A DNA stretch of 64,000 nt. Source: Setoptus koraiensis (taxonomy: Eukaryota > Animalia > Arthropoda). Positions 1 to 64,000 of this stretch are shown in pieces. A program made the translations under genes and the position numbers. Positions within the stretch are counted from its first letter, which is position 1; each line of letters begins with the position of its first letter. The stretch covers positions 7,564,001-7,628,000 of the forward strand of contig CM106585.1 in the NCBI GenBank assembly GCA_048013815.1. Reading direction: 5' to 3'. The notes beneath the pieces are model-generated. The model was not told the origin of the DNA and ran no database searches. It worked only from the letters and a program-made list of their open reading frames with translations.

Positions 1-74
1 TGAGATAAGAGTTATAAGGATAAGTAAGTTTCCTCGCAATTATCAGCATCAGTCGATATGAGTTGAATACATAC

Positions 75-1106
75 CAGGATTACAGGAGAAACACAGTAAC
101 ATGTCTGTTCTAGTTGGTTGGAATTTCTCGTCAAGTTCTGATAATCTGCTGATCTTAGGTGAAGTGGGCATCGATGGCAAGAGTTGAGAGTACTGAGATT
201 GTGGGGGTGACTCTGGTTGGGAATGGAACAAGCTAATGTCATGTTTTTTAACCCCGTAATCCGCCAGTCCTAAATGCGGAGAAAAATACAAAGAGAAATA
301 GTTTCATAAGTGGCCCATCATGAATAAGTTGCTGAAGAGAGGAATGGCCTCTGTTGATTAGTAGGCCCAGCAATCATGTTCATACAACACTTACTTCCAC
401 GACACGCTTGAACGATGAAAACTTTTGGTTTTCCAATCATTTGCTTGCACCTTTTGTTATCAAACATACTAATTATGTCATTGAGATCCATTTCGATTCC
501 ATCGGTGCCATAAATAGCACTTTCCGTTCCATGGGACAGTAGTATGACAATGAGGGCGTCGTATTTTAGTTTGCATGAAGCGGAAGCTTGCATCAGAAAA
601 CTCTTCATTTTATGTGAGGTAAGATCACGCATACATTGCACCTGAAATCCTAATTGATTGAACACATCGCTCAGCTGAGTGGCATCAATGTCTGATCCGC
701 GCCTTTTCGGGAACATGTCACCCTCAAAGTTGACATTGTTGATAATTAAACAAGGTCCTCTAGGTTTTGAGGTCATTTTGTAGTCTAGTAAGGGATTTCT
801 ATGCCAGATTTTGTTTAGTTTTACCTCAATTGGGTCATAGTTGCTTCGCTTTGACGGGTTCAGTAGTATGTCGCTATGTGTTCTTCGAATAGATCTAGGC
901 TCAGTTAGAGGCGCGTTTTTGGTTGAAGTTGATGGGTTGCTTGACTGACTTTGGGTATTTTCTCCATCGTCGTCGAATGACAAAACCTTGAAAGGTTTCT
1001 TGTTTTTTATTGGAGATGGTGAGCAACGATCCGATATGCTAGTATGGGGTCTTTTGGCTGTGCGATCTATAACAGCGATCGACTTGGATCTCGACATATG
1101 CATCAT
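75..1106 (-). CDS. Caspase (peptidase C14), 3' end runs off the window start
   Basis: The ORF has CLIINNVNF, RRGSDID, LSHG (catalytic His) and QACRG (catalytic Cys). Exon 1 is 1106-395, ending at a GTAAGT donor right after QACRG. The intron is 394-270 (125 bp). Exon 2 is 269-75, in frame (R-LADYG...PTRTDMLLCFSCNPG, the start of the small subunit), and ends at a GTATGT donor. No further exon was found inside the window. Confidence 0.92.
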
Positions 1107-2287
1107 TATTGTCTTGTTACGCTATTATGCGTTGTTTGGGAGATATTTAAAGTATTAATGTGGTCAAATCTAATTGTATTGTAAGCTGTTCGGCCAATGA
1201 TGAAGCTATAGATGGGTGTGGGCGAGACGTGTAGTGTTGAAAGAGCGGTTGTTGATATCAAGTGATATATTTTTTTGAGTGATTTCGAGACTTTTGAGAA
1301 TTGTAGTTTCAAAGGTGAAAGCTTGGTTTTGATACTGCTATGAAGTTGCGCGTTTCTGAAAGCTAAATAAGGCTCATTAACAATTATAAGTGGCGTTTTT
1401 CACTATTCTATGGCAACTAAAGTAATAATAATAATAACTATTTTGTGTCCCAACTGATCATTTATGCAAATTTAACAAGTGTGCCAAGCCGGTGAGTGCG
1501 CCTGTTCTGCTCCGTTCCACTATTGTAGCGATCGGCGTATGGTGAATGATAATAATAAATATCGATATTATCAAGTCCAACGCTGGCTCCAAAATAGATA
1601 TTTGGATAGAGATCCTATAATGTGTTGACGGTCATGACGAAATCAGTTGTTGATTGTCCATTATAAACAATAGACTACTAAATGGGTCACATATAAATAC
1701 GTGTCAAAGTAAAACTGGGCATTTGTTGTTGTGAGAATGTCTCTCACAAAAGTTGGCGAATTCAATGAAGTGATATATCAAATAATCAATTGGTGTTCTG
1801 TGAGTATCAACAAGTGGACATTACATTACATGGGTGGGTAATACAATGATGAAGACTAATATAACTTCATAATGGGTTGAGTGTGCGAGTGTTGGCAGTG
1901 CATTTAAATATATGCAAATACAATTATAAACAACAACAACAAAAGTGAAGTGATAATAATAATCAATACTACAGTGGTGCTACAGTCAACCGTTCACAGT
2001 GTGCCGGTGCTTGGTTTTCCAACAAACTATATTTGCAGCAAGTGTTGTTAGTTTTGAGCACGAGCCTCGCGCGAATCAGCTCTGTGTTGTGAGTGTTCAA
2101 TCTGTTGGTTTCAGTTTGTTTGGCCTAAAACACGCACACACACACACACAGTTTGTTTTCTATGTGCGCCGTTGCTGCATCGAGTTTGTGCACTCGCGCA
2201 TACAGTCGTTTGTCTCTCACACTTTCACACTGTCCCTCTGCAAGTTTCAAAGCAGTGCAGTACTGCACTCGCGGGTCGCGACAACAA

Positions 2288-2318
<31 letters not shown>

Positions 2319-2955
2319 GAATTGGGCAGTATCATCTTATCCTATAAACATCATGCACTGGTGTTCTCTTTGTGTAGCAACTGTAGCAATAATAATATAA
2401 GCACCAGCGCACAACCGACGCAAAGAGCAAAGTGCCTCATCTGTGTGCGAAAAATTGAAGACACACAAAATGGACACAACAGTATCCCAGTTCTACACTA
2501 GTAAACATCAAGCGAATGTTTTTTAACTCCTGTCAAACACGGCCCAGCATAGCGTTTAAGTTATCGGTGTGTGCCCCTCAACTTTGTCTTCATTTTATTC
2601 CTTCTGTCAGTAAGTTCTGTATTGTTGTAGCGTGTTACTGCCATAATAGCAGTGTCAGTCCGAGACACCGCTGGTGAACACGTTGCTAGTGCACAAAGTT
2701 CGATCAGGGCTTTATCGAACTTTGGGCAGCGATTTTGTTCGATTCTCTTTTTGCCATCACTCAAGCAACGAAACACGCACGCGTTGCGCTACGTGCAACT
2801 CGTTCCACGCACTGTTGCAAGTTGCAACCAGCGACTGCATTCAGCATGCATCGCTGCACGACAGAAAAAAAAATATACCTGTTGCACTCGATTGAGTCTC
2901 TTCATGCAGTGTGCCTGCATCATAAATATCAGCTACAATTGCAATTTGTTCAGGT

Positions 2956-3166
<211 letters not shown>

Positions 3167-6100
3167 TTATATTAAACAGGAGTTTCCAATCGCCAAATCA
3201 ATCCTACTCGAAAGAGTGCCTCAGATAAGGATGTGGGCTCACTTTCGTTATAAAAGCCGGCTCTTTGAGCAGAAACAAACATCTCTTAACGGGAGCAACA
3301 ATATTTGACCATATTTCTGATGACACACATACTCAAGCTCAAGCCAGCAAAAATTTACCAGTAGTGACTGCAACTTTATGAAGAAATCCATCCAAAACGA
3401 AATGTGTCCACACAACATATTCTCTCTTATATAACTCTGATAACTTATGACCTCTCAATTCTCAGATTTAACACACGGCTTTGAGTGTGCTCCCGTCACC
3501 TTTACTTGACTCTGGCGTGGAGTAGTGGGCCCATTCGAGCCTCTGGTTTTTACAGCGTGTAATACTCGACAAATTCGTTATACGCAGAACAAAGTTTTTT
3601 CTTTGTATACATAAGTTTTGTTGAAAACGGACAGTAAATATTGCGTAGAGAGAATTTTTTATTTGAGATGGGCTCACACACAATTAGACATGTTGCGATT
3701 CGATTAAAATTTGAGCTCTAAGTGGCTTCGGATTAGATAGATAGTGGTTAGATATAGTTACCATAAACAACAAAATTTGATTGCACAGGAAGGTCAGCAT
3801 GACATTGGAAAGCTAGCACTGCTAGCCTAGCAGCAGATATACTGATACGCAGGACCAATAGTCTTGAGTAACGAGCCAGCACACCCTGGGCCTTTAACGG
3901 GTTGAATTCTTATGTGGAAGCCATAATCCAGCTCTGTAATATTTGACAATAGGCTTATGGTTCATGTTTTAAACTGGTACAGTGTGTTTCAAAAGCCGTG
4001 GACCACAGTTTCCTTGAACTCCGCCAGAGGCGCATAAAGTGCATTTAAGTGCACAAGGAAAGCTAGAGTGCTCCGTTAAATGTTCATTTCTTTTGATTCA
4101 CTTAAGCATTTATGCATGCAGATGAACGACCTGTTTTGTGACGCGAGGTGGCGCATCGGCTGCTCGTATTATTCTACGTGATGCTGAGGATAAGCACTCC
4201 GCAAGATTAACTTCTACTTGCTCACATTGTAAGAGAATCCAAGTATGTCATCCTATGACTGTCCAGTTTTCATAAAGTATTTTGTCTGGCGGTGGTTCAA
4301 GATTGGTCTCACAGAACGTGAAATAAGTTATTTCACTTCTGTCTAGACAAAGCCATTGCTACATGACGGAAAGCGCTACCTCAGCGACGTTATTCGAACT
4401 AGGATATAAGCACTATCACAACTTTTGCAATTGTACCAGATTAGTCGATAGCAATGCTATCATAGCCTAACCTGACAAGCTTGTGTGAAGACCAATGAGC
4501 AGAAAAATAGTCAAATGTACCAGCAACATTGGACTGTACAGTGTGAGCCTTTCCCAATGGCCACATACAAGCTTCAAATGAAATCCACCAGAAGCGCTGG
4601 CGCCGTTGAAAATCGTTCAGCCGAAGGCGGACTGTTTCATCAAATATTTTTTTTTGCTGATTGCTTTAAGCACTGCTTGAGCTGTATGAATATGGACATG
4701 TGAATATAGAACAGTTGTAGCGCTTGTGTTACAATAGTGATCAGAGCAGCGCCGCCCTTGCGGATTCGTAGGGAACCCTGTGTATGGCCACTGGAAAAAC
4801 CTCACACAGTGTACTTAGCACCCTTCAGCTGCTGTTGTTGCCCTCTCTCTCTCCCTCTTTTGCACACACAAGAATATAGGGTGTAAAGACCAACTAACTC
4901 GTTTCTCACTCATTAATCCATGGTTGCTTTCACAATGCATTTCTCGAAATGGTCAGTGGACTACAGGCGATGCTACAAAAGCACAGATAGTGCAAGTGAA
5001 CACAGCCTCGCGTATGGGTATTGTATGCTAAGATCAAAGGGACAAGTATGGCTTGCTCAATAGAACAAGCGCACGTGAATGTTTTGAACGTTCTGTGCTT
5101 GCGAGCAGCACACTGTGTTTGCAACTGGTCCGCTTGTTAAGTTTGCACCCTGTATGTCAACTATCAAAGAAACAACAAAAACATAATCACTGTCTCACAG
5201 GCTGACCGGCCACTACACTGAATTGTTCTACGATGCTAAACGTAGTTCTAAATACTTACTGCAGAAGTCGCCTTGAACGAGGTTGTACGATCTTTGTTAT
5301 AGAACAGCGCCCTCTACCTGAAGCGTAAAACTTATTTCAGTTTTACTATAGTGAGTGCTAGGATTGCACACAAAAAACAGGCACAAGCAAGACAAAATTA
5401 CAAGTCGTGCATTACTGCATCGTGTCAGTGCACCTGATTGCGACCTGTGCCCGATTGAGTTTAACTGACTTAACTGACAACTTAGGCACATCAGATTTTA
5501 CAGTCACAAAACTCAAAAGTGTGCCGCACAACTTGGCACGAATGCACTGTGTGTATTCTATGTGCGTTATATTTGGGTGGACGCCGTCGCTGTTTGAGCA
5601 TCGTTTTGAAGCGCCCTCTACAAATTATGTGCGCACATTATACTGTATGCGTGTGTGTGTGCGTACGCACACCCCTCTCACAAAGCGCATATACGCGCAC
5701 CGCATGATGTGCTCGGCGTCCAGATCAAAACAGCAAATTGTACTGATTATTCTATACCAAGGCTTCCATTGGGCATTTTTAACACAGAAAATGCACTGTT
5801 CAAGCGCAGTGTGTTTTATAGATTTGATTGTTACACGGTGTAACTTACACCGCTCATAGACAAAATGTACACATAAACACATACACAAACGAACATTCAC
5901 AAGTGACGACGACGACAACGACGACGAGCAGACCAGCCAGCTATTTCGAGTTGGGGAATGAATTCATATGTGTTTGTTAATATACAATACACAATACACT
6001 ACGGGGTGTTAAATTCAAAACGCAGAGCTATAAAACACATTGTCCAGGTTCCAGCACATGGTGCTTTTGTCTATTATCGAAAAAAAAATTCACTGTAGAA

Positions 6101-6319
6101 GGCAACGTAGCCTATGCAGTACTATTGTGCGTTTTGAATTTAACACTCTATACACAAAGTTAAACTAAAATTCTTTCTTCTTGAGAATTAACTATCAATT
6201 TGTAGTTATTATTATTATTCAATACTATTATTATTATTAAATCACTATCATTATTAATCAAGAAGAGTAGATAACTATTATTATTACTATTATTATTATT
6301 ACCATTTAGCACATTAATC

Positions 6320-9300
6320 ATGTCAGGTACTGTTATGAAATTTGGTCCTCAATGGCTGAGAGCTCTGACTGATGGTGGAACTGCAGGCATCGGTAGTAAT
6401 ACAGGCAATGAAACGACATCTCAGCCATCAAGCGCTACCTCCTCCACAACTAGTAATAATGGAACTTCACATCAGCCTTCATCTCCACAACAACAAGTTA
6501 TGCAATCAAATAATATAACTAATAATAACCACCAGTATCAGACATCTTTATCAATGCCTCCATCATTGACAACATTGGCAGGTTCAGTGAGCCAACAGCA
6601 ACAACAACAACAACAACAGCAACAACAGCAGCAACAGCAACAACAAAAGAGGCAACCTCCACAGATTACCAAATACAAATTAGCCGAATTCCGTTACGGT
6701 AGAGAAGAGATGTTAGCTCTGTTTGATAGAGGCATGACACCTCCTGAAGAACTAAAGAAGTACACTGATTTATTTGTTGAAAGTGCGCGTATTCCTATGA
6801 CAATGGTCCAAATGTCTGAAGAAGAAGTAAGATTGAGTACAAGGAATTGGAACTCTGACGCAGTTCTCAGGGCAACGGGTAAAGCTGCTGTATCAACCAC
6901 TACCGCCACCAGTGAAAGGGAACGTGGATCTATAACAGAAACAAGAGCTAATGCCATTCCTCCAGGAGGTAGTATTTCATCAGCATCCAGGGGCCCTCCC
7001 GGTTCCCTATCTACCCGTAGTTCGATGACTCCAGACTCTAGAGGGCTGACGGGATCTCAATTGAGGGGACCCCCTGGCAGATTGGTGAGAGCACCAGGTC
7101 CTTATGCCAGATCTCAATCCCACGAAGATGATGCCTTGGATGATGGATTGAGTAATTATTTAAATCACGATACTAGAGGAACAAGTAATCACGCTCGCGA
7201 TCCCTTGAAGTCAAGATACGAACCAGTTCGTTTGTCGAGTCTGACATCAAAGCCGATCGGTTTGGAACAAAATAAAATAGTGGAAAACGAAGCTGGAGAA
7301 AGACGCAGTGTTTTTGACAGGCCTTTGCCTGTGCGCAATGGCATTGAAGATAAACTCGGCGCTGTAGCAAGAAAAGATAGTGCAGGCTTAAGGCCCGCAC
7401 AATCGAATGATTGGCGATCCAGAGACAACTGGGCTGGTACTGAAAGAACTTCTAAAGTTTCGACCTCTACCGAGGAGAGACCTTGGAGAACATCCCGCGC
7501 ACCTGATGATTGGCGTAGTCCTAATCCAAGCTCTTCCTCATGGTATTCGCGCAGTGATGATCGTAATAATCAAAGGAATGCAGCTCAAGATACAGATAAT
7601 CTCAGTTCAAGTTACCATAGTAACAAACGTGATACGCTTAGACGGCCATCGGGTGGCGATAAGCATGGTGATCATCATTACGAAGAAGATGAAGTTCATC
7701 ATAGACACCGCCGCGATAGCCTACCTGAGTGGAGTGTTGACGACCCATCTGGTGATAAAGTTGGTAGCTTCGATGCTAGTGGAGCCTTCAGAGAATCTAC
7801 AGCTGAGGACGAAAATGAGGGCTCGTCAATGAAACACAGGCAAGAGAGCACTCAAGAGAGAACAGATTGCAAGAATTTCGCTGTTCGCATCTCCTCAAAT
7901 AATTCAATCAACCAGAATGATGACACTGGACGCAAGAATAATGATTGGCGATCGAATGATTCTAACGGCGAGGAGCCAATTTCATTGAATGGTTCTAGAT
8001 ATATTAGTGAAGATGATAACGTTGATATTACGTCACTCATGGGCATAACTTCCGGCGATAAGACTAACTCTGGCAAAAATGTGGAAGGCTCAGGCGATTT
8101 AACTAATCTGAAACAATCACCAAATTCTATCAGGAAGAATATTCATGAGAGATTCTCTTGTGCTGACCAAACTTCTAATATTGATACTCAGAACAATCAA
8201 GAAAGTCCGATAGTGGTCAATTCTCCGTCTCTGGCAGGCGATGACCCCAAGAAAAGAATTATTGAAGCTGAAATAAGCAATCAAACATCTTCGCAATCGT
8301 GCCAACAATTAATTGACCAAGCGATGTCCCGCCAAGAACAGCAGACAGAAATGCAGATGATTTTACGCAATCAATTTGATCAGCAATTACGTATGTCTGC
8401 TTTTAACAACCAAATTAATGTCACATCGCCAACACCTAACGAAGAGGACGGCTTTGCGCACCTTGAAAGAGCGGCCGAAATCATGGTCGCTGAATGGACT
8501 GCCGAAGAAGAGCATGTTGAACCTAATATTGTGAATCCAGTCAAATTTGTAGATAACATGAATCAAAACCAACGCGGCGCACAATTTAATTCAATGCACC
8601 ATGAAACCCGACTCGCCGGTCAGCAATCTCAGCAACCTGGAGAAAATCACATGAACGTAACCACTCCGCCAGCAGATACGAATGATTCTAATAGGTTTAT
8701 CGTTTTGCCATTCAATCATGAAAACTCGCAGAATTGGTTCTATAGAGACACCCAAGGCGTTATTCAGGGCCCATTTAGCGCGACAGAGATGTTTGAATGG
8801 TTTAAAGCAGGATATTTTGTAAAAGAGTTACTTATTCGTCGTGCTTGTGACGAATGCTTTTGTCAACTCGGTGATATCATGAAACTTTGGGAGCGTATAC
8901 CTTTCTTACCTAACGTTCCACCACATCCACCAATAACAGCCGGGGCAATCTACCAACAAAGAGAGTAAGTATCTGAGAAATTACTCAACTTTCTACTCAA
9001 ATAAAATGTTTCTCTAACAATCCTTTCCATTTCTGTCATCGCAGGATCAATAAGCAACTCGCTCTCGCCGCTGGGTTGACACAGCAGCCAAACTCTGGTA
9101 GGTCGTTCAATATGGCGCATCCTGGTTCCATCCTCATCCATGCCCCTATTATTCAGTCACAAATACAATCCCCAGTCCATCAACCCATGTCAAATGATTC
9201 TGCATCCAACATATCAGGGAGTCAAGGAATCGCCTCACAGGTTATGCCAACTCAAGATCAATCAGCTTCTCGTAAAGCTCAAGATGATATGCAAATGCAA

Positions 9301-10335
9301 CTTCGTCTTCTTTTGGCCCAACTTAAAGATAGAGAGGGGTTCTCTACTCTCAATGCACAGCAGCAGCAGGAAGTTCTCGTCCAGCAATTTGTGGCAAACA
9401 AACAGCAACAACAACAGCATGAAGAGGAGCTTAGACTTCACAAGCAACTCCTCAAACAACAGGCTCTATTCGAAGCAAATAGGTTAGAGGAGATGCGCAA
9501 GCAGGAAGAGATCTATCGTAGGCAACAAGAAATTCGTCGTATGGAGCTCCAGCAGGAAGAGGCCGAGAAAGAACGTTTCCTCCTGCAACATCGAATGAGA
9601 GCCGAAGAGGAGAAGCAACGCATGATGGACGAACATCAAAGGCGCCAACAAAAGCAAGAGCAAGAAAATGAGAAAAACCGGCGAGAATTCGAGGTTGAAA
9701 AAGAAAGGCAACGATTAAAACAAATGAAACAACAGCAGCTTCAAAAACAGCAAGAAGAATTCCGACAACAACTGCAGCAACAACAGCAGAGTCAAGCGCA
9801 AGCTCAGCAACAGAGACAACAAGAGCAATTGGAGAAGCAACCATCTCCTCAATTATCCGTGATACAACAACAACAACAACAGCAGCAGCAACAAATGATT
9901 CTCGAAAGAAATAAGAAAGCGCAACAACAACAACAGCAACAACAGCAAGCTGAGCAAAAAAGACCCGCTTGGTCAACTAGTAAGAGGGCCGACCAGGAGC
10001 CTATATCTTTAGCGACCTTACAGAGGCTTCAAGAAGAAACTGAAAAAGAAAAAGAGCGCCAGCGAAAGCAACTCCAACAGCTTCAACAACTTGAGCAACA
10101 ACAAAATATCATGCAATCAAACCAACAACAATTGCAACAGTTGAGACAAATGACTTGGGCTAGGGCCGCTCAGCAAAAACCAGCACCCATTAAGACTCTG
10201 GCAGAAATTCAAAAGGAGGAGGAAGAGAGATTAGCGCAACAAAAACAAAAAGAAAACAAAGTTCAAACTAGTGTGCGTAACGCTGGAGTTTGGAGAAATG
10301 CGGCTAGTCACTTATCTTGGAAAAATCCAAATTAA
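6320..10335 (+). CDS. GIGYF: GRB10-interacting GYF protein (GIGYF/Gyf), 2 exons
   Basis: N-terminal MKFGPQWLRAL, 4EHP-binding motif YGREEML, Me31B/DDX6-binding region SLPEW...GSFDASGAF, and GYF domain WFYRDTQGVIQGPF...WFKAGYF. Exons are 6320-8964 and 9045-10335. The 80-bp GTAAGT...GCAG intron joins the two long ORFs in frame. Confidence 0.93.
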
Positions 10336-11911
10336 AGTAACCCTCAATGAACAATAAATTGTATGTTGATGAGTTTCTTCTAGGTAAACTACAAATAAAG
10401 CTGTACGCTTTTATTGAATCCTCGACAAAATTGACATAATATCGCCTCTAATCAAACTGTATTTGGTCTAAGAACTTCTTATCTCAAATGTATATATATA
10501 TGTGAAAGAGCGACATGACACCTGTTTGGGTTCCCATATTCGTACCAAGATTATACAGCCGCGCTAGATGTGGGAACATCTATTCGACAGCTCAAATGTG
10601 TATGCGAGACCACCATCGCTCATGAGACACTCAAGTTGGTTTAGTTCCTGATAATCAATACATCTAATTGATTATTGTCTCGATCTCTTTCTACTGTGAT
10701 GAGAATGGACCTCGTCTGTAGAGTATATTGCGTCTAGTTTGCCAATCATGTTTTTCGAGTTTCGAACAAGGTATCGTGCTCTCCATGTACGATTGTCATT
10801 GAGGTCACACTGTTTCCTATCGATGAATCCCATGAACGGCACCTCTTATCGAATCATCTTCATATAGGGGTTTGTACTAGTTTACTTTTACTATTTTATG
10901 ATGACGGATGACTCAAATGAAGTTGTCGAGTCATTTGATGTGGCAAAAAACACTTTTCGACTTTGACCTTACCAAGGTATTACAAAGATCACTGATCGAG
11001 AGGATGATCGTTGCAAGTCATAGCTTGTGTATTTTGTTTGAATAAATGATAGATAAACAGCAGAAATGTCGTAATAGAGTGTAATAAATGCTGATTATAC
11101 GTATTCTGTATGTGCACAATACAGCCGTGTGGTATGTTTTGCGCTAATCTACTCGCATAAAGATGAAATAGACATCAGATTATTCGCGGCTGCCTAGAAC
11201 AATTTGATTCGTTTTGTCGGAAATTTTAACGTTTTCCCATTCTCTGAGGAGCGAGTGTCCACGAGAGGATGGTATCAAATTATACAAAACTATTGGAAGA
11301 TGATAAACTGCATCACTTGATTGATGCGTATCTGCAATTTTCAATCAATTTCTCATTGTTTTCCAGATAGACTCTTATAATGGAAGTTGGAGATTTTTAG
11401 AATATCTCCCTTTGATCTCACATGGGCGTCATATTAGAATCTAAAACCTTTCATACTCAAACAGATACATATGTAGAGCAACAACAATGCTGATAGTGAG
11501 GCGCGCAAGAACTATAGCAACAGAAGCTTCCACTAAGCTGTTGATTACGCCGATAATAAAAGATCTTTCAACTTTTATAACTGGCTTGACGTTCTCTAAT
11601 CCTTGAGTGGTGTTAAATAACAATCGTCGGGTCGGCCTATAAATTATGCGCAAATTGTATTCTATGAAATTTTAAATACAATTTTAATTCCAAAACTAGC
11701 CATTTATATCGTTTGCATGTAACATCAGATTGAAATTTTTAATTATCAGTTGTCAATCTCACCCCGGCTGTTTATTTGTACTTGTTTATTTACAAAACCG
11801 AAAATGCCTCTCTTGATCGGAGATTTTCCATTATTAACCACAAGTAATCTACGAGAAAGAACAATTGACCTAAGTATGCCTCATAAGAAGAGATCTACCG
11901 AACCAAGTTGC

Positions 11912-13798
11912 ATGATGATTCAACTAAGCTATAAAACATGTAATCGTTACAACCATCTGTCAAGTGTCTCACTATTGTATTTGTCACTACTTTCAACGAT
12001 ACCCATGGCTAGTTTTGAAGACATCTCTGCGGTAACCAGGTCAAGTCAACCGATCGACACTACAGGTGCGATCAATCTACCGGTCAATCCAAGTCCCAGC
12101 ATCAATACCGACGATGATCCAAATGAGATTCAAAATGCAAGAAAGGAGCTGATTGATTATAGTACTGCTGTAATAGATTCATTAGATTTCAAAGACAAAA
12201 TCAACAGGCCTGTGGAATTCAAACATCACAATGCAAGAGAATTGCACGAGCAATTGACGCATTTGAACAGGTTATATCCTAATCTCACCAGATTATATAG
12301 TGTTGGTAAGAGTGTAAGTGGAGAACATTTATGGGTTTTAGAAGTAAGTGACAAAGCTGGACAACATGAAATCATGAAACCCGAATTCAAATACGTGGCA
12401 AATATGCATGGTAACGAGGTTGTCGGACGCGAACTTCTGCTATTGCTTGCGCGTCTATTGTTGGACAATTATCAGGAGGAGCCAAGTGATCCCATGGACG
12501 ATCCACCCAGTCAACAGTTTGTAAGAAAGTTGCTCAAGTCGACGAGAATACATCTAATGCCGAGTATGAATCCCGATGGATATAAAAACTCCGGTTTGGG
12601 CTGCGTCTTTGAGCCCGTAAGTCGTAGAGGCCGTCTGAATGAAAACAACATTGACTTGAACAGAAACTTTCCAGATCGCATTATAGAGAATACTGTTGAC
12701 TTAAACACTCAACCGGAAACTCGAGCTATCATTGAATGGTCAAAATCGATTCCATTTGCATTGGGTGCAAATCTTCACGGGGGCAAGTCTATATGATAAT
12801 CTAATGATGATGATAAGTAATGAATTGTAAGAACTTGAATCAATTTTCACTGCTAATGAACAAAATTTACATATTATAGGTGCTTTGGTTGTTTCGTACC
12901 CATTTGATGCAACAAAAAACTCATCCACGACAGGAGAGGCTGCTCTAACTCCTGACGATGAACTTTTCAAGCATCTAAGCAAGGTATATTCAAATGTAAG
13001 TAATCGTCGCTAATACTATCATCCTGTTATCAAAATCATTAGATTGTGTTCACTCCTGATTTATTCTTTTTGGTTTGCTTGTCTAATCTTTAGAATCATG
13101 AGAACATGTACAAGAATGAAATGTGCTACGATTTTTGTGGTCACTATCATCAAGAGATATTCACTGATGGCATAATCAACGGTGCTTCTTGGTACCCTTT
13201 ATATGGCACTATGGCTGATTGGTTGTATACCAACACTAATCAATTAGATCTCACTATAGAGGTGGGTTGCAATCAATTTCCTCCCTCCATTGAACTGGAG
13301 AGATATTGGAACTACAATAAGAGGGCATTAATAAGCTACATCAAAGAAATACACAGAGGCATCAAAGGTATTATTTTAGACGACAGGACCGGAAAAGCAT
13401 TAGCTGGTGTTCGTGTCAAGGTTTACGGTATCGAGAAAGATGTATTCAGCTCAGCCTATGGCGATTTTTGGCGTATACTTGTACCGGGTTCTTATTATGT
13501 TCAATTTTCCAAAAGAGGCTACGAACCATCACGTAAAGCACATGTATTCGTCTCTTCTTTCATGGCAACTATAATAAGAGTTAACCTAGTTCCCTTAAAA
13601 TCATTGGGACAAAGATCTAGTACACCAAGAGGCGACACTATTTTGGATGAGATTAAAACCGAAAATAAATCCTCTGGTTCGAATGCCTCAACAATACTGT
13701 GGATTCTCGTTGTTGCTCTCGTAATTGCTGTGTCAGGTGGAGTATTCATCCTGAAAAGGCGAAAGAATAACAAGAATCAATCATTGGAAATGAGTTAA
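11912..13798 (+). CDS. M14B metallocarboxypeptidase (CPD/CPM-like) with one catalytic domain and a C-terminal TM helix; 3 exons; start codon uncertain
   Basis: Zinc ligands HGNE and NLHGG, NRNFP, ASWYP, catalytic Glu in TIEVGC, a transthyretin-like domain (RGIKGII...GDFWRILVPG) and a TM segment (TILWILVVALVIAVSGGVFIL). Exons are ..12782, 12880-12995 and 13094-13798. The first intron is GC-AG. Confidence 0.9.
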
Positions 13799-14348
13799 AG
13801 TAGTAGCCAACTGGAATATTATTGATGGTAACTACAATGAGCATACTGTATCGGGCTCGACCTGTCGTTGCAGGTAGTCTATAGAATAAACATCGATAAA
13901 ACTAAATATCACTATAATAGTTATAGGACAGAGCACATGAATAAATTCTTTTCATCAGCTTGGTTTATTATTTCATTTTTATTATGCCTCTAACTAATAT
14001 CTTGAAGATTGACTGGGGCTTGGGAATGACTGGAGTTACACACATTAAAACTCTCACTAGCGACCTAGGTTAGATAAGGAGTATTTTGGTTAATCTGAAT
14101 TATTTCGGATGATAATCTACCGTATTTCTTGTGTATAAATAAGAACAAGGCTGATAATAGGAAGCATATACCGCCAACAATAATCGATCGATTCGATTAT
14201 TGTGAGCGGATAAATGTAATTTAATCCTTTGAAATGCATCAGAGATCTTACAAGTTCGCTTGTGCGAAGGCAGAATATTGTGGGATGGTGTGATACTTCG
14301 AATGATGTCATCACGTTCTCATTGTTTTCAATTCGATTTGAAAGCGCT
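13725..14348. repeat. Copy 1 of a local segmental duplication (blocks 13725-14184 and 14214-14348)
   Basis: 13725-14184 matches 18057-18516 with 5 mismatches in 460 bp (hand comparison). 14214-14348 matches 19540-19673 with about 5 differences, including a 1-bp indel. Confidence 0.95.
14065..14184 (-). pseudogene. CDC50A 3'-terminal relic (last ~40 codons only)
   Basis: Nearly identical to 18397-18516, the C-terminal end of the intact CDC50A. The rest of the CDS is absent and the sequence jumps to a copy of the CDC50A upstream region. Confidence 0.88.
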
Positions 14349-14964
14349 TTCGAGGCGATAGGAATTTAGAATTTGCTTCAGCAATGCTTGTGATATGCGT
14401 GTATGCGTATTTGTAAATGTATACAACAGGTAGTGGATAATAAAAAATAATCGTCACATGGCATAGTTTACTGATCTTATCCTATGGTTGATGGCATTCA
14501 GCAACAGAACAGGTTCTTGATCTTGCTTGATTCTCGAATGAGTAGAGTTTAATACACAAATGAGTCACCATCGACTAACCTATTGAATTTTGACAGTGGA
14601 ACAATGACGCCATTGCGTGCCAGCGTGTTTTCAATGTCAGTAATTAGTATCGAATAGTCACGTACTTTTTGTTTGTATTTGTATTTGAAATGTGTCAGTT
14701 GTACACAACGTGAAAACTCTGAAGAATTTTTGATGTCTTCAGCACATAAACCTATTTATCTCTGTGATTTAATATCTATTTAGTCAGCACGGAGTCACCA
14801 TGGAGTCACCATGGAAAGTCAAAGGGAAACGGAAGAGGAAATGGCGGCGACAATCAATTCAGCGTCATCTATTGTAAGTGACATATTGTTTGTTGCAGTC
14901 TCGTCGCATCTCAAACGCTCAAATGAATACCTGGACACTGTACATTTGATACAGAGCAACACGC

Positions 14965-17900
14965 ATGGCTAGAAGAAGCGAACCAGCGTCAATTTGTGTC
15001 CAGATTGCGGTGGGCCTGATAAAGGTTTTGATGCTCATTTTCGATATCATCACTTTGCCTTGTTATTTCTTTTGGCAGCGACCAGATCTTCGAAGGCAAG
15101 CCGCTTACCAGTTGAAATCGGAACGAGTGGACGATAATACCTGGATAAAGACGACAAGAACAACAACCAATTGTTTGATAAACAGCAAAATCCATCGCAA
15201 CAGAAGCCAGTATGACAACAATAAAGCCTTTTATTCGTTTGACAAAAGGGTCACGGCCAAAAGTAGACAAAAATACAATTTCAAAGGATCCACATTAAAT
15301 GAAATATTTGCCAATTCCGTCATCGAACACAGTGCCAGGCCCTGTTTGGGCTACAGGGCCCTCATAACATGCCCCGTTGTTGTTCACGACAAACAAGGCA
15401 GGCAAACACTGCAAGAGAAAAGTTTTCGCAGCGACTTCACCTGGTACACCTATGAACAAGTGGGCAGACGCGTCCAAGATATCGCCTCCGGATTGTATGC
15501 TCACTCTATTTATCCCAATTCTAGAGCTCTCATATTCGGCGACAGTTCACTGGAATGGTTTATAGCGGCCCACGCTTGCTTTCAACTGGGCATACAATTG
15601 GTACTGGCGCCCGATATTAACGATGCCAAAATATTGGCCTCTATAGTGAGAGAGGCCAAAGTGGAGTCAATATTCGCTTCGTGCACTAAATTGGACTTAA
15701 TCAACAGATTGTTCGAGTGCGTCCGGCACGAAATGAGTGAAACTGGGCCAGAGACAGGAAAGACGTCGATTGCGGTGAAACAGATTGTCTTAATTGATTG
15801 GCAGTTTTCAATTGATTTCAACGAGCCCGATTTCGGTGCACTCAAACAAGCGACAAAAAATCTCGTCGGAAATATTCTGGCCATGGGCAAAATCGAGGAG
15901 AGAGGCTCAGAGAACCCCATTGAGTTGGGGTGCCGCTTGAAATTCATGGCCGATTGTGGCGACGATGCCCAGAAACTGCCATCGTCGTTGCTGCAAGACG
16001 AACCGTTTCTGACTCACAGACTCACCGGCGGTTATAGTCGGTCCACTCTGGATGTGGCCGCTCGAAGTGCCGACAACGAGCCCCAAGACAGCAAGACGAC
16101 CAGAAACAACTACAAAAATGATGTTCAACACAGCACCAGTGCGAGGCATCGAACCAGGAGCCAAGGCAGTGATCGCAACACAAACCCGCCCTCGGAAAGT
16201 TTCAATTTCAGCCACAATTTTGGCCGTACGAATGGTATCGCTCCGCTGGTGGCAAACGGAAAAACAACAAACAACAGAAGGGCGGCTGAATTCAAGAGGC
16301 CCGAACCCGATGATCTGGCCATGATTGTCTACAGCTATGGTTCGATGCGAAAACTAAAAGGTGTCACGCTCACTCATGCCTGTCTGGCGCGTTGCAATCA
16401 CTATTCGTTCTTGGATGGCATCATTCAGGACGATGATTTTCATTGTGCCGTTTTGCCATTGGACAATCTGTTTGAATTTATCACAGAAATGTGCCTGTTT
16501 AGTCGGGGTGCCTCAATTGGTTATTCTTGCGGCGCCGAGACACTGTTCTACGACGGAAGCGAGCTCACTAATAAGCGAGATCGTTGCGATTTGGAGGCTC
16601 TGAAGCCCACCTTTCTGGCCACTCGTCCGGTCATGCTAGAGCGATTTAGAGCGGCCATAAATGCGTTCATTGGCGACAAAATGAATCCCATTCTTAGCTA
16701 TTTAATGATAAATGTCATATATGACTACAAGAGATATTGGGCAAAAAACTACTACAACACGCCGCTGATTGACAGTTTGTTTTGTTCGAGATTGCGAGCG
16801 CTGTTGTTTGGCTGTAGGGCAAAATTCATTTTGTGTCATGGCGCAACAAAATGTTCCGAAACAAAAGATTTCTTTGCCTTCATGGTGAACATACCTATCA
16901 TTGAATTGTACGGCCAGACAGAGGCAATAGTGAGCATGATGTCAGCCATAGACATATGGGACTTTCACGAGAGTAATCACGGCAAAAAATACGAATCCAT
17001 AAGAGAGCGTCTACTATTGCATCAGGCACAGGGACCTCAGCCGGACTTTCAGCAGATACAATTGATGCCTTCGACAACAAACAGCAATCTCACCATAAAG
17101 GAAAGCTCAAAGAATCTGCTGATAACGTCGTCGGTGTTTTGTCCCACGCAACACATGCGCATCAGATTAGAGGATTGGGGCGATTTCCGCACCACCGATT
17201 TGCCCTATCCGAGGGGCCGGCTAATTGTGGGCGGCGACATTGTTGGCAGGGGCTATTTCAACGATCGTCATCAGCAACTGACAGACAAATTGTTTTACGT
17301 GGACTCAAACTTTATTAGATGGTTCAAAACGGAGGACATAGCCCAGGCGCTACCAAACGGCACCTTCGAAATAATATCGTGCATGTCTGATTTGATCAAG
17401 ATGGCCGACGGTCATTTTATATCGCTCGGTCAGGTGGAGCAAATATTGCGCAACAGTCAATTTGTGGATAATGTTTGCGCTATTTGTTGCGAAGAGCGAA
17501 AGTTCCTCATAGCGTTGGTGGTGCCCAATTTGCAACGCTTGGCACTAAAGTCGCCCGGCGCCGATGACATCAAAATGGCCATAGGTATTGGCGGGCCGGA
17601 ACCGGACGAATTGAACGACATTGATTTGCGGCGCGAGGTTTGCAACGACCGGCTGCTGTGCGAGTTCGTCAACAATCATCTCAGCGAGTTGGTGCTGAAA
17701 GCGGGCCTACAGGCCATTCCGAAACGCTTTCACTTGGTGGCGGAGATATGGACGCCAGAATCGGAACTGGTGACGCCGTCGTTGAAGCCCTCTAGGAGGA
17801 ACATTGAGAAATTTTATGCCTGCGAAATAGAGACAATATTCAAGACGGAATTTGTGAGGTCGCCGAGCGAGCGCCGACTGAAGCTGCTGAGGATGAAAAA

Positions 17901-18015
17901 GATCAGACAGCAGGGCTGTAACGGGGCCGGCGGAAACGCGTCGCGTCTGGACAAGAGCGCCCACCACAGCAGGATGCTGTCGCCCGCCGACAACTCGCTG
18001 AGGCTGTCGATCTGA
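14965..18015 (+). CDS. Long-chain acyl-CoA synthetase (ACSL3/4)-like protein, intronless, with degenerate ATP-binding motifs
   Basis: 1016-aa ORF with an ACSL3/4-type N-terminus (IFDIITLPCYFFWQRP), FTWYTYEQV, LKPTFLATRP, YGQTE, RLEDW...DLPYPRG, ISLGQVEQIL...FVDNVC and EIWTPESELVTPSLK. The P-loop reads YSYGSMRKLKG. Confidence 0.88.
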   Translation: MARRSEPASICVQIAVGLIKVLMLIFDIITLPCYFFWQRPDLRRQAAYQLKSERVDDNTWIKTTRTTTNCLINSKIHRNRSQYDNNKAFYSFDKRVTAKSRQKYNFKGSTLNEIFANSVIEHSARPCLGYRALITCPVVVHDKQGRQTLQEKSFRSDFTWYTYEQVGRRVQDIASGLYAHSIYPNSRALIFGDSSLEWFIAAHACFQLGIQLVLAPDINDAKILASIVREAKVESIFASCTKLDLINRLFECVRHEMSETGPETGKTSIAVKQIVLIDWQFSIDFNEPDFGALKQATKNLVGNILAMGKIEERGSENPIELGCRLKFMADCGDDAQKLPSSLLQDEPFLTHRLTGGYSRSTLDVAARSADNEPQDSKTTRNNYKNDVQHSTSARHRTRSQGSDRNTNPPSESFNFSHNFGRTNGIAPLVANGKTTNNRRAAEFKRPEPDDLAMIVYSYGSMRKLKGVTLTHACLARCNHYSFLDGIIQDDDFHCAVLPLDNLFEFITEMCLFSRGASIGYSCGAETLFYDGSELTNKRDRCDLEALKPTFLATRPVMLERFRAAINAFIGDKMNPILSYLMINVIYDYKRYWAKNYYNTPLIDSLFCSRLRALLFGCRAKFILCHGATKCSETKDFFAFMVNIPIIELYGQTEAIVSMMSAIDIWDFHESNHGKKYESIRERLLLHQAQGPQPDFQQIQLMPSTTNSNLTIKESSKNLLITSSVFCPTQHMRIRLEDWGDFRTTDLPYPRGRLIVGGDIVGRGYFNDRHQQLTDKLFYVDSNFIRWFKTEDIAQALPNGTFEIISCMSDLIKMADGHFISLGQVEQILRNSQFVDNVCAICCEERKFLIALVVPNLQRLALKSPGADDIKMAIGIGGPEPDELNDIDLRREVCNDRLLCEFVNNHLSELVLKAGLQAIPKRFHLVAEIWTPESELVTPSLKPSRRNIEKFYACEIETIFKTEFVRSPSERRLKLLRMKKIRQQGCNGAGGNASRLDKSAHHSRMLSPADNSLRLSI

Positions 18016-18056
18016 TTTGACTCTGGTATCTAGGCCGTGTTTATATAATATGCAAG

Positions 18057-18516
18057 TTGCTGTGTCAGGTGGAGTATTCATCCTGGAAAGGCAAAAGAAT
18101 AACAAGAATCAATCATTGGAAATGAGTTAAAGTAGTAGCCAACTGGAATATTATTGATGGTAACTACAATGAGCATACTGTATCGGGCTCGACCTGTCGT
18201 TGCAGGTAGTCTATAGAATAAACATCGATAAAACTAAATATCACTATAATAGTTATCGGACGGAGCACATGAATAAATTCTTTTCATCAGCTTGGTTTAT
18301 TATTTCATTTTTATTATGCCTCTAACTAATATCTTGAAGATTGACTGGGGCTTGGGAATGACTGGAGTTACACACATTAAAACTCTCACTAGCGACCTAG
18401 GTTAGATAAGGAGTATTTTGGTTAATCTGTATTATTTCGGATGATAATCTACCGTATTTCTTGTGTATAAATAAGAACAAGGCTGATAATAGGAAGCATA
18501 TACCGCCAACAATAAT
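18057..18516. repeat. Copy 2 of the duplicated block (carboxypeptidase C-terminal tail, shared 3' UTR interval, CDC50A 3' end)
   Basis: Constant offset of 4332 bp from 13725-14184. It begins 41 bp after the ACSL-like stop codon. Confidence 0.95.
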
Positions 18517-19473
18517 ATAGGCTATTCCAAGAAAATTATTTTTTCCTCCTAGCCATGATGTGTTGGATAGAATAAAGCGCTTTGTGCCACCAAATACTAC
18601 AACTGGATAGTTGTAATTTACAATGAGGTAATATTTACCCTTAGTCAAGACGGAGTCTTTGGTTGAAGAATCATTTTGAACAATACCCCAAAGTTTCCTA
18701 AAAGTTGGCAATGCAGCAGTTCGCATCCAGACAATAAGATCTTCATTCTGGAAACCATTGTTGCTTGGATCTTTTTTGAGCTCAGAAACTCGTTTCCGCC
18801 AGTTAGGTGGTTTAACAGTATTCGCAAAAGCTAATGTAAGATTATCGGCAGGTTTAGGGTTCTGAAATCTGATATTCTTATCAGACGACCAGGCAATTCC
18901 TTTTTTTGAGATAGACACTTCAATGTTAGTGCTCGCCTTGGTAAGTTTAAAGGTATCATTAAATAGGCTATTGGCGATAGCGCCACAGGGAGCTACTGGC
19001 CTGCGTATACCATTTTCGTCGTTTGCATAGTCAAACGGATAGCACTCGCTGCCCACTGATTGTGGATTTCCCAATAATTGAAGGTCATCTCGTGATTTAA
19101 CATAACGTCGGTGGTTCTGATAAAAATTTGTCAGACTATAATAAACAAAAACGTCCTTTTTGAAATCTTCTGGTAGATTAATTGTAATATTGCACACGCA
19201 GGAAGAATTTGAGGGATTTTTTTGTGATGTATACTGTCCAGGTATTGGTGCAGTTGCATTTGCACACGATAGATTAGTATTATCCTTAGATTTGCAATTT
19301 GTGTAATCTATTATTAACTCTTGTACAGATGTTGATGACATCAATAAACCAATTCCGATAGGCACAAAAGCAACTCCTATCAAGAAGAAGGTAGGCAAAA
19401 TGGTTCCAGCTGTCAGAATAGGCTGCCAGGCAGGTAGATTCTGTTGTTTAAAAGATGGTTTATCTTTTCCCAT
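18397..19473 (-). CDS. TMEM30A: P4-ATPase flippase beta subunit CDC50A/TMEM30A, intronless
   Basis: FKQQNLPAWQPILT, a first TM, FYQNHRRYVKSRD, VAPCGAIANSLFND, NEDLIVWMRTAALPTFRKL, SWLGGKNNFLGIAYI and a second TM. ATG at 19473. Confidence 0.95.
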   Translation of the reverse strand: MGKDKPSFKQQNLPAWQPILTAGTILPTFFLIGVAFVPIGIGLLMSSTSVQELIIDYTNCKSKDNTNLSCANATAPIPGQYTSQKNPSNSSCVCNITINLPEDFKKDVFVYYSLTNFYQNHRRYVKSRDDLQLLGNPQSVGSECYPFDYANDENGIRRPVAPCGAIANSLFNDTFKLTKASTNIEVSISKKGIAWSSDKNIRFQNPKPADNLTLAFANTVKPPNWRKRVSELKKDPSNNGFQNEDLIVWMRTAALPTFRKLWGIVQNDSSTKDSVLTKGKYYLIVNYNYPVVVFGGTKRFILSNTSWLGGKNNFLGIAYIIVGGICFLLSALFLFIHKKYGRLSSEIIQINQNTPYLT

Positions 19474-20027
19474 GATGACGATAATAATAATCAATTGGGG
19501 ACCAATATTATAGCAATTCCCACAATTATTTGTGGATGTATGTAATTCAATCCTTTGAAATGCATCAGAGATCTTACAGTTCGCTTGTGCGAAGGCAGAA
19601 TATTGTGGGATGGTGTGATACTTCGAACGATGTCATCACGTTCTCATTGTTTTCAATTTGATTCGAAAGCGCTAAATTCAAACTACAGTTTTTTTCGGAG
19701 AAAGTTCCAGGGGTCGCTACAATCGACTATTGCATGCGCTCAACTTGAGTGACCCAACCTGCGGCAACGTGTTGCAGGCTGCAACTTGCAGCGTGGTACG
19801 TGTAAAATATAGGCATTTATGTTAAGGTCAGCAATCTGGGCTAGTGTCTAGTCATAGCTCATCACATTCCAAAGTCCGGATAGATTAGAGTTTTGTTTGC
19901 CATTTATACAACATCAACTCCGTTTATATTCACTGCCAATCTAGATCCGAACATATAATCTGCTTATACTATATTTTGATCCGCATATTTTTGTTGAAAA
20001 TCTTACAACAGTTGAAAATTAGCGAAG

Positions 20028-21212
20028 ATGGACGAAGAGTTGGACTTGTTAAAGAATTCGCCATTGTTGAACGCCAAAGAGGGAACTTACGCCACTAGAG
20101 CTGTAAAGGCTGAAACACATGCAGATGGATCGCATAGTGTTGAATACGAAGTCGAGGAGCAGTTCTTTGATGAGAACGAACAAAATCTTGAGGAGGAGGC
20201 AACAGCCATGTTGGACGTTTGGAATAACATATTCACTGACAATTCCGATCTGCTAGATCTCAATCCAATATTCTCAAGCAAAACTGATGAAGATGACGAT
20301 GATTGTGGGTCCTTTGATGCAATGCAAACAAAAATGACGCCGATACAGGAAGATCAGGTCTTCATAAAGATTGTTCACTCTAATCCAACGGGCAAGCCAG
20401 TTACCCATTACAGTAGTGTATTGTACGATGTTGTTGGCTATTTGGAATACAATGACAACCCATTTGACAATTCTATTTCCAGGGGCGTGCCAATGTTCCA
20501 TCGTCTGCACAAAGACGGATTATTGCCAGGTGTGAGGATCGGACTAATGCACATGAGACAGGGAGAAAGAGCCCAAATCTTGATCAAACCAAAATATGCA
20601 TTCAAGGAATTAGGCTGTCCTCCTCGTGTGCCTGCTAACTCAACTGTGCTCTTTTCGATAATATTACACAAAACATGGGAAGAGAGTCCGCTTGAAGACT
20701 ATCTTGCTTCGAATCATAACGTAGAGGATTGGCCCTATGATCAGCGTTATGAGATGTGCATCAAGCAAAAAGAGGCTGCAAATCAATTCTTTAGAGATAT
20801 GCGCCTAAAAGAAGCCCTCGTTCGCTACAAAGCTGCCATAAAATGTCTCGACGAATTTCCGGCAATACTGTTAGCCGATCCATCATCCAAAGAAGCCAAA
20901 CTTCTAACAATTCTCCTCCAAAATGCAATGGTCATCTACAACAAGTTGCGCATGGCAAGAGCGGCAACTAAAACTGCCAAAAGACTATTAGAGAGCGATC
21001 CGAAAAATTTAAAGGCGTTGCACGGCATGTGCAAGGCGAGAATCTGCCTGGGCGATTACGATAAAGCATTAATTTATATCAAGAAAGCGGCTTCGATCGC
21101 GCCGGACCATAAGGATTTCGACAACTTGAAAAGTGAACTTGACTATCAAAAACGAGAAGACAGAAGAAGAAGTGAAGAACTTATGTCGAAAATGTCAAAA
21201 GTTTTCAGATGA
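20028..21212 (+). CDS. shu: FKBP6/shutdown-like FKBP-TPR co-chaperone, intronless
   Basis: Acidic N-terminus, one FKBP domain with YAFKELGCPPRVPANSTVLF (FKBP6-type CPP motif), then TPR repeats (QKEAANQFF...ALVRYKAA, KALHGMCKARICLGDYDKA). Confidence 0.82.
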   Translation: MDEELDLLKNSPLLNAKEGTYATRAVKAETHADGSHSVEYEVEEQFFDENEQNLEEEATAMLDVWNNIFTDNSDLLDLNPIFSSKTDEDDDDCGSFDAMQTKMTPIQEDQVFIKIVHSNPTGKPVTHYSSVLYDVVGYLEYNDNPFDNSISRGVPMFHRLHKDGLLPGVRIGLMHMRQGERAQILIKPKYAFKELGCPPRVPANSTVLFSIILHKTWEESPLEDYLASNHNVEDWPYDQRYEMCIKQKEAANQFFRDMRLKEALVRYKAAIKCLDEFPAILLADPSSKEAKLLTILLQNAMVIYNKLRMARAATKTAKRLLESDPKNLKALHGMCKARICLGDYDKALIYIKKAASIAPDHKDFDNLKSELDYQKREDRRRSEELMSKMSKVFR

Positions 21213-21564
21213 TTGAATAAATGTACAGTTGTGTCCTTAACTGGAAGGATAGTTTCTCTTGATTTTTTATCTAGGGGCCTTTTCCTTGCCCACCTTTTAA
21301 TCTTATACTACAGGAAATTAGGTATATTGGCCAATAGGGGCCGCATTGATAAATAAGTCCAGTTTGAAACAATACATTCCTGGCATTCTACAGTAGAGTA
21401 GGTGTGATGTACAAAAAATGAATGCGCATGTCGATAGTAGTTAAAGTATAAACCGCTTCTTAGTCAGTGCGGGGGCGGTCGTTTATATCACAGTGACTGT
21501 CAAACATATATACTGTACAACAGAATATTGTCGTCATGGATACTCTTCTTTTTATGTGAATTTA

Positions 21565-24500
21565 TCAGACTTTGATTGTTTTTTCTGGTGACGACATTTT
21601 ACCGTCACCACCCGCACTATAAGCCAGGACTCTCAACTTGTATTCCTCTCCGCGAATCAGATCATCAATAGTGGCGGTCAATTCTTTGCCGCCTAGTTTT
21701 ATGTCGATAACTTTAGCCTTAGAGATATTTTCATTAGTTCTCCAGTAGCGAACCTTATAGCCAAGAATAGGCTCTTCGTCCGTTGACACCGTCGACACGC
21801 CACGCCACCTGACTATCACACTATCAGAAACTGACGGGCTCACTTCGACGCTCGTTGGAGGTCTCAGTGGGGCCGATTTGTAGGTTTTAATGCGGAAAGA
21901 TTCACTCTGAGGTCCACTACCTGCGTCATTGTATGCCATTACAACCAGCTGATATTCGGTATCTGGCATAAGACCTACAATCAATCCCCAAGTCTTAAGT
22001 CCACGCTTCAAGGTGGTTAGAGAATCTGTTTGAGGGTTTCGCTTGCTTGGCCAATACTTGATGCGATATCCGACAACTTTATCATTGTTTTCTGGCACAT
22101 CTTCGACAATTGGCGACCAAGTGACATTGAGCGATGTAGAATTGAAAGCAACCGCATACACACTGCTCGGTTGTATATTAGGCATCATTTGAGCTGAGTA
22201 AATATTGGCACGATTAGGTGGTCCAACACCAATACGATTAACGGGAAATACGGCTACATTGTATAGTTTGTATGAGTTATCGGTGCCTACACTTATTGTG
22301 TAAGCGCTGCGATTTCCGGCCGCTTTCAACTCTTGTCTTTCGTAGTCCTGTGACTCATTCCGTTTGTAATGAACCATATACCAGATCTCGTCATCGCCCC
22401 AAAGAGCTCGAGGCAATGGGTCCCATCTGATAACAAGTGTGCCTGCTTTACCTCCACCGCCATTTAGGTTAGTTACTGCGTATCGCGGTTCGGAGGCCTC
22501 AGTCTTATACTGAGGACTAGGTGCCGAAGGTTCACCTATTCCGTGTTCGTTTGCACTAGACACGCGAAACATATACTGAGTGTTCGGCAAGAGATCCGAT
22601 ATAACGAAGTAGCGTCTGAAATATTGGAGACGCACAGATTGGGAAACTTTCAGGAGAGGCGCGTCAAATACTCGATTGGCTATAACTGTCCACGTCGAGT
22701 TATAATTCGTTCTAGCTTCTATAGTATGCGACGTGATTCTACTTCCGTGATTGTAGCCATCTGTCCAGGTAATCCGGGCTCGATTGCCAGTTTGTATTTC
22801 AGCAACTACCTGGCCGCATGGATCGGGCGGACCTTCAACGATGAGCCGGCCGCTAAATTCGACAGAGCCAACCGAGGTTTTGGCTTGACATGTATAGTTA
22901 GCTTCATCGACATAAGTTATATTATGCAGCACTAAACTGCCCGATTCACTTTTAGAGAATTTTTCGCCATCAGATTCGAAGTTTATCTTAATGCCATTCT
23001 TGTACCACACATGAGATATTTCCTGATTTTTATTGCCTATCACATCACAAGGCAGAACCTTAAAGGCATCTCCATATCTTGCAAGTTCGCGAACCAACAA
23101 TCGATTTGTGTCCATTGGCTTCGACAAAACAACCAACCAAGTAGATGTTCTTGGCCTCACAGTGTCTCCAAGTACTCCTACTTGCGAGGCAACACACTCA
23201 TACTTTCCTTCGTCTTCCAGTGTTAGATTCTTTATATACAAAAAGTTGTTCTTGAGTTTTTCAATTGTTCTCGAATAGTAACTTATCTCTCTATTGAATA
23301 GAGGCTGTCCGTTCTTATACCATTCAATCTTGTGAGCTTGTGGGAGACCCTCTGGGGCGCAGGCCAACGTTATCTCTTGTCCTACCATGGCATGAGTAGA
23401 ACTAGGTAAGGCATACTTGTTAAAGTTGAGCCTGAATTCCCCCACTTTTACCTGAGCTGTACTGAAGGCGCTACCGTGTTGATTGATGGCTGCACATTGA
23501 TACATACCGGCATCATGAAAACTTATGCCGTTGATTGACAGCGTTGAGATCTTGTCAGAGTTAATTATTATGTATCTAGAATCGACAATTTGTGACGTAT
23601 CTTGACCATCTTTGTACCATGTATAGGTGACGGCCGGCAATCCAAATGCTTCGCAAGTTAGCGTCATCGTTTCACCAGGATATAATATTTGATCTTCGAT
23701 GGGTTGAGTGAATTTAGGTGTAGCTTGAACGCTTACATAAACAGACTTTTGTATAAAATAACTGTCCAATACTGCCGTACAAATATATTCTCCTTCGTCC
23801 TCTATTTTAATCTTGGGCAACGACAACACTTTACCATCATTCAAAATTCTAAACTGATCTGGAAGTCGATTAGTTGTGCCTGTTCTAGTCCAATTGTAAC
23901 TCGGCGTTGGATAACCATAAGCCATACACTCTAACCTGACCTCTTGGCCCGCGAAGGGACCCTCTGGGAAGACCTTGGGAAAATCGTTGGCAAATTGTAA
24001 CTTTTGACCACTACTACCTGAGTCTACGTACAAGGGGAACGATGGTCCTGTCCTGCCTGTTGATGAAATAACACTCTGCACATTGCATGAATAATTGGCC
24101 CGATCTATCTTCTCTAGCGATGAAAAGTATAAATTACCATCGCGAGATATGAAAATTCTGGGACCTTCCGTAACAAAGTTTGGAAACTCAGAACGAGACC
24201 AGTAGTAATTCAAAGTTGATGGTCTACGAGAAGGAGCATCGCAAGACAATGCTTTGCCCCAATTTTCTTGGCCTCTCTCAGGAGATCGTTTTTTGGTGAA
24301 TTCCGTTATATAACCGAATTGTAATGTTATCTTTTTGCTTATAACTATACCATACCTATTTCTAGCCTGGCATTGGTATTGAGCTCTGTCAATTTCGGCA
24401 AGTGGATTCGAAATAATGAGTGTACCATCTGTCAATGTGAATCTATTGTCGCTTAAGACATCAATTTCTCTTCTAGAATCGCTACTGTCACTACTAGGCT

Positions 24501-25254
24501 CGTATTTGAACCATTTATATTCTGGTTCCGGATAAGCATCGGCAACACAGCGTAGCTTAACTTGATTAGATTGAGATCTCCCGCTTATATCAAAAATGAC
24601 ATCGTCAGGTTCGTTTACAATTTTGGGACCACGTTCCAGCTTGCTCTTATCGTATACATCTTGGCCATAATCTATATATTTGTCAGTCGAAATAAACAAT
24701 TTATTTTTCGAAGCCTCGCACACAACGCCCGTGACAATGTCCCCCATAAGCACTTGGGTCAGTCCCCATCTACCTGATGGTGCATGATATTTGTAGCAAG
24801 CTTTCAAGGCACCACCGCTGAATTGCGTGACATTGCTTTGGGCCTCTTTTGGTAACCACAAGTCTACTATGTTATTCAGGTTGCTCTGATCGCCAGACCA
24901 TCTCCAGTTGCTCATTGAATCTTTCAGTCCGCTGGTCAGCCATGTCCTCTTGTGTGGATCATTGTTTTGCAACCAATCAATTATGAATTTGTTTTCATTA
25001 TAATTGTTGACACTAACAAGCTGAGCGTTGTAGTTCTTGCAAAGCAAAGCTCTATCTGGTATGAAATTCGAGTTGTCCTTTTGTTGAGGATTCAAGCGCA
25101 TAAATCTGTAACAAGATTTTTCATATTTCACCCATCCGCGTGGACATTCCTGAATAAAAGTTGACTGTGAAGATACAACTTCAAGTATGAACACAATAAG
25201 TACTACTGATAAGATTAATTGCTGTCCTAATGAATTTGTCATGTTTGAATACAT
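21565..25254 (-). CDS. Cont: Contactin (arthropod type: C-type lectin, Ig and FN3 domains), intronless
   Basis: Signal peptide, CTL domain (CPRGWVKYEKSCY), multiple Ig domains (e.g. DRAQYQCQARN, DAGMYQC) and four FN3-like units ending VLAYSAGGDGKMSSP. Confidence 0.92.
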   Translation of the reverse strand: MYSNMTNSLGQQLILSVVLIVFILEVVSSQSTFIQECPRGWVKYEKSCYRFMRLNPQQKDNSNFIPDRALLCKNYNAQLVSVNNYNENKFIIDWLQNNDPHKRTWLTSGLKDSMSNWRWSGDQSNLNNIVDLWLPKEAQSNVTQFSGGALKACYKYHAPSGRWGLTQVLMGDIVTGVVCEASKNKLFISTDKYIDYGQDVYDKSKLERGPKIVNEPDDVIFDISGRSQSNQVKLRCVADAYPEPEYKWFKYEPSSDSSDSRREIDVLSDNRFTLTDGTLIISNPLAEIDRAQYQCQARNRYGIVISKKITLQFGYITEFTKKRSPERGQENWGKALSCDAPSRRPSTLNYYWSRSEFPNFVTEGPRIFISRDGNLYFSSLEKIDRANYSCNVQSVISSTGRTGPSFPLYVDSGSSGQKLQFANDFPKVFPEGPFAGQEVRLECMAYGYPTPSYNWTRTGTTNRLPDQFRILNDGKVLSLPKIKIEDEGEYICTAVLDSYFIQKSVYVSVQATPKFTQPIEDQILYPGETMTLTCEAFGLPAVTYTWYKDGQDTSQIVDSRYIIINSDKISTLSINGISFHDAGMYQCAAINQHGSAFSTAQVKVGEFRLNFNKYALPSSTHAMVGQEITLACAPEGLPQAHKIEWYKNGQPLFNREISYYSRTIEKLKNNFLYIKNLTLEDEGKYECVASQVGVLGDTVRPRTSTWLVVLSKPMDTNRLLVRELARYGDAFKVLPCDVIGNKNQEISHVWYKNGIKINFESDGEKFSKSESGSLVLHNITYVDEANYTCQAKTSVGSVEFSGRLIVEGPPDPCGQVVAEIQTGNRARITWTDGYNHGSRITSHTIEARTNYNSTWTVIANRVFDAPLLKVSQSVRLQYFRRYFVISDLLPNTQYMFRVSSANEHGIGEPSAPSPQYKTEASEPRYAVTNLNGGGGKAGTLVIRWDPLPRALWGDDEIWYMVHYKRNESQDYERQELKAAGNRSAYTISVGTDNSYKLYNVAVFPVNRIGVGPPNRANIYSAQMMPNIQPSSVYAVAFNSTSLNVTWSPIVEDVPENNDKVVGYRIKYWPSKRNPQTDSLTTLKRGLKTWGLIVGLMPDTEYQLVVMAYNDAGSGPQSESFRIKTYKSAPLRPPTSVEVSPSVSDSVIVRWRGVSTVSTDEEPILGYKVRYWRTNENISKAKVIDIKLGGKELTATIDDLIRGEEYKLRVLAYSAGGDGKMSSPEKTIKV

Positions 25255-26037
25255 AAACAGTGATTTGGCAGTGATAGACAGATGATAGATTATGAAAAAT
25301 AGGTGTCCGATCTAGAAGTCATTAGATATTAAGTTGATATTTGGTGTTTTCTATAACCTAGAACCAATCATGCGTCCAAAACAATGCTTCTTCTTGTTGC
25401 TGAAATCTTTATTTTAATGTTGCGACTGACCACGAACGCCCTTCCATTAGGCAACTTTTATAAACAACAATGTGTCAGACAATTAAAATCATGTAATCAT
25501 TTCCATCTCACTGCGGCCAACGCCCAGGCTTTGATGCTCACAAGAATGATTGCGGGCATTTCTACCAATGGGCGTGTTTATAAGTATTATTGAATAGATC
25601 TTATAGATTTTATAGATTAATAGATCTTGGAACCACTATCGGGCTATGATTGATAGATTCCCTTTTTAGAACCAACTAACAATTTCAGTTCTCAAAAGAT
25701 TGCCCTAAATTCAATCTGATCTACACGTTGTAAACTGGGACAAAAAGATTGACTTGGAATATTTCATTCCGACCACTATTTATGATTAGAAAAAATGTGA
25801 GAAAACAATGATTTTCTGCAAGCTTCATGATGGCGCTTCATTGATGTTGATTTTGTTACATGCGTGTCACATGTTTTTGAGCGTTTCAAGATTCTCAAAT
25901 ATGTCTGGCATTTTGCACCATTTTCCACATCAGGTTTGGATGTTTACACTGTAATAAAACAGAAACATCATTATTTAACCGAAAATATCTCTTTCCGGCA
26001 TATTTGTCCTTCTACTACTATCCATCACTCGCGGAGG

Positions 26038-26382
26038 ATGTCTTTAATTGTTCAATACATACTCATCAGAACCGACCTCAAATGGGGTACAGGTGCTTTG
26101 ATTGCCCAAGGGTGCCACGCATCTGTTGCAGCCATCTCCAAATCTCTGAACTCACACAATACTAAAAAATATCTGGAGGACTTGGAAAACATGCGCAAAG
26201 TGGTCCTCAAAGTTGAAAGTGCTGAGGATCTAAACGAACTGAGCAACAAATTGAAAGAGGCAAATTTAGAACATCATCTTTGGATTGAAAATCCTGAAAA
26301 AGTTCCGACATGTATAGCCTTGGCCCCGATGCCTAAACAAGAAGTGCAAGACTACTTCAAGAACCTCAAATTGTTTAGATGA
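26038..26382 (+). CDS. PTRHD1: Putative peptidyl-tRNA hydrolase PTRHD1 (PTH2 fold)
   Basis: VQYILIRTDL, GALIAQGCHA, KVVL, LWIENPEKVPTCIAL and KLFR. ATG at 26038, 114 aa. Confidence 0.9.
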   Translation: MSLIVQYILIRTDLKWGTGALIAQGCHASVAAISKSLNSHNTKKYLEDLENMRKVVLKVESAEDLNELSNKLKEANLEHHLWIENPEKVPTCIALAPMPKQEVQDYFKNLKLFR

Positions 26383-26535
26383 TGTTTGGGTGTTTACTTT
26401 AGAAATCAGAGCATTGTATTGTGCATCTTTCTGTCATGCGACGCTTTTAGACATTTTTTCACAGATATTTAATAATAATTACAAACAAATTCAAAGACTA
26501 TATACTCAGATTTCATAAATAGACTATATACAAGC

Positions 26536-27555
26536 CTAAGCTCGCTTTTCAAATTGTTCACGTAACTTAGATCCCATCAATGCAGGCGATCTAGTTACCA
26601 AACCCACATCTCCCTCTAAGGCATCTATTTTGGCTTGAGCACCACCTTTTCCTCCGGCAATAATTGCACCTGCATGACCCATTCTTCTACCGGGAGGAGC
26701 AGTCACTCCAGCAATAAATGACACGACTGGTTTATAGTTTGGACCTCTTGGGTTATTTTGTTTCAAAAATTCGGCTGCCTGCTCTTCTGCTGAACCTCCA
26801 ATTTCGCCGATAAGTATGATGCCCTCGGTTTCAGGGTCTTTTAAAAATACTGATAAGCAATCGATGAAATCTGTACCATTGAACGGGTCTCCACCGATGC
26901 CAACACATAAAGACTGACCCAGTCCCTCTTGAGTTGTTTGCTGCACCGCTTCATAGGTCAGTGTTCCTGATCTTGAAACGATTCCTACCTTTCCTGGTGT
27001 GTGGATGTGGCCAGGCATAATACCTATTTTACATTGGCCGGGCTTGATTATTCCGGGGCAGTTAGGGCCTATCAGTCTGGTCTTGGATTGTTTGACTAGT
27101 TTATTCTTGACTCTGACCATATCCAGCTGTGGTATTCCTTCGGTTATACACACAACGAGTCCAATGCCGGCGTCGATGGCTTCAATTACAGCAGCAGCAG
27201 CATATGGAGCTGGTACATAGATTACAGTGGCGTCAGCTCCTGTCTTGTCCATTGCTTCTTGAACTGAGTTGAAAACGGGTAGATCCAAGTGTTTTGTGCC
27301 TCCTTTACCTGGCGAAACACCTCCGACGAGATTTGTTCCATATTCTATTGCTTGTTTACTGTGGAAGGTGCCCTGTTTTCCAGTGAAACCTTGGCATATG
27401 AGTCGAGTCTCCTTGTTGATAAGAAGAGAATTCCTCGTAGAAGAATAACAATGTCGTATGGCGCCATGCTTCTCGCTGACACCTTGACAATTTAGACGAG
27501 TCGCCTTAACAAAATGAAGAGCGCCTCGCGACAAACACTTTAACGAGCTCGACAT
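26536..27555 (-). CDS. SUCLG1: Succinyl-CoA ligase alpha subunit, mitochondrial, intronless
   Basis: Transit-peptide-like N-terminus, [41 protein letters not shown] and RMGHAGAII (phospho-His). Confidence 0.97.
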
Positions 27556-27970
27556 TATCTAGCAGTAACTAATCAATGTAATAAACTAGAATATTTCTGG
27601 CTTCTTAGATCTAATACTAGGCTTGTCCAAATTGAGAGAATCTTGAAATACTCCTGGGCTTCAATATTTAACAATTATGGTCGACTTGACTTAATATGCC
27701 TCTAGTCTGAAGGATAAAAGTACTGCGCGAAATTCAAACGCATATATTGCCTGGCAATAGTTGCTCAGCAGGACCGGCTAAAATTAACTTGCTGTTGGAG
27801 CTCGACAACTTTTGAGAAGTCCGAAGAAGAAAAAAGAATTTCAAATGTCCCAGCACGACAAATTTATGATCGAAGATAAAACTTGACAACAAGGCTATAT
27901 GATAATAGAAATTGGTTAAAAACGAACAAAAGAGAACTATCTATAAGAGAATAAATGTTTATTGAAAGCT

Positions 27971-30900
27971 TCATTCTGATTTTTGAACTGGAGTTTCTTT
28001 TTTGCGCCAAGATTCCTCTCTCTCCGGATCATTGGGTTTAGGTATGGCACGCCAGTTTGAGGCTTCATCAGCTCTTACTCTGGATTGATCGTCAAAGCCG
28101 CCGCGTCTTGGTGGTGCATCATCGAATCCGCCGCGTCTTGGTGGTGCATCATCGAATCCGCCTCGCCTCGGTGGTGCATCATCGAATCCGCCTCGCCTCG
28201 GTGGTGCATCATCGAATCCACCTCGCCTCGGTGGTGGACCATCGAATCCTCCACGCCTTGGCGGTCCATCGAATCCACCGCGTCTTGGTGGCCCATCAAA
28301 TCCGCCGCGTCTTGGTGGTGGCCCATCGAATCCTCCACGCCTTGGAGGTCCATCGAAATCTGGGCGCCTAGTTGGCGGTCCATCGAAATCTGGGCGCCTA
28401 GTTGGCGGTCCATCGAAATCTCCGCGCCTTGGTGGCGGTCCATCGAATTCCGGACGCCTTGGCGGCGGTCCATCGAAATCTGGGCGCCTTGGTGGCGGTC
28501 CATCGGAATCTCCACGTCTTGGAGCATCGAAGTCTCCACGTCTCGGCGCATCGAAATCTACACGCCGTGTTTGAGGTGGTTTGACTGAGTCAGGCGCAGG
28601 TTCTCCAACTTGATCACGTGGAGGCATGTTTTGACGAACCATCTCGTGGTTGTCGCGCGGCTTGGCTACATATGCAGGGGCTGGCGGTGCTGGGGCTGGA
28701 GGGCCTGAACGCCTCCAGCTGACCTCTGCATCGGGTGTGGGGCCAGGTACCGGGGGGCCTGGACGTCTCCAGTTACTGTCGGCCTCGGGTTGTCGTGCAG
28801 GTGGATGCGCGTCAATGCGTAGCCTGGCGCTCTCTCTTTCTCTGGCCAATCTCTCCGCCTCTTCTCGCGCTTCTATCTCCTTCAATCTGGCTTCCTGCTT
28901 CTCTAACGTTCTACGACGTTCCAACTGGAGTTCTTTCTCTTTTTCGGCTTCAATTTGTTCCTGTCTGTGTTTTTCAGCCAACTCTCGTTCCTTGTGATAC
29001 TGAGCTCTACGTTCCTCACGCCTCTTCAATTTGCGAGCCTCTAATCTTGATCGCTTCTCTTCTTCAAACTTGGCATTAAACTCGATCATTTTCTTTTCAT
29101 AGTTTGTCTGATGTCGCTCATTAACTTTGCTGGAGAAAAGGTCTGCATCATCCTTGAATTTATGAAGTCTCTCACACAAAGTCAGAGCGAGTTCTCTCTC
29201 AGCCTTCAAGTCAGCTATCCTCTGACGTTCGCAAGCTTCCCACTTTTCTTTGTCCAATTCTTGCCATTCTTCGTATTCTTTCTCTAAAAGAGGTATTTCT
29301 TCCTGTCTTTTAGCTCGCTCAAAGTGGTCAATCTTGCGCTCTAGTCTTCTTTGTTTGGCGTGTTGCTCTTTTTGCTCTTTCTTAACTTGCTCGAGTCTTT
29401 TATCCTTGATATCTTCTAGGCGAACCTTGGCTATCTCCTCATCGTTCATACCCTCATATTCTTTAAGACCACTACGCTCAATTTGCTCTTTAGTCAACAA
29501 AGTAGTCCGCTCAGCCTGCTCTTTATTCTTTCGCAAACGCTCACGGTTCTCTCGTTCCAGATGCATTCGCTGAGTTTCCTCTTCAATGAGTTTTCTCTGC
29601 CGTGCCTCTTGCCGTAATCGCTCTTCTTGTTCCATCTTGTGACCTAATAGCTCGAGCTGCTTTTTGCGCTCTTCAATAAGGTGCTGCCTGGCTAATATCT
29701 GATCATGCTCGATATCTTTGCGCCTCGCATAGTTATTCATGATATTGGCACTGATTCGATTACGCTGAGTTTCAATAGCTTGCGGTTCTATCATCGATCT
29801 GGCTTTCAATAAGGTTGAATACATGCTAACCAACTGAAGGCGAACTTGTTCACTAGGCATGCTCTGTAAATGGGGACCTTCAATAACTTCCTCTGCCTGA
29901 GACACACAAAGTTCAGTTCCAAAATGCAAACAACCCTTTCTATGGTCTATGCGAACCTGTAGGTCATTTCTTCTCGCGGCTTCAACCACCATTGTTTCAA
30001 GATAAATACTGTCGGCGAATGGACACAACTCAACTAATCTCTTGTATTCAATCGTCTGGTAGACTTGTGAAACTTCTTTGAGTAGTCGTAATATAGCAAT
30101 ATCTTTCAAAGCCGGAACATAATTCCTAAGGTCAGGACAATCGTCGCATTTTTCCATAAACTCTATCACAGATTGAACACGTCCACATAGAGCCAATGGA
30201 TGGAAATCGACTTCGACGGCCCTATACAATTCTTGTAAAGGTGGATAAGCATGCTGCAGGTAACCCATGCGTTTCAAGTCTTTAATCAAGTGAGCTCTTG
30301 TTGGTATAGTAGTGTTCAGACCAAGCAATGAGGCTAGATTACGTTGATGATTTTCTACTATGTTTTCCTCTGTATCAACTAGCTTATCAATATCAGGCCT
30401 GTTTGGAGGTATAGGAATAGTCAATGTAGCAATAACAAGTCTGGATGCCATACGCTGAACGTCTTCGGATGTGATACTTTTTTTGAGCTCTCTAGTTAGA
30501 TGAAATAATCTAAATAATGCCGCCGCATGAAACAAGTGGCAATTCGCTTTCCAAAACACTAAAGATAGTTTTTGATAATAGTTAGCCATAAGTTGTGGTT
30601 TCGGGGGTTTCTTATTAAGATTCATAAGACCATATCGTTTGATGTCGTCAGTGGCACGATATGCCTCCTGCCACAATTCAATTTGAGTTGCGCTTTCCAA
30701 TTGAATTAGACGTGTTTCTAGATGCATAGCAAGACTTTCGGCATTGTTCAGATTAACCATATGATTCTGACCGTGACTTGATTGTTGCGCGTTCAAATGC
30801 GTCTTCTTCAGATAATCCATGTGTGTGCGCAAATTGTCGCATAGTTTACGAAACTCCGTTTTACGATTATATTTTACACAAAAATGAAAAGCCTGATGAG

Positions 30901-31553
30901 CAATCTCATGGTAGAGGGCCTCAGTGCGGACGTTGTTCTTAAGAAGATCTAAACACTGTCTGTAGGCCTCCCACAAGAACCTGACCCAAGGTATTAGTTT
31001 GACCCTATCCGTTCTATCTTGGCTGTCCTCGCTACTGACAGCACTCAGCAATATATCCTCTGGTGTTTGGACAATGTCAAGATCATCAACTTCATTCATG
31101 GCGTAAGCTGCTGATCTATTTCTAGCCCATTCAGCTTTGTCTTCAGAAAGTTGTATGTAGCGCTTGACGACATCCTCAAATGATTTAATATTCGTCTGTT
31201 GGCAGATGAGTTTATATTGGAAGATTCCCTCTTTAGCAACATAGCTTTTACGAAGATCAACTGATAATTCTAAATATTTGAACATAATTTCCTCATGACA
31301 TTTTTGCCATGATCTGTGACGCTTTGCCCTAATTGCATCGCACAATGTTTCCAAAGCGCTACCTCGTTTGCCGACATCGATGAATTCTAGAGATTTTCAT
31401 TTGATTTGTGTTTGGATAATTAAGAGTGGGAGAAAGATTAGCAAATACATCTAATGATACTATTATTTGTTAATGTTATGCCACTCTGTCGGACAAAAAC
31501 TCACCATTGGCACGCTTTAGAGCGTTCTCTATCTTCAAGAATGTACTGGGCAT
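27971..31553 (-). CDS. eIF3a: Eukaryotic translation initiation factor 3 subunit A, 2 exons
   Basis: Exon 1 is 31553-31505 (MPSTFLKIENALKRAN). A 118-bp GTGAGT...CTAG intron follows. Exon 2 is 31386-27971 (EFIDVGK...KRHRSWQK..., PCI region, coiled coil, C-terminal repeats). Confidence 0.96.
28085..28567 (-). repeat. Coding tandem repeat in eIF3a: 17 units of 8-10 aa (RRxxFDxxPP)
   Basis: 24-30 nt units such as RRPDFDGPPP and RRGGFDDAPP, read from the translation. Confidence 0.95.
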
Positions 31554-34174
31554 ATTGGAATTCCAATGATCCCGCTAAGTAATAATATGATTTGCAAATA
31601 AGTTACTAATAATTGTATAGTGATAATGTTCTATTGATATAATTTGTTATTGATTATTCTTATCCTGACCAGAACACTTTTGTGTTAAAGTGAAACAAGT
31701 GTGTTAAATAATAATAATTTATTCTTCATATGCCATATGATAACCAGATAAATACTTAAAGGCCTGACACACATTGGTCGCCGATACGATTATCTGCACT
31801 GTTCACTATATTGATGTGCGCAAAAGAACGATACACATGCACAACTTACCGGAAGAATACAATCGAGTGCAGCTACCTCTTGAGGGGGAAGGCACTTGGA
31901 AAAAGCGCAACATTCGAAATGAGCCAAAATTTTTTTCCGAGAAAATGTGCCTATCTGTCCAATGTCTGACGAAATTAACCGGCGAAATTCTTGTAGATAT
32001 CACTCCTCAATGTTTTAGGAGGAATAAATTGGCACCTCAAATGAAAAATATTCATTCTAATTCATTCGACATCAAGAGCATTGCTTACAATATACATGTG
32101 TAGCTTTAAACACAAATACAGTTCATCGCGTCCATTACTAGAAGAAAGATGTGTAGTCTATCAAATCATGTGGTGGTCTCCCAGGTCGGGTGTAGTTTCT
32201 TTTGCAAATCTCGACTGTTAGCTTCTAGTAGTTGTCCTTTGAGTTTGGAATCGGTCAGATTCAAATCAATTTTGTCGTAGTGACTCACACAGCCTGTGAG
32301 TCATAGTCAACTTCATGTAGAAATCATCGTTCGCGTGCCTGCCAAATAACATGCTCTGATAAAGTTGATGTACCTGTAAAATATCTCCGGGAAAAATATT
32401 TCCAAGAGAACCTCACAACAAACTAGATATACATCTAGCATTCTTCTAGTTTATGACTTGTCAAGCCTAGAGAGAGAAAAGCAAGTTCAATGGTGATTGG
32501 GTCGAGTATGACATGGCCAGCAACGCTGGAGATATAGTAAGTTTCACAGAGAACAAAAGATTCACAACCTGTAAAAAAGTTGATCTGAGGCTTGAGTGGC
32601 GGTGGTAATTGGCAGAAAGAAAAGGCGCTGAACAAAGCGAGCTAAACTGGGACTTCGAAAATTGAACTTCTAAGTGCATAATTGAACATGATCGATCGCT
32701 ACTTACCGACTCTTATAATGAACAACAACAAGAGTCAAGCTAGACATAGCAAACTAATCAATGAGTTTCATTCCATTCAATTCCAGCTTGCTCACTATGA
32801 ATAATAGGCACTATGAATAATAGGCTACCTTTCTCACATAGCTATTACTAATTATAGCTTTTTTAATCCTATCCAACTAGATTAATAATATTATAGTACT
32901 TTGTGAGCAACCTCTTTCATCGGTTGCTGAAAATAATAATACAAGCACCTATCTTGTAGCCACATATTTGAATTCTGTCACACAATCGAGCTAGGTAGTC
33001 TGCGAATAGCAATAGTGGTTTCATTCTATTTGAAGAGAGGAAGAGAATGCTTTTGGGAGCTCATCGATTGTGTCATGCAATAAAATAGATCTTACACTGA
33101 CAAGACTGATTGTGAGCAAAACTACATACTACCACAAGAATCTAATGTTTACAAGAAGAATAAGAAGGAGAGACTGGACATGTTCGAACCATGATGGTTT
33201 TACTTGTGTGAGTGGCTGTGAGCATCAGCAACAACATTGACGAAAACGTCGAAAGATATCAATCAATATTTACATTGCATCATGAACATAAAGAAAAATT
33301 TAATCATCTCCATGATAACAATAATTTTACTCGGAAGAGTAAACAGATAGATTGGATTGGTAGGCTGGATAAGTTGGTAGTAGTGGTAGTGGTTCGTCGA
33401 TAATAGTTGTTGGTTGTCGCAGGATCACCATCAGCATCATCGGGGTAAGCAATTTGTTGAGCAAGAAGAACGAATTATCAGTTGGGAGAAAAGAAGAATA
33501 GGAAAGAAAAGGAAAAAGTTCATCGAGCTCTTAAACTCGAACTAGAAAATGAATAACTTCAAACGCATGTTCTGTCGTTGTTACTGCAAGTTGATAAGCA
33601 AGTAAACGTTCGGCAAGCTATTGTTGCAATTGCAAAGTTTCCTTCTTCTGAGTTGAATCGATCACGCTCGAATACCTGCAAAACAAACAGAATAGCATAT
33701 TCAATTTTCACTGTCATCATCACAAAAGTTACTATTATTATTATCATCGTTGGTATTAGCATCATTCCTTCATTATATCATTACTTTTCACGCCAACTCA
33801 ATCAACAAAACTACACCGGTGTACAGGATAATGTGAATTCTAGAAACTGCATTCATCAAATTTAGTGTGCACTCTGACAAGATACAAATCATATCCGAAC
33901 TTCTTAGATCAGCTCAAGCCGACCAGTCTCAATTGTTTCGCTAATTCCTTGCTGCAACATTATAAGTATCGGATAGAGCAAGAAAAGACTGTTTCGGTGA
34001 AGCTAGTTTCGTGTATGTATGTGAGCGAGAACTAGTGGGTAGAAAAGAGCAAGTCAATGCGATCATTGACGTTGATTTGATGCTTATTTGTGACCAGCGA
34101 CCACCAAGTCCAGCCCTGAATTTCTAGCCATAAGAAACTGTCCCGACAACAATACTCATTTCTTCCTCAGTGGA

Positions 34175-35255
34175 ATGAATTCAAGTTCTGGTGAGCCATC
34201 TATTATTAGAAAAACTGTTGGGACTGTTGACAATAGTGAATGTTTGGAGACATCATCGCTTGCACCATATAGCAACAGCAATTTAGATCTCATGTCCACC
34301 GAAAAGATATTATGTGAAGTATCATCGTTATCATCGCCATCATCGTCCACATCTTCTTCGTCATCATTAATAGACTACAATAAGAACAACAATAATTACG
34401 ATGACAAAGAAAAAAGAGCCCCATCAATTCAAGCTGTTCGGGCAGAAGGAGGTGAAGCTGAAGGGCACCACCAAGTTCATCAACGTGCAAGCAAATCACC
34501 TACTACTACTAATCAGCATGTCGCATTTTGTAATTACATAGACGACGAACCTGAGGAGAAGAGAAAAAAGTATTTGACAGCCAAATATGGCCAGCATCAG
34601 ATGGCTCTAATAAAGAAGCGACTCCAAGTCGAGATGTGGCTCTACGAAAAACTCCAGGATCTGTGCAATGATCAGGTGAGTTTATACTTTTTCAATGTCA
34701 TCTCATTCATTCGAAAATATGCAGAGCTCGACCATGAGACTGTTGAGAAAGATCATTCGAAGTGGTCGAGTGTATTCTGTCGATAATAATTCGAACACCA
34801 CCACATCCGGATTCAAGTTCATTTGTGTCGACACTGAATTTTTGAAGAACACAACACAAGTACTGACTATTCTATTCTATCTAATACACCACAAACCACA
34901 AATCATTGCATCCTCCTCGTTGCAGGACCCCTATAACGATGACCTCGTTGATGTGGATCTTGATCTATTGCTGGATATAGCGGATGACCAAGGCCGTAGG
35001 CAATGGCTTGAGGTAAGATTGTGTGCCATACTAGATAGACTCCCATTGTATTATTAACACTCCTGGCAATTATTACAATGCTCACAGCATTACCTGTTAT
35101 TCTGTTTCCATACCTGATATCTCGTAAATGGTAAAAACGCAAATCGTAAAACGATACATTTCCAGAATAAGCTAGAACTTCTGTACAAGATTCACTCAAG
35201 CGAAAAGATCGGCGATTTCATCGAAGAGATAATGGATAAAGCCAGGTTATTATAG
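34175..35255 (+). CDS. PP1 inhibitor of the PPP1R14 (CPI-17/KEPI) family, 3 exons
   Basis: KKYLTAKYGQHQMALIKKRLQVEMWLYEKL, VDVDLDLLLDI and IGDFIEEIMDK match the CPI-17 family pattern. Exons 34175-34675, 34926-35012 and 35166-35255 are all joined by phase-0 GT-AG introns. Confidence 0.85.
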
Positions 35256-35659
35256 AGTGAATATAAGTGTGTTTATGTGTATCGTGACGTTTGTAACCCC
35301 ACAATGAATATCTAATGCGAATTAAACAATAGATTAAACTTAATAATAACAATAAGAGAGCATCTAAATCATGGACTTTTATTCGAGAAACCGTTGCAAT
35401 AGTTGTGATCAAACAGAAAGGTTAGAAAGGTTATAGATGGTAACGGTAATGGCAAGTAGTTTACACGACTGATTGTTGTTGGCACCATGTCCATGAATTA
35501 GAGTTTATCTAGCTTGACACAATGAAGAACTTGACAATTGCTAGTTGAAAGCCTCATGCGCAACCTATTATTAAACCCTACATTAAATTATCTTTTGCCC
35601 GAACGACACCAATAGATCTCTCCACCGGATCTACTAAGTCCATACAGAACAATCAACAA

Positions 35660-37323
35660 TTATTGTTTCACTATTGCCTCGCCAATGAAATCCATTACAG
35701 ATGGATCGCTTAGGATGGTCATATGATCAATATCATCAAAATTCTTGTAATAAATTGGGGCCTTTTGTTGATCTTTCCACTTATTGCAAGCTTGCAAACT
35801 AATCAGATTCACTGTGCCGTCACCATCAGAATAGGAAATTTTCGGCCTGCCATTGGGAAATTCATTTTTACCATACTCCAAATGCTCTATCGTGCTTATT
35901 TTGTGTCCATGCAAACAATGAACCTCAACGCCTGGCGCTTTTGTGGGTTGAGTGACATTGTGCACATCTTGCCACATTTTGTAGCCAATATCATAATTAA
36001 TATCGGCAAAGAATTGCTTGTAATCGTTGACAGTGTAACCTTTGCCATCGTTATGCATAAGTATCTTGTCGCTGGGCCAAACTGAACCAGATGGAAGCAA
36101 GTATGCTAAACTGGGAAAGGTTCTAACATCTTTTCTCAATGACAACGATGGTATCATTATAACACCAAAATTGTCACCTGAGGCAAACGCTTTCATTGCT
36201 TTCACCGAGCCGCCCCAAACACCTGACAACGATATTAGAGAGCGAACGTAGCGATCTTTCCATTGTTGTTCTTTGTTTTGCAAGAAATACAACGCATTCA
36301 AGCAACCCATAGAATGGCATATTAGTATAACGGGTTCGTTTGCGTTGTTCTTGTAGGTCTGCTCAATCAGCTCGTTGAATTGCCGGAAGAACTCTTTTAA
36401 TTCATTGGGTGCCTTGCGAAAATCGTATGGAGCGCCCACAACATTTTTGTTTCGTTCGTAGCCCAATGAGACAAGTCGCTCGACTAAAGCCTCAAAATAG
36501 CTTGTTCCGTACAGCTTGACTGGATCCATAAATTCAATAGATTCTGTGGTGCCGAATCCGACCACTCTGATGTCCACCCCTTCTGGGTTGTTTGTTGTTC
36601 TAGTGGTTTCATTGTAAATCAATCGCATACTAGCAATAGGAAGGGAAGAGATATTTGGATAACATGTTAAATACACTTGTAGACTGATGGCGATATTATT
36701 CTTTTGCTCGTTTGTCACACCCAATCCTCAACTTACTTATCGACCCAACAATCTAAGGCAAATGGCACCAAAAGAGACAAGTTCAGCCATAAATCAAACC
36801 AATCGGTCTTCTTGTCGCAATAGTGATGGAGAGCCGCTTTTTTGTTTAGTTTGGCCTCAAGACGACTGCCACCATCGCCAGGAATCAATATGATTGGACT
36901 CAAGTGCGACTTTGTTGTCGATATACCCTTTTCACTGCCAGAGTTCTTGATATTGTCCTCAGTGACTTTGTCGTTCTTCAAAATTGATTTCTCAGTTGTT
37001 GCACTGTGTTCGAGATAACTTTCCTTGATATCATTAGCTGTCAGACTGTTCTCTACAATCATTCTTGCATTGACATCGTCGCTGTTTGGTAAATCAACCA
37101 ATAATCTCGATATGGCCAACTTTGGGTCAGATTCTTGCGTCTCGCTGTAGAGACTCCCGAACCAGCTTCGCCAGCTCAATATCCCGGGTTTATTGTTGCT
37201 GTCGTTCGATGAAGGTCGATCATCATTGTATTTGTTTTGTGTTGTTGTGGATGCCAAACCACTTGCTACTATAATTGCCAAAATGGTCAATGGCAAACTG
37301 ACCATCATATAATGAAATCTCAT
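35660..37323 (-). CDS. PLA2G15: Lysosomal phospholipase A2 (PLA2G15)/LCAT family, 2 exons
   Basis: Signal peptide, PIILIPGDGGSRLEA, DCWVD|NMRL across a 107-bp intron (36736-36630), GAPYDFR, CHSMG nucleophile, DGDGTV and DHMTIL. Confidence 0.92.
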
Positions 37324-38217
37324 GAGAGGGTGTGTTTTTTTTAGGCGGTGCTATCTTTAAAACGACTATTCTCTCAGTATTCAAGTTATTCGGGAATCTC
37401 AAACTGACAAATAAACAACCATTATGGAGCCGAATAAATAACTCTCATCTAGTTATCATTATAAAAAAAACATATTCTCCCTGTCGCTTTCTGTCACTGA
37501 ATGGAAAAAAACTTTCAACCCCACCACTTCTAAATCATGCTATTTGTAACTCTCCTATATATGACGTGTAGGCATCATGAATATAATGCATGAAAATTAC
37601 AAATACGCAACGAGAATGAAGCTAGCAAACCAATAAATGTGATATCAATAGTGGAGATTTCGCAATGCTGCGATCAATGACTTAAAGTTGCTAAGTTGAC
37701 AAAATTATTTGTGCCTTGACACTGTGATCATTGATTCATCAATTAAATCCAGACAGATGAGGCATTTGTAGTCTACATGCTACAGCATGAAGCTGACAAA
37801 ATGCACAGGAAGATATTTTAAGGATAATTGATCCGCATGGATTATTACTCTCTGCCCAGAATAATCAAATAACTGAACATGTCAAGAAATAACATCAATT
37901 TGAAATGAATTTACCTGAGCAGTTATGGAGACGCCAGAAAACGACTTCGCGCTAGGACTATAAAGTAACATTTGTTCCATCAAACCACCAAATCGGTGCT
38001 AGCTCAGGGTAAGCTTGAGCATCGAATGATTTTGCAAGCTCGCCGAGCGCGATCAGGGCAGCGATGAAAATAAGTTAAATTAAATATATTAACTATAATG
38101 TTCATGATATATATACTACGAGAAATGTATGCCATGAATCATTTAGAAAAGATCAGTAATTGCTTGTGTATTGCTGATTAAAAGTGTCTTTAATAATTAT
38201 TTATATCACACCACCAG

Positions 38218-41200
38218 TTACTGCTCATGCAACATTTGCCTGAGCATGTAGTGCAAGATACCTCCATTTTTAAAATATTCGACCTCAACCTCAGTATCAA
38301 ATCGTACTTTCACTTGAAATTTTGTCAAAACACCGTTCTCAACATAGACAGTGGCCAATTGATTTGGCTCGACCTTGGACCCAATATCAATTGTGAACGT
38401 TTCTCTACCGGTCAATTGTAACGAGCTTGCATTTTCTCCCTCTAAATATTGCAACGGTAAGACACACATACCAATCAAGTTGCTTCTGTGTATTCTCTCA
38501 TAACTTTCGGCTATGACCGCCTTGACGCCAAGTCCGTAGGGTCCTTTAGCGGCCCAATCACGACTTGAACCACAACCGTATTCTTTGCCTGCTAACACTA
38601 TCAACGGGGTTCCTGTCTCCTTGTACTTCTCTGCCGCATCAAAAACATCCAATTCCTCGCCAGTTGGCAAATACAATGTTCTCGGCTTCTGGACCATTTC
38701 CAACAGTTTGTTGGCCAAGCGAATGTTGGCGAAGGTTCCGCGAATCATTATGTTGTCATTGCCACGATATGAGCCGTAAGAGTTGATATCTTTGCTCTTG
38801 ACACTGTAAATTGAGTAAATTAATAGAAGAAGCAGAAATTAGAATGAATTGAACTGAGCTATTGTTTTGAGTTGAGAAATAAGCACGAAAGTAGCGATGA
38901 CTTACCCTTTGTTGGTCAGAAATCTATAGGCGGGACTGGTTCGACTTATGGCACCGGCAGGGCTGATCATATCAGTGGACACGGAATCGCCCAAATTCAA
39001 GAGAACGCGCGCACTGTTTATTTTATAATCGCGTGCGTTCAATTCTTTGGTCATTCCATGGAAAAAGAATGGGGCCTTAATATAGGTAGAATTCTCATCC
39101 CATGGATAGTGCAAGCTTTGTGGAGCATCCAATTCAGACCAATTCTTGCTACCCTTCTCAATGTTGTTGTAGACCTCTTTGAACATAGATTCGAGCACAT
39201 GACTCGACTCTACTTGCTCGATTTCCTCTTTGCTTGGCCAAATATCCCTAAGATAGACATCTGCGCCTGTAGACGATACACCCAAGGGTTCTCTCTCAAA
39301 GTCGATAATACGGCCAGCCAAAGCGCAAGCTACGACTATCAATGGCGAGGCTAAATAGTTTGCCCTAGTGTGCGGGTGTACACGTCCCTCAAAATTTCTA
39401 TTACCAGACAATACTCCGACTGTCACGAGTTCGCCCTGTTCAATGGCCTCTACGACTGCCGGCTCTAAGGGTCCTGAGTTGCCTATGCAAGATTGACAAC
39501 CGTATCCCACAACATAAAAGCCCAACTTCTCCAAATAGGGCAACATACCCGAATCTCTCAGATAATAAGTAACAACACCACTACCAGGCGACAAGCTTGT
39601 CTTTATGTAAGGCTTAACGGACAGACCCTTCTCAACGGCCTTCTTGGCTAACAAACCGGCACCCAACATAACAGACGGGTTAGAGGTGTTGGTGCAGCTT
39701 GTGATAGCGGCAATCACTATGGAGCCATGCTGCAATTCATGAGATTGTCCATCTAGTTCAAACTTAACGGGGCGTTGAGAGAGTTTTTGAGGTGACAAAC
39801 CAAATCCTTTAAATCCAGTGGGAGCCTTCAAGCACTCCTCGAAGTCCGATTTCATTTCACAAAACGGCACTCTATCATGGGGCCTCTTTGGTCCACTGAC
39901 CGATGGTGTCACTGTGCTCAAGTCCAGCTCGTAGGTCTGTGAGAACTCTGGATCTTCGTTGACGTCGTCGTAGTCGACACGATACATCTTCACTGCTTTT
40001 AAATATTGTTCCACATATTTGACCATGCTGCCACGTCCGGTTTGTTTCATGTAGGCGATGGTTTTGTCGTCAACAGGAAAGAAGCCAACTGTTGCTCCAT
40101 ACTCTGGACACATATTGGCAATAGTTGCCCTGTCAGCTAGAGACAATTGCTTGACACCAGGCCCATAGAATTCTACGAACTTTCCAACTACTCCCACTGA
40201 TCGTAGATGTTTGGTAATGGTAAGCACTAGATCAGTTGATGTGGAAAATTTGTCCAACTGACCCACTAATCTGTAGCCCACAACTTGTGGAATGGACATG
40301 GATACAATCTGGCCCAGCATGACCGCCTCGCATTCAATTCCACCACAACCGTAACCTGGGAATATCATGAATGAATTAGCGTTGTTTAGTCTCGGATATA
40401 GAAATGAATTCTTAAGTATTATAAGTATCAACAATTTCTCTTACCTACTACTCCCAATCCGTTGATCATGGTAGTGTGAGAGTCAGCGCCGACAAGAGAG
40501 TCCGGAAATAGAACGTTCTCTTTATTCTTGTAGACAACATGAGCTAGATACTCTAAATTGACCTGATGTACAATGCCTGATCCTGGTGGAATGATACGTA
40601 AATTATCCATACTTTTGGCTGCCCATTTCAAAAGTCGGAATCGTTCCTTGTTCCTTTCGAATTCCAAGTCCTGATTTTGTTGCAATGACTCGGCTCTAAA
40701 TTGGAGACAAGTAAACAACAAGATGTCAGAACAAGATGGAACAAATTAGTTAACAACTATACTCAGAAAACAATATTTGCACTTTGGCAATCAGAAAAGA
40801 AAGTTTGGTTGCATGGGTGTGAAGGAAAGGGGATAAAGGCTCGAACCCCTGAGATAATTCTTGATGAAATGGGCATGTTTTGTGTCTGAGTTTGAGCTTC
40901 TCGATGAGAGCGTGATAATCGTGGACCGTTGTGGACTTTTTCGACGCACCATTTACGGTCGGTGAGATGGCGCTAAAATCTGTCGATCTGACGTCCAGTT
41001 GGATGGCACCATTTCTCGCTCGTTTAATATCAATGTTACTGGCTTGATGGTGTCCATGCACACTGAGATCATAATTGTTTGTGAGACCTCTAGCTAATAG
41101 GCAATACTTGAATTTATCGCAATCCCCACACAGTGCCCTGTTGCCGACTGCCATTTGTTTAATTGAGCCATTTTCAGTATGGTACACACCACTAGAACTT

Positions 41201-42340
41201 CTAGAATTGTTTACTGTTGCTCCTGAGAGAAATTTTTGAGATCTTCCCGTGATTTGTTGACTACCTGAGTAACTTGGCGGTACATAAGTGTTTCTTACGG
41301 GTTGGGGCTGCACCTGCTGAGGCGGCATCTGAGTCAATCTATGGAGTCTACCTTAATTTATTATCCATGTGTTGTTATTGGATTAAAAGTGTTTTTGTTT
41401 GTTTGTTTGTACGGAAGGAGTGTAAGTTAAGACTTATGAACTACACAAATGGACAGGGCATAATATAAATGGTGAGCACATTAACTATTGTTGATTAGTG
41501 TTATCATCATTGCAAAACATGCCTGTGGTTAAGCCTCAATCTAGCCGCTATGACAAACATTGATGAGGTTTTAGAGGTGTGTTGTTGTTGCTGATGTATA
41601 ATCGTTGCATAGACGTAAACTTGGACGTAACTTGTGTGATCTACACTAACGGTTTCAGATTGACTGACGTTCTTATTGTCGCGTTGTCTCAATTACTAGG
41701 TGTTACCGGACAAAAGCTAGCTCGACTTATTAGGATATCAGGACGTACAGTTAGTGGGGAACAAATATTGCAAGTACTTGTTAAAGACAAACAGATACTC
41801 ACGTTTTGGCGTAATCGACCTGAACTGAGTGGTCGACAACTAGATCAACTTGACACAATGGATTAATTTTCTTTGGGTCACCACCTAGGAGGGCAAAGGC
41901 GTCACGCATGCCGGCGAAATCAACAACTGCCGGAACTCCGGTGAAATCCTGAAGAATGACTCTAGCTGGCTTGAATGGGACATCGTTGTCGTTTGCGTAC
42001 TGGCTCTGTTTCCAATTGAGCAATTTTTCAATGTCGCTCGGCTTGATAGAGAAATTGTCACAATTTCTCACGTTGGATTCGAGCAAAACACGAACAGATA
42101 TGGGCAATCGATCTGAGGGCAATTAGTAATAAAGGTGTGAGGATGTCATGTAAAACAATCATTTATTGTTATGTAGTTGTTATTATCTAATATTCATAAG
42201 GATCATTGAAGAGATTGACTGTTTAGCTTACAGTAGCGAGGATCGTTGAGCTTGTTTAGATTGTAATACTGATATGTCACGCCGTCGACCTCAAGGGATT
42301 CCTTGAGCCGGTCAAATTCGTTCACATATTTAGTGGCCAT
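38218..42340 (-). CDS. ACO1: Cytosolic aconitase / iron regulatory protein, 5 core exons plus a candidate cassette exon
   Basis: Exons are 42340-42232, 42112-41803, 40695-40445, 40355-38906 and 38803-38218, all GT-AG and in frame. Motifs include QDFTGVP, DHSVQVD, DSHTTM, Fe-S ligands TSCTNTS and [16 protein letters not shown] and [10 protein letters not shown]. Confidence 0.96.
40847..41338 (-). CDS. Candidate 492-nt in-frame cassette exon inside aconitase intron 2, resembling the IRP2 insertion (ends [10 protein letters not shown])
   Basis: Phase-2 acceptors at 41338 or 41347 and a phase-2 donor GG|GTTCGA at 40847/40846 match the phase-2 flanking exons. The frame is open throughout and includes a CGDC..C cluster and CPFH. 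Confidence 0.7.
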
Positions 42341-43099
42341 GATCTAGTTGAGACAGTCACTTAGGAGCGAATGATTAAAAATTGATGATTGTATAAAAGA
42401 CGATGCTTTATTGAGGCCACTGAATGTTTCTCTCTTAGTTTATCTATCAACCTTTTCTTACTATCGCGATCAGAATAAGTACGATGGCGTTGGCGATGGC
42501 TTGCTTGACCAATTGAAGGTGTGATAATGTACAATTTTGGAGTGGTTACATAATCATATATACCATTGGTGGCATGGCAATAGTTGTGGCGATAGCTGAC
42601 ACAACAAACAAGCTACAGTGGACAGATAGCGAGACTGAAGAAAAAGAATCAACATCGCCAGGTGGATAACGATGATGACGATAACGATGATCCAGAAAAG
42701 TGTAAGAGATACATACTGATGTTGGCGCACAATTTAAATGGCAAAATCAGTTACGTAACTGCTTGTGTCATGCAACTGCACATGTATAACAGTGTTGGAT
42801 CGTATTCCTTCAATTGGACTGAAACGTTCAGTCGCATACAGGATGGTGAATGTCACCACCGCCGATCATTAACTCACAACTTGTTGTATCAAAAACAAAT
42901 CAAGTTGTTAATTCAAATCATCTAGTAAAGCGACCTCTAACAAATGTCGTTGTTGTCACTTTGCTTAAGCTAGATCTAGCTTAAAAAGGAAAAGTTTATT
43001 TATCGATCCAACAGTTTCTATACTTATCACATTGCGATACATTATCATAATGGTGACGCTAACAAAACATCATAAACGTTCATCATATCGTTCAATCTA

Positions 43100-44632
43100 T
43101 TAGTCTAGTGCCGCGATAGCTGGTCCGAATGTTCTGTGTAGAGTATGACTGAAAAATGGCTTGCTCTGATTTCGCTCTATTGCTTCAAGTAATGGATCTT
43201 TTAGCATTTGTTCGGTGATAACAATTTTGACATTCGTTTTATCAGTGGTACCATCCTTACCATCCTTACCATCCTTACCATCCTTACCATCCTTACTATC
43301 CTTGTTAGGTGCTTGGCCAGCATTCATATCAGGTAGTATGCGTCCGAAATCCATTGATCGCAAAACTTGTTCGCTCTTTATCAGTGTTTCCAGAGAGCAA
43401 CGTTTCTCCGGCACGGTTAATATGTCATAAAGCTCTTTCATTTTACTAACACTTCTCCGCTTGTCCTTCAAATTTGGATCATTTTCAAACTTTTCCAATG
43501 TTCGCTTTAACGGGCTTATATACTTGCAAAGCTGCTTTAATTTTTCAGTATAGACATCATTTTCAAGATTCTGTGATTGAGGGGAATTCGTGTGTATCAT
43601 CTGAGGAGTATCTAACGGTACACTTGGCGATGGCACAGAATTGATAGAACTTGGTGCATGAGATCTAGGTTGCTGTGACAGTAGCGACGGATCCCCAGGT
43701 GATGGAACCATCATCGGCGACGGAACCATCATGGGCGATGGAACCATCATAGGTGATGGGACCATCATTGGCGATGGAACTGCCACTGGTGGCGCTGGGG
43801 ACAACGTTGGTTGAACTATCTGATTGACAACGGCAGCGTTTTTGGCCACTCTCTTATTGGTGCCGGGCTGCTTGGTGGCTCGGGTTGGCTGAGGCATCGT
43901 TTGATGGGGCATCATTTGGTTAGTTATTACTTGATGGGGTATCTGTTGTTGTTGCTGTTGTTGGTGCATCTGCTGCCGCACGCCCCTTGGCATGCTCTGC
44001 AATTGCTGCTGAGACATCATTATATTGTGCATCTGTTGAGTTTGTCCCGCAATCTGTTGGCTTGGTTGTACTTGAATTATGGGACGATGTTGTTGCTGTT
44101 GTTGGATTCTAGGCTGTTGCATCACCATTTGTTGTTGCATTTGCAGTTGACCTCGTTGCTGATTGATCTGCATAGGTGCCATTCCATGTTGAATACGAGT
44201 CTGGGGTATTTGCATAGGTTGTGAATGCTGTTGCATCATAATATGAGGCTGACCATGGCCCCCATGAACCATTCTGGTTTGTTGTTGTTGTAATTGCTGC
44301 TGCTGCTGCTGTTGTTGTTGCTGCTGATATTGCTGTTGCATGGCCATTTGCTGAGGTCCTTGAAGTTGAATATGTTGATGTTGGGGTGCCATATGTTGTT
44401 GTTGTTGTTGCTGTTGTTGAATTTGTTGAGGAGTCATGGCTTGCATCACCTGCTGTTGGGCAGCTCTATTGCGGCGTGCTTGACCTCTGACAGTAGCCAT
44501 TTGTTGTTGAGGTTGTGGCTGAAACTGAACTTGTTGGGGCTGAGGTTGTTGTTGTTGTTGCTGTTGAAGCTGGTCGGTAACAATATGAGTGGTGTAAAAT
44601 TGCTCCTGGCCAAAAGGTAATCTCTGCGCCAT
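43100..44632 (-). CDS. MED15: Mediator subunit 15-like protein (Q-rich region and middle domain)
   Basis: Long Q/M/P-rich region, PSP repeats, YTEKLKQLCKYISPLKR, KMKELYDILT..KRCSLETL and PLLEAI...FSHTLHRTFGPAI, all as in the MED15 middle region. Confidence 0.85.
   Translation of the reverse strand: MAQRLPFGQEQFYTTHIVTDQLQQQQQQQPQPQQVQFQPQPQQQMATVRGQARRNRAAQQQVMQAMTPQQIQQQQQQQQHMAPQHQHIQLQGPQQMAMQQQYQQQQQQQQQQQLQQQQTRMVHGGHGQPHIMMQQHSQPMQIPQTRIQHGMAPMQINQQRGQLQMQQQMVMQQPRIQQQQQHRPIIQVQPSQQIAGQTQQMHNIMMSQQQLQSMPRGVRQQMHQQQQQQQIPHQVITNQMMPHQTMPQPTRATKQPGTNKRVAKNAAVVNQIVQPTLSPAPPVAVPSPMMVPSPMMVPSPMMVPSPMMVPSPGDPSLLSQQPRSHAPSSINSVPSPSVPLDTPQMIHTNSPQSQNLENDVYTEKLKQLCKYISPLKRTLEKFENDPNLKDKRRSVSKMKELYDILTVPEKRCSLETLIKSEQVLRSMDFGRILPDMNAGQAPNKDSKDGKDGKDGKDGKDGTTDKTNVKIVITEQMLKDPLLEAIERNQSKPFFSHTLHRTFGPAIAALD
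43250..43294 (-). repeat. 9-bp coding tandem repeat in MED15 (DGK repeats)
   Basis: ACCATCCTT x4 plus one variant on the + strand. Confidence 0.9.
43698..43787 (-). repeat. 18-bp coding tandem repeat in MED15 (MMVPSP x4 plus a variant)
   Basis: The translation reads VAVPSP MMVPSP MMVPSP MMVPSP MMVPSP. Confidence 0.9.
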
Positions 44633-45065
44633 GTTAACTTACTTTTGTTGTTACTATTGAATAATTGAATACTATCGATCAACGGAGAGTTTCAAAAACA
44701 ATAAATTTAGATGTGAACAATAAAATCAGTGGCACGTTGTTAATAATAAAATCTATAAATCGAGAACTAATTTATTGGACAAACATCATTTCATCAATCT
44801 GCCACTTGAAATGATTCATTCCAAGTGAGAGAAATAAACATTGCGCTGACATTGAACTGAAAGTCACGCGCGATATTTAAACACAATCAGATGTTCGGAA
44901 TTTTCCAGATAACTGCGCTGATAAAGCAGAGCAGGTAAAAACTTAACAATAATAAAACCCGTTAGGTTGTCCGTGTGCGTCTTCATTTATCTCTTTATCA
45001 CTATTGGTGGAATCTACTTATTACTATAATCATCGTTCAATTTGTACTTTATACTGATAGTCGAA

Positions 45066-45536
45066 ATGTCTGGTTTTATCGGACCACTGAGACCTCAATC
45101 AAGTGGTGTAGTGGCCCCTACTCCCCAAATACCTCCACCACCTACCACAACTGCCACTTCAAGTAATCCACAAAAAGGTAAAAAAAGAAAATTTATCAGA
45201 GCTGCCGGCGGTCAAACCTGGGAAGATCCTACTCTATCGGAGTGGGATCCAGATGACTATAGGATATTTTGCGGCGATCTTGGAAACGATGTAAATGATG
45301 ATATCTTAACTAAAACATTCAACCGATATCCATCGTTTGTGAAAGCTAAAGTTGTTCGCGACAAAAGAACTAGCAAATCTAAGGGTTACGGTTTTGTTAG
45401 CTTCAAAGAACCCCAAGATTTTACCCGGGCCATCAAGGAGATGGATGGTAAATACGTTGGCTCACGGCCCATCAAGTTGAGGAAATCCACGTGGAAGGAT
45501 AGGTCTTTAGAGTCATCAAGAAAAAAACAATGTTGA
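45066..45536 (+). CDS. RBM42: RNA-binding protein 42, intronless, short form
   Basis: IRAAGGQTWEDPTLSEWDPDDYRIFCGDLGNDV, KSKGYGFVSF and YVGSRPIKLRKSTWKDR are diagnostic of RBM42. Confidence 0.93.
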   Translation: MSGFIGPLRPQSSGVVAPTPQIPPPPTTTATSSNPQKGKKRKFIRAAGGQTWEDPTLSEWDPDDYRIFCGDLGNDVNDDILTKTFNRYPSFVKAKVVRDKRTSKSKGYGFVSFKEPQDFTRAIKEMDGKYVGSRPIKLRKSTWKDRSLESSRKKQC

Positions 45537-45859
45537 AAGAAAAATAGATTGCAAAGATTGAACTTCATCCAATAGAAATATTTTACTTTGTAAATGAATA
45601 AATTTCTCCAGGCGTAAAACAAGTCTGTAGGAAGATAATGGTGTTTCGAAAGGCCTTAGCTTTTTCTGGAACTTCATCATTACTGCAAAAGTGCCTTCAA
45701 AATACGCGGCTTAAATTAGAGAAGCCACTTTTTGATAATATCATGGTTAATACACCATCCGGCGAGACACAATCTCATATCAAACAGGAGAACTCTCGAA
45801 AGGAATCTCAATTATAGGCATCTTGTAGTTATTGATACAACAACTATCATTCATTTACA

Positions 45860-47698
45860 ATGTGTGGAATTCTTGCAATATTGAACAGCAATGAAGAATC
45901 CTCTCAGCTTAGGATTAAGGCTCTGAAGCTTTCAAAGAGACTTCGACACAGAGGCCCAGATTGGAATGGTAAGTAATTGTGTATCGTGGTCAGCAATATT
46001 TCTTTATGCTTGAGAGTACACTTATACTAATTATCGAAATGTATTCTTTATTGTCGATATGTTGCAGGTATATTTATGCACGAGGATTGCCAAGCCAATC
46101 ACGTCTTAGCCCATGAGCGATTGTCAATTATTGGCTTAGATAAGGGAGCTCAACCACTCTTTAACAATGACAAAACGATTGCTTTGTGTGTCAATGGTGA
46201 GATATACAACCATAGAGCATTGAGCCTGAAGGATTGTCAGGGTTACAAGTTCAACACCAATAGTGATTGTGAATGCATCATACCTTTATATGAGAGATAT
46301 GGTGAAAAATTCATCGATCTTCTGGATGGAATATTTGGATTTGTATTGTATGATGTAGAAAAGAAAAGATTCATAGCTGCTCGTGACGCCATAGGAGTTT
46401 GTTCTATGTATATAGGCTGGCATCACAGCGGATCAATATGGTTTGCTTCGGAAATGAAAGCACTAGATGAATGTACTCTAGTCAAGGAGTTTCCGCCTGG
46501 TCATTATTGGGCCTCTACAATGTTAAATTCTACCATGGATCTGAGCCAATGTCAGCGATGGTATAATCCCGTGTGGCTGGATGAGGCCTATTTACCGAGT
46601 GAGGATGTAGACTACGATCTCTTGAGAACAACCTTGGAAGACAGTGTCATCAAACGTCTCATGGCTGACGTACCATTTGGTGTTCTTTTATCTGGTGGTC
46701 TTGATAGTTCGCTCATAGCATCGATTGTTGCCAATAATTACCGATTGAAAATGGAAGAAACCTCAAAAGGACCACACCATGGTTATCTGTCGTCAAAAGT
46801 TCACACTTTCTCCATTGGTCTTGAGGGTTCACCAGATCTAGAATGGGCCAATAAAGTTGCCGAGTACATAGGTTCTACTCATCACTCGTTTACATTCACA
46901 GTTCAAGAGGGCTTGGATGCATTGCACGATGTTATTAATCATATTGAGACCTATGATGTCACCACTGTGAGGGCTTCGACGCCCATGTTTTTGATGGCCA
47001 GAAGAATCAAGGCAATGGGCATAAAAATGGTGCTGTCTGGTGAAGGTAGCGATGAGATATTCGGTGGATACCTGTATTTTCATAAAGCTCCATCATCTGA
47101 GGAATTCCACAAAGAGCTGGTCAGAAAAATATCAGCTCTATCTAAATATGATTGCTTAAGAGCTAACAAGTCAACCTATGCCTGGGGAGTAGAGACACGA
47201 GTGCCTTTCTTGGATAAGAACTTCTTAAACATTGCTATGAGACTAGATGCCAAACACAAGATGATAAATTGTGGCCAAGGACGCATAGAGAAATACATTC
47301 TTAGAAAGGCGTTTGACACTAACAAGACGAATGGGGAACCTTATCTACCTGAAAAAGTACTCTGGCGCCAAAAAGAGCAATTCTCTGATGGTGTGGGCTA
47401 CAGTTGGATTGATGGCCTCAAGGATCACGCTGACAGACTTGTGAATGATCAACAACTTAAAATGTCCTCTATAATTTTCCCCTATAATACTCCAGCAACA
47501 AAAGAAGCTTACCTTTACAGGACCATATTTGTGTCGATATTTTCCAAAGAGTCGTTCGCGAAAACTGTTCCGCATGCGCCAAGCATCGCTTGCTCGACTC
47601 CTGTCGCTCTACAATGGGACGAACAATGGGCTAAAAACGCCGACCCTTCCGGTCGTTCTATTTCAGTGCATACCTCAGCTCTCAAAGTGACACCGTGA
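45860..47698 (+). CDS. ASNS: Asparagine synthetase (glutamine-hydrolysing), 2 exons
   Basis: Exon 1 is 45860-45968 (MCGIL..RHRGPDWN, N-terminal Cys nucleophile). A 99-bp intron follows. Exon 2 is 46068-47698 (NGEIYNH, SGGLDSS, LSGEGSDE, RVPFLD, RQKEQFSDG). Confidence 0.96.
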
Positions 47699-48365
47699 TC
47701 AAGGTCAAAATTAGAAGGAACTGTGTGCGACATCTTAAATAAACACTGTTGTGATTTCGATATGATTTACATAAAAAATTGACCCAATTTGTGTCACAGA
47801 CGTTTCAGCCTATACAGTCTAGGTGAATTGTTGTGAGCTTCTGTTTCTAATTTCTTCTCTGGAATATAGTCACAGAACAAAAAAATATGCCAAAATTAAT
47901 TGAATGCGATCGACGATTGAATTGATTGTGAGTGTAGCTATATGTCACTCGCTAGATTACAAACTTTCAATTACGATGTGATTGCAGTCATGTGCTGTTC
48001 ATAAGCAATTGTTTCCAACATTCTGATGAAAATTGTCAAATGGAGTCTACGATTCCGGCATCGGCACTTCGCATGCTGACAAATTGTAACACGGACTTAT
48101 GTATCAACAAGAACAATCTGTAAGTTCCGTCGGCCTAACGTCAACGTTGGCGAACTGAATTGGGAAAAATAAGTTTGTAAAGAAGATGGAGATTCGACCA
48201 TTTCCAAAACGATGCCAACTTCATTAACTGGAGAATAATGAGAGAAAATTTGCATACACAGGAGATGTAGTTTGATGAAATGAGCGAGAAAAAAATTTTT
48301 AATGATCAAATCATAGAGCAAAACAGCCTTCTGTGCTTTGTTTGTCTAGATTTCAATAGTCATAT

Positions 48366-49766
48366 TCAAACGGATCGAGCTGTACATAATTCCTTCAGAT
48401 CGCATTGCAAGTATCGTTTGTGGAACTTAATAAACTGGTTCATATCACAGACCTCACTTGTGCACCCTCCAATTATAACTGGTTCCATTTCATTGACACT
48501 TGCAACGAATTTGAAATTATCACTGCCGCAATTGTACAAAGTAAGTACGATATTTCCAGAGAATGGCATAAAGAAGCTAGATCGCCATTTACTATTTTCC
48601 GGGGGAGTTCTTGTAGCGACAAATTTGTCGAAAGCACTCTCAGTGAAGTTCTCTTCGTCCTTGAATAAATTCAACGCCGCATAGAATCTCTTAATAATAG
48701 GCCCGTGGGTGAAATATATAGTGGACCTGAGCTTTCGTTTACCAGCCATGTCATTGTCTTTCATAGATTGCGTAAACGACTCGATAAAATCCTTCATCAG
48801 AGGGCAAGACTGATCAGCTAAAATGTCTGACCCGTACAAATCTTTGTAGTAATCGTTAACATCTTCTGCATGCTCCAAATACCTTATCTGGTGATTGGTG
48901 AATAAGGAACACCATAGTGATGAGCCCTCTAATGCAATCTCGTACTTGCAGAGGTCATAAATATGTCTCATGTCTTTGTATGATATAGAATCTATGCCAA
49001 GTTTTGCACGTATATCATCCATTATAAATTGATAATTTCGAGGATCAAATATCTTTTTAATCCAAGGATTTCTAGTCTTAACTTCTTCTTTGACGCTCAT
49101 GCCGAAACTCAGCTTACGTATATTATCGCATTCATGATGAAACGCTAGAATATTCGTCGCAGATTCAGCATCTAATGTCTTGTACTTTTTAATGAAGATA
49201 GCCTTCAAGAATTCTATTCCTGTTTGGCGCGTTCTTCGTTCTTTAGTAACACCAAGTTCAATCTCAGCAGTTTTGTGGCTCAAAAGAAGAGGATAAATTG
49301 ATTTGAATCGTCTAGCTATCGATCGTTCCTCAAAAAAACCCAATTGAGTGATGAGGTCATTCTGTGCAGGACCCATCAGCGTTTTCCACCCGAGAATATA
49401 TTGGCGTAGTTCTCCATCGGCCGGCAATTGCTGCTGCTTCAGTTTGTCTTGTAAAGTTTTAACAAAGTCATTATGGCCTTTAATTTCATCGAAAGTGGGA
49501 AGCTTGGCAGCGTGTCTGCTTAGGAAGTACAGATGAACAGGTTGACAATTTTGTGAGTTGAGTTCTTGATGTACCTGTTCTAACGATTTTTCACTGAATT
49601 GTCCGGATATCTGAGTAGTGTTCGAAGACGACCAATAGTTCGCAGCTTCATTGTATAACGTTTTAGTGCCAAACAACTTGTAAGTTGGAGAATCGTCAGA
49701 CTCAAAAGGACAACTGCCGTGCCAGATGCCCAAACAGCAAATACCAAACAGCAATTTACCGAACAT
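48366..49766 (-). CDS. MINPP1-like histidine acid phosphatase, intronless, with altered catalytic motifs
   Basis: Signal peptide, LFGTKTLY, NCQPVHLYFLSRH..KLP, TKERRTRQTG, LCKYEIA, WCSLF, LEHAEDVNDYY, SCPLMKD, YFTH, WRSSFFMPFSGNI and a C-terminal GC..EVC. This is the MINPP1/phytase layout. Confidence 0.82.
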   Translation of the reverse strand: MFGKLLFGICCLGIWHGSCPFESDDSPTYKLFGTKTLYNEAANYWSSSNTTQISGQFSEKSLEQVHQELNSQNCQPVHLYFLSRHAAKLPTFDEIKGHNDFVKTLQDKLKQQQLPADGELRQYILGWKTLMGPAQNDLITQLGFFEERSIARRFKSIYPLLLSHKTAEIELGVTKERRTRQTGIEFLKAIFIKKYKTLDAESATNILAFHHECDNIRKLSFGMSVKEEVKTRNPWIKKIFDPRNYQFIMDDIRAKLGIDSISYKDMRHIYDLCKYEIALEGSSLWCSLFTNHQIRYLEHAEDVNDYYKDLYGSDILADQSCPLMKDFIESFTQSMKDNDMAGKRKLRSTIYFTHGPIIKRFYAALNLFKDEENFTESAFDKFVATRTPPENSKWRSSFFMPFSGNIVLTLYNCGSDNFKFVASVNEMEPVIIGGCTSEVCDMNQFIKFHKRYLQCDLKELCTARSV

Positions 49767-52423
49767 TTTTAAATGTTGGCACTAAAATAGATCTGTCTGG
49801 AAATCTAGTCGGTCCGCCTGTCTGGGAATGTAGTCTGTAATATATTTCTTTTGGCTTAATTGTTGTTGCGTATGTACGAGCTAATGATGCAAAATGACGA
49901 ATTGCAGCAACTTCAACACCCAATACATGACTTCTATTTTTGAAGTTGCGCCAATAGACGAAGCCAACTTTTAGCACTTTGGAGCTCGATTGTCTCGGCG
50001 CATATCTGAATATCATCCACTTTCGACTTTTCACTTCAAAATATTATTTATAACCTATATGTATATATTCATATGTATATTTGTTGGCCTGATGTATAGT
50101 CGAAATGCCGAGAAACATGTGATTTGCTTGCGGAAACCACGTGTTTGCACAACTCGAAAGTTAGTTATTCTTCGAAAAATCAAAAACCGTCAAACCTAGA
50201 ACCTTCAAACTTTGCCCAGGGCCCCTTCTACATGTAGATAAGAATGTGTGAAAAAATGAACAAGATAGCTTAAGCCCAACCGGAGATACTCATGGTTTCA
50301 TTGATGTGTGCCAGCAGTAAACAAGTGTATAAGTTGTCGAACATTGCGATTTAGTATCATGATTGTGGAGATATTTTACATATATCTTCTATGTCTTTGC
50401 TGTAAAAATTCGCTTGTAAATCATCATATGTCATGTGAGGAAATCACGAGACGGAAGAGTGTTGCAAAATGTAAAATTCTAAATGCGTTCAATGTATCCC
50501 AGTTGCACAAGTAAATCATTGTGGAACACCAACCAAGTGCAACTATGTTTCTACAATGAATACAGTCAAGTGTTTTAGGGATTAATCGGATGATGTTCTG
50601 TCGGCGGCGTGGAGCGAAGTTGGGCGAAGTTACAACGATCGGCATGAGCAGGGACAAAGACTGAGAGCATCATTAACGGCGGGCGAGTATGATTCGTTTG
50701 CGTTGATATTTCCACTTGAGTCTGGCAAATGCAACAGGCCGATACAGCGGGCAATTGTGCTGAAAAGCAACAATTATGCAAAAGAATCAACAAAGATTTT
50801 CAACGGACCAAGGTGAGTTCACCTTGGAATTTTGGAAAGTGCTCGTTGGAAGAGGTTTGTTTTTTTTTGTTGGCTGTTGGTTCGAGCTTGGGCGGAGTTG
50901 TTGTCCACACTTTGGCCGCTTGTCAACCGCCTATTTGTGCCTCTCGCTATTCGCTATGCCGTAACAATGGTCACTGGCCAGCAAACAGCAGCCAGTGACT
51001 GTCGTTGGGCTCTTCGGACGACCATTGGCGCGGACAGAAGCGAGACTAACCAGCCAATGAAAGCTGCTCGTCGTCGCCGTCGTCGTCGTAGGTGAATCAT
51101 ATAATAGATGCGCCACAAGGAAGAGATTGGAGCAAGAATTGACTCGTCGTTTCGGTTTCTGGTGCTGTCGTTGGGATAGAAAGAGAGCTGTCACACTGTA
51201 TGATTATACGATTATAAAATAGGCACGGATAAATGCAAGTGACAACAATAGCAACAACTGCACAATGTTGTGGCCGGCTACAAACGCCGGCACTGTTGCA
51301 GCAATCTTTGTTTCTGGCTATTGTTGTGTTGCAATGAAAATAAAATTTTCAAATGAAATAAAATTGTCAAACTAACACTAAACTGACCCAACAACATCTT
51401 GATTATATTACGCAATCTCGAGTTGAGTCTGTCTGCCATCAAAATTGTTCAAAACCAAACCAACCAAAGACAGTTGCGTCATCAAGCTTTGCATAGTTTG
51501 TCTTACATTAGCAGTATGGTAATTAGACGAGGGACAAAAATTGTTGTGTTTGTGAGTAATTGTTGACAATAGATGAATAGAGAAACAAATGAATTATCGA
51601 CACTTAATTTATAGACGCAAATCTCGGCTAGATAAACGTTTCACATTTGGCATTAATGTGTCGTTGCATTATGTCGCTTGCAAGCGCGCATCTCACAATC
51701 TCTCGTCAGAGAGATCAGGTCTGACAGTTTGTGTCGGTTGCCGAGTCTCACAAGCTGATATCACAAGCTCTGTCTGATATCACTGATATGATATCAGGTG
51801 TGTGTGTGTGTGTGTGTGTCGGATCGGAGTGGCGGATTGACGAACCGATTGAAACAAAAGAAGCTCTAATCTCGGCAAGCGATCGCTGGCCGGCACACTA
51901 TGACCGGCACATGCAGTCTAGCCGATCTTGTTGATATATCCACATCGTCCGCGCCGTCCACATCGTCCGCACCGTCCGGCGTATTCAAATGTGGCTCACC
52001 TGGTCGGGCGCACTGGGCAGCTAGTGGACGCACAGTGAACTGGCGGAGTTGTGGCCAACATGAATAGAGTTGGAGCATGGCTCATGGCAAACAACGGCAC
52101 AATAATCATGAAACGTAATAATTATCTTGTGCAGTGCTCAATGGTGTTGCCGTTGCTGTTGTCGTTGCGTTTCCTCGTTTTGGTCGTCTCAAACTCGGGA
52201 CATCATCTAATAATATCAAATACAACAAGCATCGCCAGCCAGTGAATGTGTGTCCAAGCTACAACCTGTAACCTGACAACCTTTTGTGAGCAACGTAACA
52301 GGCAGCCAAACAACAAGTTTTCGCAAGCAAAAGTTCTAATTAACTACCTGTGCTGCCGGACACTCGGACACTGACCGCTACACCTGCTGCTGCTGCAGTT
52401 GCTGTTGCTGTAGTTGTCGTTGT

Positions 52424-52424
<1 letters not shown>

Positions 52425-52459
<35 letters not shown>
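52425..52459. repeat. (GCTGTT)n hexanucleotide microsatellite
   Basis: Read directly from the sequence. Confidence 0.9.
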
Positions 52460-53892
52460 GATGAACATGCATGAACTTGCATCATACGAGCACACACACA
52501 CACACGAACGAAATGAACTCTAATGATGATGCAATTGATATATTATCATCATGCATCATCATGATGCTAGAAACAGCATTAAATGATGCAACAAACAGAG
52601 ATTACATTTGGCAGTAGATTTGCAGAAAAACTTGCATTTGGACATGCACAAATGGGGCGCGCGCGCGCGCACAGGATGTCCACTATTGGCCGGTGTGAGC
52701 GCTTGTTGTAATTGTCTCTTCTGGCTCACTCCAGCAATATCCAGCTGAAACTGACCACTATCGCCTGACAGCATCTATGACACTCGCCGTAACTGTGCCG
52801 AGCACAAATTAGTCTTGTGCAGCAACCCACACTTGCGCCCAACTGACCACTGCAACTTGCGCCACCGTCCAGTGGCGCTAATGGTCGTCGCATGGCAATC
52901 GGCCGCAATTGGTGGCCCGCGCGTTGGCCGTGTTAATGGGCCTAAGGTACAAAAGTGGCTGCACTACATTAAAACTTGCTAATTCAAAGCAGCAGCAGCC
53001 ACTTTGAAAACGGTAGCACGTGACGAAACGCTTCTTTGTCTTGTCTTTGTCTTATTATCTCTTGTTGGGCATTTAATTTCCCTGGTTGGTTGTCGTTTCA
53101 TTGTATGCGAGTTATCAGTTTCGTTTGCATCATTATTGTCGCTTCGGCGTGGCCGCAGCACTGATCTCGCATCATTATCCGGCACTCGAGAGGCAGGCTA
53201 AATGCAGGGCCAACTGCCATTTAGTCGGTTGTGCCGTTTAGCGGCCGTTGAAAGCGCCACAAACGGGCGAGCCAAACAAAAGCTGGCATCACGTCGCAAC
53301 AACCTGTGGCTGCCTCTGCCTGCCACGAGAGGCCGATTTCAACTTTTCCTCTCTTTGTCCCCACCATGCTGACAGAGAATCCATCATCCCCACAAAAATA
53401 TCTGTGCAAGGATCAATTTTTGCCGAACAGCCGACGCTGGCCGCGCGGCTCGAAGCCACTCAATTGCACTGAGCGCCGTTTTTTGCCGCTTCTGGCGCGT
53501 TCGCCGTCCGAAGCGACTCGACAAATATTGACACTGCGCGACATCTACACCTCGGGCGCCTCACTTTGCAGCGGCACACACTTTTCGGCCAATCCGCCGT
53601 CGCTTCGGCCAATCCGCTGCCGTTTCGAAAGCGACCAATTTGCCGTCGCTTCGACAGCCACCGAGACAAACAACAAGTGGCTGCATTGTGTGCCAGTCGA
53701 CAGTATCCAATGCAATCGCCAAAATGGACAAAACCGCACAAACCGCTTGCAGATTAATTTCCACCAGCACACTGATTAGCAGCAATCAGCGTCCGTTGCA
53801 CTGTCGCATGTTTGGCGACATTTATCCCGCTAATCTAACGCGTTAATCCCGCTCTTTTCGCCCGCTCCATGCCAAACTAATCCCCGGCTTCG

Positions 53893-53964
53893 TTTTGTCA
53901 TTGTGTGTCATTTTATCGTTTTGTCATTTTATCATTTTGTCATTTTATCATTTTGTCATTGTGA
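53893..53964. repeat. Alternating 8-bp tandem array (TTTTGTCA/TTTTATCA)
   Basis: About 9 units, read directly. Confidence 0.85.
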
Positions 53965-54556
53965 TCGCCAGACGCACTGGCGCTGTCCACTTGTGCACTG
54001 CACATCATGTAATATCTTTTCTCTGGCCCCGGCTAGCGCCACATTCTGTCATATTTGTCAGTCGGTGCTGAGCTACCAGAAATAGGCACCAGTGCCCGAG
54101 GTGATGGGCAGAGCACAAGTGTTTCGTTGGTGCCTTTTCCATTTTCTTTCGCCTTTTGCTCCTTCTGGCCAGCGCAAACACTAATGGCATTGTGTGTCCG
54201 TCGTTTGTCCGCCACCAATGTGCCTTACACTGCCGCTGCTGCCGCCGCCATTTACCTGTACGCTATTTATGCGGATTTGCTGCTGATTGTTGTGAATTGG
54301 ATTCGGAAGATCGTGTTTTAGCGGCCTGTCGAACAGCGTCAGCGACGGATAAAAAGAGACACAGAGACGGTACAGGGAGATACACACAAAATAAGCCCAT
54401 TTATGCATAGAGAGCGCAAAAGAAATATCACGCTTTGGCAAATATTTGCTCATTAGTGTTTCAAACTGCCAAATTCACAGTCCGAATTTCGCCAGCAGCG
54501 CATGCGCCACCGAAGAACGTTCCGCACACACTTGTTGCGTCGGCGGCGCTTCGGTA

Positions 54557-54610
54557 CGTTCGAAGCGTTCGAAGCGCTCAAAACGTTCGAAGCGCTCGCA
54601 ACGTTCGAAA
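54557..54610. repeat. 9-bp tandem array (CGTTCGAAG consensus, 6 units)
   Basis: CGTTCGAAG CGTTCGAAG CGCTCAAAA CGTTCGAAG CGCTCGCAA CGTTCGAAA. Confidence 0.88.
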
Positions 54611-56670
54611 CAGCATTAGCTGACCATTCGCCTTTCGACTGACCATTGACGCACATGCGCACATTACAACATTGCGTTTGCCGGACACACGAATTGTTTT
54701 CTTTTGCGATAATAGCGATTCGACGCGATCCAATGCGAGCAAATTCGAATTCAATTCAATTGATTTGATCCGATTCTTAACTTGATTCGATCTGGCAGTC
54801 GATTCTTCGGCCGGCACATATCGCACACATCGCGCATATTGCACTTATTGCACATATTGCATTTGATATTGCACAAGCGCAATCACTATGCAAATGCATT
54901 GAGATGATTAAAAGTTTAAAAGTGCAACTAGTTAATAAAACGAATAACTGTTATTGAAATATAATATGGCACGCAAACAACAATAAGCGACAGCAACAAC
55001 AATTGGCCCAGTAGTAACCATTTTCATCGATCATCAAAACCAATAACGTTTGATATGTTGTCAAGCCGGCCGCGCACACACTTAACTCGACAGTAATATA
55101 TTCCGAAAACAACGACTTCCGATTTGCTCACGCCAACCAGCTAAGTGAAATAAGTGAAATTTGCAAATTTCTTGTGCGAGCAACAATCGTACACACAACA
55201 ATAATCAATAATAAAACGTTGGCTAAAGTTAAAGTGAGCCGACTGTTTAACCGAGAAAAGTATTCATGAAACGAGCCAGCCAGACAGTCAAGTTATCCGA
55301 ACATTGGCACGAGAAGAAAGTAAAGTTTAGTAAATAGTTTGTTCACACAACAAACCACACAAACAATAATTTTCACACACACAACCAACGCAAATATCAG
55401 GTGAAATTAATCATCCAAACGAAGAAAAAGTCAATTGTCAGTCAAGAGAAAGCCAATCAAGAATTAAATCGCAACCAATGAAGAAGTTTCGTTCAGGCTT
55501 ACAATTCGCCGCTTTCAGAGTAGCAGCACCAGCGACGAACAACCGATAAGACACATGAAAACTTTTGCAAGACACAACCAATTAAACCAATGATCGAGGT
55601 AAGTTGGCGTAGATTATCAGAGGTTTCGTCTGCCAGCAAAGAGCCGGAAACATCGACACAAAATTCACGTGTACATGCTGCAGTGAGGACCACCGTCAGT
55701 CATGGTTCGAAAAGGCTTGGCTCTGATTTTTTCGTGTTTCAAGTCATTTTTCCACTCGATGCTGACTAAATCACGAGAGCGGCTCGCAGCGGCTAAAGCA
55801 AATAAAAAGTCCACCAAAACGAAAAAGTCCAAGCTGAGTTTTTTGGCAAGTTTCGGGCATGAATAGACAGATATTTGCGAGGTTTTTGCTGCTCGCCATA
55901 TGTAACACACACACATGATGCGAACAGGGCCAATGAGAGGTACAAATAGCGCGGTGATTGCATAACAACAACTGTTTGTTTATGGCGAACATTGTTAATA
56001 ATTATTTTTAGTCATTTGGGCTTTCATTTCGGATGGGCAGCGTCATTAGTGGAACAGCCATTTGTAATTGCAACAGCCGATGCTTATATGTGATTTGTTA
56101 TCATCAGCATGTAATTGTGTTGTAGCGAAGGCACGTTAAGCCAGAAGCATCGTGCCGGCCAGATATTCGGACATTCGCAAATATGAGCCATCTAGCCAGA
56201 TATTTTGATACAGATATGAGTGTGAAATGAGTGTGTAACCGGCCGATGCGAAATATACATATGGATTATTGTTTCCATTTGGATGGTATTGGTTTATATT
56301 TTATCATATATTGTGCGCTGGAAATGGCTGGCCAATGTCTAGAAGCTCACAAATGAGCGCCAGCAACAACAACTAATGGCTAATGACGATTTTCTCGCAT
56401 CGCCACCAGAAGCATCGGAGCGCCCGACGAGACTAGACCATACATTTTGTACATATTTGTTATATTTGTGTTCTTTATTGCGCACTGACCAGTGTTGTGG
56501 TCAGCAGTGTGGCCAATGGCGCGAGGGCTTCTTTTTCTGTTTTCTCTGTTTGTGTTGTGGTGAATCAAAGGCACTTTTACCGCCGACAACCACCGACTGA
56601 AGTTGCTACGAAAAACACGGTAATGATGATCAAACATGCTGATGACTTCTTCGGCCACGCAAAACAGCGA

Positions 56671-56760
56671 CAACCGAGCCAACAGCCCAAGCAACAGCCC
56701 AGCCAACAACCGCAGCAACAACCGAGCCAACAACCGCGGCAACAACCGAGCCAACAACAA
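56671..56760 (+). repeat. 24-bp tandem repeat (reads QPSQQP[KQR]Q in one frame)
   Basis: Almost 4 units of CAACCGAGCCAACAACCGCAGCAA-like sequence. Confidence 0.85.
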
Positions 56761-58125
56761 TTCAATTCGTTTTGGTTAGTCCAAAGCGAGCCGAGTGTGT
56801 TTGTGGAAGGATGATGTAAGAGCTTCGTTGCGTTAATTGCCTCTATTTTTTATTTTATTTTGTTTTTTTCCCGACTGTTGCGAGATTCGAATTGCTTTTT
56901 CTGCTGGCAGTGGCCAGTGAAAAAAGAATATTCGTTATCGCATCTTTGGCTGCAGCCAGAGATGAGGCAGCATGAGCGAGGACATGGCAAACATTTATTA
57001 TTAATAACAACAATGGCCAGTAAAGTTGGCAAACATTGGATGTGATCTGTCTCTCTCGCTAACGACGAAAAGTCGAGATAAATTGCAAATCACTGAGCAG
57101 CGCGACTCAAATCATGGCTGCTCATCCAACAAGTACGTGTCATTTTCTGCACGTTGTCTGTTGCTGCATCAAACGTGACAATCGCCCCAACAACAAGTGA
57201 GAGTGGCTGCAATCAACAGGCAACTAGCCAATTTGGCCAAGTTGGTTCGAACAGAGAAAAAAATCAGAAATTGTCAGCAACGACAACATTTCTGCTTTTA
57301 CAAGCCACTTGTTGTTGACTGTCGCTGATTAGCGCTCCTAGGTGCACTCACAATAAATGAGACGCTCTTTTATTGTTGCTCATCCGACGAGACAACTATT
57401 CGAAATATTCCTGGCTGCATCAGCGACACAAGCCGGCCGATTCAACGGCATCGGTACGGCACCTAGGCAAACACAATGGCCACACGAGAGCGAGCTGCAG
57501 TAAAATATGAAAGATAAAAGGTGGAGAGGCGAAGAATTCGCGCACAATGGCTCTCGCATGATACGAGTACTGCGACTTTCGCTTTTTCTGTCCATGCCAG
57601 CGACCCAGACACGAGCGTTGCAACGAGAATTCTTTGCGCTTCTGAGTGCCAACTTGTGACGCGCTGCCAGTTCCAACGGACGGCGGTCAGCGGCTTCGAA
57701 ATTGGAAATTCGAAGTTCGAATCGATGACGGGTCTTCGGATCGGACAAATCGCGCAACGACAGAAATAGATAAAGGGCGGCGAGCAGTGAATTAACATTT
57801 GAATTAATGAACACTGTCCTGTGTATGGAGTGGGCATATTTCGAGGCAACTTGAGTCGCGTTTCTGGTCGCTGATTGCCATTCAATCGGCGACCAATGTA
57901 CACTCTACTAGAAGTGGCCGAAATGGCCGAAATGAGCAAATGAGCGTCGTTTAGCATTATTATTATCGTCATTATTGCTTATATTAGTCGGCGCGTCATA
58001 TGCACACAAGCGAATTTGAATTAAGCAAGCGGCGATTTAGCCACAATTAGACAAACGAGCACTGGCAGCCAGTGTCGCCGGCATCGGTCGCGCCATCCAA
58101 GCCACTGTTAGATTGATGAGTCCCT

Positions 58126-58200
58126 CTTCACCTGTTCGAGGCTTACCTGTTCGAGGCTTACCTGTTCGAAGCTCACCTGTTCGAAGCTCACCTGTTGAAA
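58126..58200. repeat. 15-bp tandem array, 5 units (GCT[T/C]ACCTGTTCGA[G/A])
   Basis: Read directly. Each unit contains CACCTG or TACCTG. Confidence 0.92.
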
Positions 58201-61200
58201 GCGCTCTCACCTTGATTTTGCGCACTCACACAGAGAGTTCGCTTGCAACGGCAACGGCAACGGCGGATGCCCGCGGAAGAGAGATGTAATTCTTGATGGG
58301 CATGATTTGCATGCATTATGGGCGCTCAACGAAGCAGCAAAATGCGGCGGAACGTTCCTCGAATCGAATGCGTTCGAATGTGCGCATTCTCATGCTGAAC
58401 CATTCAGCACCGCCGAAATCTGCATATATGCAGATATCACAGACGCACAAGTGGAAGACGTGTTGAGTCGGCGCCACCACCAACTGATGACGTCCAACAT
58501 CATTGAGCGTTCACGTCGGTCACATGGGCAATATTTTTGCCATTTCTTCTTCTACTTATTCGTCTTGTTCTCTTTGCATACCGTCGCTCTCTAGAAATGC
58601 GTTCGAATTTTTTTTATTTTATTTTCGGATTCTCTCAGCGGTGAATTGATAATTTCGGCGCGGTGTGTGAGTTAAATAATTAGTATCACTCTGTGACCAG
58701 CGGGTGTCACTGTCTCTTTTCTTTGATTTCGGTCTCTCTGCAAAGTTGTCTCTCAGTCAATTATTGCTGCTCGCATGCGACCGACCGACTGTGAGCACTA
58801 AAATTGCTAAAACTGCTAAAACTGCCGCCGCCGCCGCTGCTGCTTCGGCTGCAAAAGTGTCTGAATCCTACACAATTTTCTCGTTGCCATGCCAACAATA
58901 TACCTGTTTATATACACTTGTTGGCTCACTAAAAAAAAGTTTTCTTCTTCTCGCTGAATCTGGCCATCATGCGGCGCTCGCACTAAACACTCTCGGCCAG
59001 AAACAAACAATAGCCTGGTTGGCATTGGATGACACAGTTTTGGTCGCATCTAACCAACGGCCATGGATGCAAAACGTAAAACTCATTGATCAATCTCGAA
59101 ATCTTGCAACGATTTTACGACCAACACACTACGAGAGCGCGTTGTTGCCCACCAACAGACTTCCTGGCTCACAAACACACTTACTGTCTTGTGCAATGTG
59201 GTTGGTGTGTATTTTTGAATTTTGCATAACGACGCTTGATTTGTATTTCATGCTTTATGTATTATATAATTATGTATTCAATAGCGATCCAACGAGATAT
59301 GACAGCGTATGCAAATTAGATTAGACGTCGCTGGTGCGTTGGCCTAGACTCATTGATGATCGTGATACTGCAATTAGCATTGAACTAACCACTAACTTAC
59401 CTACTTCATATTCAACATGAAGAGGCTCCACTGACCAACACCCTTCAATTAGTTGAGCGCAGTTGTTCGCGACTCGCAACCGAAAGAAGTTCTTGAAAAG
59501 AATTCACAAATTGTTTTGTCAGCCTTTCTCTGTGAACGCACGCGAACTACTTAGCTTGTGGTGTTTGTTTTTCGTTGATTTGAGAGTTGACAAAAGTTGA
59601 AAAGTATCAGTCGCTTGGCATTGTTGTTTGGTCAACGTTAGTCAAGCGAACAAACTAATTTCTGGCTACCTGCAAGCTCCAATTTCGGTCGGTGTTCTCA
59701 GGATTGCTAATTATTCAATCTGAGTATCCAATTAGCCACTCCATCTGCAGTATCGTGTCATCTCTTTCTCTCAAACATGTGTTTAAACCAAAACAGTTTC
59801 ACCCAACTGAGATAGTATAGTAATATCTTGGAATAATTAACGCACAAGTTAGCGAGACAAGTTAGCAAGGATCGATACAACTTGATCATATAACCTGATT
59901 TTATCAAGCATTAGGTATGTCGATCACACTCGCAAGCGACAGCATGTTATCAGCGTGCATAATCTAGTAGATGTGATAATCCAAACAAGAATCCAACCAA
60001 CGACGACAGCAACAACAACAACAACGGGCGACAGGTGAACTGGGTCTGTTGGCACTTTGCTGTTGTTGCTTGCTTGTGAACTTGGTAATAATATTTTAAT
60101 TAACAACAAAACCTTTTGCTTTGTTTGCTCGACAACAGCAAGCTTTTGGTGGTTCGTTGGTTGCCATGGCTGAATATTACATGTATTTAGATTTGATTAT
60201 CTGAAAATTAAAGTTGATCTAATGGCACAGATAGAGCGATTGCGATTGTTTGCAACGCGATATAATAACGTAATAACGCAATAAGCTAACATAACGTAAT
60301 ATAATGTAATAATAAGTGAGGATATTACACGATTGAGTTCAATGTATATACAGTGAACATATATAAAGTGTGCGAAATTGTTGGTCAGCAGACCAAAATT
60401 AGGCACCCACAAAAATGAAAAAAGTGACAGCCAGAGAATCGCCTGGGAGTTTGTTTGTGTGCACGTTTCAACCGAGATATCAATGAGAGCCTATGAGTGA
60501 GATCATATCAGATTTTGAGATCAAGCGACACTGTGAATCAAGCGACCAATTAATCATGAGTTATTGCCGTGTCAACAGCACTGGACAAAGAATGAGCCTT
60601 AATAAAATTATCCCTGTATCGTCCTGGTGGCCCGATTCTCACCCACAACTGTAGTTAGGCAGGTCACTATTGAATGAGAAGTCACTATTGTATTAATGAG
60701 ATTGTATTAATAAGATGTATGTATATGCAGTCACCACCAGACTGGTGGCAATTGTAACAGTTTTCACTTCCTAAAGCGCCATAGTTTGCGAGTCATAAAT
60801 GGATAAATTTGAATAAATTGCTGCAGAAAAAAAATGTATGTTTATGCCGGCATTAACATGCAATTTTTTCAGTTTTTCAATTTTTCAAATTTTCAAATTT
60901 TCAATTTTCATTCAATTTCGCCAATTCGATTTGTTTGTTCTCCGGTTCTCACCAGCGCTGTCGCCGGTGGAAACCGGCAAATTGAACCAGTTGCAGGCTG
61001 GTTCTCGTGCGATGCCCACTCACGCCCAAGCACGTCTAGCCGGGCAAGTGTCTCGGCGGATAATTCCGCGTTGCAAGTTGGAACAATCGCCAACTGCAAG
61101 ACGACGAAACCGCAAAGCTTGTTAGAGAGCTCGATACAATGGCGATCTATTTTTACCATAGACTCTATGGCATAAAGGCAAGCGTCGCGGTCGGCCGGAC

Positions 61201-63578
61201 AAAGGTAACGAGATCACAGTTTGATACTTTACGTTTGCGTTGCTTTGCTTTGCAGCGAAGACTCTCTCCCCATTAGAGATAGTTGCGCGAAAAATGAACT
61301 GAGACTGGACGAGATAATTTCCATTGTTGAGGCTCTTTTTAACTGGATTAGCCAATGATTGAATAGCCTTTCACACTATGGACACAACACAACGAGCGAG
61401 CGAGCGGACAACGACGGACAATGCGCGCAATAGCAAAAGAATAGATAGATGCTTGTAAATCGCAAAAGCCAACTGGTGGCTGCGCAAAACGAACGCCCGA
61501 TCTGAAAGAACGATCTGAAAGAATTATTATTATTCCACGGTGTTCTTTATTCTTTGCGCTTCATTATTCATTGTTGCATTCATTGTTGCTGTTGTTGTTG
61601 TTGTTGTTGTTGCTACATAACTTGTGAGTGTGTGTTGTTGTGTTACAACAAAATGATAGTTAGTAAAATAATTTCGATTATCTGCTTTCGGCTGCTATTC
61701 ACTGCCGACAATTTGATTAGGCTTCCTTTACACACTCGCATGACACATCCGCTTCGCTAGTTTGAGTGTCACGATCTCATCAAATGATCCATTTTTTGCC
61801 CTCTTTTACTCCTTTTTCCATTCGCTTTCACTCTTTTCTGGGCTCGCTTTTTGCTCTTCTTTCACTCTCGCTCTGAGAGTCTTTGCTTCGTTTTTGCTGA
61901 GCTGCTCTCATTAACCGTTCTATGTAGGCCTGTATCGTTAACAAACGAACACACGAAAAAATATCTTGTTAGTGTATGCAATGAGAGAAAACGAAAGTTG
62001 ACTCTCGTTTGATACATAATGATCGCCCAACTCTGGCTACTAGCGCCAGTGCAGCCAGTGTGCCAATGGAAACAAACACCGGCTTGTTATCCGCCATTGT
62101 GCTATCATTAGCGCCCTTATGCAATGCAAGCCTCACAACACAAGACTCGCTGATTACATAATATACATCTCGTATAATATTGTATTATAATGCATGCGAG
62201 TTTGCTTGTTACGACGGCCGCTCAACAACGACGAAAATGATCAACGTACAACAACAGTTATATAATTTTAGTTTTTGACGGCTGCTTGTGATTTGCGACA
62301 GTTTAATTGTAAAACTCAGCTCGTGATTGAGTTCCGCTGGCCACTTGAGCAAGTTTGTCAGTTAGTTAATCATCACTTGTCGCCACTACAGGCACCAGAC
62401 AACGAGTCAACGAGACAACGAGTCAACGAGACAACCGGAGATTGTTATCAATTGGCAACAGTTTATTGTTGCCACTGTCGCCTTTGAATCACTGTCCACA
62501 ACCACCGACGACAACTCGAATGGCCGCTACATCCGGTGTGCGCGATGTGTCGGCTGGCTCGCATTTGACTTGAACTGGCAAAATCGACAAGTTAACTAAA
62601 CTTAAATTGTCCGGCAATTGCAGTTTGCAACACGGCGACCAACATAATATTTGAGAGAGTATTCGCAAAATACAACAAGGAGAAAAAATAATCTCTTCGG
62701 CTCGCTCTGTGGCTGTTGCTCTCTAAATCAGCGATTCTAATGCAGAGTGAGTGCGATTCGCAAGTTGGCCCCGGTTTGTGAGCCGCACTAATCGCTCATT
62801 TGATAACATGATAATTGGTAGATGTCAACTTGACAGCTCAACAGCAAACAGTCCGTTATTGGCTGACTATGTATTAGCGCTCGTTATATTAGCGCTCGTT
62901 ATTGAGTGATGGCTCGGTTAGCTTGCATTTCACCTTGATAAGTGTGGTCGCAACTGGTAACTGGTCCATCGTTAGCGGGCATTCATTTAATTGAGTGTTT
63001 GATACAGTCAAATAGCGAGCGAGCGAGCGAGCGAAATCACCGCTGTGTAACCCGTGATAACGGCATTTATGTGATAACGGCATTTATGTTATAACCAGTC
63101 AAGTCGCGGCCAGAGAATGCAAACAGAGGACGCACAGAGAGAGACAAGTCAATCAATGTTATTGTTGATATATCAGTGATGGCACAATAAAACGAGACCA
63201 CACGCGCACCGTCTTCGATAGGTTAATTAACGGTTAACGTTAATTAACTAAACTATCACCTGTGCGCCGTAGAGCAGACACAAAGCGACAGGTGAACTGT
63301 GACTTGACTCTGTTCTCTGTGACTTTGTCTGTGATTAACTGGCATCATTAACTGCAAAGCTGATTTGTTTCAATCAGTGCTGATCATTAGGTCAGCTCGA
63401 GCCACTTTGATGCTGCCGCTCACTCTCATTTACCTGTGATTTAAGCTCACTGTCGCCGATTCGAGCAATTTAATTTAATATCTGTCTGTTGATATTTAGT
63501 GAGTGCATCCGTGCCAGTGCAATCAATCAAATCATCATCATCATCATTAATTGCTATTCGCTATTCACTGCGCTATAT

Positions 63579-63617
63579 ATTTGCCGTGTATTTGCCGTGT
63601 ATTTGCCGTGTATTTGC
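63579..63617. repeat. 11-bp tandem repeat ATTTGCCGTGT x3.5, followed by an inverted copy
   Basis: Tandem units at 63579, 63590 and 63601, with reverse complement CACGGCAAATAT at 63624-63635. Confidence 0.9.
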
Positions 63618-63930
63618 TAAAATCACGGCAAATATGTAGCCACGGCGCGCCAAACAAAAGCGAGCCCTGGCGGCCAGCGCCAGCACGACAGTTGGCCAGC
63701 GTCGGCTTGTCGGATTATCGGCTTCGAATTGAGCCGCTTTTGGGCTTTCGCGGGAGCCCTGTCGTGCGTTCGGCCCAACAGTGTCGGACGGACAGTTCTG
63801 CAGAGTTGCGCAAGAATTCCGTCGGTAATCCCACCGCCAACAGGTAGTTGGCGGCTCGTTGTGCGGCCCGTTGCGCGGCTCGTCGGACGGAGCCCGATTT
63901 TTGCCACCCCGGCGGGCGCCGTTCGACACG

Positions 63931-64000
63931 ACATGGCGACATGGCGATATGGCGATATGGCGATATGGCGATATCGCGGTATCGCGGTATCGCCGTATGG
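63931..64000. repeat. 8-bp tandem array (ATATGGCG consensus), truncated by the window end
   Basis: ACATGGCG x2, ATATGGCG x3, ATATCGCG, GTATCGCG, GTATCGCC and so on. Confidence 0.9.

Follow-up and report, generated by a model that had tools for sequence, protein, structure and literature searches.

Genes can change place by duplication followed by reciprocal loss, as did JYAlpha in Drosophila and the essential genes transposed between Arabidopsis accessions. In Campbell integration (plasmids and prophages entering by single crossover, yeast integrative vectors), an insert comes to lie between direct repeats of its target; integration of circular DNA is not known as a route of germline gene movement in arthropods. 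In C. elegans, polymerase-theta end joining yields tandem duplications with junctional microhomology and occasional insertions (PMC7368036); for duplications that originate in adjacent single-strand breaks, its authors refer to Vaughn and Bennetzen 2014 and Schiml et al. 2016.

Here we describe a locus of an eriophyoid (gall) mite, Setoptus koraiensis, in which an ACSL-like gene lies between direct copies of a host segment; the window is the whole stretch of 64,000 nt that was analysed. The locus resembles junctional-insertion tandem duplications (PMC7368036) in its head-to-tail, kb-scale duplication with foreign sequence exactly at the junction, in a putative microhomology of about 3 nt at the joints, and in a nearby deletion with a short palindromic filler. 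It differs in the insert, a whole, functional gene of 3.7 kb that includes the promoter and far exceeds typical templated insertions, and in its setting, natural populations in which the event is fixed and not a repair mutant or tumour. As in the Drosophila and Arabidopsis relocations, a single-copy gene under purifying selection sits at a new locus, and the old locus seems to hold remnants only; unlike in those cases, the junction scars and the target duplication can still be read, and the loss of the donor copy is probable rather than observed. As after Campbell integration, the insert could pop out through its flanking repeats, A and A'; unlike a Campbell insert, it consists of host chromosomal sequence only, and no circle is evident.

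Anatomy and reality of the duplication

The locus contains the following features.

11750..13798, + strand: carboxypeptidase D-like gene (Pfam Peptidase_M14 and CarboxypepD_reg)
13725..14184, no strand: repeat A, copy 1 (460 nt, 98.9% identical to 18057-18516)
14185..14198, no strand: filler at deletion joint J1 (13-14 nt, from alignments)
14199..14348, no strand: repeat B, copy 1 (matches 19525-19673; upstream of insert U)
14349..18056, + strand: insert U, 3708 nt, present once (a 3556-nt contig has single-copy depth)
14965..18015, + strand: ACSL-like (ANL superfamily, AMP-binding) ORF, 1016 aa, intact (Pfam PF00501, E 2.3e-29)
18057..18516, no strand: repeat A', copy 2 (alignment to repeat A)
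18397..19473, - strand: CDC50 gene, intact, 358 aa from the first ATG (Pfam CDC50, E 4e-98)
18517..19524, no strand: copy-2-only segment (CDC50 body), deleted from copy 1 (alignment; single-copy depth)
19525..19673, no strand: repeat B', copy 2, CDC50/shu intergenic piece at its original site (matches 14199-14348)
20028..21212, + strand: shu-like FKBP and TPR gene (Pfam FKBP_C and TPR)

The carboxypeptidase gene has two long exon ORFs (11750-12796 and 13106-13798), and its last 74 coding nt and 3' UTR lie inside repeat A. In copy 1 of A this carboxypeptidase part is the genuine one, and the CDC50 3' UTR and last ~40 codons are redundant; in A' it is the other way round, with a genuine CDC50 3' end and a spare carboxypeptidase tail and 3' UTR. 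Copy 1 of B duplicates the CDC50/shu intergenic piece just upstream of CDC50, and the shu-like gene is the right-hand neighbour of the duplicated target. The duplicated stretch A-CDC50-B is 1.6 kb long, and A...B and A'...B' have the same order and orientation. Repeat search, pairwise alignment and self-BLAST agree on five substitutions between A and A' at a spacing of 4332. The robust core of B (14208-14348 and 19534-19673) is 95% identical, with one 1-nt indel. Three of the five A/A' differences polarise to A', two of them in the redundant carboxypeptidase tail; with the closest relative's contig L006 as outgroup, all three polarisable substitutions in the B core fall on copy 1.

In copy 1, 1007 nt of the CDC50 body (18517-19524 in copy 2) is replaced by the 13-14-nt filler. 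The filler is palindromic and forms, with its flanks, a perfect 11-bp hairpin stem (DNA fold -14.7 kcal/mol, z -5.6); no inverted repeats of at least 40 nt were found in 11-23 kb. The left 24 nt of B were considered as a snap-back copy of the end of A (p about 0.014). This origin was rejected because outgroup alignment shows homology of the stretch to B and a closer match to the relative than copy 2 has; the 24 nt therefore belong to B, and the filler is only 13-14 nt long.

The closest sampled relative has a single, uninterrupted target. On L006 the Ig, shu-like, CDC50 and carboxypeptidase genes are contiguous, A and B are single, and no ACSL-like gene lies between carboxypeptidase and CDC50. 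The carboxypeptidase and shu-like genes of the window are collinear with L006, and the CDC50 product is 89% identical to the relative's P0019. The relative's ACSL-like orthologue (contig L001) has a MIF gene on either side, and two distant species (L002-5; L009) likewise show ACSL followed by MIF on the minus strand; the window contains neither a MIF gene nor a second ACSL-like gene. Because the target is single and contiguous in the relative and the ACSL-MIF adjacency is common to the close and the two distant relatives, the gene order of the window is, as judged by synteny with the one close relative available, derived. Two further distant eriophyoids (L007, L008) have other neighbours of CDC50 and are thus uninformative for CDC50 synteny.

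Independent data, namely Logan contigs from runs X1, X2 and X3 of separate studies, show that the duplication is real and not an assembly artefact. Specifically, the depth of A is about twice that of its flanks, both in X1 (237 versus 111 and 107) and in X2 (230-258 versus 94 and 130), and contigs specific to the joints are present. A 128-nt contig (14155-14282) found in three runs spans the A|B deletion joint (J1), and in X1 and X2 its depth is that of a single copy; the U|A' joint (J3) is spanned by a contig (17997-18123) in X3. No contig among those listed spans the B|U joint (J2), which is based on the assembly itself and on runs holding 0.95-0.99 of sampled words.

These results support in part an earlier sequence-only reading, which had described a recent direct duplication around the ACSL-like gene with five differences in a 460-bp block; its layout and the recency hold. 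Pfam backs the four genes that it had laid out, and the reciprocal loss of redundant parts that it had proposed is seen in the missing CDC50 body of copy 1 and the lone carboxypeptidase tail of copy 2. It had also asked whether relatives carry carboxypeptidase directly beside CDC50, with the ACSL-like gene elsewhere, and whether the two copies come from misassembly; L006 and L001 answer the first in the affirmative, and the depth and joint contigs uphold both copies of A.

The insert and its candidate donor

Insert U consists of the ACSL-like ORF with 616 nt of the gene's own upstream region before it and 41 nt of 3' flank behind it. It is homologous to L001 at 14487-14705 (upstream) and 14965-17908; the MARRSEP start and the upstream block are conserved, and the protein is 82% identical to the relative's P0001. 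Compared with L001, dN/dS is 0.094 (dS 1.10, against 0.44-0.84 for the neighbours), and by this measure the relocated gene stays under purifying selection.

The protein shares with ACSL the Pfam AMP-binding domain (PF00501, matched in two stretches) and motifs such as LYGQTE and TPSLKP. It differs from ACSL in a long low-complexity insert and in the phosphate-binding motif, which is degenerate across its whole family: the canonical (T/S)SG(T/S)TGxPKG is absent from the window protein, and the site reads YSYGSMRKLKG in the window, GSLGQ(I/L)K in the family and YTSGSTGLAKG in an aligned PDB adenylation domain. PDB matches are distant only (NRPS A-domains, E 4e-13), and full-length relatives were found solely in apparent eriophyoid mite sequences; one source names a relative 'long-subunit acyl-CoA synthetase'. 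Exact-sequence look-ups of the CDC50 and ACSL-like proteins of the window returned no record, and no 5' exon for the MVYK N-terminus of distant homologues was found in the window or L001. A foreign origin of the GC-rich C-terminal tail (17909-18015), as filler from a third gene, was considered and rejected, because distant family members end in RLS(I/Y/H) and it is P0001 of the close relative that is truncated; the RLSI motif of the window ORF is common to distant members.

U was copied from the ACSL-like locus at the DNA level, since the native upstream region came along and U carries no poly(A), terminal inverted repeats or short target duplication. Specifically, poly(A) is absent at the 3' end (18016-18056), the best end-to-end alignment scores 13 over 15 nt, the ends (TTCGAGG... 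and ...ATGCAAG) lack the Helitron termini 5'-TC/CTRR-3', and the only repeat flanking U is the 1.6-kb one. The absence of transposon termini thus holds, as first read from the sequence. The intronlessness of the gene, also noted in that reading, is uninformative, because in one sequenced eriophyoid over 80% of genes lack introns (PMC7738191). With 616 nt of its own upstream DNA, the gene need not depend on the duplicated promoter piece. It most likely uses this region together with the duplicated carboxypeptidase poly(A) signals; its likely terminator lies in A', with AATAAA at 18217 and 18272.

A second locus, present at single-copy depth in the same read sets, matches U only at 14346-14579 (about 92-95%) and 17966-18059 (97%), and diverges from it by 6% (about 20 differences over 339 nt). 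The sequence on either side of this locus does not resemble the window, and 30-nt flank sequences had no match in the window, L001 or JGI metagenome contigs. Homology appears to extend past the U junctions by 3 nt (GCT at J2, TTG at J3), as read from soft-clip boundaries (14346, 18059) and 30-nt loose-end consensus sequences of unseen contigs, on which the donor assignment also rests. A random blunt join would give a microhomology of at least 3 nt with a probability of about 0.05 per junction. The second locus is probably the gutted donor of U.

Origin of the arrangement

We consider it probable, with some reservation, that one microhomology-mediated event duplicated the target in tandem and placed U at the junction, and that deletion and donor loss followed. 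The ancestral order would have been carboxypeptidase, A, CDC50, B, shu, with the ACSL-like gene at another site, where it and a MIF gene stood tail-to-tail. One accident of repair or replication in the germline would then have duplicated the 1.6-kb A-CDC50-B head to tail and, precisely where the two copies meet, set a DNA copy of 3.7 kb of the ACSL-like locus, with about 3 nt of microhomology at each joint. This could have occurred by fill-in of staggered breaks with capture or copying of ectopic DNA, or by replicative template switching (MMBIR/FoSTeS, or TMEJ-type joining). The 1007-nt deletion with its palindromic filler would have stripped the spare CDC50 body from copy 1, within the same event or later. 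The original ACSL-like copy was seemingly gutted afterwards, giving a net relocation; the relocated gene is still under purifying selection and most likely uses its own upstream region and the duplicated poly(A) signals.

Divergence is unequal across the locus and counts against this reading. A and A' differ by 1.1%, less than the 6% between donor and U, which matches the 5% between B and B' (Fisher p 0.009 for A versus B). Unless A is under constraint or has been gene-converted, the events did not coincide. Also counting against it are the length of U, since templated insertions by polymerase theta are typically shorter than 3.7 kb, the soft-clip basis of the microhomologies and of the donor, and the absence of a J2-spanning contig among those listed.

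The sequence-only reading had offered two mechanisms, integration of a circle and tandem duplication with insertion. Their end products are identical, and the final sequence, which fits both, does not separate them. The probable 3-nt microhomologies and the palindromic filler point to error-prone end joining or template switching, neither of which needs a circle. In the Campbell-type alternative, a circle of the ACSL-like segment and an A-CDC50-B copy integrated by one homologous crossover. An insert between direct target copies is exactly what this predicts, and the J2 and J3 microhomologies could stem from circle formation. However, it would require a pair of end-joinings to unite pieces of two loci and then the crossover, three steps in all, where one microhomology-mediated event suffices, and U shows host-locus sequence only, with no circle or episomal sequence evident; we regard it as unlikely.

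To a similar degree, we doubt that the locus arose by two or more events, in which A-CDC50-B was first duplicated plainly in tandem and U was inserted later and independently. The higher divergence of U from its candidate donor than of A from A' would fit such a history, but U lies exactly at the B|A' junction with target bases neither lost nor gained, a later insertion at that one position in more than 3 kb is improbable, and B and B' have diverged as far as U and donor.

It is very unlikely that a chimeric circle integrated by a single crossover to give the 4.3-kb unit (insert and one repeat copy) and that A/A' recombination can still release this unit. If true, an animal germline would carry a reversible gene cassette that resembles an episome, and run X7 would represent a population without it. 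X7 has the carboxypeptidase and CDC50 genes at at least 99% and none of U, at a depth of 5-8x. We do not rely on X7 as an empty site: its CDC50 contig stops at 18290, just past minus-strand AATAAA signals, as expected of a transcript.

Even less probable is capture of the ACSL-like gene by a transposon (Pack-TE, Helitron or similar) or its retroposition. What the second locus has in common with U is just its two ends, a pattern expected of mobile-element copies, but these ends are ordinary ACSL-locus sequence (L001-homologous upstream DNA and a family-conserved C-terminal coding tail), a 1.6-kb 'target-site duplication' fits no transposase, the termini, poly(A) and short duplication expected of such elements are missing, and intronlessness is genome-wide in the clade (PMC7738191). 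Although near-identical repeats are a classic source of misassembly and a single close relative is available, merged haplotypes, or an ancestral carboxypeptidase-ACSL-CDC50 order lost in the relative, are the most improbable explanations, given double-depth A beside single-copy J1 and U, joint contigs from separate studies, the shared ACSL-MIF adjacency, and single A and B in the relative.

The locus is best regarded as a clean but ordinary case of a gene relocated through error-prone break repair; events of this kind are known, and it reveals no new mechanism. Its value is that a naturally fixed relocation keeps all three repair scars legible, namely two insertion joints and one deletion joint, with the empty target site and the ancestral donor context both readable in a close relative. 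The relocated gene arrived with its own promoter and probably leans on the terminator of a duplicated neighbour. Such cases record gene movement in a streamlined, transposon-poor arthropod genome, and their duplicate-then-lose geometry can cause hybrid incompatibility between populations.

Anatomy of the duplicated locus

Repeat search, pairwise alignment and self-BLAST agree on two pairs of collinear direct repeats around the ACSL-like gene, confirming the kilobase-scale direct duplication described in the sequence-only reading. Its assignments of the carboxypeptidase, ACSL-like, CDC50 and shu genes are likewise confirmed by Pfam. The features of the locus are as follows.

Features of the duplicated locus (window positions)
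ends 13798, carboxypeptidase D-like gene (Pfam)
13725-14184, repeat A (copy 1), direct, 460 nt, 5 substitutions relative to A', spacing 4332
14199-14348, repeat B (copy 1), direct, collinear with A
14349-18056, U, unique segment of 3708 nt between B and A'
14965-18015, AMP-binding ORF (ACSL-like), 1016 aa (Pfam)
18057-18516, repeat A' (copy 2)
18397-19473, minus strand, CDC50 (Pfam)
19525-19673, repeat B' (copy 2), collinear with A'
20028-21212, FKBP+TPR shu-like gene (Pfam)
21565-25254, minus strand, lectin/Ig/Fn3 gene beyond the shu-like gene, single 1229-aa ORF

The robust core of B and B' (14208-14348 versus 19534-19673) is 95% identical, with one 1-nt indel. In copy 2, the 1007-nt CDC50 body lies between A' and B', while in copy 1 its place is taken by a 13-14-nt filler (14185-14198). 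The 1229-aa ORF encodes a C-type lectin domain, five Ig and three Fn3 domains, the C-terminal Fn3 being DSCAM-like, and is 91% identical to the corresponding gene of the closest relative.

The filler at the deletion joint, CGATCGATTCGAT(T), is itself palindromic and lies between the end of A, ACAATAAT, and the start of B, ATTATTGT, which are complementary to each other. Together, the three form a perfect stem of 11 bp (-14.7 kcal/mol, z -5.6), and the joint looks like a product of error-prone end joining accompanied by snap-back synthesis. The adjacent stretch 14199-14222 was ruled out as filler by the outgroup alignment, which shows it to be true B sequence. On the minus strand of copy 1 (13965-14348), B, a CDC50-proximal promoter piece, is fused to the final ~40 codons of CDC50 and its 3' UTR, where copies of the CDC50 poly(A) signals are kept; a short non-coding transcript heading for the 3' end of the carboxypeptidase gene could arise from this remnant.

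Four public sequencing runs were compared with window positions 13400-19390 for depth and joint-bridging contigs. The depth of block A is roughly double that of the unique sequence on either side (237 versus 111 and 107 in run X1; 230-258 versus 94 and 130 in run X2), while U, recovered as one 3556-nt contig, and the CDC50 body are at single-copy depth in both runs. In three runs the A-B deletion joint is spanned by a 128-nt contig (14155-14282), whose depth in X1 and X2 is that of a single copy, and in run X3 the U-A' joint is spanned by a contig (17997-18123). No bridging contig for the B-U joint is among those listed, and this joint is based on the assembly and on the runs containing a 0.95-0.99 share of the sampled words. 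The depths fit a fixed or homozygous insertion, not a heterozygous or chimeric structure. The duplication is no assembly artefact: a single copy misassembled from merged haplotypes, the pitfall raised earlier, is contradicted by the doubled depth of A and the joint contigs in independent runs.

Ancestral order and probable source of the insert

Among the available relatives, Logan run SRR33593474 is the closest, with amino-acid identities of 89% for CDC50 and 82% for the ACSL-like protein. Its Ig/Fn3, shu, CDC50 and carboxypeptidase genes lie on one contig (L006) with nothing between them, and the DNA of L006 is collinear with window 12244-14184 and then 18275-19734 onward, with one copy each of A and B. 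The ACSL-like gene is on a separate contig (L001), between two MIF genes, so both parts of the synteny proposed in the sequence-only reading are borne out, namely carboxypeptidase adjoining CDC50 and the ACSL-like gene elsewhere. The tail-to-tail pair of ACSL and minus-strand MIF genes also occurs in two distant species (L002-L005 and L009; 49% and 47% amino-acid identity) and is absent in two other relatives (L010, L011). No carboxypeptidase or CDC50 gene is found near the ACSL-like gene on contigs L001-L005 and L009-L011, and the window contains neither a MIF gene nor a second ACSL-like gene.

Because the target is contiguous in the closest relative, and the ACSL-like gene is beside MIF there and in two distant species, the position of the gene between carboxypeptidase and CDC50 is, on this comparison, derived. 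As read from L006, the ancestral target order was carboxypeptidase-A-CDC50-B-shu. The converse, that carboxypeptidase-ACSL-CDC50 is ancestral, is contradicted by the same MIF neighbourhood and by the single A and B of L006.

The product of the MIF gene upstream of the ACSL-like gene on L001 (593-973) begins with MAFLE, lacking Pro1, and ends in an aromatic extension, SSFFFPQQ. On L002 (19984-22737; also L003-L005), the opposite strand carries a second AMP-binding gene, of 917 aa, at a distance of ~7 kb from the ACSL-like gene; because it is 26% identical to the window protein over 580 aa, it is an old paralogue in the ancestral neighbourhood.

Further contigs in X1-X3, at approximately single-copy depth, match only 14346-14579 (~4-10% different) and 17966-18059 (3 differences) of the window. 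Their outer flanks are unlike the window, and their inner side diverges from U. Homology to this second locus ends 3 nt past each U junction, with GCT at B-U and TTG at U-A'. These overlaps, common to target and candidate donor, would count as microhomologies; at least 3 nt is expected in ~5% of random blunt joins per junction. Depth is flat over the interior of U, so the read sets contain no second copy of it at 88% identity or above. The second locus is probably the donor. In the simplest reading, the original ACSL-like locus is left only as remnants, and the gene would therefore have been relocated, not merely duplicated.

Another run, X7, labelled as a different organism (C), has the carboxypeptidase and CDC50 genes at 99% or more (13409-13750 and 18290-19390) and a donor-like 94-nt piece (17966-18059); nothing of the 3.7-kb U was found in it. 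X7 may represent a population without the insertion; alternatively, its data may be RNA-derived or of low depth, because the CDC50 contig of X7 stops at the predicted poly(A) site.

Mechanism of the rearrangement

The target would have been duplicated when staggered breaks were filled in, or when replication switched template and resumed farther upstream, while ~3.7 kb of the ectopic locus would have been copied or captured at the duplication junction. Such a single event appears to account best for U, because U lies exactly at the head-to-tail duplication junction, with putative microhomology at both joints. Polymerase-theta end joining yields tandem duplications that show microhomology at the junction and sometimes carry insertions (PMC7368036, which also cites earlier work on duplications arising from adjacent nicks). 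Integration of a circular DNA at the resident locus, as suggested in the sequence-only reading, would leave the same end product but needs more steps than a single event, and we consider it quite unlikely; the observation, recency and synteny of that interpretation stand. It is improbable that a simple duplication came first and that U was then inserted independently at exactly its junction.

Transposon capture or retroposition of the ACSL-like gene is contradicted by U itself. No poly(A) tract was found in U, no terminal inverted repeats or Helitron-like ends at its ends, and no short target duplication in its flanks, in agreement with the earlier remark that transposon termini are not visible. 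A native 5' region is present, with 616 nt, above the typical intergenic spacer of the clade. Specifically, U matches L001 at 80-85% nucleotide identity across ORF positions 14965-17908 and at ~70% across the upstream stretch 14487-14705, and shares with it the MARRSEP start and an upstream block. Judged by these features, U is a DNA-level copy, neither retrogene nor recognisable transposon. The ORF is intronless, as had been noted, but this is uninformative: Aculops lycopersici, a sequenced eriophyoid, has no introns in 83.7% of its genes (median intergenic distance 538 bp; PMC7738191), so that a 1016-aa ORF without introns is normal and does not point to retroposition. The best named relatives of the CDC50 protein are those of the eriophyoid mites Fragariocoptes setiger (68%) and Aceria tosichella (63%).

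U extends only 41 nt beyond the ACSL-like stop codon, and this flank has no AATAAA. The first AATAAA signals after the ORF, at 18217 and 18272 within A', duplicate those of the carboxypeptidase gene at 13885 and 13940, the first of which is conserved in the relative. It is plausible that the ACSL-like gene ends at the duplicated carboxypeptidase terminator; the duplicated promoter piece B would be unnecessary for it.

Age of the duplication and state of the ACSL-like gene

When L006 serves as the outgroup, three of the five differences in A fall on copy 2, two of them in the redundant carboxypeptidase tail, while all three polarisable substitutions in the B core are on copy 1. Thus, redundant parts drift and working parts are conserved. 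Divergence is heterogeneous, at 1.1% in A versus 5% in B (Fisher p 0.009), and ~6% for the U ends compared with the second locus. Stronger constraint on A, gene conversion of A, or steps that took place at different times may account for this. The nearest relative is much more diverged than any of these figures (dS 0.44-1.1; noncoding identity ~70-84%), and the duplication is recent, as first proposed.

The ACSL-like gene is a working gene, because its dN/dS against L001 is 0.094 overall (0.013-0.05 in the C-terminal half) and the protein keeps an intact ORF and the C-terminal RLSI motif of the family. The family comprises 16 full-length relatives with 42-82% identity, apparently all eriophyoid mite sequences, and has a phosphate-binding motif that is degenerate family-wide and a variable low-complexity insert at ~residues 330-445. 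The protein is conserved and may not be a classical acyl-CoA synthetase. The L001 protein (3174-6035) stops ~36 codons early, without the C-terminal RLS(I/Y/H) motif that the window protein and distant family members keep.

The structure is a tandem duplication with a junctional insertion leading to gene relocation. Rather than a new kind of element, it is a new, well-preserved example of an already known structural change.

Follow-up and report, generated by a model that had tools for sequence, protein, structure and literature searches.

Results

A divergent ACSL3/4-like gene and its surroundings

The stretch of DNA analysed here (the window) comprises 64,000 nucleotides of contig CM106585.1 from Setoptus koraiensis, a plant-feeding eriophyoid mite. 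It contains the gene whose features are collected in Table 1. The initial annotation had described an ACSL-like protein in an intact frame of 1016 codons; the frame is indeed open throughout, and its product matches the AMP-binding family of Pfam (PF00501) with 102.8 bits against a cut-off of 29.9 (E 2.3e-29). By descent and fold, the protein is a member of the AMP-binding/ANL superfamily. Its nearest relatives, its N-terminal anchor and its C-terminal tail assign it, as judged from sequence, to the ACSL3/4 subfamily by descent, and its closest cluster in the ESM Atlas is labelled 'Acsl3-like'. A search of NCBIfam returned sub-threshold partial matches and nothing more, while solved structures searched by sequence gave no more than weak, partial similarity to adenylation domains of NRPS and CAR, and no ACSL3/4 structure.

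Public runs of three studies yield Logan contigs that reproduce the ORF up to nucleotide 18002 with 0 differences; two of these runs resemble one data set, and one run is possibly the source of the assembly. The end beyond nucleotide 18002 is matched by a separate short Logan contig. Our search of public runs for the gene yielded three holders, kept as contigs of unknown kind, none of them on record as RNA, and no transcriptome is listed in the genome paper. The gene is bracketed by two 300-nt repeat copies that are 99% identical, and stands apart from the MIF gene that is its ancestral neighbour. It has been relocated recently to a new neighbourhood in this genome.

Table 1. Features of the divergent gene, its flanking repeats and its canonical paralogues (nucleotide positions are those of the window, unless a contig is named)
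Feature	Position	Residues	Strand	Remark
300-nt direct repeat, left copy	13725..14024			overlaps 3' end of upstream carboxypeptidase-like ORF
ACSL3/4-like divergent protein	14965..18015		+	intronless ORF, 1016 codons plus stop
N-terminal hydrophobic anchor	14986..15078	8-38	+	AF2 helix 10-38, pLDDT ~90
Ser/Thr/Arg-rich disordered linker	15985..16275	341-437	+	directly before the P-loop; pLDDT <50
A3 P-loop	16330..16362	456-466	+	YSYGSMRKLKG for YTSGSTGxPKG
A4 / gate motif	16450..16467		+	VLPLDN for YLPLAH
A5	16909..16923		+	YGQTE, conforming to YGxTE
A5-to-Gly-loop interval	16930..17133	656-723	+	family-only insert, mostly disordered
GxxGxP loop position	17128..17148		+	SSVFCPT, both glycines gone
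A6 position	17209..17220		+	PRGR for PRGE
A7 position	17326..17337	788-791	+	KTED for RTGD
A8 / linker (L) motif	17371..17391		+	IISCMSD for IIDRKKD
A10 position	17773..17787		+	TPSLK
Extreme C-terminus	18001..18012		+	RLSI
300-nt direct repeat, right copy	18057..18356			between the gene's stop and the CDC50 gene
Canonical paralogues in the same genome (G000)	C2:12.05 Mb, C2:24.03 Mb, C1:16.04 Mb			

A single, narrowly distributed family beside canonical paralogues

The protein is the fourth, divergent paralogue beside three canonical ACSL3/4-like genes of the same genome, which are intronless and have all motifs intact. Compared with canonical ACSL3/4 (EC 6.2.1.3), it is homologous over its full length at 25-31% identity and has the same two-domain ANL fold, the same signature of the N-terminal hydrophobic anchor and the common C-terminal tail WTPE...LVT...R..I..Y. 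What it lacks in this comparison are the P-loop, the A4 His, the Gly loop, the A6 Glu, the A7 Gly and the A8 Asp-Arg-Lys-Lys, and most members of its family also lack the A5 Thr and the A10 Lys. What it has in addition are a disordered linker of considerable length, a basic tail at the C-terminus that ends in RLSx, and an insert of 52-91 residues after A5 that is present in 17 of the 19 family members.

A word search identified 18 orthologues, whose identity is 41-82% in that search and 44-84% in the multiple alignment, and the family as a whole counts about 20 sequences that are 41-84% identical. In an exhaustive HMMER search the family alone comes first, after which the score falls from 1238 bits (551 for a fragment) to 373 bits; the matches that follow are canonical ACSLs, one from the mite Medioppia among them. 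In the tree, all family members group in a single clade with an SH-aLRT of 100; the stem that leads to it measures 2.03 substitutions per site, and the branches inside it 0.04-0.65. As the backbone forks among canonical ACSLs stay below 80 and the family branch is long, we do not name a paralogue as the source of the family.

Erosion of the catalytic motifs

The motifs were aligned with the three canonical paralogues and the 54 nearest canonical ACSLs, and a script placed all of them at the coordinates of the initial annotation or at named positions. The P-loop had been read there as YSYGSMRKLKG, and VLPLDN and KTED as the counterparts of xLPLxH and RTGD; the script returned the same P-loop string at the same coordinates, and the alignment identifies the other two as the A4 and A7 positions. 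The strings align to A3, A4, A5, A7 and A10, so that the departures, confirmed as real at A3, A4 and A7 by comparison with ACSL3/4-type proteins, are substitutions and not misalignment.

In the P-loop, the S. koraiensis protein has replaced S458, T461, G462 and P464 and departs from the pattern [ST]SG[ST]TGxPKG; Ser458 is found in one of the 19 members and Thr461 in none, while position 465 is Lys or Arg in every one. The A4 His, the GxxGxP loop and the A6 Glu, each present in 100% of the 54 canonical relatives, are all missing from the divergent protein. The A4 His gives way to Asn, Ser, Cys or Thr across the family (Asn501 here), next to an invariant Asp500, and both Gly-loop glycines are absent in all members, G725, which is 100% conserved in canonical relatives, being replaced by Leu, Phe or Trp (Phe725 here). 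At position 752, Arg is as invariant in the family as Glu is in the canonical relatives. The A7 Gly is gone in 16 of the 19 members, including this one (TED for [ST]GD); the ribose-binding Asp791 is kept here and absent in three of the 19. At A8, the Asp, the Arg and the second Lys are scored as lost, the first Lys is Met (Met, Ile or Leu in the family), and the Arg is absent in 19 of 19, leaving no match to DRKKD. This Arg is invariant in the superfamily (PMC6122825).

The initial annotation had also noted that YGQTE and the C-terminal lysine of TPSLK are kept, which holds for the S. koraiensis protein but not for its relatives. In the YGxTE motif of A5, the Thr contacts the α-phosphate and the Glu contacts Mg2+. 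Glu653 is invariant in the family; Thr652 is confined to the S. koraiensis protein, its sister P0001 having Ser (YGQSE) and the other 17 members mostly Asp (YGPDE). Lys941 of A10 is likewise shared with P0001, and is Glu in the other 17.

Across the whole alignment, 65 columns reach an identity of at least 90% among the 54 canonical relatives. In the family, 28 of these are unchanged, 5 are fixed for a different residue and 32 vary; among those that changed are S458, T461, G462, P464, H501, T652, G725 and E752 as well as G790, D791, D805, R806, K808, E817 and K941. Counted per sequence, 35-44 columns are kept in family members and 54-65 in canonical proteins. The sub-clades differ in what they have given up: that of S. 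koraiensis is without the P-loop Gly and has the A10 Lys, and the other clade shows the opposite. Constraint has also been gained, as 52 family-invariant residues are rare in canonical ACSLs. Family members do not vary at Gly459, Gly650, Gly751 and Arg944, and new invariant residues occupy the pocket positions Asp500, Arg752 and Ser805, which would also fit a remodelled yet functional ligand site.

Fold, anchor and family-specific segments

The AF2 model of the 1016-residue protein has a pTM of 0.78, with 505 residues at a pLDDT of at least 90, and Foldseek matched it over both domains to ANL structures (the CAR A domain, luciferase and ttLC-FACS 1ult; TM by target 0.72-0.77). The signature of the anchor, YD..[ST]LP.Y, is common to the divergent protein and the canonical ACSL3/4-like paralogues, and D27, P32 and Y34 are invariant in the alignment; its best 19-residue Kyte-Doolittle mean is 2.33, compared with 1.3-1.7 in the canonical paralogues. 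The linker is poorly conserved (ω 0.17 over few alignable codons) and carries RxRS/RRRS-type sites, with basophilic sites in 13 of the 19 members. The interval between A5 and the Gly loop counts 68 residues, compared with 15 in canonical ACSLs, and ends with the conserved element DF..QLMP...N......SKNLLITSS. The C-terminal R-[LVM]-S-x-COOH is found in 11 of the 19 members.

Selection

Against the closest orthologue, ω is 0.093 overall, 0.039 at residues 446-670 and 0.017 at residues 726-960 (the core blocks), and the independent pair P0005/P0008 gives 0.091; with dS near 1 these values are approximate, and they do not resolve the period after the gene's recent move in the S. koraiensis genome. 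The pairs P0004/P0006, P0002/P0004 and P0002/P0008 were left out, their synonymous sites being saturated. The frame is open in 19 full-length orthologues.

Discussion

What kind of protein has been retained in these mites? The initial annotation had proposed a maintained protein in place of a decaying pseudogene, and the ω of about 0.09 in two pairs, far from the value near 1 expected of a young pseudogene, bears this out, together with the 19 intact frames. Its further suggestion that the chemistry is lost or changed is strongly indicated by the motif losses, short of proof. An enzyme homologue that lacks key catalytic residues and is under purifying selection is what we take, as a working definition, to be a pseudoenzyme, and the protein corresponds to it. 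We consider it likely, on sequence grounds, that the product of the ORF is a conserved pseudoenzyme of ACSL3/4 origin that is selected and membrane-anchored in eriophyoid mites. To our knowledge, eriophyoid mites have the most streamlined genomes among animals, with about 6000 genes. That a protein of 1000 residues is nevertheless kept at an ω of about 0.09 makes a real function likely.

The family goes back to a long-chain acyl-CoA synthetase gene of the ACSL3/4 type: after its duplication in the ancestor of a narrow clade of mites, one duplicate underwent a burst of change and has evolved slowly since. The protein retains the ANL fold with its two domains and, at the N-terminus, the hydrophobic anchor of ACSL3/4. 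Replaced are the residues that contact the phosphates of ATP, the ribose and the acyl-adenylate, as well as the linker that permits the swing of the C-terminal domain, and several of these positions still change between sub-lineages. Such a protein would very probably be unable to form acyl-AMP or acyl-CoA. Its most likely predicted location is the cytosolic side of the membrane of the ER or of lipid droplets. There it would most likely act through binding: the remodelled pocket could take up a lipid or acyl-CoA, or the protein could bind protein partners. Contacts might be made by the newly conserved surfaces, by the insert that is confined to the family, and by the basophilic motifs of the disordered linker and the C-terminal tail, which resemble phospho-sites. 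The protein could have a regulatory or scaffolding function, perhaps towards the three ACSL paralogues that are active.

A more specific version of this role is rather doubtful as it stands. It would make the protein a phospho-regulated membrane scaffold or lipid sensor with ACSL3-like anchoring at the ER or lipid droplets and a pocket that is closed or re-purposed, in which the motif of the insert binds partners, and the R-L-S-x-COOH end and the RRRS-type sites form a 14-3-3 switch (mode III-like). If true, this would be the first ACSL-derived pseudoenzyme, controlling active ACSLs or lipid trafficking.

Alternatively, the protein could still be an enzyme, either an acyl-CoA synthetase with an unorthodox nucleotide site or a ligase or transferase that uses a partial ANL reaction or another substrate or cofactor. 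We regard this as improbable. Such an enzyme would have to function without the A8 Arg in 19, the A10 Lys in 17 and the A5 Thr in 18 of the 19 members, without the P-loop Ser458 in all but one and Thr461 in any, and without the A4 His and the Gly-loop glycines throughout. The A7 Asp, A8 Arg and A10 Lys are reported to be fully conserved, and mutating them to be severely damaging (PMC6122825). Moreover, the lost positions vary by sub-clade, which is unexpected for a working catalytic site. Catalysis would, however, account for purifying selection that is very strong in just those blocks that line the active site (ω 0.02-0.04), for the invariance of Glu653, Gly459, Gly650, Gly751 and Arg944, for Lys or Arg at position 465 in all members and Asp791 in 16 of the 19, and for the new invariants in the pocket. 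In the S. koraiensis member, where the Thr-Glu of A5, the Lys of the P-loop, the Asp of A7 and the Lys of A10 are still present, some nucleotide binding or residual activity may persist. That the ORF is a young decaying pseudogene whose frame is open by chance, or an assembly artefact, is scarcely credible: it lies in a recently rearranged spot between near-identical repeats, apart from its MIF neighbour, and no run holder is on record as RNA, but the orthologues are open and full-length, both independent pairs show a low ω, contigs of separate public runs carry the ORF unchanged, and the changes in the catalytic motifs are common to the whole clade and therefore old.

A further degenerate ACSL3/4-like protein is P0049 (Logan SRR11635883), which has 806 residues, is intronless and stems from another small-genome organism. 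Its P-loop is not canonical either, nor are its residues at the positions of the A4 His, A7 Asp, A8 Arg and A10 Lys; unlike the mite family, it retains the A5 Thr, a Gly-loop Gly and the A6 Glu, and is without the insert. We considered P0049 as a distant family member and rejected it, as it has 6 of the 52 family-specific invariants, where canonical controls reach a maximum of 7, and has no MIF neighbour. It appears to be an independent case, and its joining the family in the tree may be due to long-branch attraction.

ACSL3 and ACSL4 have a central part in the formation of lipid droplets, in the lipid composition of membranes and in ferroptosis. A clade-wide protein that has their anchor and fold without catalysis would isolate the non-catalytic roles of ACSL3 and the surfaces relevant to them, and would place the ACSL branch of the ANL superfamily among the enzyme families that gave rise to pseudoenzymes. 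A literature search found no ACSL-derived pseudoenzyme and no report pairing 'acyl-CoA synthetase' with 'pseudoenzyme' in the relevant sense; the Aculops genome paper mentions neither acyl-CoA nor fatty acids.

Non-catalytic functions have a precedent in mammalian ACSL3, which still reaches lipid droplets when inactive and, in a non-catalytic capacity, binds Lyn for export from the Golgi (PMC6182735). Both proteins are membrane-anchored and of the ACSL3 type, and the mite protein, too, would act through non-catalytic elements. In mammals, however, these are side roles of an active enzyme, whereas in the mite family the catalytic machinery itself has been given up. In this respect the mite protein resembles pseudoenzymes generally, for instance the pseudokinases, as it keeps the fold, has lost catalytic residues and is under strong purifying selection. 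As with pseudoenzymes that are kept as regulators or scaffolds, active paralogues coexist with it in the S. koraiensis genome.

Gene, locus and descent

Can the unusual sequence of the ACSL-like gene be trusted? The ORF at 14965..18015 (+ strand) is a single unbroken frame of 1016 codons, whose product, the window protein, matches the AMP-binding family PF00501 (Pfam) at 102.8 bits, the cut-off being 29.9. Logan contigs assembled from public runs of three studies match the ORF with 0 differences up to nt 18002; two of these runs are apparently a single data set deposited twice, and one run may be what the assembly was built from. The end beyond nt 18002 is covered by a separate short Logan contig. 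The sequence is no assembly slip, and a script found all motif strings quoted in the initial annotation in place. The assembly holds 48,755,295 bases in two contigs (24,221,962 and 24,533,333 bases), and introns are absent from most genes. The published chromosome-level assembly of Setoptus koraiensis, an eriophyoid mite of the Phytoptidae, comprises two chromosomes (N50 24.53 Mb), and the mere 5,954 protein-coding genes reported for it lend interest to the retention of a divergent ACSL (PMC11920263).

Positions of motifs, repeats and regional dN/dS (omega) in the window and its ACSL-like protein; family-wide changed or variable columns are in window protein numbering
Feature	Nucleotides	Residues	Strand	Changed or variable columns	Remarks
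A3 P-loop, YSYGSMRKLKG	16330-16362	456-466	+	S458, T461, G462, P464, G466	script
A4, VLPLDN	16450-16467		+	H501	script
A5, YGQTE	16909-16923		+	T652	script
Gly loop				G725	
A6				E752	
A7, KTED	17326-17337		+	G790, D791	script
A8 linker				D805, R806, K808	
A8				E817	
A10, TPSLK	17773-17787		+	K941	script
Region, window vs P0001		446-670			omega 0.039
Region, window vs P0001		726-960			omega 0.017
Linker, alignable part, window vs P0001					omega 0.17
300-nt direct repeat, left copy	13725-14024				overlaps 3' end of carboxypeptidase-like ORF 13106-13798
300-nt direct repeat, right copy	18057-18356				99% identical to left; between ACSL-like gene's stop and CDC50
Second direct repeat	14199-14348 = 19525-19673				87-97%

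The direct repeats bracketing the gene are recent, and public-run contigs break or branch at 17966-18002, the behaviour expected where a repeat begins or ends. A 118-aa MIF gene is the tail-to-tail neighbour of the family gene, 35-165 nt beyond it, at each of the six orthologue loci for which there is DNA (L014, L015, L020, L021, L022 and L023). The window gene instead has a CDC50 family gene downstream, on the opposite strand, and the MIF orthologue of its genome (G000:C1:350387-350740, 86% identical) lies 7.2 Mb away; the gene was therefore relocated in the window lineage after the split from the species of P0001, the closest orthologue. The upstream neighbour (11750-13798) looks by eye, from its translations, like a carboxypeptidase of the D/M type in two ORFs, 11750-12796 and 13106-13798, which would imply an intron or a frame change between them.

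A six-frame search of the genome with the window protein revealed three further ACSL loci, each one open frame, of 755, 751 and 1028 residues. All three are canonical, with YTSGSTG[LV][AP]KG, LPL[AG]H, [YF]G.TET and G..G.P as well as PRGE, TGD, IIDRKKD, GEY and the A10 lysine. Identity between the window protein and these three is 25-31%, in an alignment that runs from the N-terminal anchor through the C-terminal tail, and the ESM Atlas cluster closest to the window protein is 'Acsl3-like'; it is thus a fourth, divergent ACSL3/4-type paralogue of its genome, bearing out the earlier guess of an ACSL-like protein. It descends from ACSL3/4, a descent that places it in the ACSL3/4 branch of the ANL superfamily. 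Among canonical relatives with a named source, the nearest found belongs to the oribatid mite Medioppia subpectinata. The 1028-aa paralogue (G000:C1:16041462-16044548; L013:1462-4548), of which P0040 is an orthologue, carries two inserts, a low-complexity one of ~230 residues ahead of the P-loop and another within the C-terminal domain, with all catalytic motifs retained.

A narrow family under purifying selection

A word-based protein search with the window protein returned 18 relatives of 896-1072 residues and 41-82% identity, nearly all of them supplied by Logan or metagenome assemblies, with NCBI contributing none; only bacterial ACSLs follow, at E-values no better than 3e-13. In an exhaustive HMMER search, the family profile gave three full-length representatives at least 1238 bits and one fragment 551; the next match stood at 373 bits, and from this match downwards the ranks inspected (to ~60) held ordinary ACSLs and no further family member. 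A maximum-likelihood tree of 74 rows unites the 19 family sequences in a single clade (SH-aLRT 100), whose stem measures 2.03 substitutions per site and whose internal branches are 0.04-0.65 long; within it, the window protein and P0001 together form the sister group of the remaining 17 (support 98). For P0001, the GTG called as the start probably lies too far downstream (L014:2976-3000): the frame above it reaches an ATG encoding MARRSEP, as in the window protein.

The family is under strong purifying selection. By the Nei-Gojobori method, the window ORF and the P0001 DNA (L014) differ with dN 0.102 and dS 1.10, giving an omega of 0.093, and an independent pair from the other sub-clade, P0005/P0008, gives 0.091 at dS 0.91; these values are approximate since dS is near 1, which leaves the conclusion unaffected. 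In deeper family pairs synonymous sites are saturated. The frame is open in all 19 full-length sequences. A decaying pseudogene, already disfavoured in the initial annotation, is ruled out by the omega of about 0.09 in two pairs together with the open frames.

Loss of catalytic residues

The window protein fails most of the motif tests that define an active acyl-CoA synthetase, and the family as a whole has lost the canonical nucleotide and adenylate machinery. In the 54 nearest canonical relatives, 65 alignment columns reach an identity of at least 90%. Of these, the family has kept 28, mostly Gly, Pro and Trp, has fixed another residue at five (M455V, V554R, Y741F, E752R and D805S), and is variable at 32; single members keep 35-44 of the 65, compared with 54-65 in canonical sequences. 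The columns changed or variable are those tied to chemistry (see table). According to a survey covering class I adenylate-forming enzymes, three residues show full conservation: the A7 Asp, to which the ribose hydroxyls bind, the Arg of the A8 linker and the Lys of A10. Activity is severely hindered when the A7 Asp or A8 Arg is mutated and severely inhibited by P-loop mutations, and the alpha-phosphate is bound by the A5 Thr (PMC6122825). The A8 Arg is lost in 19/19 family members, the A5 Thr in 18, the A10 Lys in 17 and the A7 Asp in three.

The window protein and P0001 retain the A10 Lys and have Arg for P-loop Gly462; the A5 Thr survives in the window protein alone, P0001 having Ser. The other 17 members mostly retain Gly462, carry Glu at A10 and mostly have Asp in place of the A5 Thr. 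Read against the tree, this pattern is most simply explained by continued, independent decay of catalytic residues once the family existed, as would be expected if they no longer mattered.

Retained fold and new features

An ACSL3/4-like fold and anchor are retained. The AlphaFold2 model (64 aligned sequences) has a mean pLDDT of 77.7 and a pTM of 0.78, with pLDDT of at least 90 at 505 residues and low confidence at aa 67-93, 341-437, 665-719 (three pieces) and 986-1016. Over both domains, the model is matched by Foldseek to A domains of carboxylic acid reductases, to luciferases and to the Thermus long-chain acyl-CoA synthetase 1ult (TM by target 0.72-0.77). The anchor is a confident helix at aa 10-38 and shares the signature YD..[ST]LP.Y with the canonical paralogues; its best 19-residue stretch has a hydrophobicity of 1.8-2.5 across the family, against 1.3-1.7 in those paralogues.

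After A5, 17 of the 19 members have an interval of 67-106 residues, compared with 15 in canonical ACSLs, which contains a basic stretch, an acidic tract and the conserved element DF..QLMPP..N.F...SKNLLITSS continuing into the former Gly loop. The linker before the P-loop bears RRRS- or RxRS-type sites in 13/19 members. Eleven end in R-[LVM]-S-x after a basic Ser-rich tail (RLSI in the window protein, nt 18001-18012; also P0002, P0004-P0009, P0014, P0015 and P0017), an end that we take to resemble a C-terminal phospho-dependent (14-3-3 mode III-like) motif. Finally, 52 residues are invariant in the family and rare in canonical ACSLs, including Asp500, Arg752 and Ser805 at pocket or linker positions. 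Together, anchor, insert, linker, tail and new invariants point to new constraints, not mere loss.

Discussion

What might such a protein do? The main rival is that it is still an enzyme, with an unorthodox site, a view favoured by the very low omega near the pocket and by the invariance of Glu653 in the family; against it stand the loss of otherwise universal residues and their variability between clades. We favour the reading that the window protein no longer activates fatty acids and would work through binding at a membrane. Its remodelled pocket might bind a lipid, acyl-CoA or a nucleotide, the protein might pair with the three active paralogues, and the basophilic sites and the RLSx end might be put to use, for instance as a 14-3-3 switch.

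Pseudoenzymes in general are common; an ACSL-derived one seems to lack description, as our literature search found no paper describing one and the Aculops lycopersici genome paper does not take up the subject. P0049 (L018:492-2912), an 806-aa degenerate ACSL3/4-like protein from another compact genome, has an expanded P-loop region and is without the A4 His, A7 Asp, A8 Arg and A10 Lys. However, it has only 6 of the 52 family invariants in common with the mite family, and is apparently a second, independent case.

A non-catalytic, membrane-bound role has its precedent in ACSL3, which associates with the ER via an N-terminal hydrophobic hairpin, still reaches lipid droplets when inactive, and binds Lyn non-catalytically (PMC6182735). 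The window protein also offers a natural separation of the non-catalytic functions of ACSL3/4.

Follow-up and report, generated by a model that had tools for sequence, protein, structure and literature searches.

A CPFH-containing candidate cassette exon in the IRP1-type aconitase gene of an acariform mite

Introduction

IRP2, which is among the main regulators of iron in mammalian cells, is defined by a 73-aa insert. This 73-aa domain has an exon of its own and is unstructured (PMC3048577). C168, C174, C178 and C201 of IRP2 have been proposed as iron or heme ligands (PMC2267205), and the IRP2 peptide TPILCPFHL binds heme with a sub-micromolar KD (PMC10377097). Iron and heme sensing was first suggested for the domain, which was later found to be dispensable for iron-dependent degradation in mammals (PMC2267205, PMC3048577), so that even in mammals its role as a sensor is unproven. 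IRP2 is treated in the papers that we found as a vertebrate protein, and invertebrates are described as having IRP1 homologues only, with an insert at the site considered here going unmentioned (PMC6884552, PMC8947174, PMC4184891). Our literature search, which was incomplete in its coverage, turned up neither an invertebrate IRP2-type insert nor any description of how IRP is spliced in mites.

Here we analysed a window of 64,000 nucleotides from the acariform mite Setoptus koraiensis (GenBank assembly GCA_048013815.1, contig CM106585.1), in which an earlier note, made from the letters alone, had described an IRP2-like exon with a CPFH motif hidden in an aconitase/IRP gene. All positions are those of the window.

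Results

An in-frame open stretch in intron 2 of the mite aconitase gene

The window carries, on its minus strand, a five-exon IRP1-type aconitase gene (Table 1). Its product has two Pfam aconitase domains and is 65-69% identical to ACO1 of tick, insect and fish. Intron 2 (41802-40696) lies between GCC AAA AC/GTGAGT at the 3' end of exon 2 (41803) and TTTAG/A GCC GAG at the 5' end of exon 3 (40695), the slash marking the splice junction. It is 1107 nt long, compared to 119, 89 and 102 nt for the remaining introns, and contains an open stretch of 200 codons. When the intron was shuffled (n=5000), the longest open stretch had a mean of 83 and a maximum of 196 codons, and 0/5000 shuffles reached 200. 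All of the features that had been described for this intron, namely its length and an in-frame open stretch between phase-2 sites, were found in the sequence. Inclusion and skipping had both been said to keep the frame, and spliced translation agreed, giving models of 1068 aa and 901 aa, respectively, with zero stops in either.

Table 1. Features of the aconitase/IRP gene and of the cassette within its second intron.
Feature	Position	Strand	Description	Basis
Exon 1, aconitase/IRP gene	42232..42340	-	ATG at 42340; donor T/GTAAGC	sequence read, spliced model open
Exon 2	41803..42112	-	ends + AC (phase 2), donor GTGAGT	sequence; Pfam Aconitase match
Intron part A, 455 nt	41348..41802	-	weak pyrimidine-poor acceptor AAGGTAG	
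Cassette exon	40847..41347	-	501 nt = 1 nt + 166 codons + 2 nt	open frame, phases, selection, homologues
Invariant Cys cluster, C-x2-C-x5-C	41101..41130	-		30/30 family members
Invariant Cys-Pro-Phe-His	40864..40875	-	5 codons + split codon from exon 3' end	30/30 family members
Intron part B, 151 nt	40696..40846	-	weak donor GTTCGA, strong acceptor; similarity to relative stops here	
Exon 3	40445..40695	-	starts A/GCC GAG TCA	sequence, spliced model, alignment
Exon 4	38906..40355	-	aconitase core, Fe-S ligand motifs incl. SCTNTSNP	spliced model, Pfam
Exon 5	38218..38803	-	aconitase C-terminal domain; stop 38220-38218	spliced model

The length of the cassette is divisible by three, both splice sites are in place, and each side is in phase 2. 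Two AGs lie in the correct phase, one at 41349-41348 and the other, 9 nt downstream, at 41340-41339. Homology to other species points to the AG at 41349-41348 as the ancestral acceptor, so that the exon runs from 41347 to 40847 and adds 167 residues. The insert had been put at 163 aa; the exon itself was upheld and its length was not. The donor is GG/GTTCGA, with its GT at 40846-40845. If the cassette is included, the junctions read DYAKT/LHRL at the 5' side and ELSQG/ at the 3' side. An in-frame stop, TAA at 41355-41353, stands immediately upstream of the cassette and an ATG lies inside it at 41328. In the window and in a relative, L001, the ATG is five codons deeper than the Met at the start of most homologous ORFs (see below).

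The cassette is under purifying selection and is kept across mites

In L001, the cassette is present in the same aconitase intron. DNA identity between the window and L001 was 79% in the cassette, 67% in the flanking intron and 87-90% in the core exons. The dN/dS of the cassette was 0.295 (bootstrap 0.18-0.46; dS 0.65), with 0.10 in its C-terminal half and 0.034 in the aconitase core. The read-through tails past SQG were unrelated between the two, and coding similarity ended at the donor.

Searches with phmmer and with a profile recovered 11 and 26 cassette homologues, respectively. About 30 further copies are present in all, and a metagenome scan added only three loci. Each copy for which DNA was fetched sits between the same two aconitase exons, and the window and another 11 loci all showed phase 2 on both sides. 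CPFH exons had been suggested as worth seeking in the ACO1 intron of other species, and they were found there, including in the genomes of Sarcoptes scabiei and Dinothrombium tinctorium. Annotation missed the cassette in both, and in Sarcoptes its frame was called as a separate 102-aa gene. Across the family the insert is ~95-175 aa long; in mites its N-terminus reads L-M-K-I-T-R-E-Q. L-C-x2-C-x5-C and K-x-R-x2-C-P-F-H are invariant, the Cys cluster and CPFH being so in 30/30 family members. The residue before the CPFH cysteine is T or N, and a K stands two residues before the cysteine. K-N-C-P-F-H, seen in Sarcoptes and Dinothrombium, is the ancestral context of the motif. The expectation that frame and CPFH would be conserved in relatives was thus borne out by about 30 copies, by CPFH in all 30 family members and by a dN/dS of 0.30. 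Together, these results confirm, at the level of sequence, that the cassette is a genuine coding exon of the aconitase/IRP gene under purifying selection. Judged from the loci compared, it is kept in the same intron and phase across the Acariformes.

In protein databases the members of the cassette family were all genomic ORFs, and none of them runs from SLG into ADSLQKNQ. Four poly-A or oligo-dT RNA-seq runs, evidently from a different organism, gave zero reads over 38000-43000. A Pfam search of the cassette returned no family. Its sequence matches in the PDB, to KEOPS Pcc1 and to a segment of the Piwi MID domain (E 0.008), were at chance level and did not include IRP2.

Splice signals of the cassette are weak

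The cassette donor, GTTCGA, had been called weak, and the same holds for the family: donors were non-consensus in 12/12 loci, with GTRAGT matched by none of the 12 cassette donors compared to 10 of the 11 upstream donors. The pyrimidine fraction of the cassette acceptors was 0.56, against 0.74 for the acceptors to which they were compared (Mann-Whitney p = 4e-4); the cassette acceptors of Sarcoptes and Dinothrombium have good polypyrimidine tracts. One relative, P0007, has neither the intron nor the insert and keeps an intact core, so that the protein is viable without the insert. In another animal, the sole difference between P0108 and P0087 is a Cys-rich insert at the cassette site, which is 19 aa long and has no CPFH. 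The weak splice sites, together with the one lineage in which the intron is lost, suggest that use of the cassette is optional. We infer that alternative splicing of one gene may give an IRP1-like form of 901 aa and an IRP2-like form of 1068 aa.

A block of the intron at 41501-41550 is 84% identical to L001 and contains GCATG at 41518-41522. This Rbfox core motif was considered as a splicing regulator and rejected, being present in only 5/11 loci, which is near chance.

Comparison with the human IRP2 insert

The E of AESLQ in the mite protein aligned to E212 of IRP2 (6vcd_A) and to residue 136 of IRP1. As LCPFH begins at residue 200 of IRP2, the CPFH cysteine is separated from this glutamate by 11 residues in both proteins, in agreement with the earlier claim that the spacing from CPFH to the core is the same as in IRP2. 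The Cys cluster that had been pointed out upstream is also present, and invariant in 30/30 family members, but its spacing is unlike that of C168, C174 and C178 in human IRP2. The profile of the cassette family gave no match to 6vcd_A at E <= 10, and NAPNPGGG, which human IRP2 shares with the sea cucumber protein described below, is absent from the mite family. The similarity to the IRP2 insert is statistically non-significant; the case for homology rests on position. AlphaFold2, run with the 30-sequence alignment, gave the insert a mean pLDDT of 53, with two short helical islands around the conserved motifs and with the CPFH cysteine, Cys158, at a helix end. Disorder is predicted for most of the mite insert, in which the two conserved motifs form islands. 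Collectively, the sequence comparisons support a resemblance of the mite cassette to the insert of IRP2 in its position, its intron phase and the register of CPFH and, spacing apart, in its possession of a Cys cluster.

The insert of a sea cucumber IRP

An insert at the mite cassette site was found in the sea cucumber Holothuria leucospilota (KAJ8036398.1, P0067; full length P0150, 942 aa). It aligned to 6vcd_A in two places, NAPNPGGG and LCPFH, which are the two ends of the human 73-aa domain; this alignment supports the earlier proposal that an IRP2-type insert is older than vertebrates. The Holothuria insert is a separate exon with phases identical to those in the mite, and its CPFH is likewise followed by 5 codons and a split codon, giving the same 11 residues from Cys to the core Glu as in mite and human. 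Comparison of the mite profile with the Holothuria insert by hhalign placed CPFH in register, at a level that was not significant (P = 0.005, probability 7%). No insert was seen in IRPs annotated from insects, ticks, spiders or cnidarians; as annotations miss the exon in Sarcoptes and Dinothrombium, its absence from annotated proteins weighs little.

Discussion

We consider it probable, taking the explanation as a whole and including its conjectural parts, that 41347-40847 is a coding cassette exon in intron 2 of one cytosolic aconitase gene, IRP1-type, in an acariform mite. The cassette and the IRP2 insert would derive from one ancestral exon. Weak splice sites would make inclusion optional, and this one gene would thereby give both the IRP1-like and the IRP2-like form. 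In the included isoform, CPFH and the Cys cluster may bind heme or iron transiently, and such binding could tune the stability of this isoform or its balance between RNA binding and aconitase activity.

Some of the data could also be read as an independent nested gene or the decaying ORF of a mobile element within the intron, as the separate 102-aa gene of the Sarcoptes annotators and the lack of a Pfam family might suggest. We find this scarcely credible, and the earlier doubt as to whether the ORF belongs to its own transcript can be answered against a nested gene: conservation halts at the GT and not at a stop codon, the tails beyond are unrelated between species, and strand, intron and phase are those of the host gene in ~30 taxa. 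There are also no repeats or transposase features, and dN/dS is 0.1-0.3. The ORF could alternatively be a first exon, transcribed from an intronic promoter and starting at the ATG at 41328, so that the aconitase would lack its first ~140 residues. Most family ORFs open with M-[KR]-I-[TI]-R, which fits such a start, as do the ATG of the window and L001, five codons deeper, and the stop codon just upstream. However, the 5' boundary in 10/10 loci has an AG at a fixed place and, after 1 nt, a Leu codon with synonymous variants (CTC, CTT, TTG, TTA, CTA). The Met that follows is present in only 4/10 loci, the other six having His, Phe, Leu, Asn or Ser instead. In several loci a branch-like ACTGAC or CTGAC precedes the AG, the Sarcoptes and Dinothrombium acceptors are well formed, and the catalytic DHS region, encoded by exon 2, would be missing from the product. 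The fixed AG, the synonymous Leu codon, the non-conserved Met and ACTGAC favour a cassette over an alternative first exon, which on these sequence features is very improbable. A constitutive exon, always present in the mite IRP and hidden only through missed gene prediction, is a more substantial alternative. In the sea cucumber, its own exon is contained in both the annotation and the transcript-like contig P0150, and in the mite the C-terminal half is under strong purifying selection, as would suit a segment in permanent use. Against this, the non-consensus donors (12/12) and pyrimidine-poor acceptors stand beside strong flanking sites, a pattern that is clade-wide; P0007 keeps an intact core with neither intron nor insert, and P0108 and P0087 differ by nothing other than their insert at this site. 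We therefore regard constitutive inclusion as rather improbable.

A further alternative accepts the mite exon as real and has it arise apart from the insert of IRP2 and echinoderms, in the same ancient intron and in a permissive surface loop. Beyond CPFH there is no significant sequence similarity, the motif at the N-terminus is LMKITREQ in mites but NAPNPGGG in deuterostomes, and the Cys spacing is not alike. The CPFH-less 19-aa insert of another animal is a third Cys-rich insert at this site, suggesting that the intron may be a hotspot, and annotated insect, tick, spider and cnidarian IRPs have no insert. Yet CPFH, the 5 codons and the split codon recur in the same phase of the same intron, which would be a very improbable coincidence; as a rough figure, the chance of the motif at one fixed position is ~1e-6. 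The layout of a three-Cys cluster, a spacer and CPFH is common to all three lineages, and absence from annotations that demonstrably miss the exon counts for little. Convergence is in our view unlikely, though to be taken seriously.

With a mite cassette and an IRP2 insert of common origin, as we prefer, a broader history can be put forward tentatively; we think it possible and somewhat doubtful. The cassette may be the relic of an exon in the protostome-deuterostome ancestor, whose single IRP gene would have been spliced into an aconitase isoform and a sensor isoform with the Cys cluster and CPFH, and vertebrate IRP1 and IRP2 would be these two forms fixed by duplication. An exon kept in acariform mites and a plainly homologous exon in an echinoderm would make the insert far older than vertebrates, by hundreds of millions of years. 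If so, the fixed register of CPFH would indicate an essential role in iron or heme sensing. The comparison singles out the three Cys, K-x-R and CPFH as the key residues, and mites offer single-gene systems for a direct comparison of the included form with the skipped one. Annotations of mite genomes currently split or truncate the aconitase/IRP gene, and the same intron in other invertebrates may hold similar hidden exons.

Iron or heme sensing by the mite cassette would be an extrapolation from its motif. The heme regulatory motifs of ALAS1, HRI, Bach1, PER2 and IRP2 consist of Cys-Pro, then a hydrophobic residue, with a His close by (PMC10377097, PMC3904948), as does CPFH in the mite. In the model, the mite CPFH lies in a flexible segment at a helix end, as reported for IRP2 (PMC10377097). 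Unlike these heme motifs, it adjoins three further invariant Cys, a possible Zn or Fe-S site.

Among the systems compared, the sea cucumber and the mite share an IRP1-like core and a three-Cys cluster upstream of CPFH. The Holothuria insert is 48 aa long with a cluster of C-x2-C-x3-C, whereas that of the mite is 167 aa long with C-x2-C-x5-C. The sea cucumber exon is in the annotation and in the transcript-like contig P0150 and clearly matches the human 73-aa domain, unlike the mite exon. In IRP2 (IREB2, 6vcd_A), the 73-aa domain interrupts domain 1 exactly where the mite insert does, after DHSxQxDxxK and before xExLxxNQxxEF, and both inserts are Cys-rich, have their own exon and are largely unstructured, in the mite by prediction. 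They differ in length, 167 aa compared to 73 aa, and in the spacing of their three clustered Cys. The weak splice sites of the mite cassette, a further difference, suggest optional use. Finally, the mite host gene, the only copy seen, keeps its IRP1-type Fe-S motifs, whereas IRP2, which is degraded through FBXL5, is a dedicated non-enzymatic paralogue.

An open frame in intron 2 of the aconitase/IRP gene

The gene that carries the cassette frame lies on the minus strand and encodes a cytosolic aconitase/IRP1-type protein with the Pfam domains Aconitase and Aconitase_C, its core retaining the IRP1 Fe-S ligand motifs. Introns 1, 3 and 4 are 119, 89 and 102 nt long. Intron 2 measures 1107 nt and contains a 200-codon stop-free stretch; in 5000 shufflings of the intron, the longest such stretch averaged 83 codons and reached 196 at most. 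The cassette frame is preceded by two AGs, after which one base completes the codon begun in exon 2, and its 3' cut hands two bases to exon 3. Both spliced models are open, with 901 residues when the cassette is skipped and 1068 when it is included (upstream junction ...DYAKT-LHRLTQ...), and the frame, phases and junctions described in the earlier note were accurate. Homology with other loci suggests that the outer AG is the ancestral acceptor. The two AGs are in frame, nine bases apart and both conserved in the relative's locus L001; splicing to the second would shorten the product by three residues (LHR).

An LCAT-family gene lies directly downstream of the aconitase, here and in L001, L006, L010 and L011. 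A DnaJ gene lies upstream in several loci, and this DnaJ/LCAT synteny is kept across the clade. The window also holds a 510-aa ORF, extremely rich in Gln runs, with a repeated PSPMMV segment and a GKD repeat.

Features of the aconitase/IRP locus (window positions)
Feature	Position	Strand	Remark
Aconitase/IRP gene	42340-38218	-	five exons
Aconitase exon 1	42340-42232	-	
Aconitase exon 2	42112-41803	-	ends with two codon bases, AC/GTGAGT
Intronic block	41501-41550		about 170 nt upstream of cassette
GCATG	41518-41522		within the block
Outer AG	41349-41348	-	putative ancestral acceptor
Cassette	41347-40847	-	501 nt
Inner AG	41340-41339	-	in-frame AGs span 41339-41349
Cassette 3' cut	40847/40846	-	GG/GTTCGA
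Aconitase exon 3	40695-40445	-	
Aconitase exon 4	40355-38906	-	
Aconitase exon 5	38803-38218	-	
LCAT-family gene	35660-37323	-	
Gln-rich ORF	43100-44632	-	510 aa

The cassette family in acariform mites

A single close relative of the cassette ORF was present in a 5.8-billion-protein collection, on the 10.7-kb contig L001. It too sits in this intron of an aconitase gene, and the large exon of that gene shares 95% identity with the window's. At the DNA level the aconitase exons of the two were 87-90% identical, the two parts of the intron about 67% and the ORF 79%, its last 250 nt being the most similar (86-90%), and every indel within the ORF keeps the frame. The cassette dN/dS was 0.295 (Nei-Gojobori; bootstrap 0.18-0.46). 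Its first half gave 0.57 and its second 0.10 (dS 0.65), compared with 0.034 for the aconitase core (dS 0.79). Judged by these substitution patterns, the cassette is coding sequence under selection.

Searching 1.84 billion representatives with phmmer revealed nine further ORFs of 106-202 aa, excluding L001 and two low-complexity matches, and a profile search enlarged the family to 26. In all fetched loci (L002, L004-L012), the ORF lies between an exon ending ...DHSVQVD[FY]AK and one starting A[DE]SLQKNQ, and in several cassette loci the DnaJ and LCAT neighbours match those of the window. The genome of Sarcoptes scabiei (GCA_014595675.1) also carries the cassette exon. There the aconitase is annotated as three separate genes (WVUK01000046.1, L013 2475-6335), part of the cassette is called as a separate 102-aa hypothetical protein, and the 736-aa aconitase model begins with out-of-frame residues. 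For the velvet mite Dinothrombium tinctorium (GCA_003675995.1, L014 1501-6921), the annotated 866-aa protein omits a well-formed cassette (acceptor ...CTGTATTACAG, donor GTTAGA) located 111 nt into a 2.3-kb intron. Since both species have it, the two great branches of the acariform mites share the cassette exon on this genomic evidence. The window itself also falls among the acariform mites, judging from the cassette family, the synteny and the closest named aconitases, in a long-branched clade represented here only by metagenomic and unlabelled assemblies. P0007, an aconitase from a 15-kb Logan contig, is a single 866-aa ORF continuous through ...VDFAKSAESLQKNQ, with no intron and no insert there. 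A single-gene tree places it inside the clade that bears the cassette, and it appears to have lost intron and exon together, which suggests loss via an intron-less copy.

Only L-C-x2-C-x5-C and K-x-R-x2-C-P-F-H are invariant in the 30-copy alignment, the remainder varying in sequence and length. Profile positions 23-72, which include the island LC-x-DC-x5-C-x-AR-x-L, weakly resemble a Piwi MID segment (PDB 4p1z_A, E 0.008); this likeness is probably due to chance.

An internal exon, a nested gene or an alternative first exon

Amino-acid similarity between the window and L001 stops at ...ELSQG, and the read-through tails to the next stop are unrelated. A splice donor would produce this pattern; a similarity that ends at the donor would not be seen with an independent gene inside intron 2. 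The frame could also be an alternative first exon with an internal start, as most family ORFs begin M-[KR]-I-[TI]-R, but the DNA argues against this. All 10 of 10 loci have an AG at the identical place, with one base and a Leu codon coming next, and this Leu, which would precede the putative start, is kept as an amino acid through CTC, CTT, TTG, TTA and CTA. The Met itself is replaced by His in the window and L001, Phe in L009, Leu in L010, Asn in L011 and Ser in L012. Several loci have a branch-point-like ACTGAC or CTGAC upstream of the AG, and the acceptors of Sarcoptes and Dinothrombium are ordinary polypyrimidine ones, in the correct phase.

Splice sites and possible optional use of the cassette

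None of 12 cassette donors matched GTRAGT (GTTAGA, GTAGAG, GTTCGA, GTTGGA and GTACAT were seen), compared with 10 of 11 upstream-exon donors in the same loci. Pyrimidine content was 56% over the 20 nt ahead of the cassette acceptor versus 74% ahead of the downstream constitutive one (Mann-Whitney p = 4e-4). Because weak sites have been kept over such distances and an insert-less lineage is viable, these data provide indirect evidence that inclusion is regulated. The bases following the donor, GT(T)AGAGAG, are conserved across distant taxa (L002, L004, L006, L007, L009-L011) more than donor function requires and may form a splicing control element. In the intronic block upstream of the cassette, identity to the relative rises from the surrounding level of about 65% to 84%; the block's GCATG motif occurs in 5 of 11 loci only. 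Two JGI contigs, P0108 and P0087 (2812 and 3840 nt), encode aconitase/IRP proteins that are 97% identical and differ solely by a 19-residue Cys-rich insert, MNVPMVCQCGGCVMQGRES, at exactly the cassette site and without CPFH. The pair resembles the included and skipped products of another cassette, this one from a different animal. Four RNA-seq runs share the species label of DNA run X6, in which 94% of the locus words occur; they contained none of this gene's reads (0 from 38000-43000), and the label probably denotes a host or a mixed sample.

Comparison with IRP2

In the literature found, IRP2 is described from vertebrates only, and invertebrates are credited with IRP1 homologues only (PMC6884552, PMC8947174, PMC4184891). 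This literature mentions no invertebrate insert at the cassette site, although its coverage is incomplete and novelty is thus unproven. Exon 3 of the window aligns to human IRP2 (6vcd_A) from E212 and to IRP1 at residue 136. Among the fetched aconitases, one annotated protein contains CPFH, that of the sea cucumber Holothuria leucospilota (KAJ8036398.1, P0067). Its cluster also includes a full-length form of 942 aa, encoded on a contig of 3.6 kb; with a gene of 24 kb or more, that contig must be a spliced transcript. The 48-residue Holothuria insert lies at the same site as the mite cassette and aligns to both ends of the 73-aa domain of human IRP2, starting with C-x-x-x-NAPNPGGG and ending with [VL]CPFH. 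This alignment bears out the earlier proposal that the IRP2-type insertion predates vertebrates, the echinoderm showing at the sequence level that such an insert exists outside them.

In the genome, the Holothuria insert forms an exon of its own within an intron of 11.6 kb. Two bases of a codon close the upstream exon (AG/GTAAGA), and the insert exon consists of one base, codons and two bases (TG/GTCAGT), with five codons plus the split codon after CPFH. The mite cassette has identical phases and an identical 3' layout. In mite, sea cucumber and human, the Cys is 11 residues from the conserved core Glu, and a three-Cys cluster, differing in spacing, lies upstream of CPFH. The mite family profile did not find IRP2 in the PDB, hhalign of this profile with the sea cucumber insert aligned the CPFH segments without significance, and NAPNPGGG is not present in mites. 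Together, these results suggest that the mite exon is probably, though not demonstrably, the same exon as the IRP2 insert, much diverged.

The IRP2 peptide TPILCPFHL binds heme with a sub-micromolar KD, and the position of His relative to Cys-Pro alters heme coordination (PMC10377097). C168, C174, C178 and C201 are proposed iron or heme ligands of IRP2, yet in cultured cells iron-dependent degradation does not require the domain (PMC2267205, PMC3048577). Past the presence and conservation of the motifs, the mechanism is what we infer from them. The included isoform is best read as an IRP1-type protein with a flexible loop, which would bind heme, or metal via four Cys and one His, and binding would alter stability, partner binding or the aconitase/RNA-binding switch. 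An AlphaFold2 model of the cassette from the 30-sequence alignment had low confidence (mean pLDDT 53) and predicted helices only at 74-93, around the Cys cluster, and at 142-165, with Cys158 closing the first of the late helices. This predicted arrangement, mostly unstructured with the CP cysteine ending a helix, agrees with descriptions of the IRP2 insert, which is unstructured overall (PMC3048577) and whose CP cysteine closes a helix (PMC10377097).
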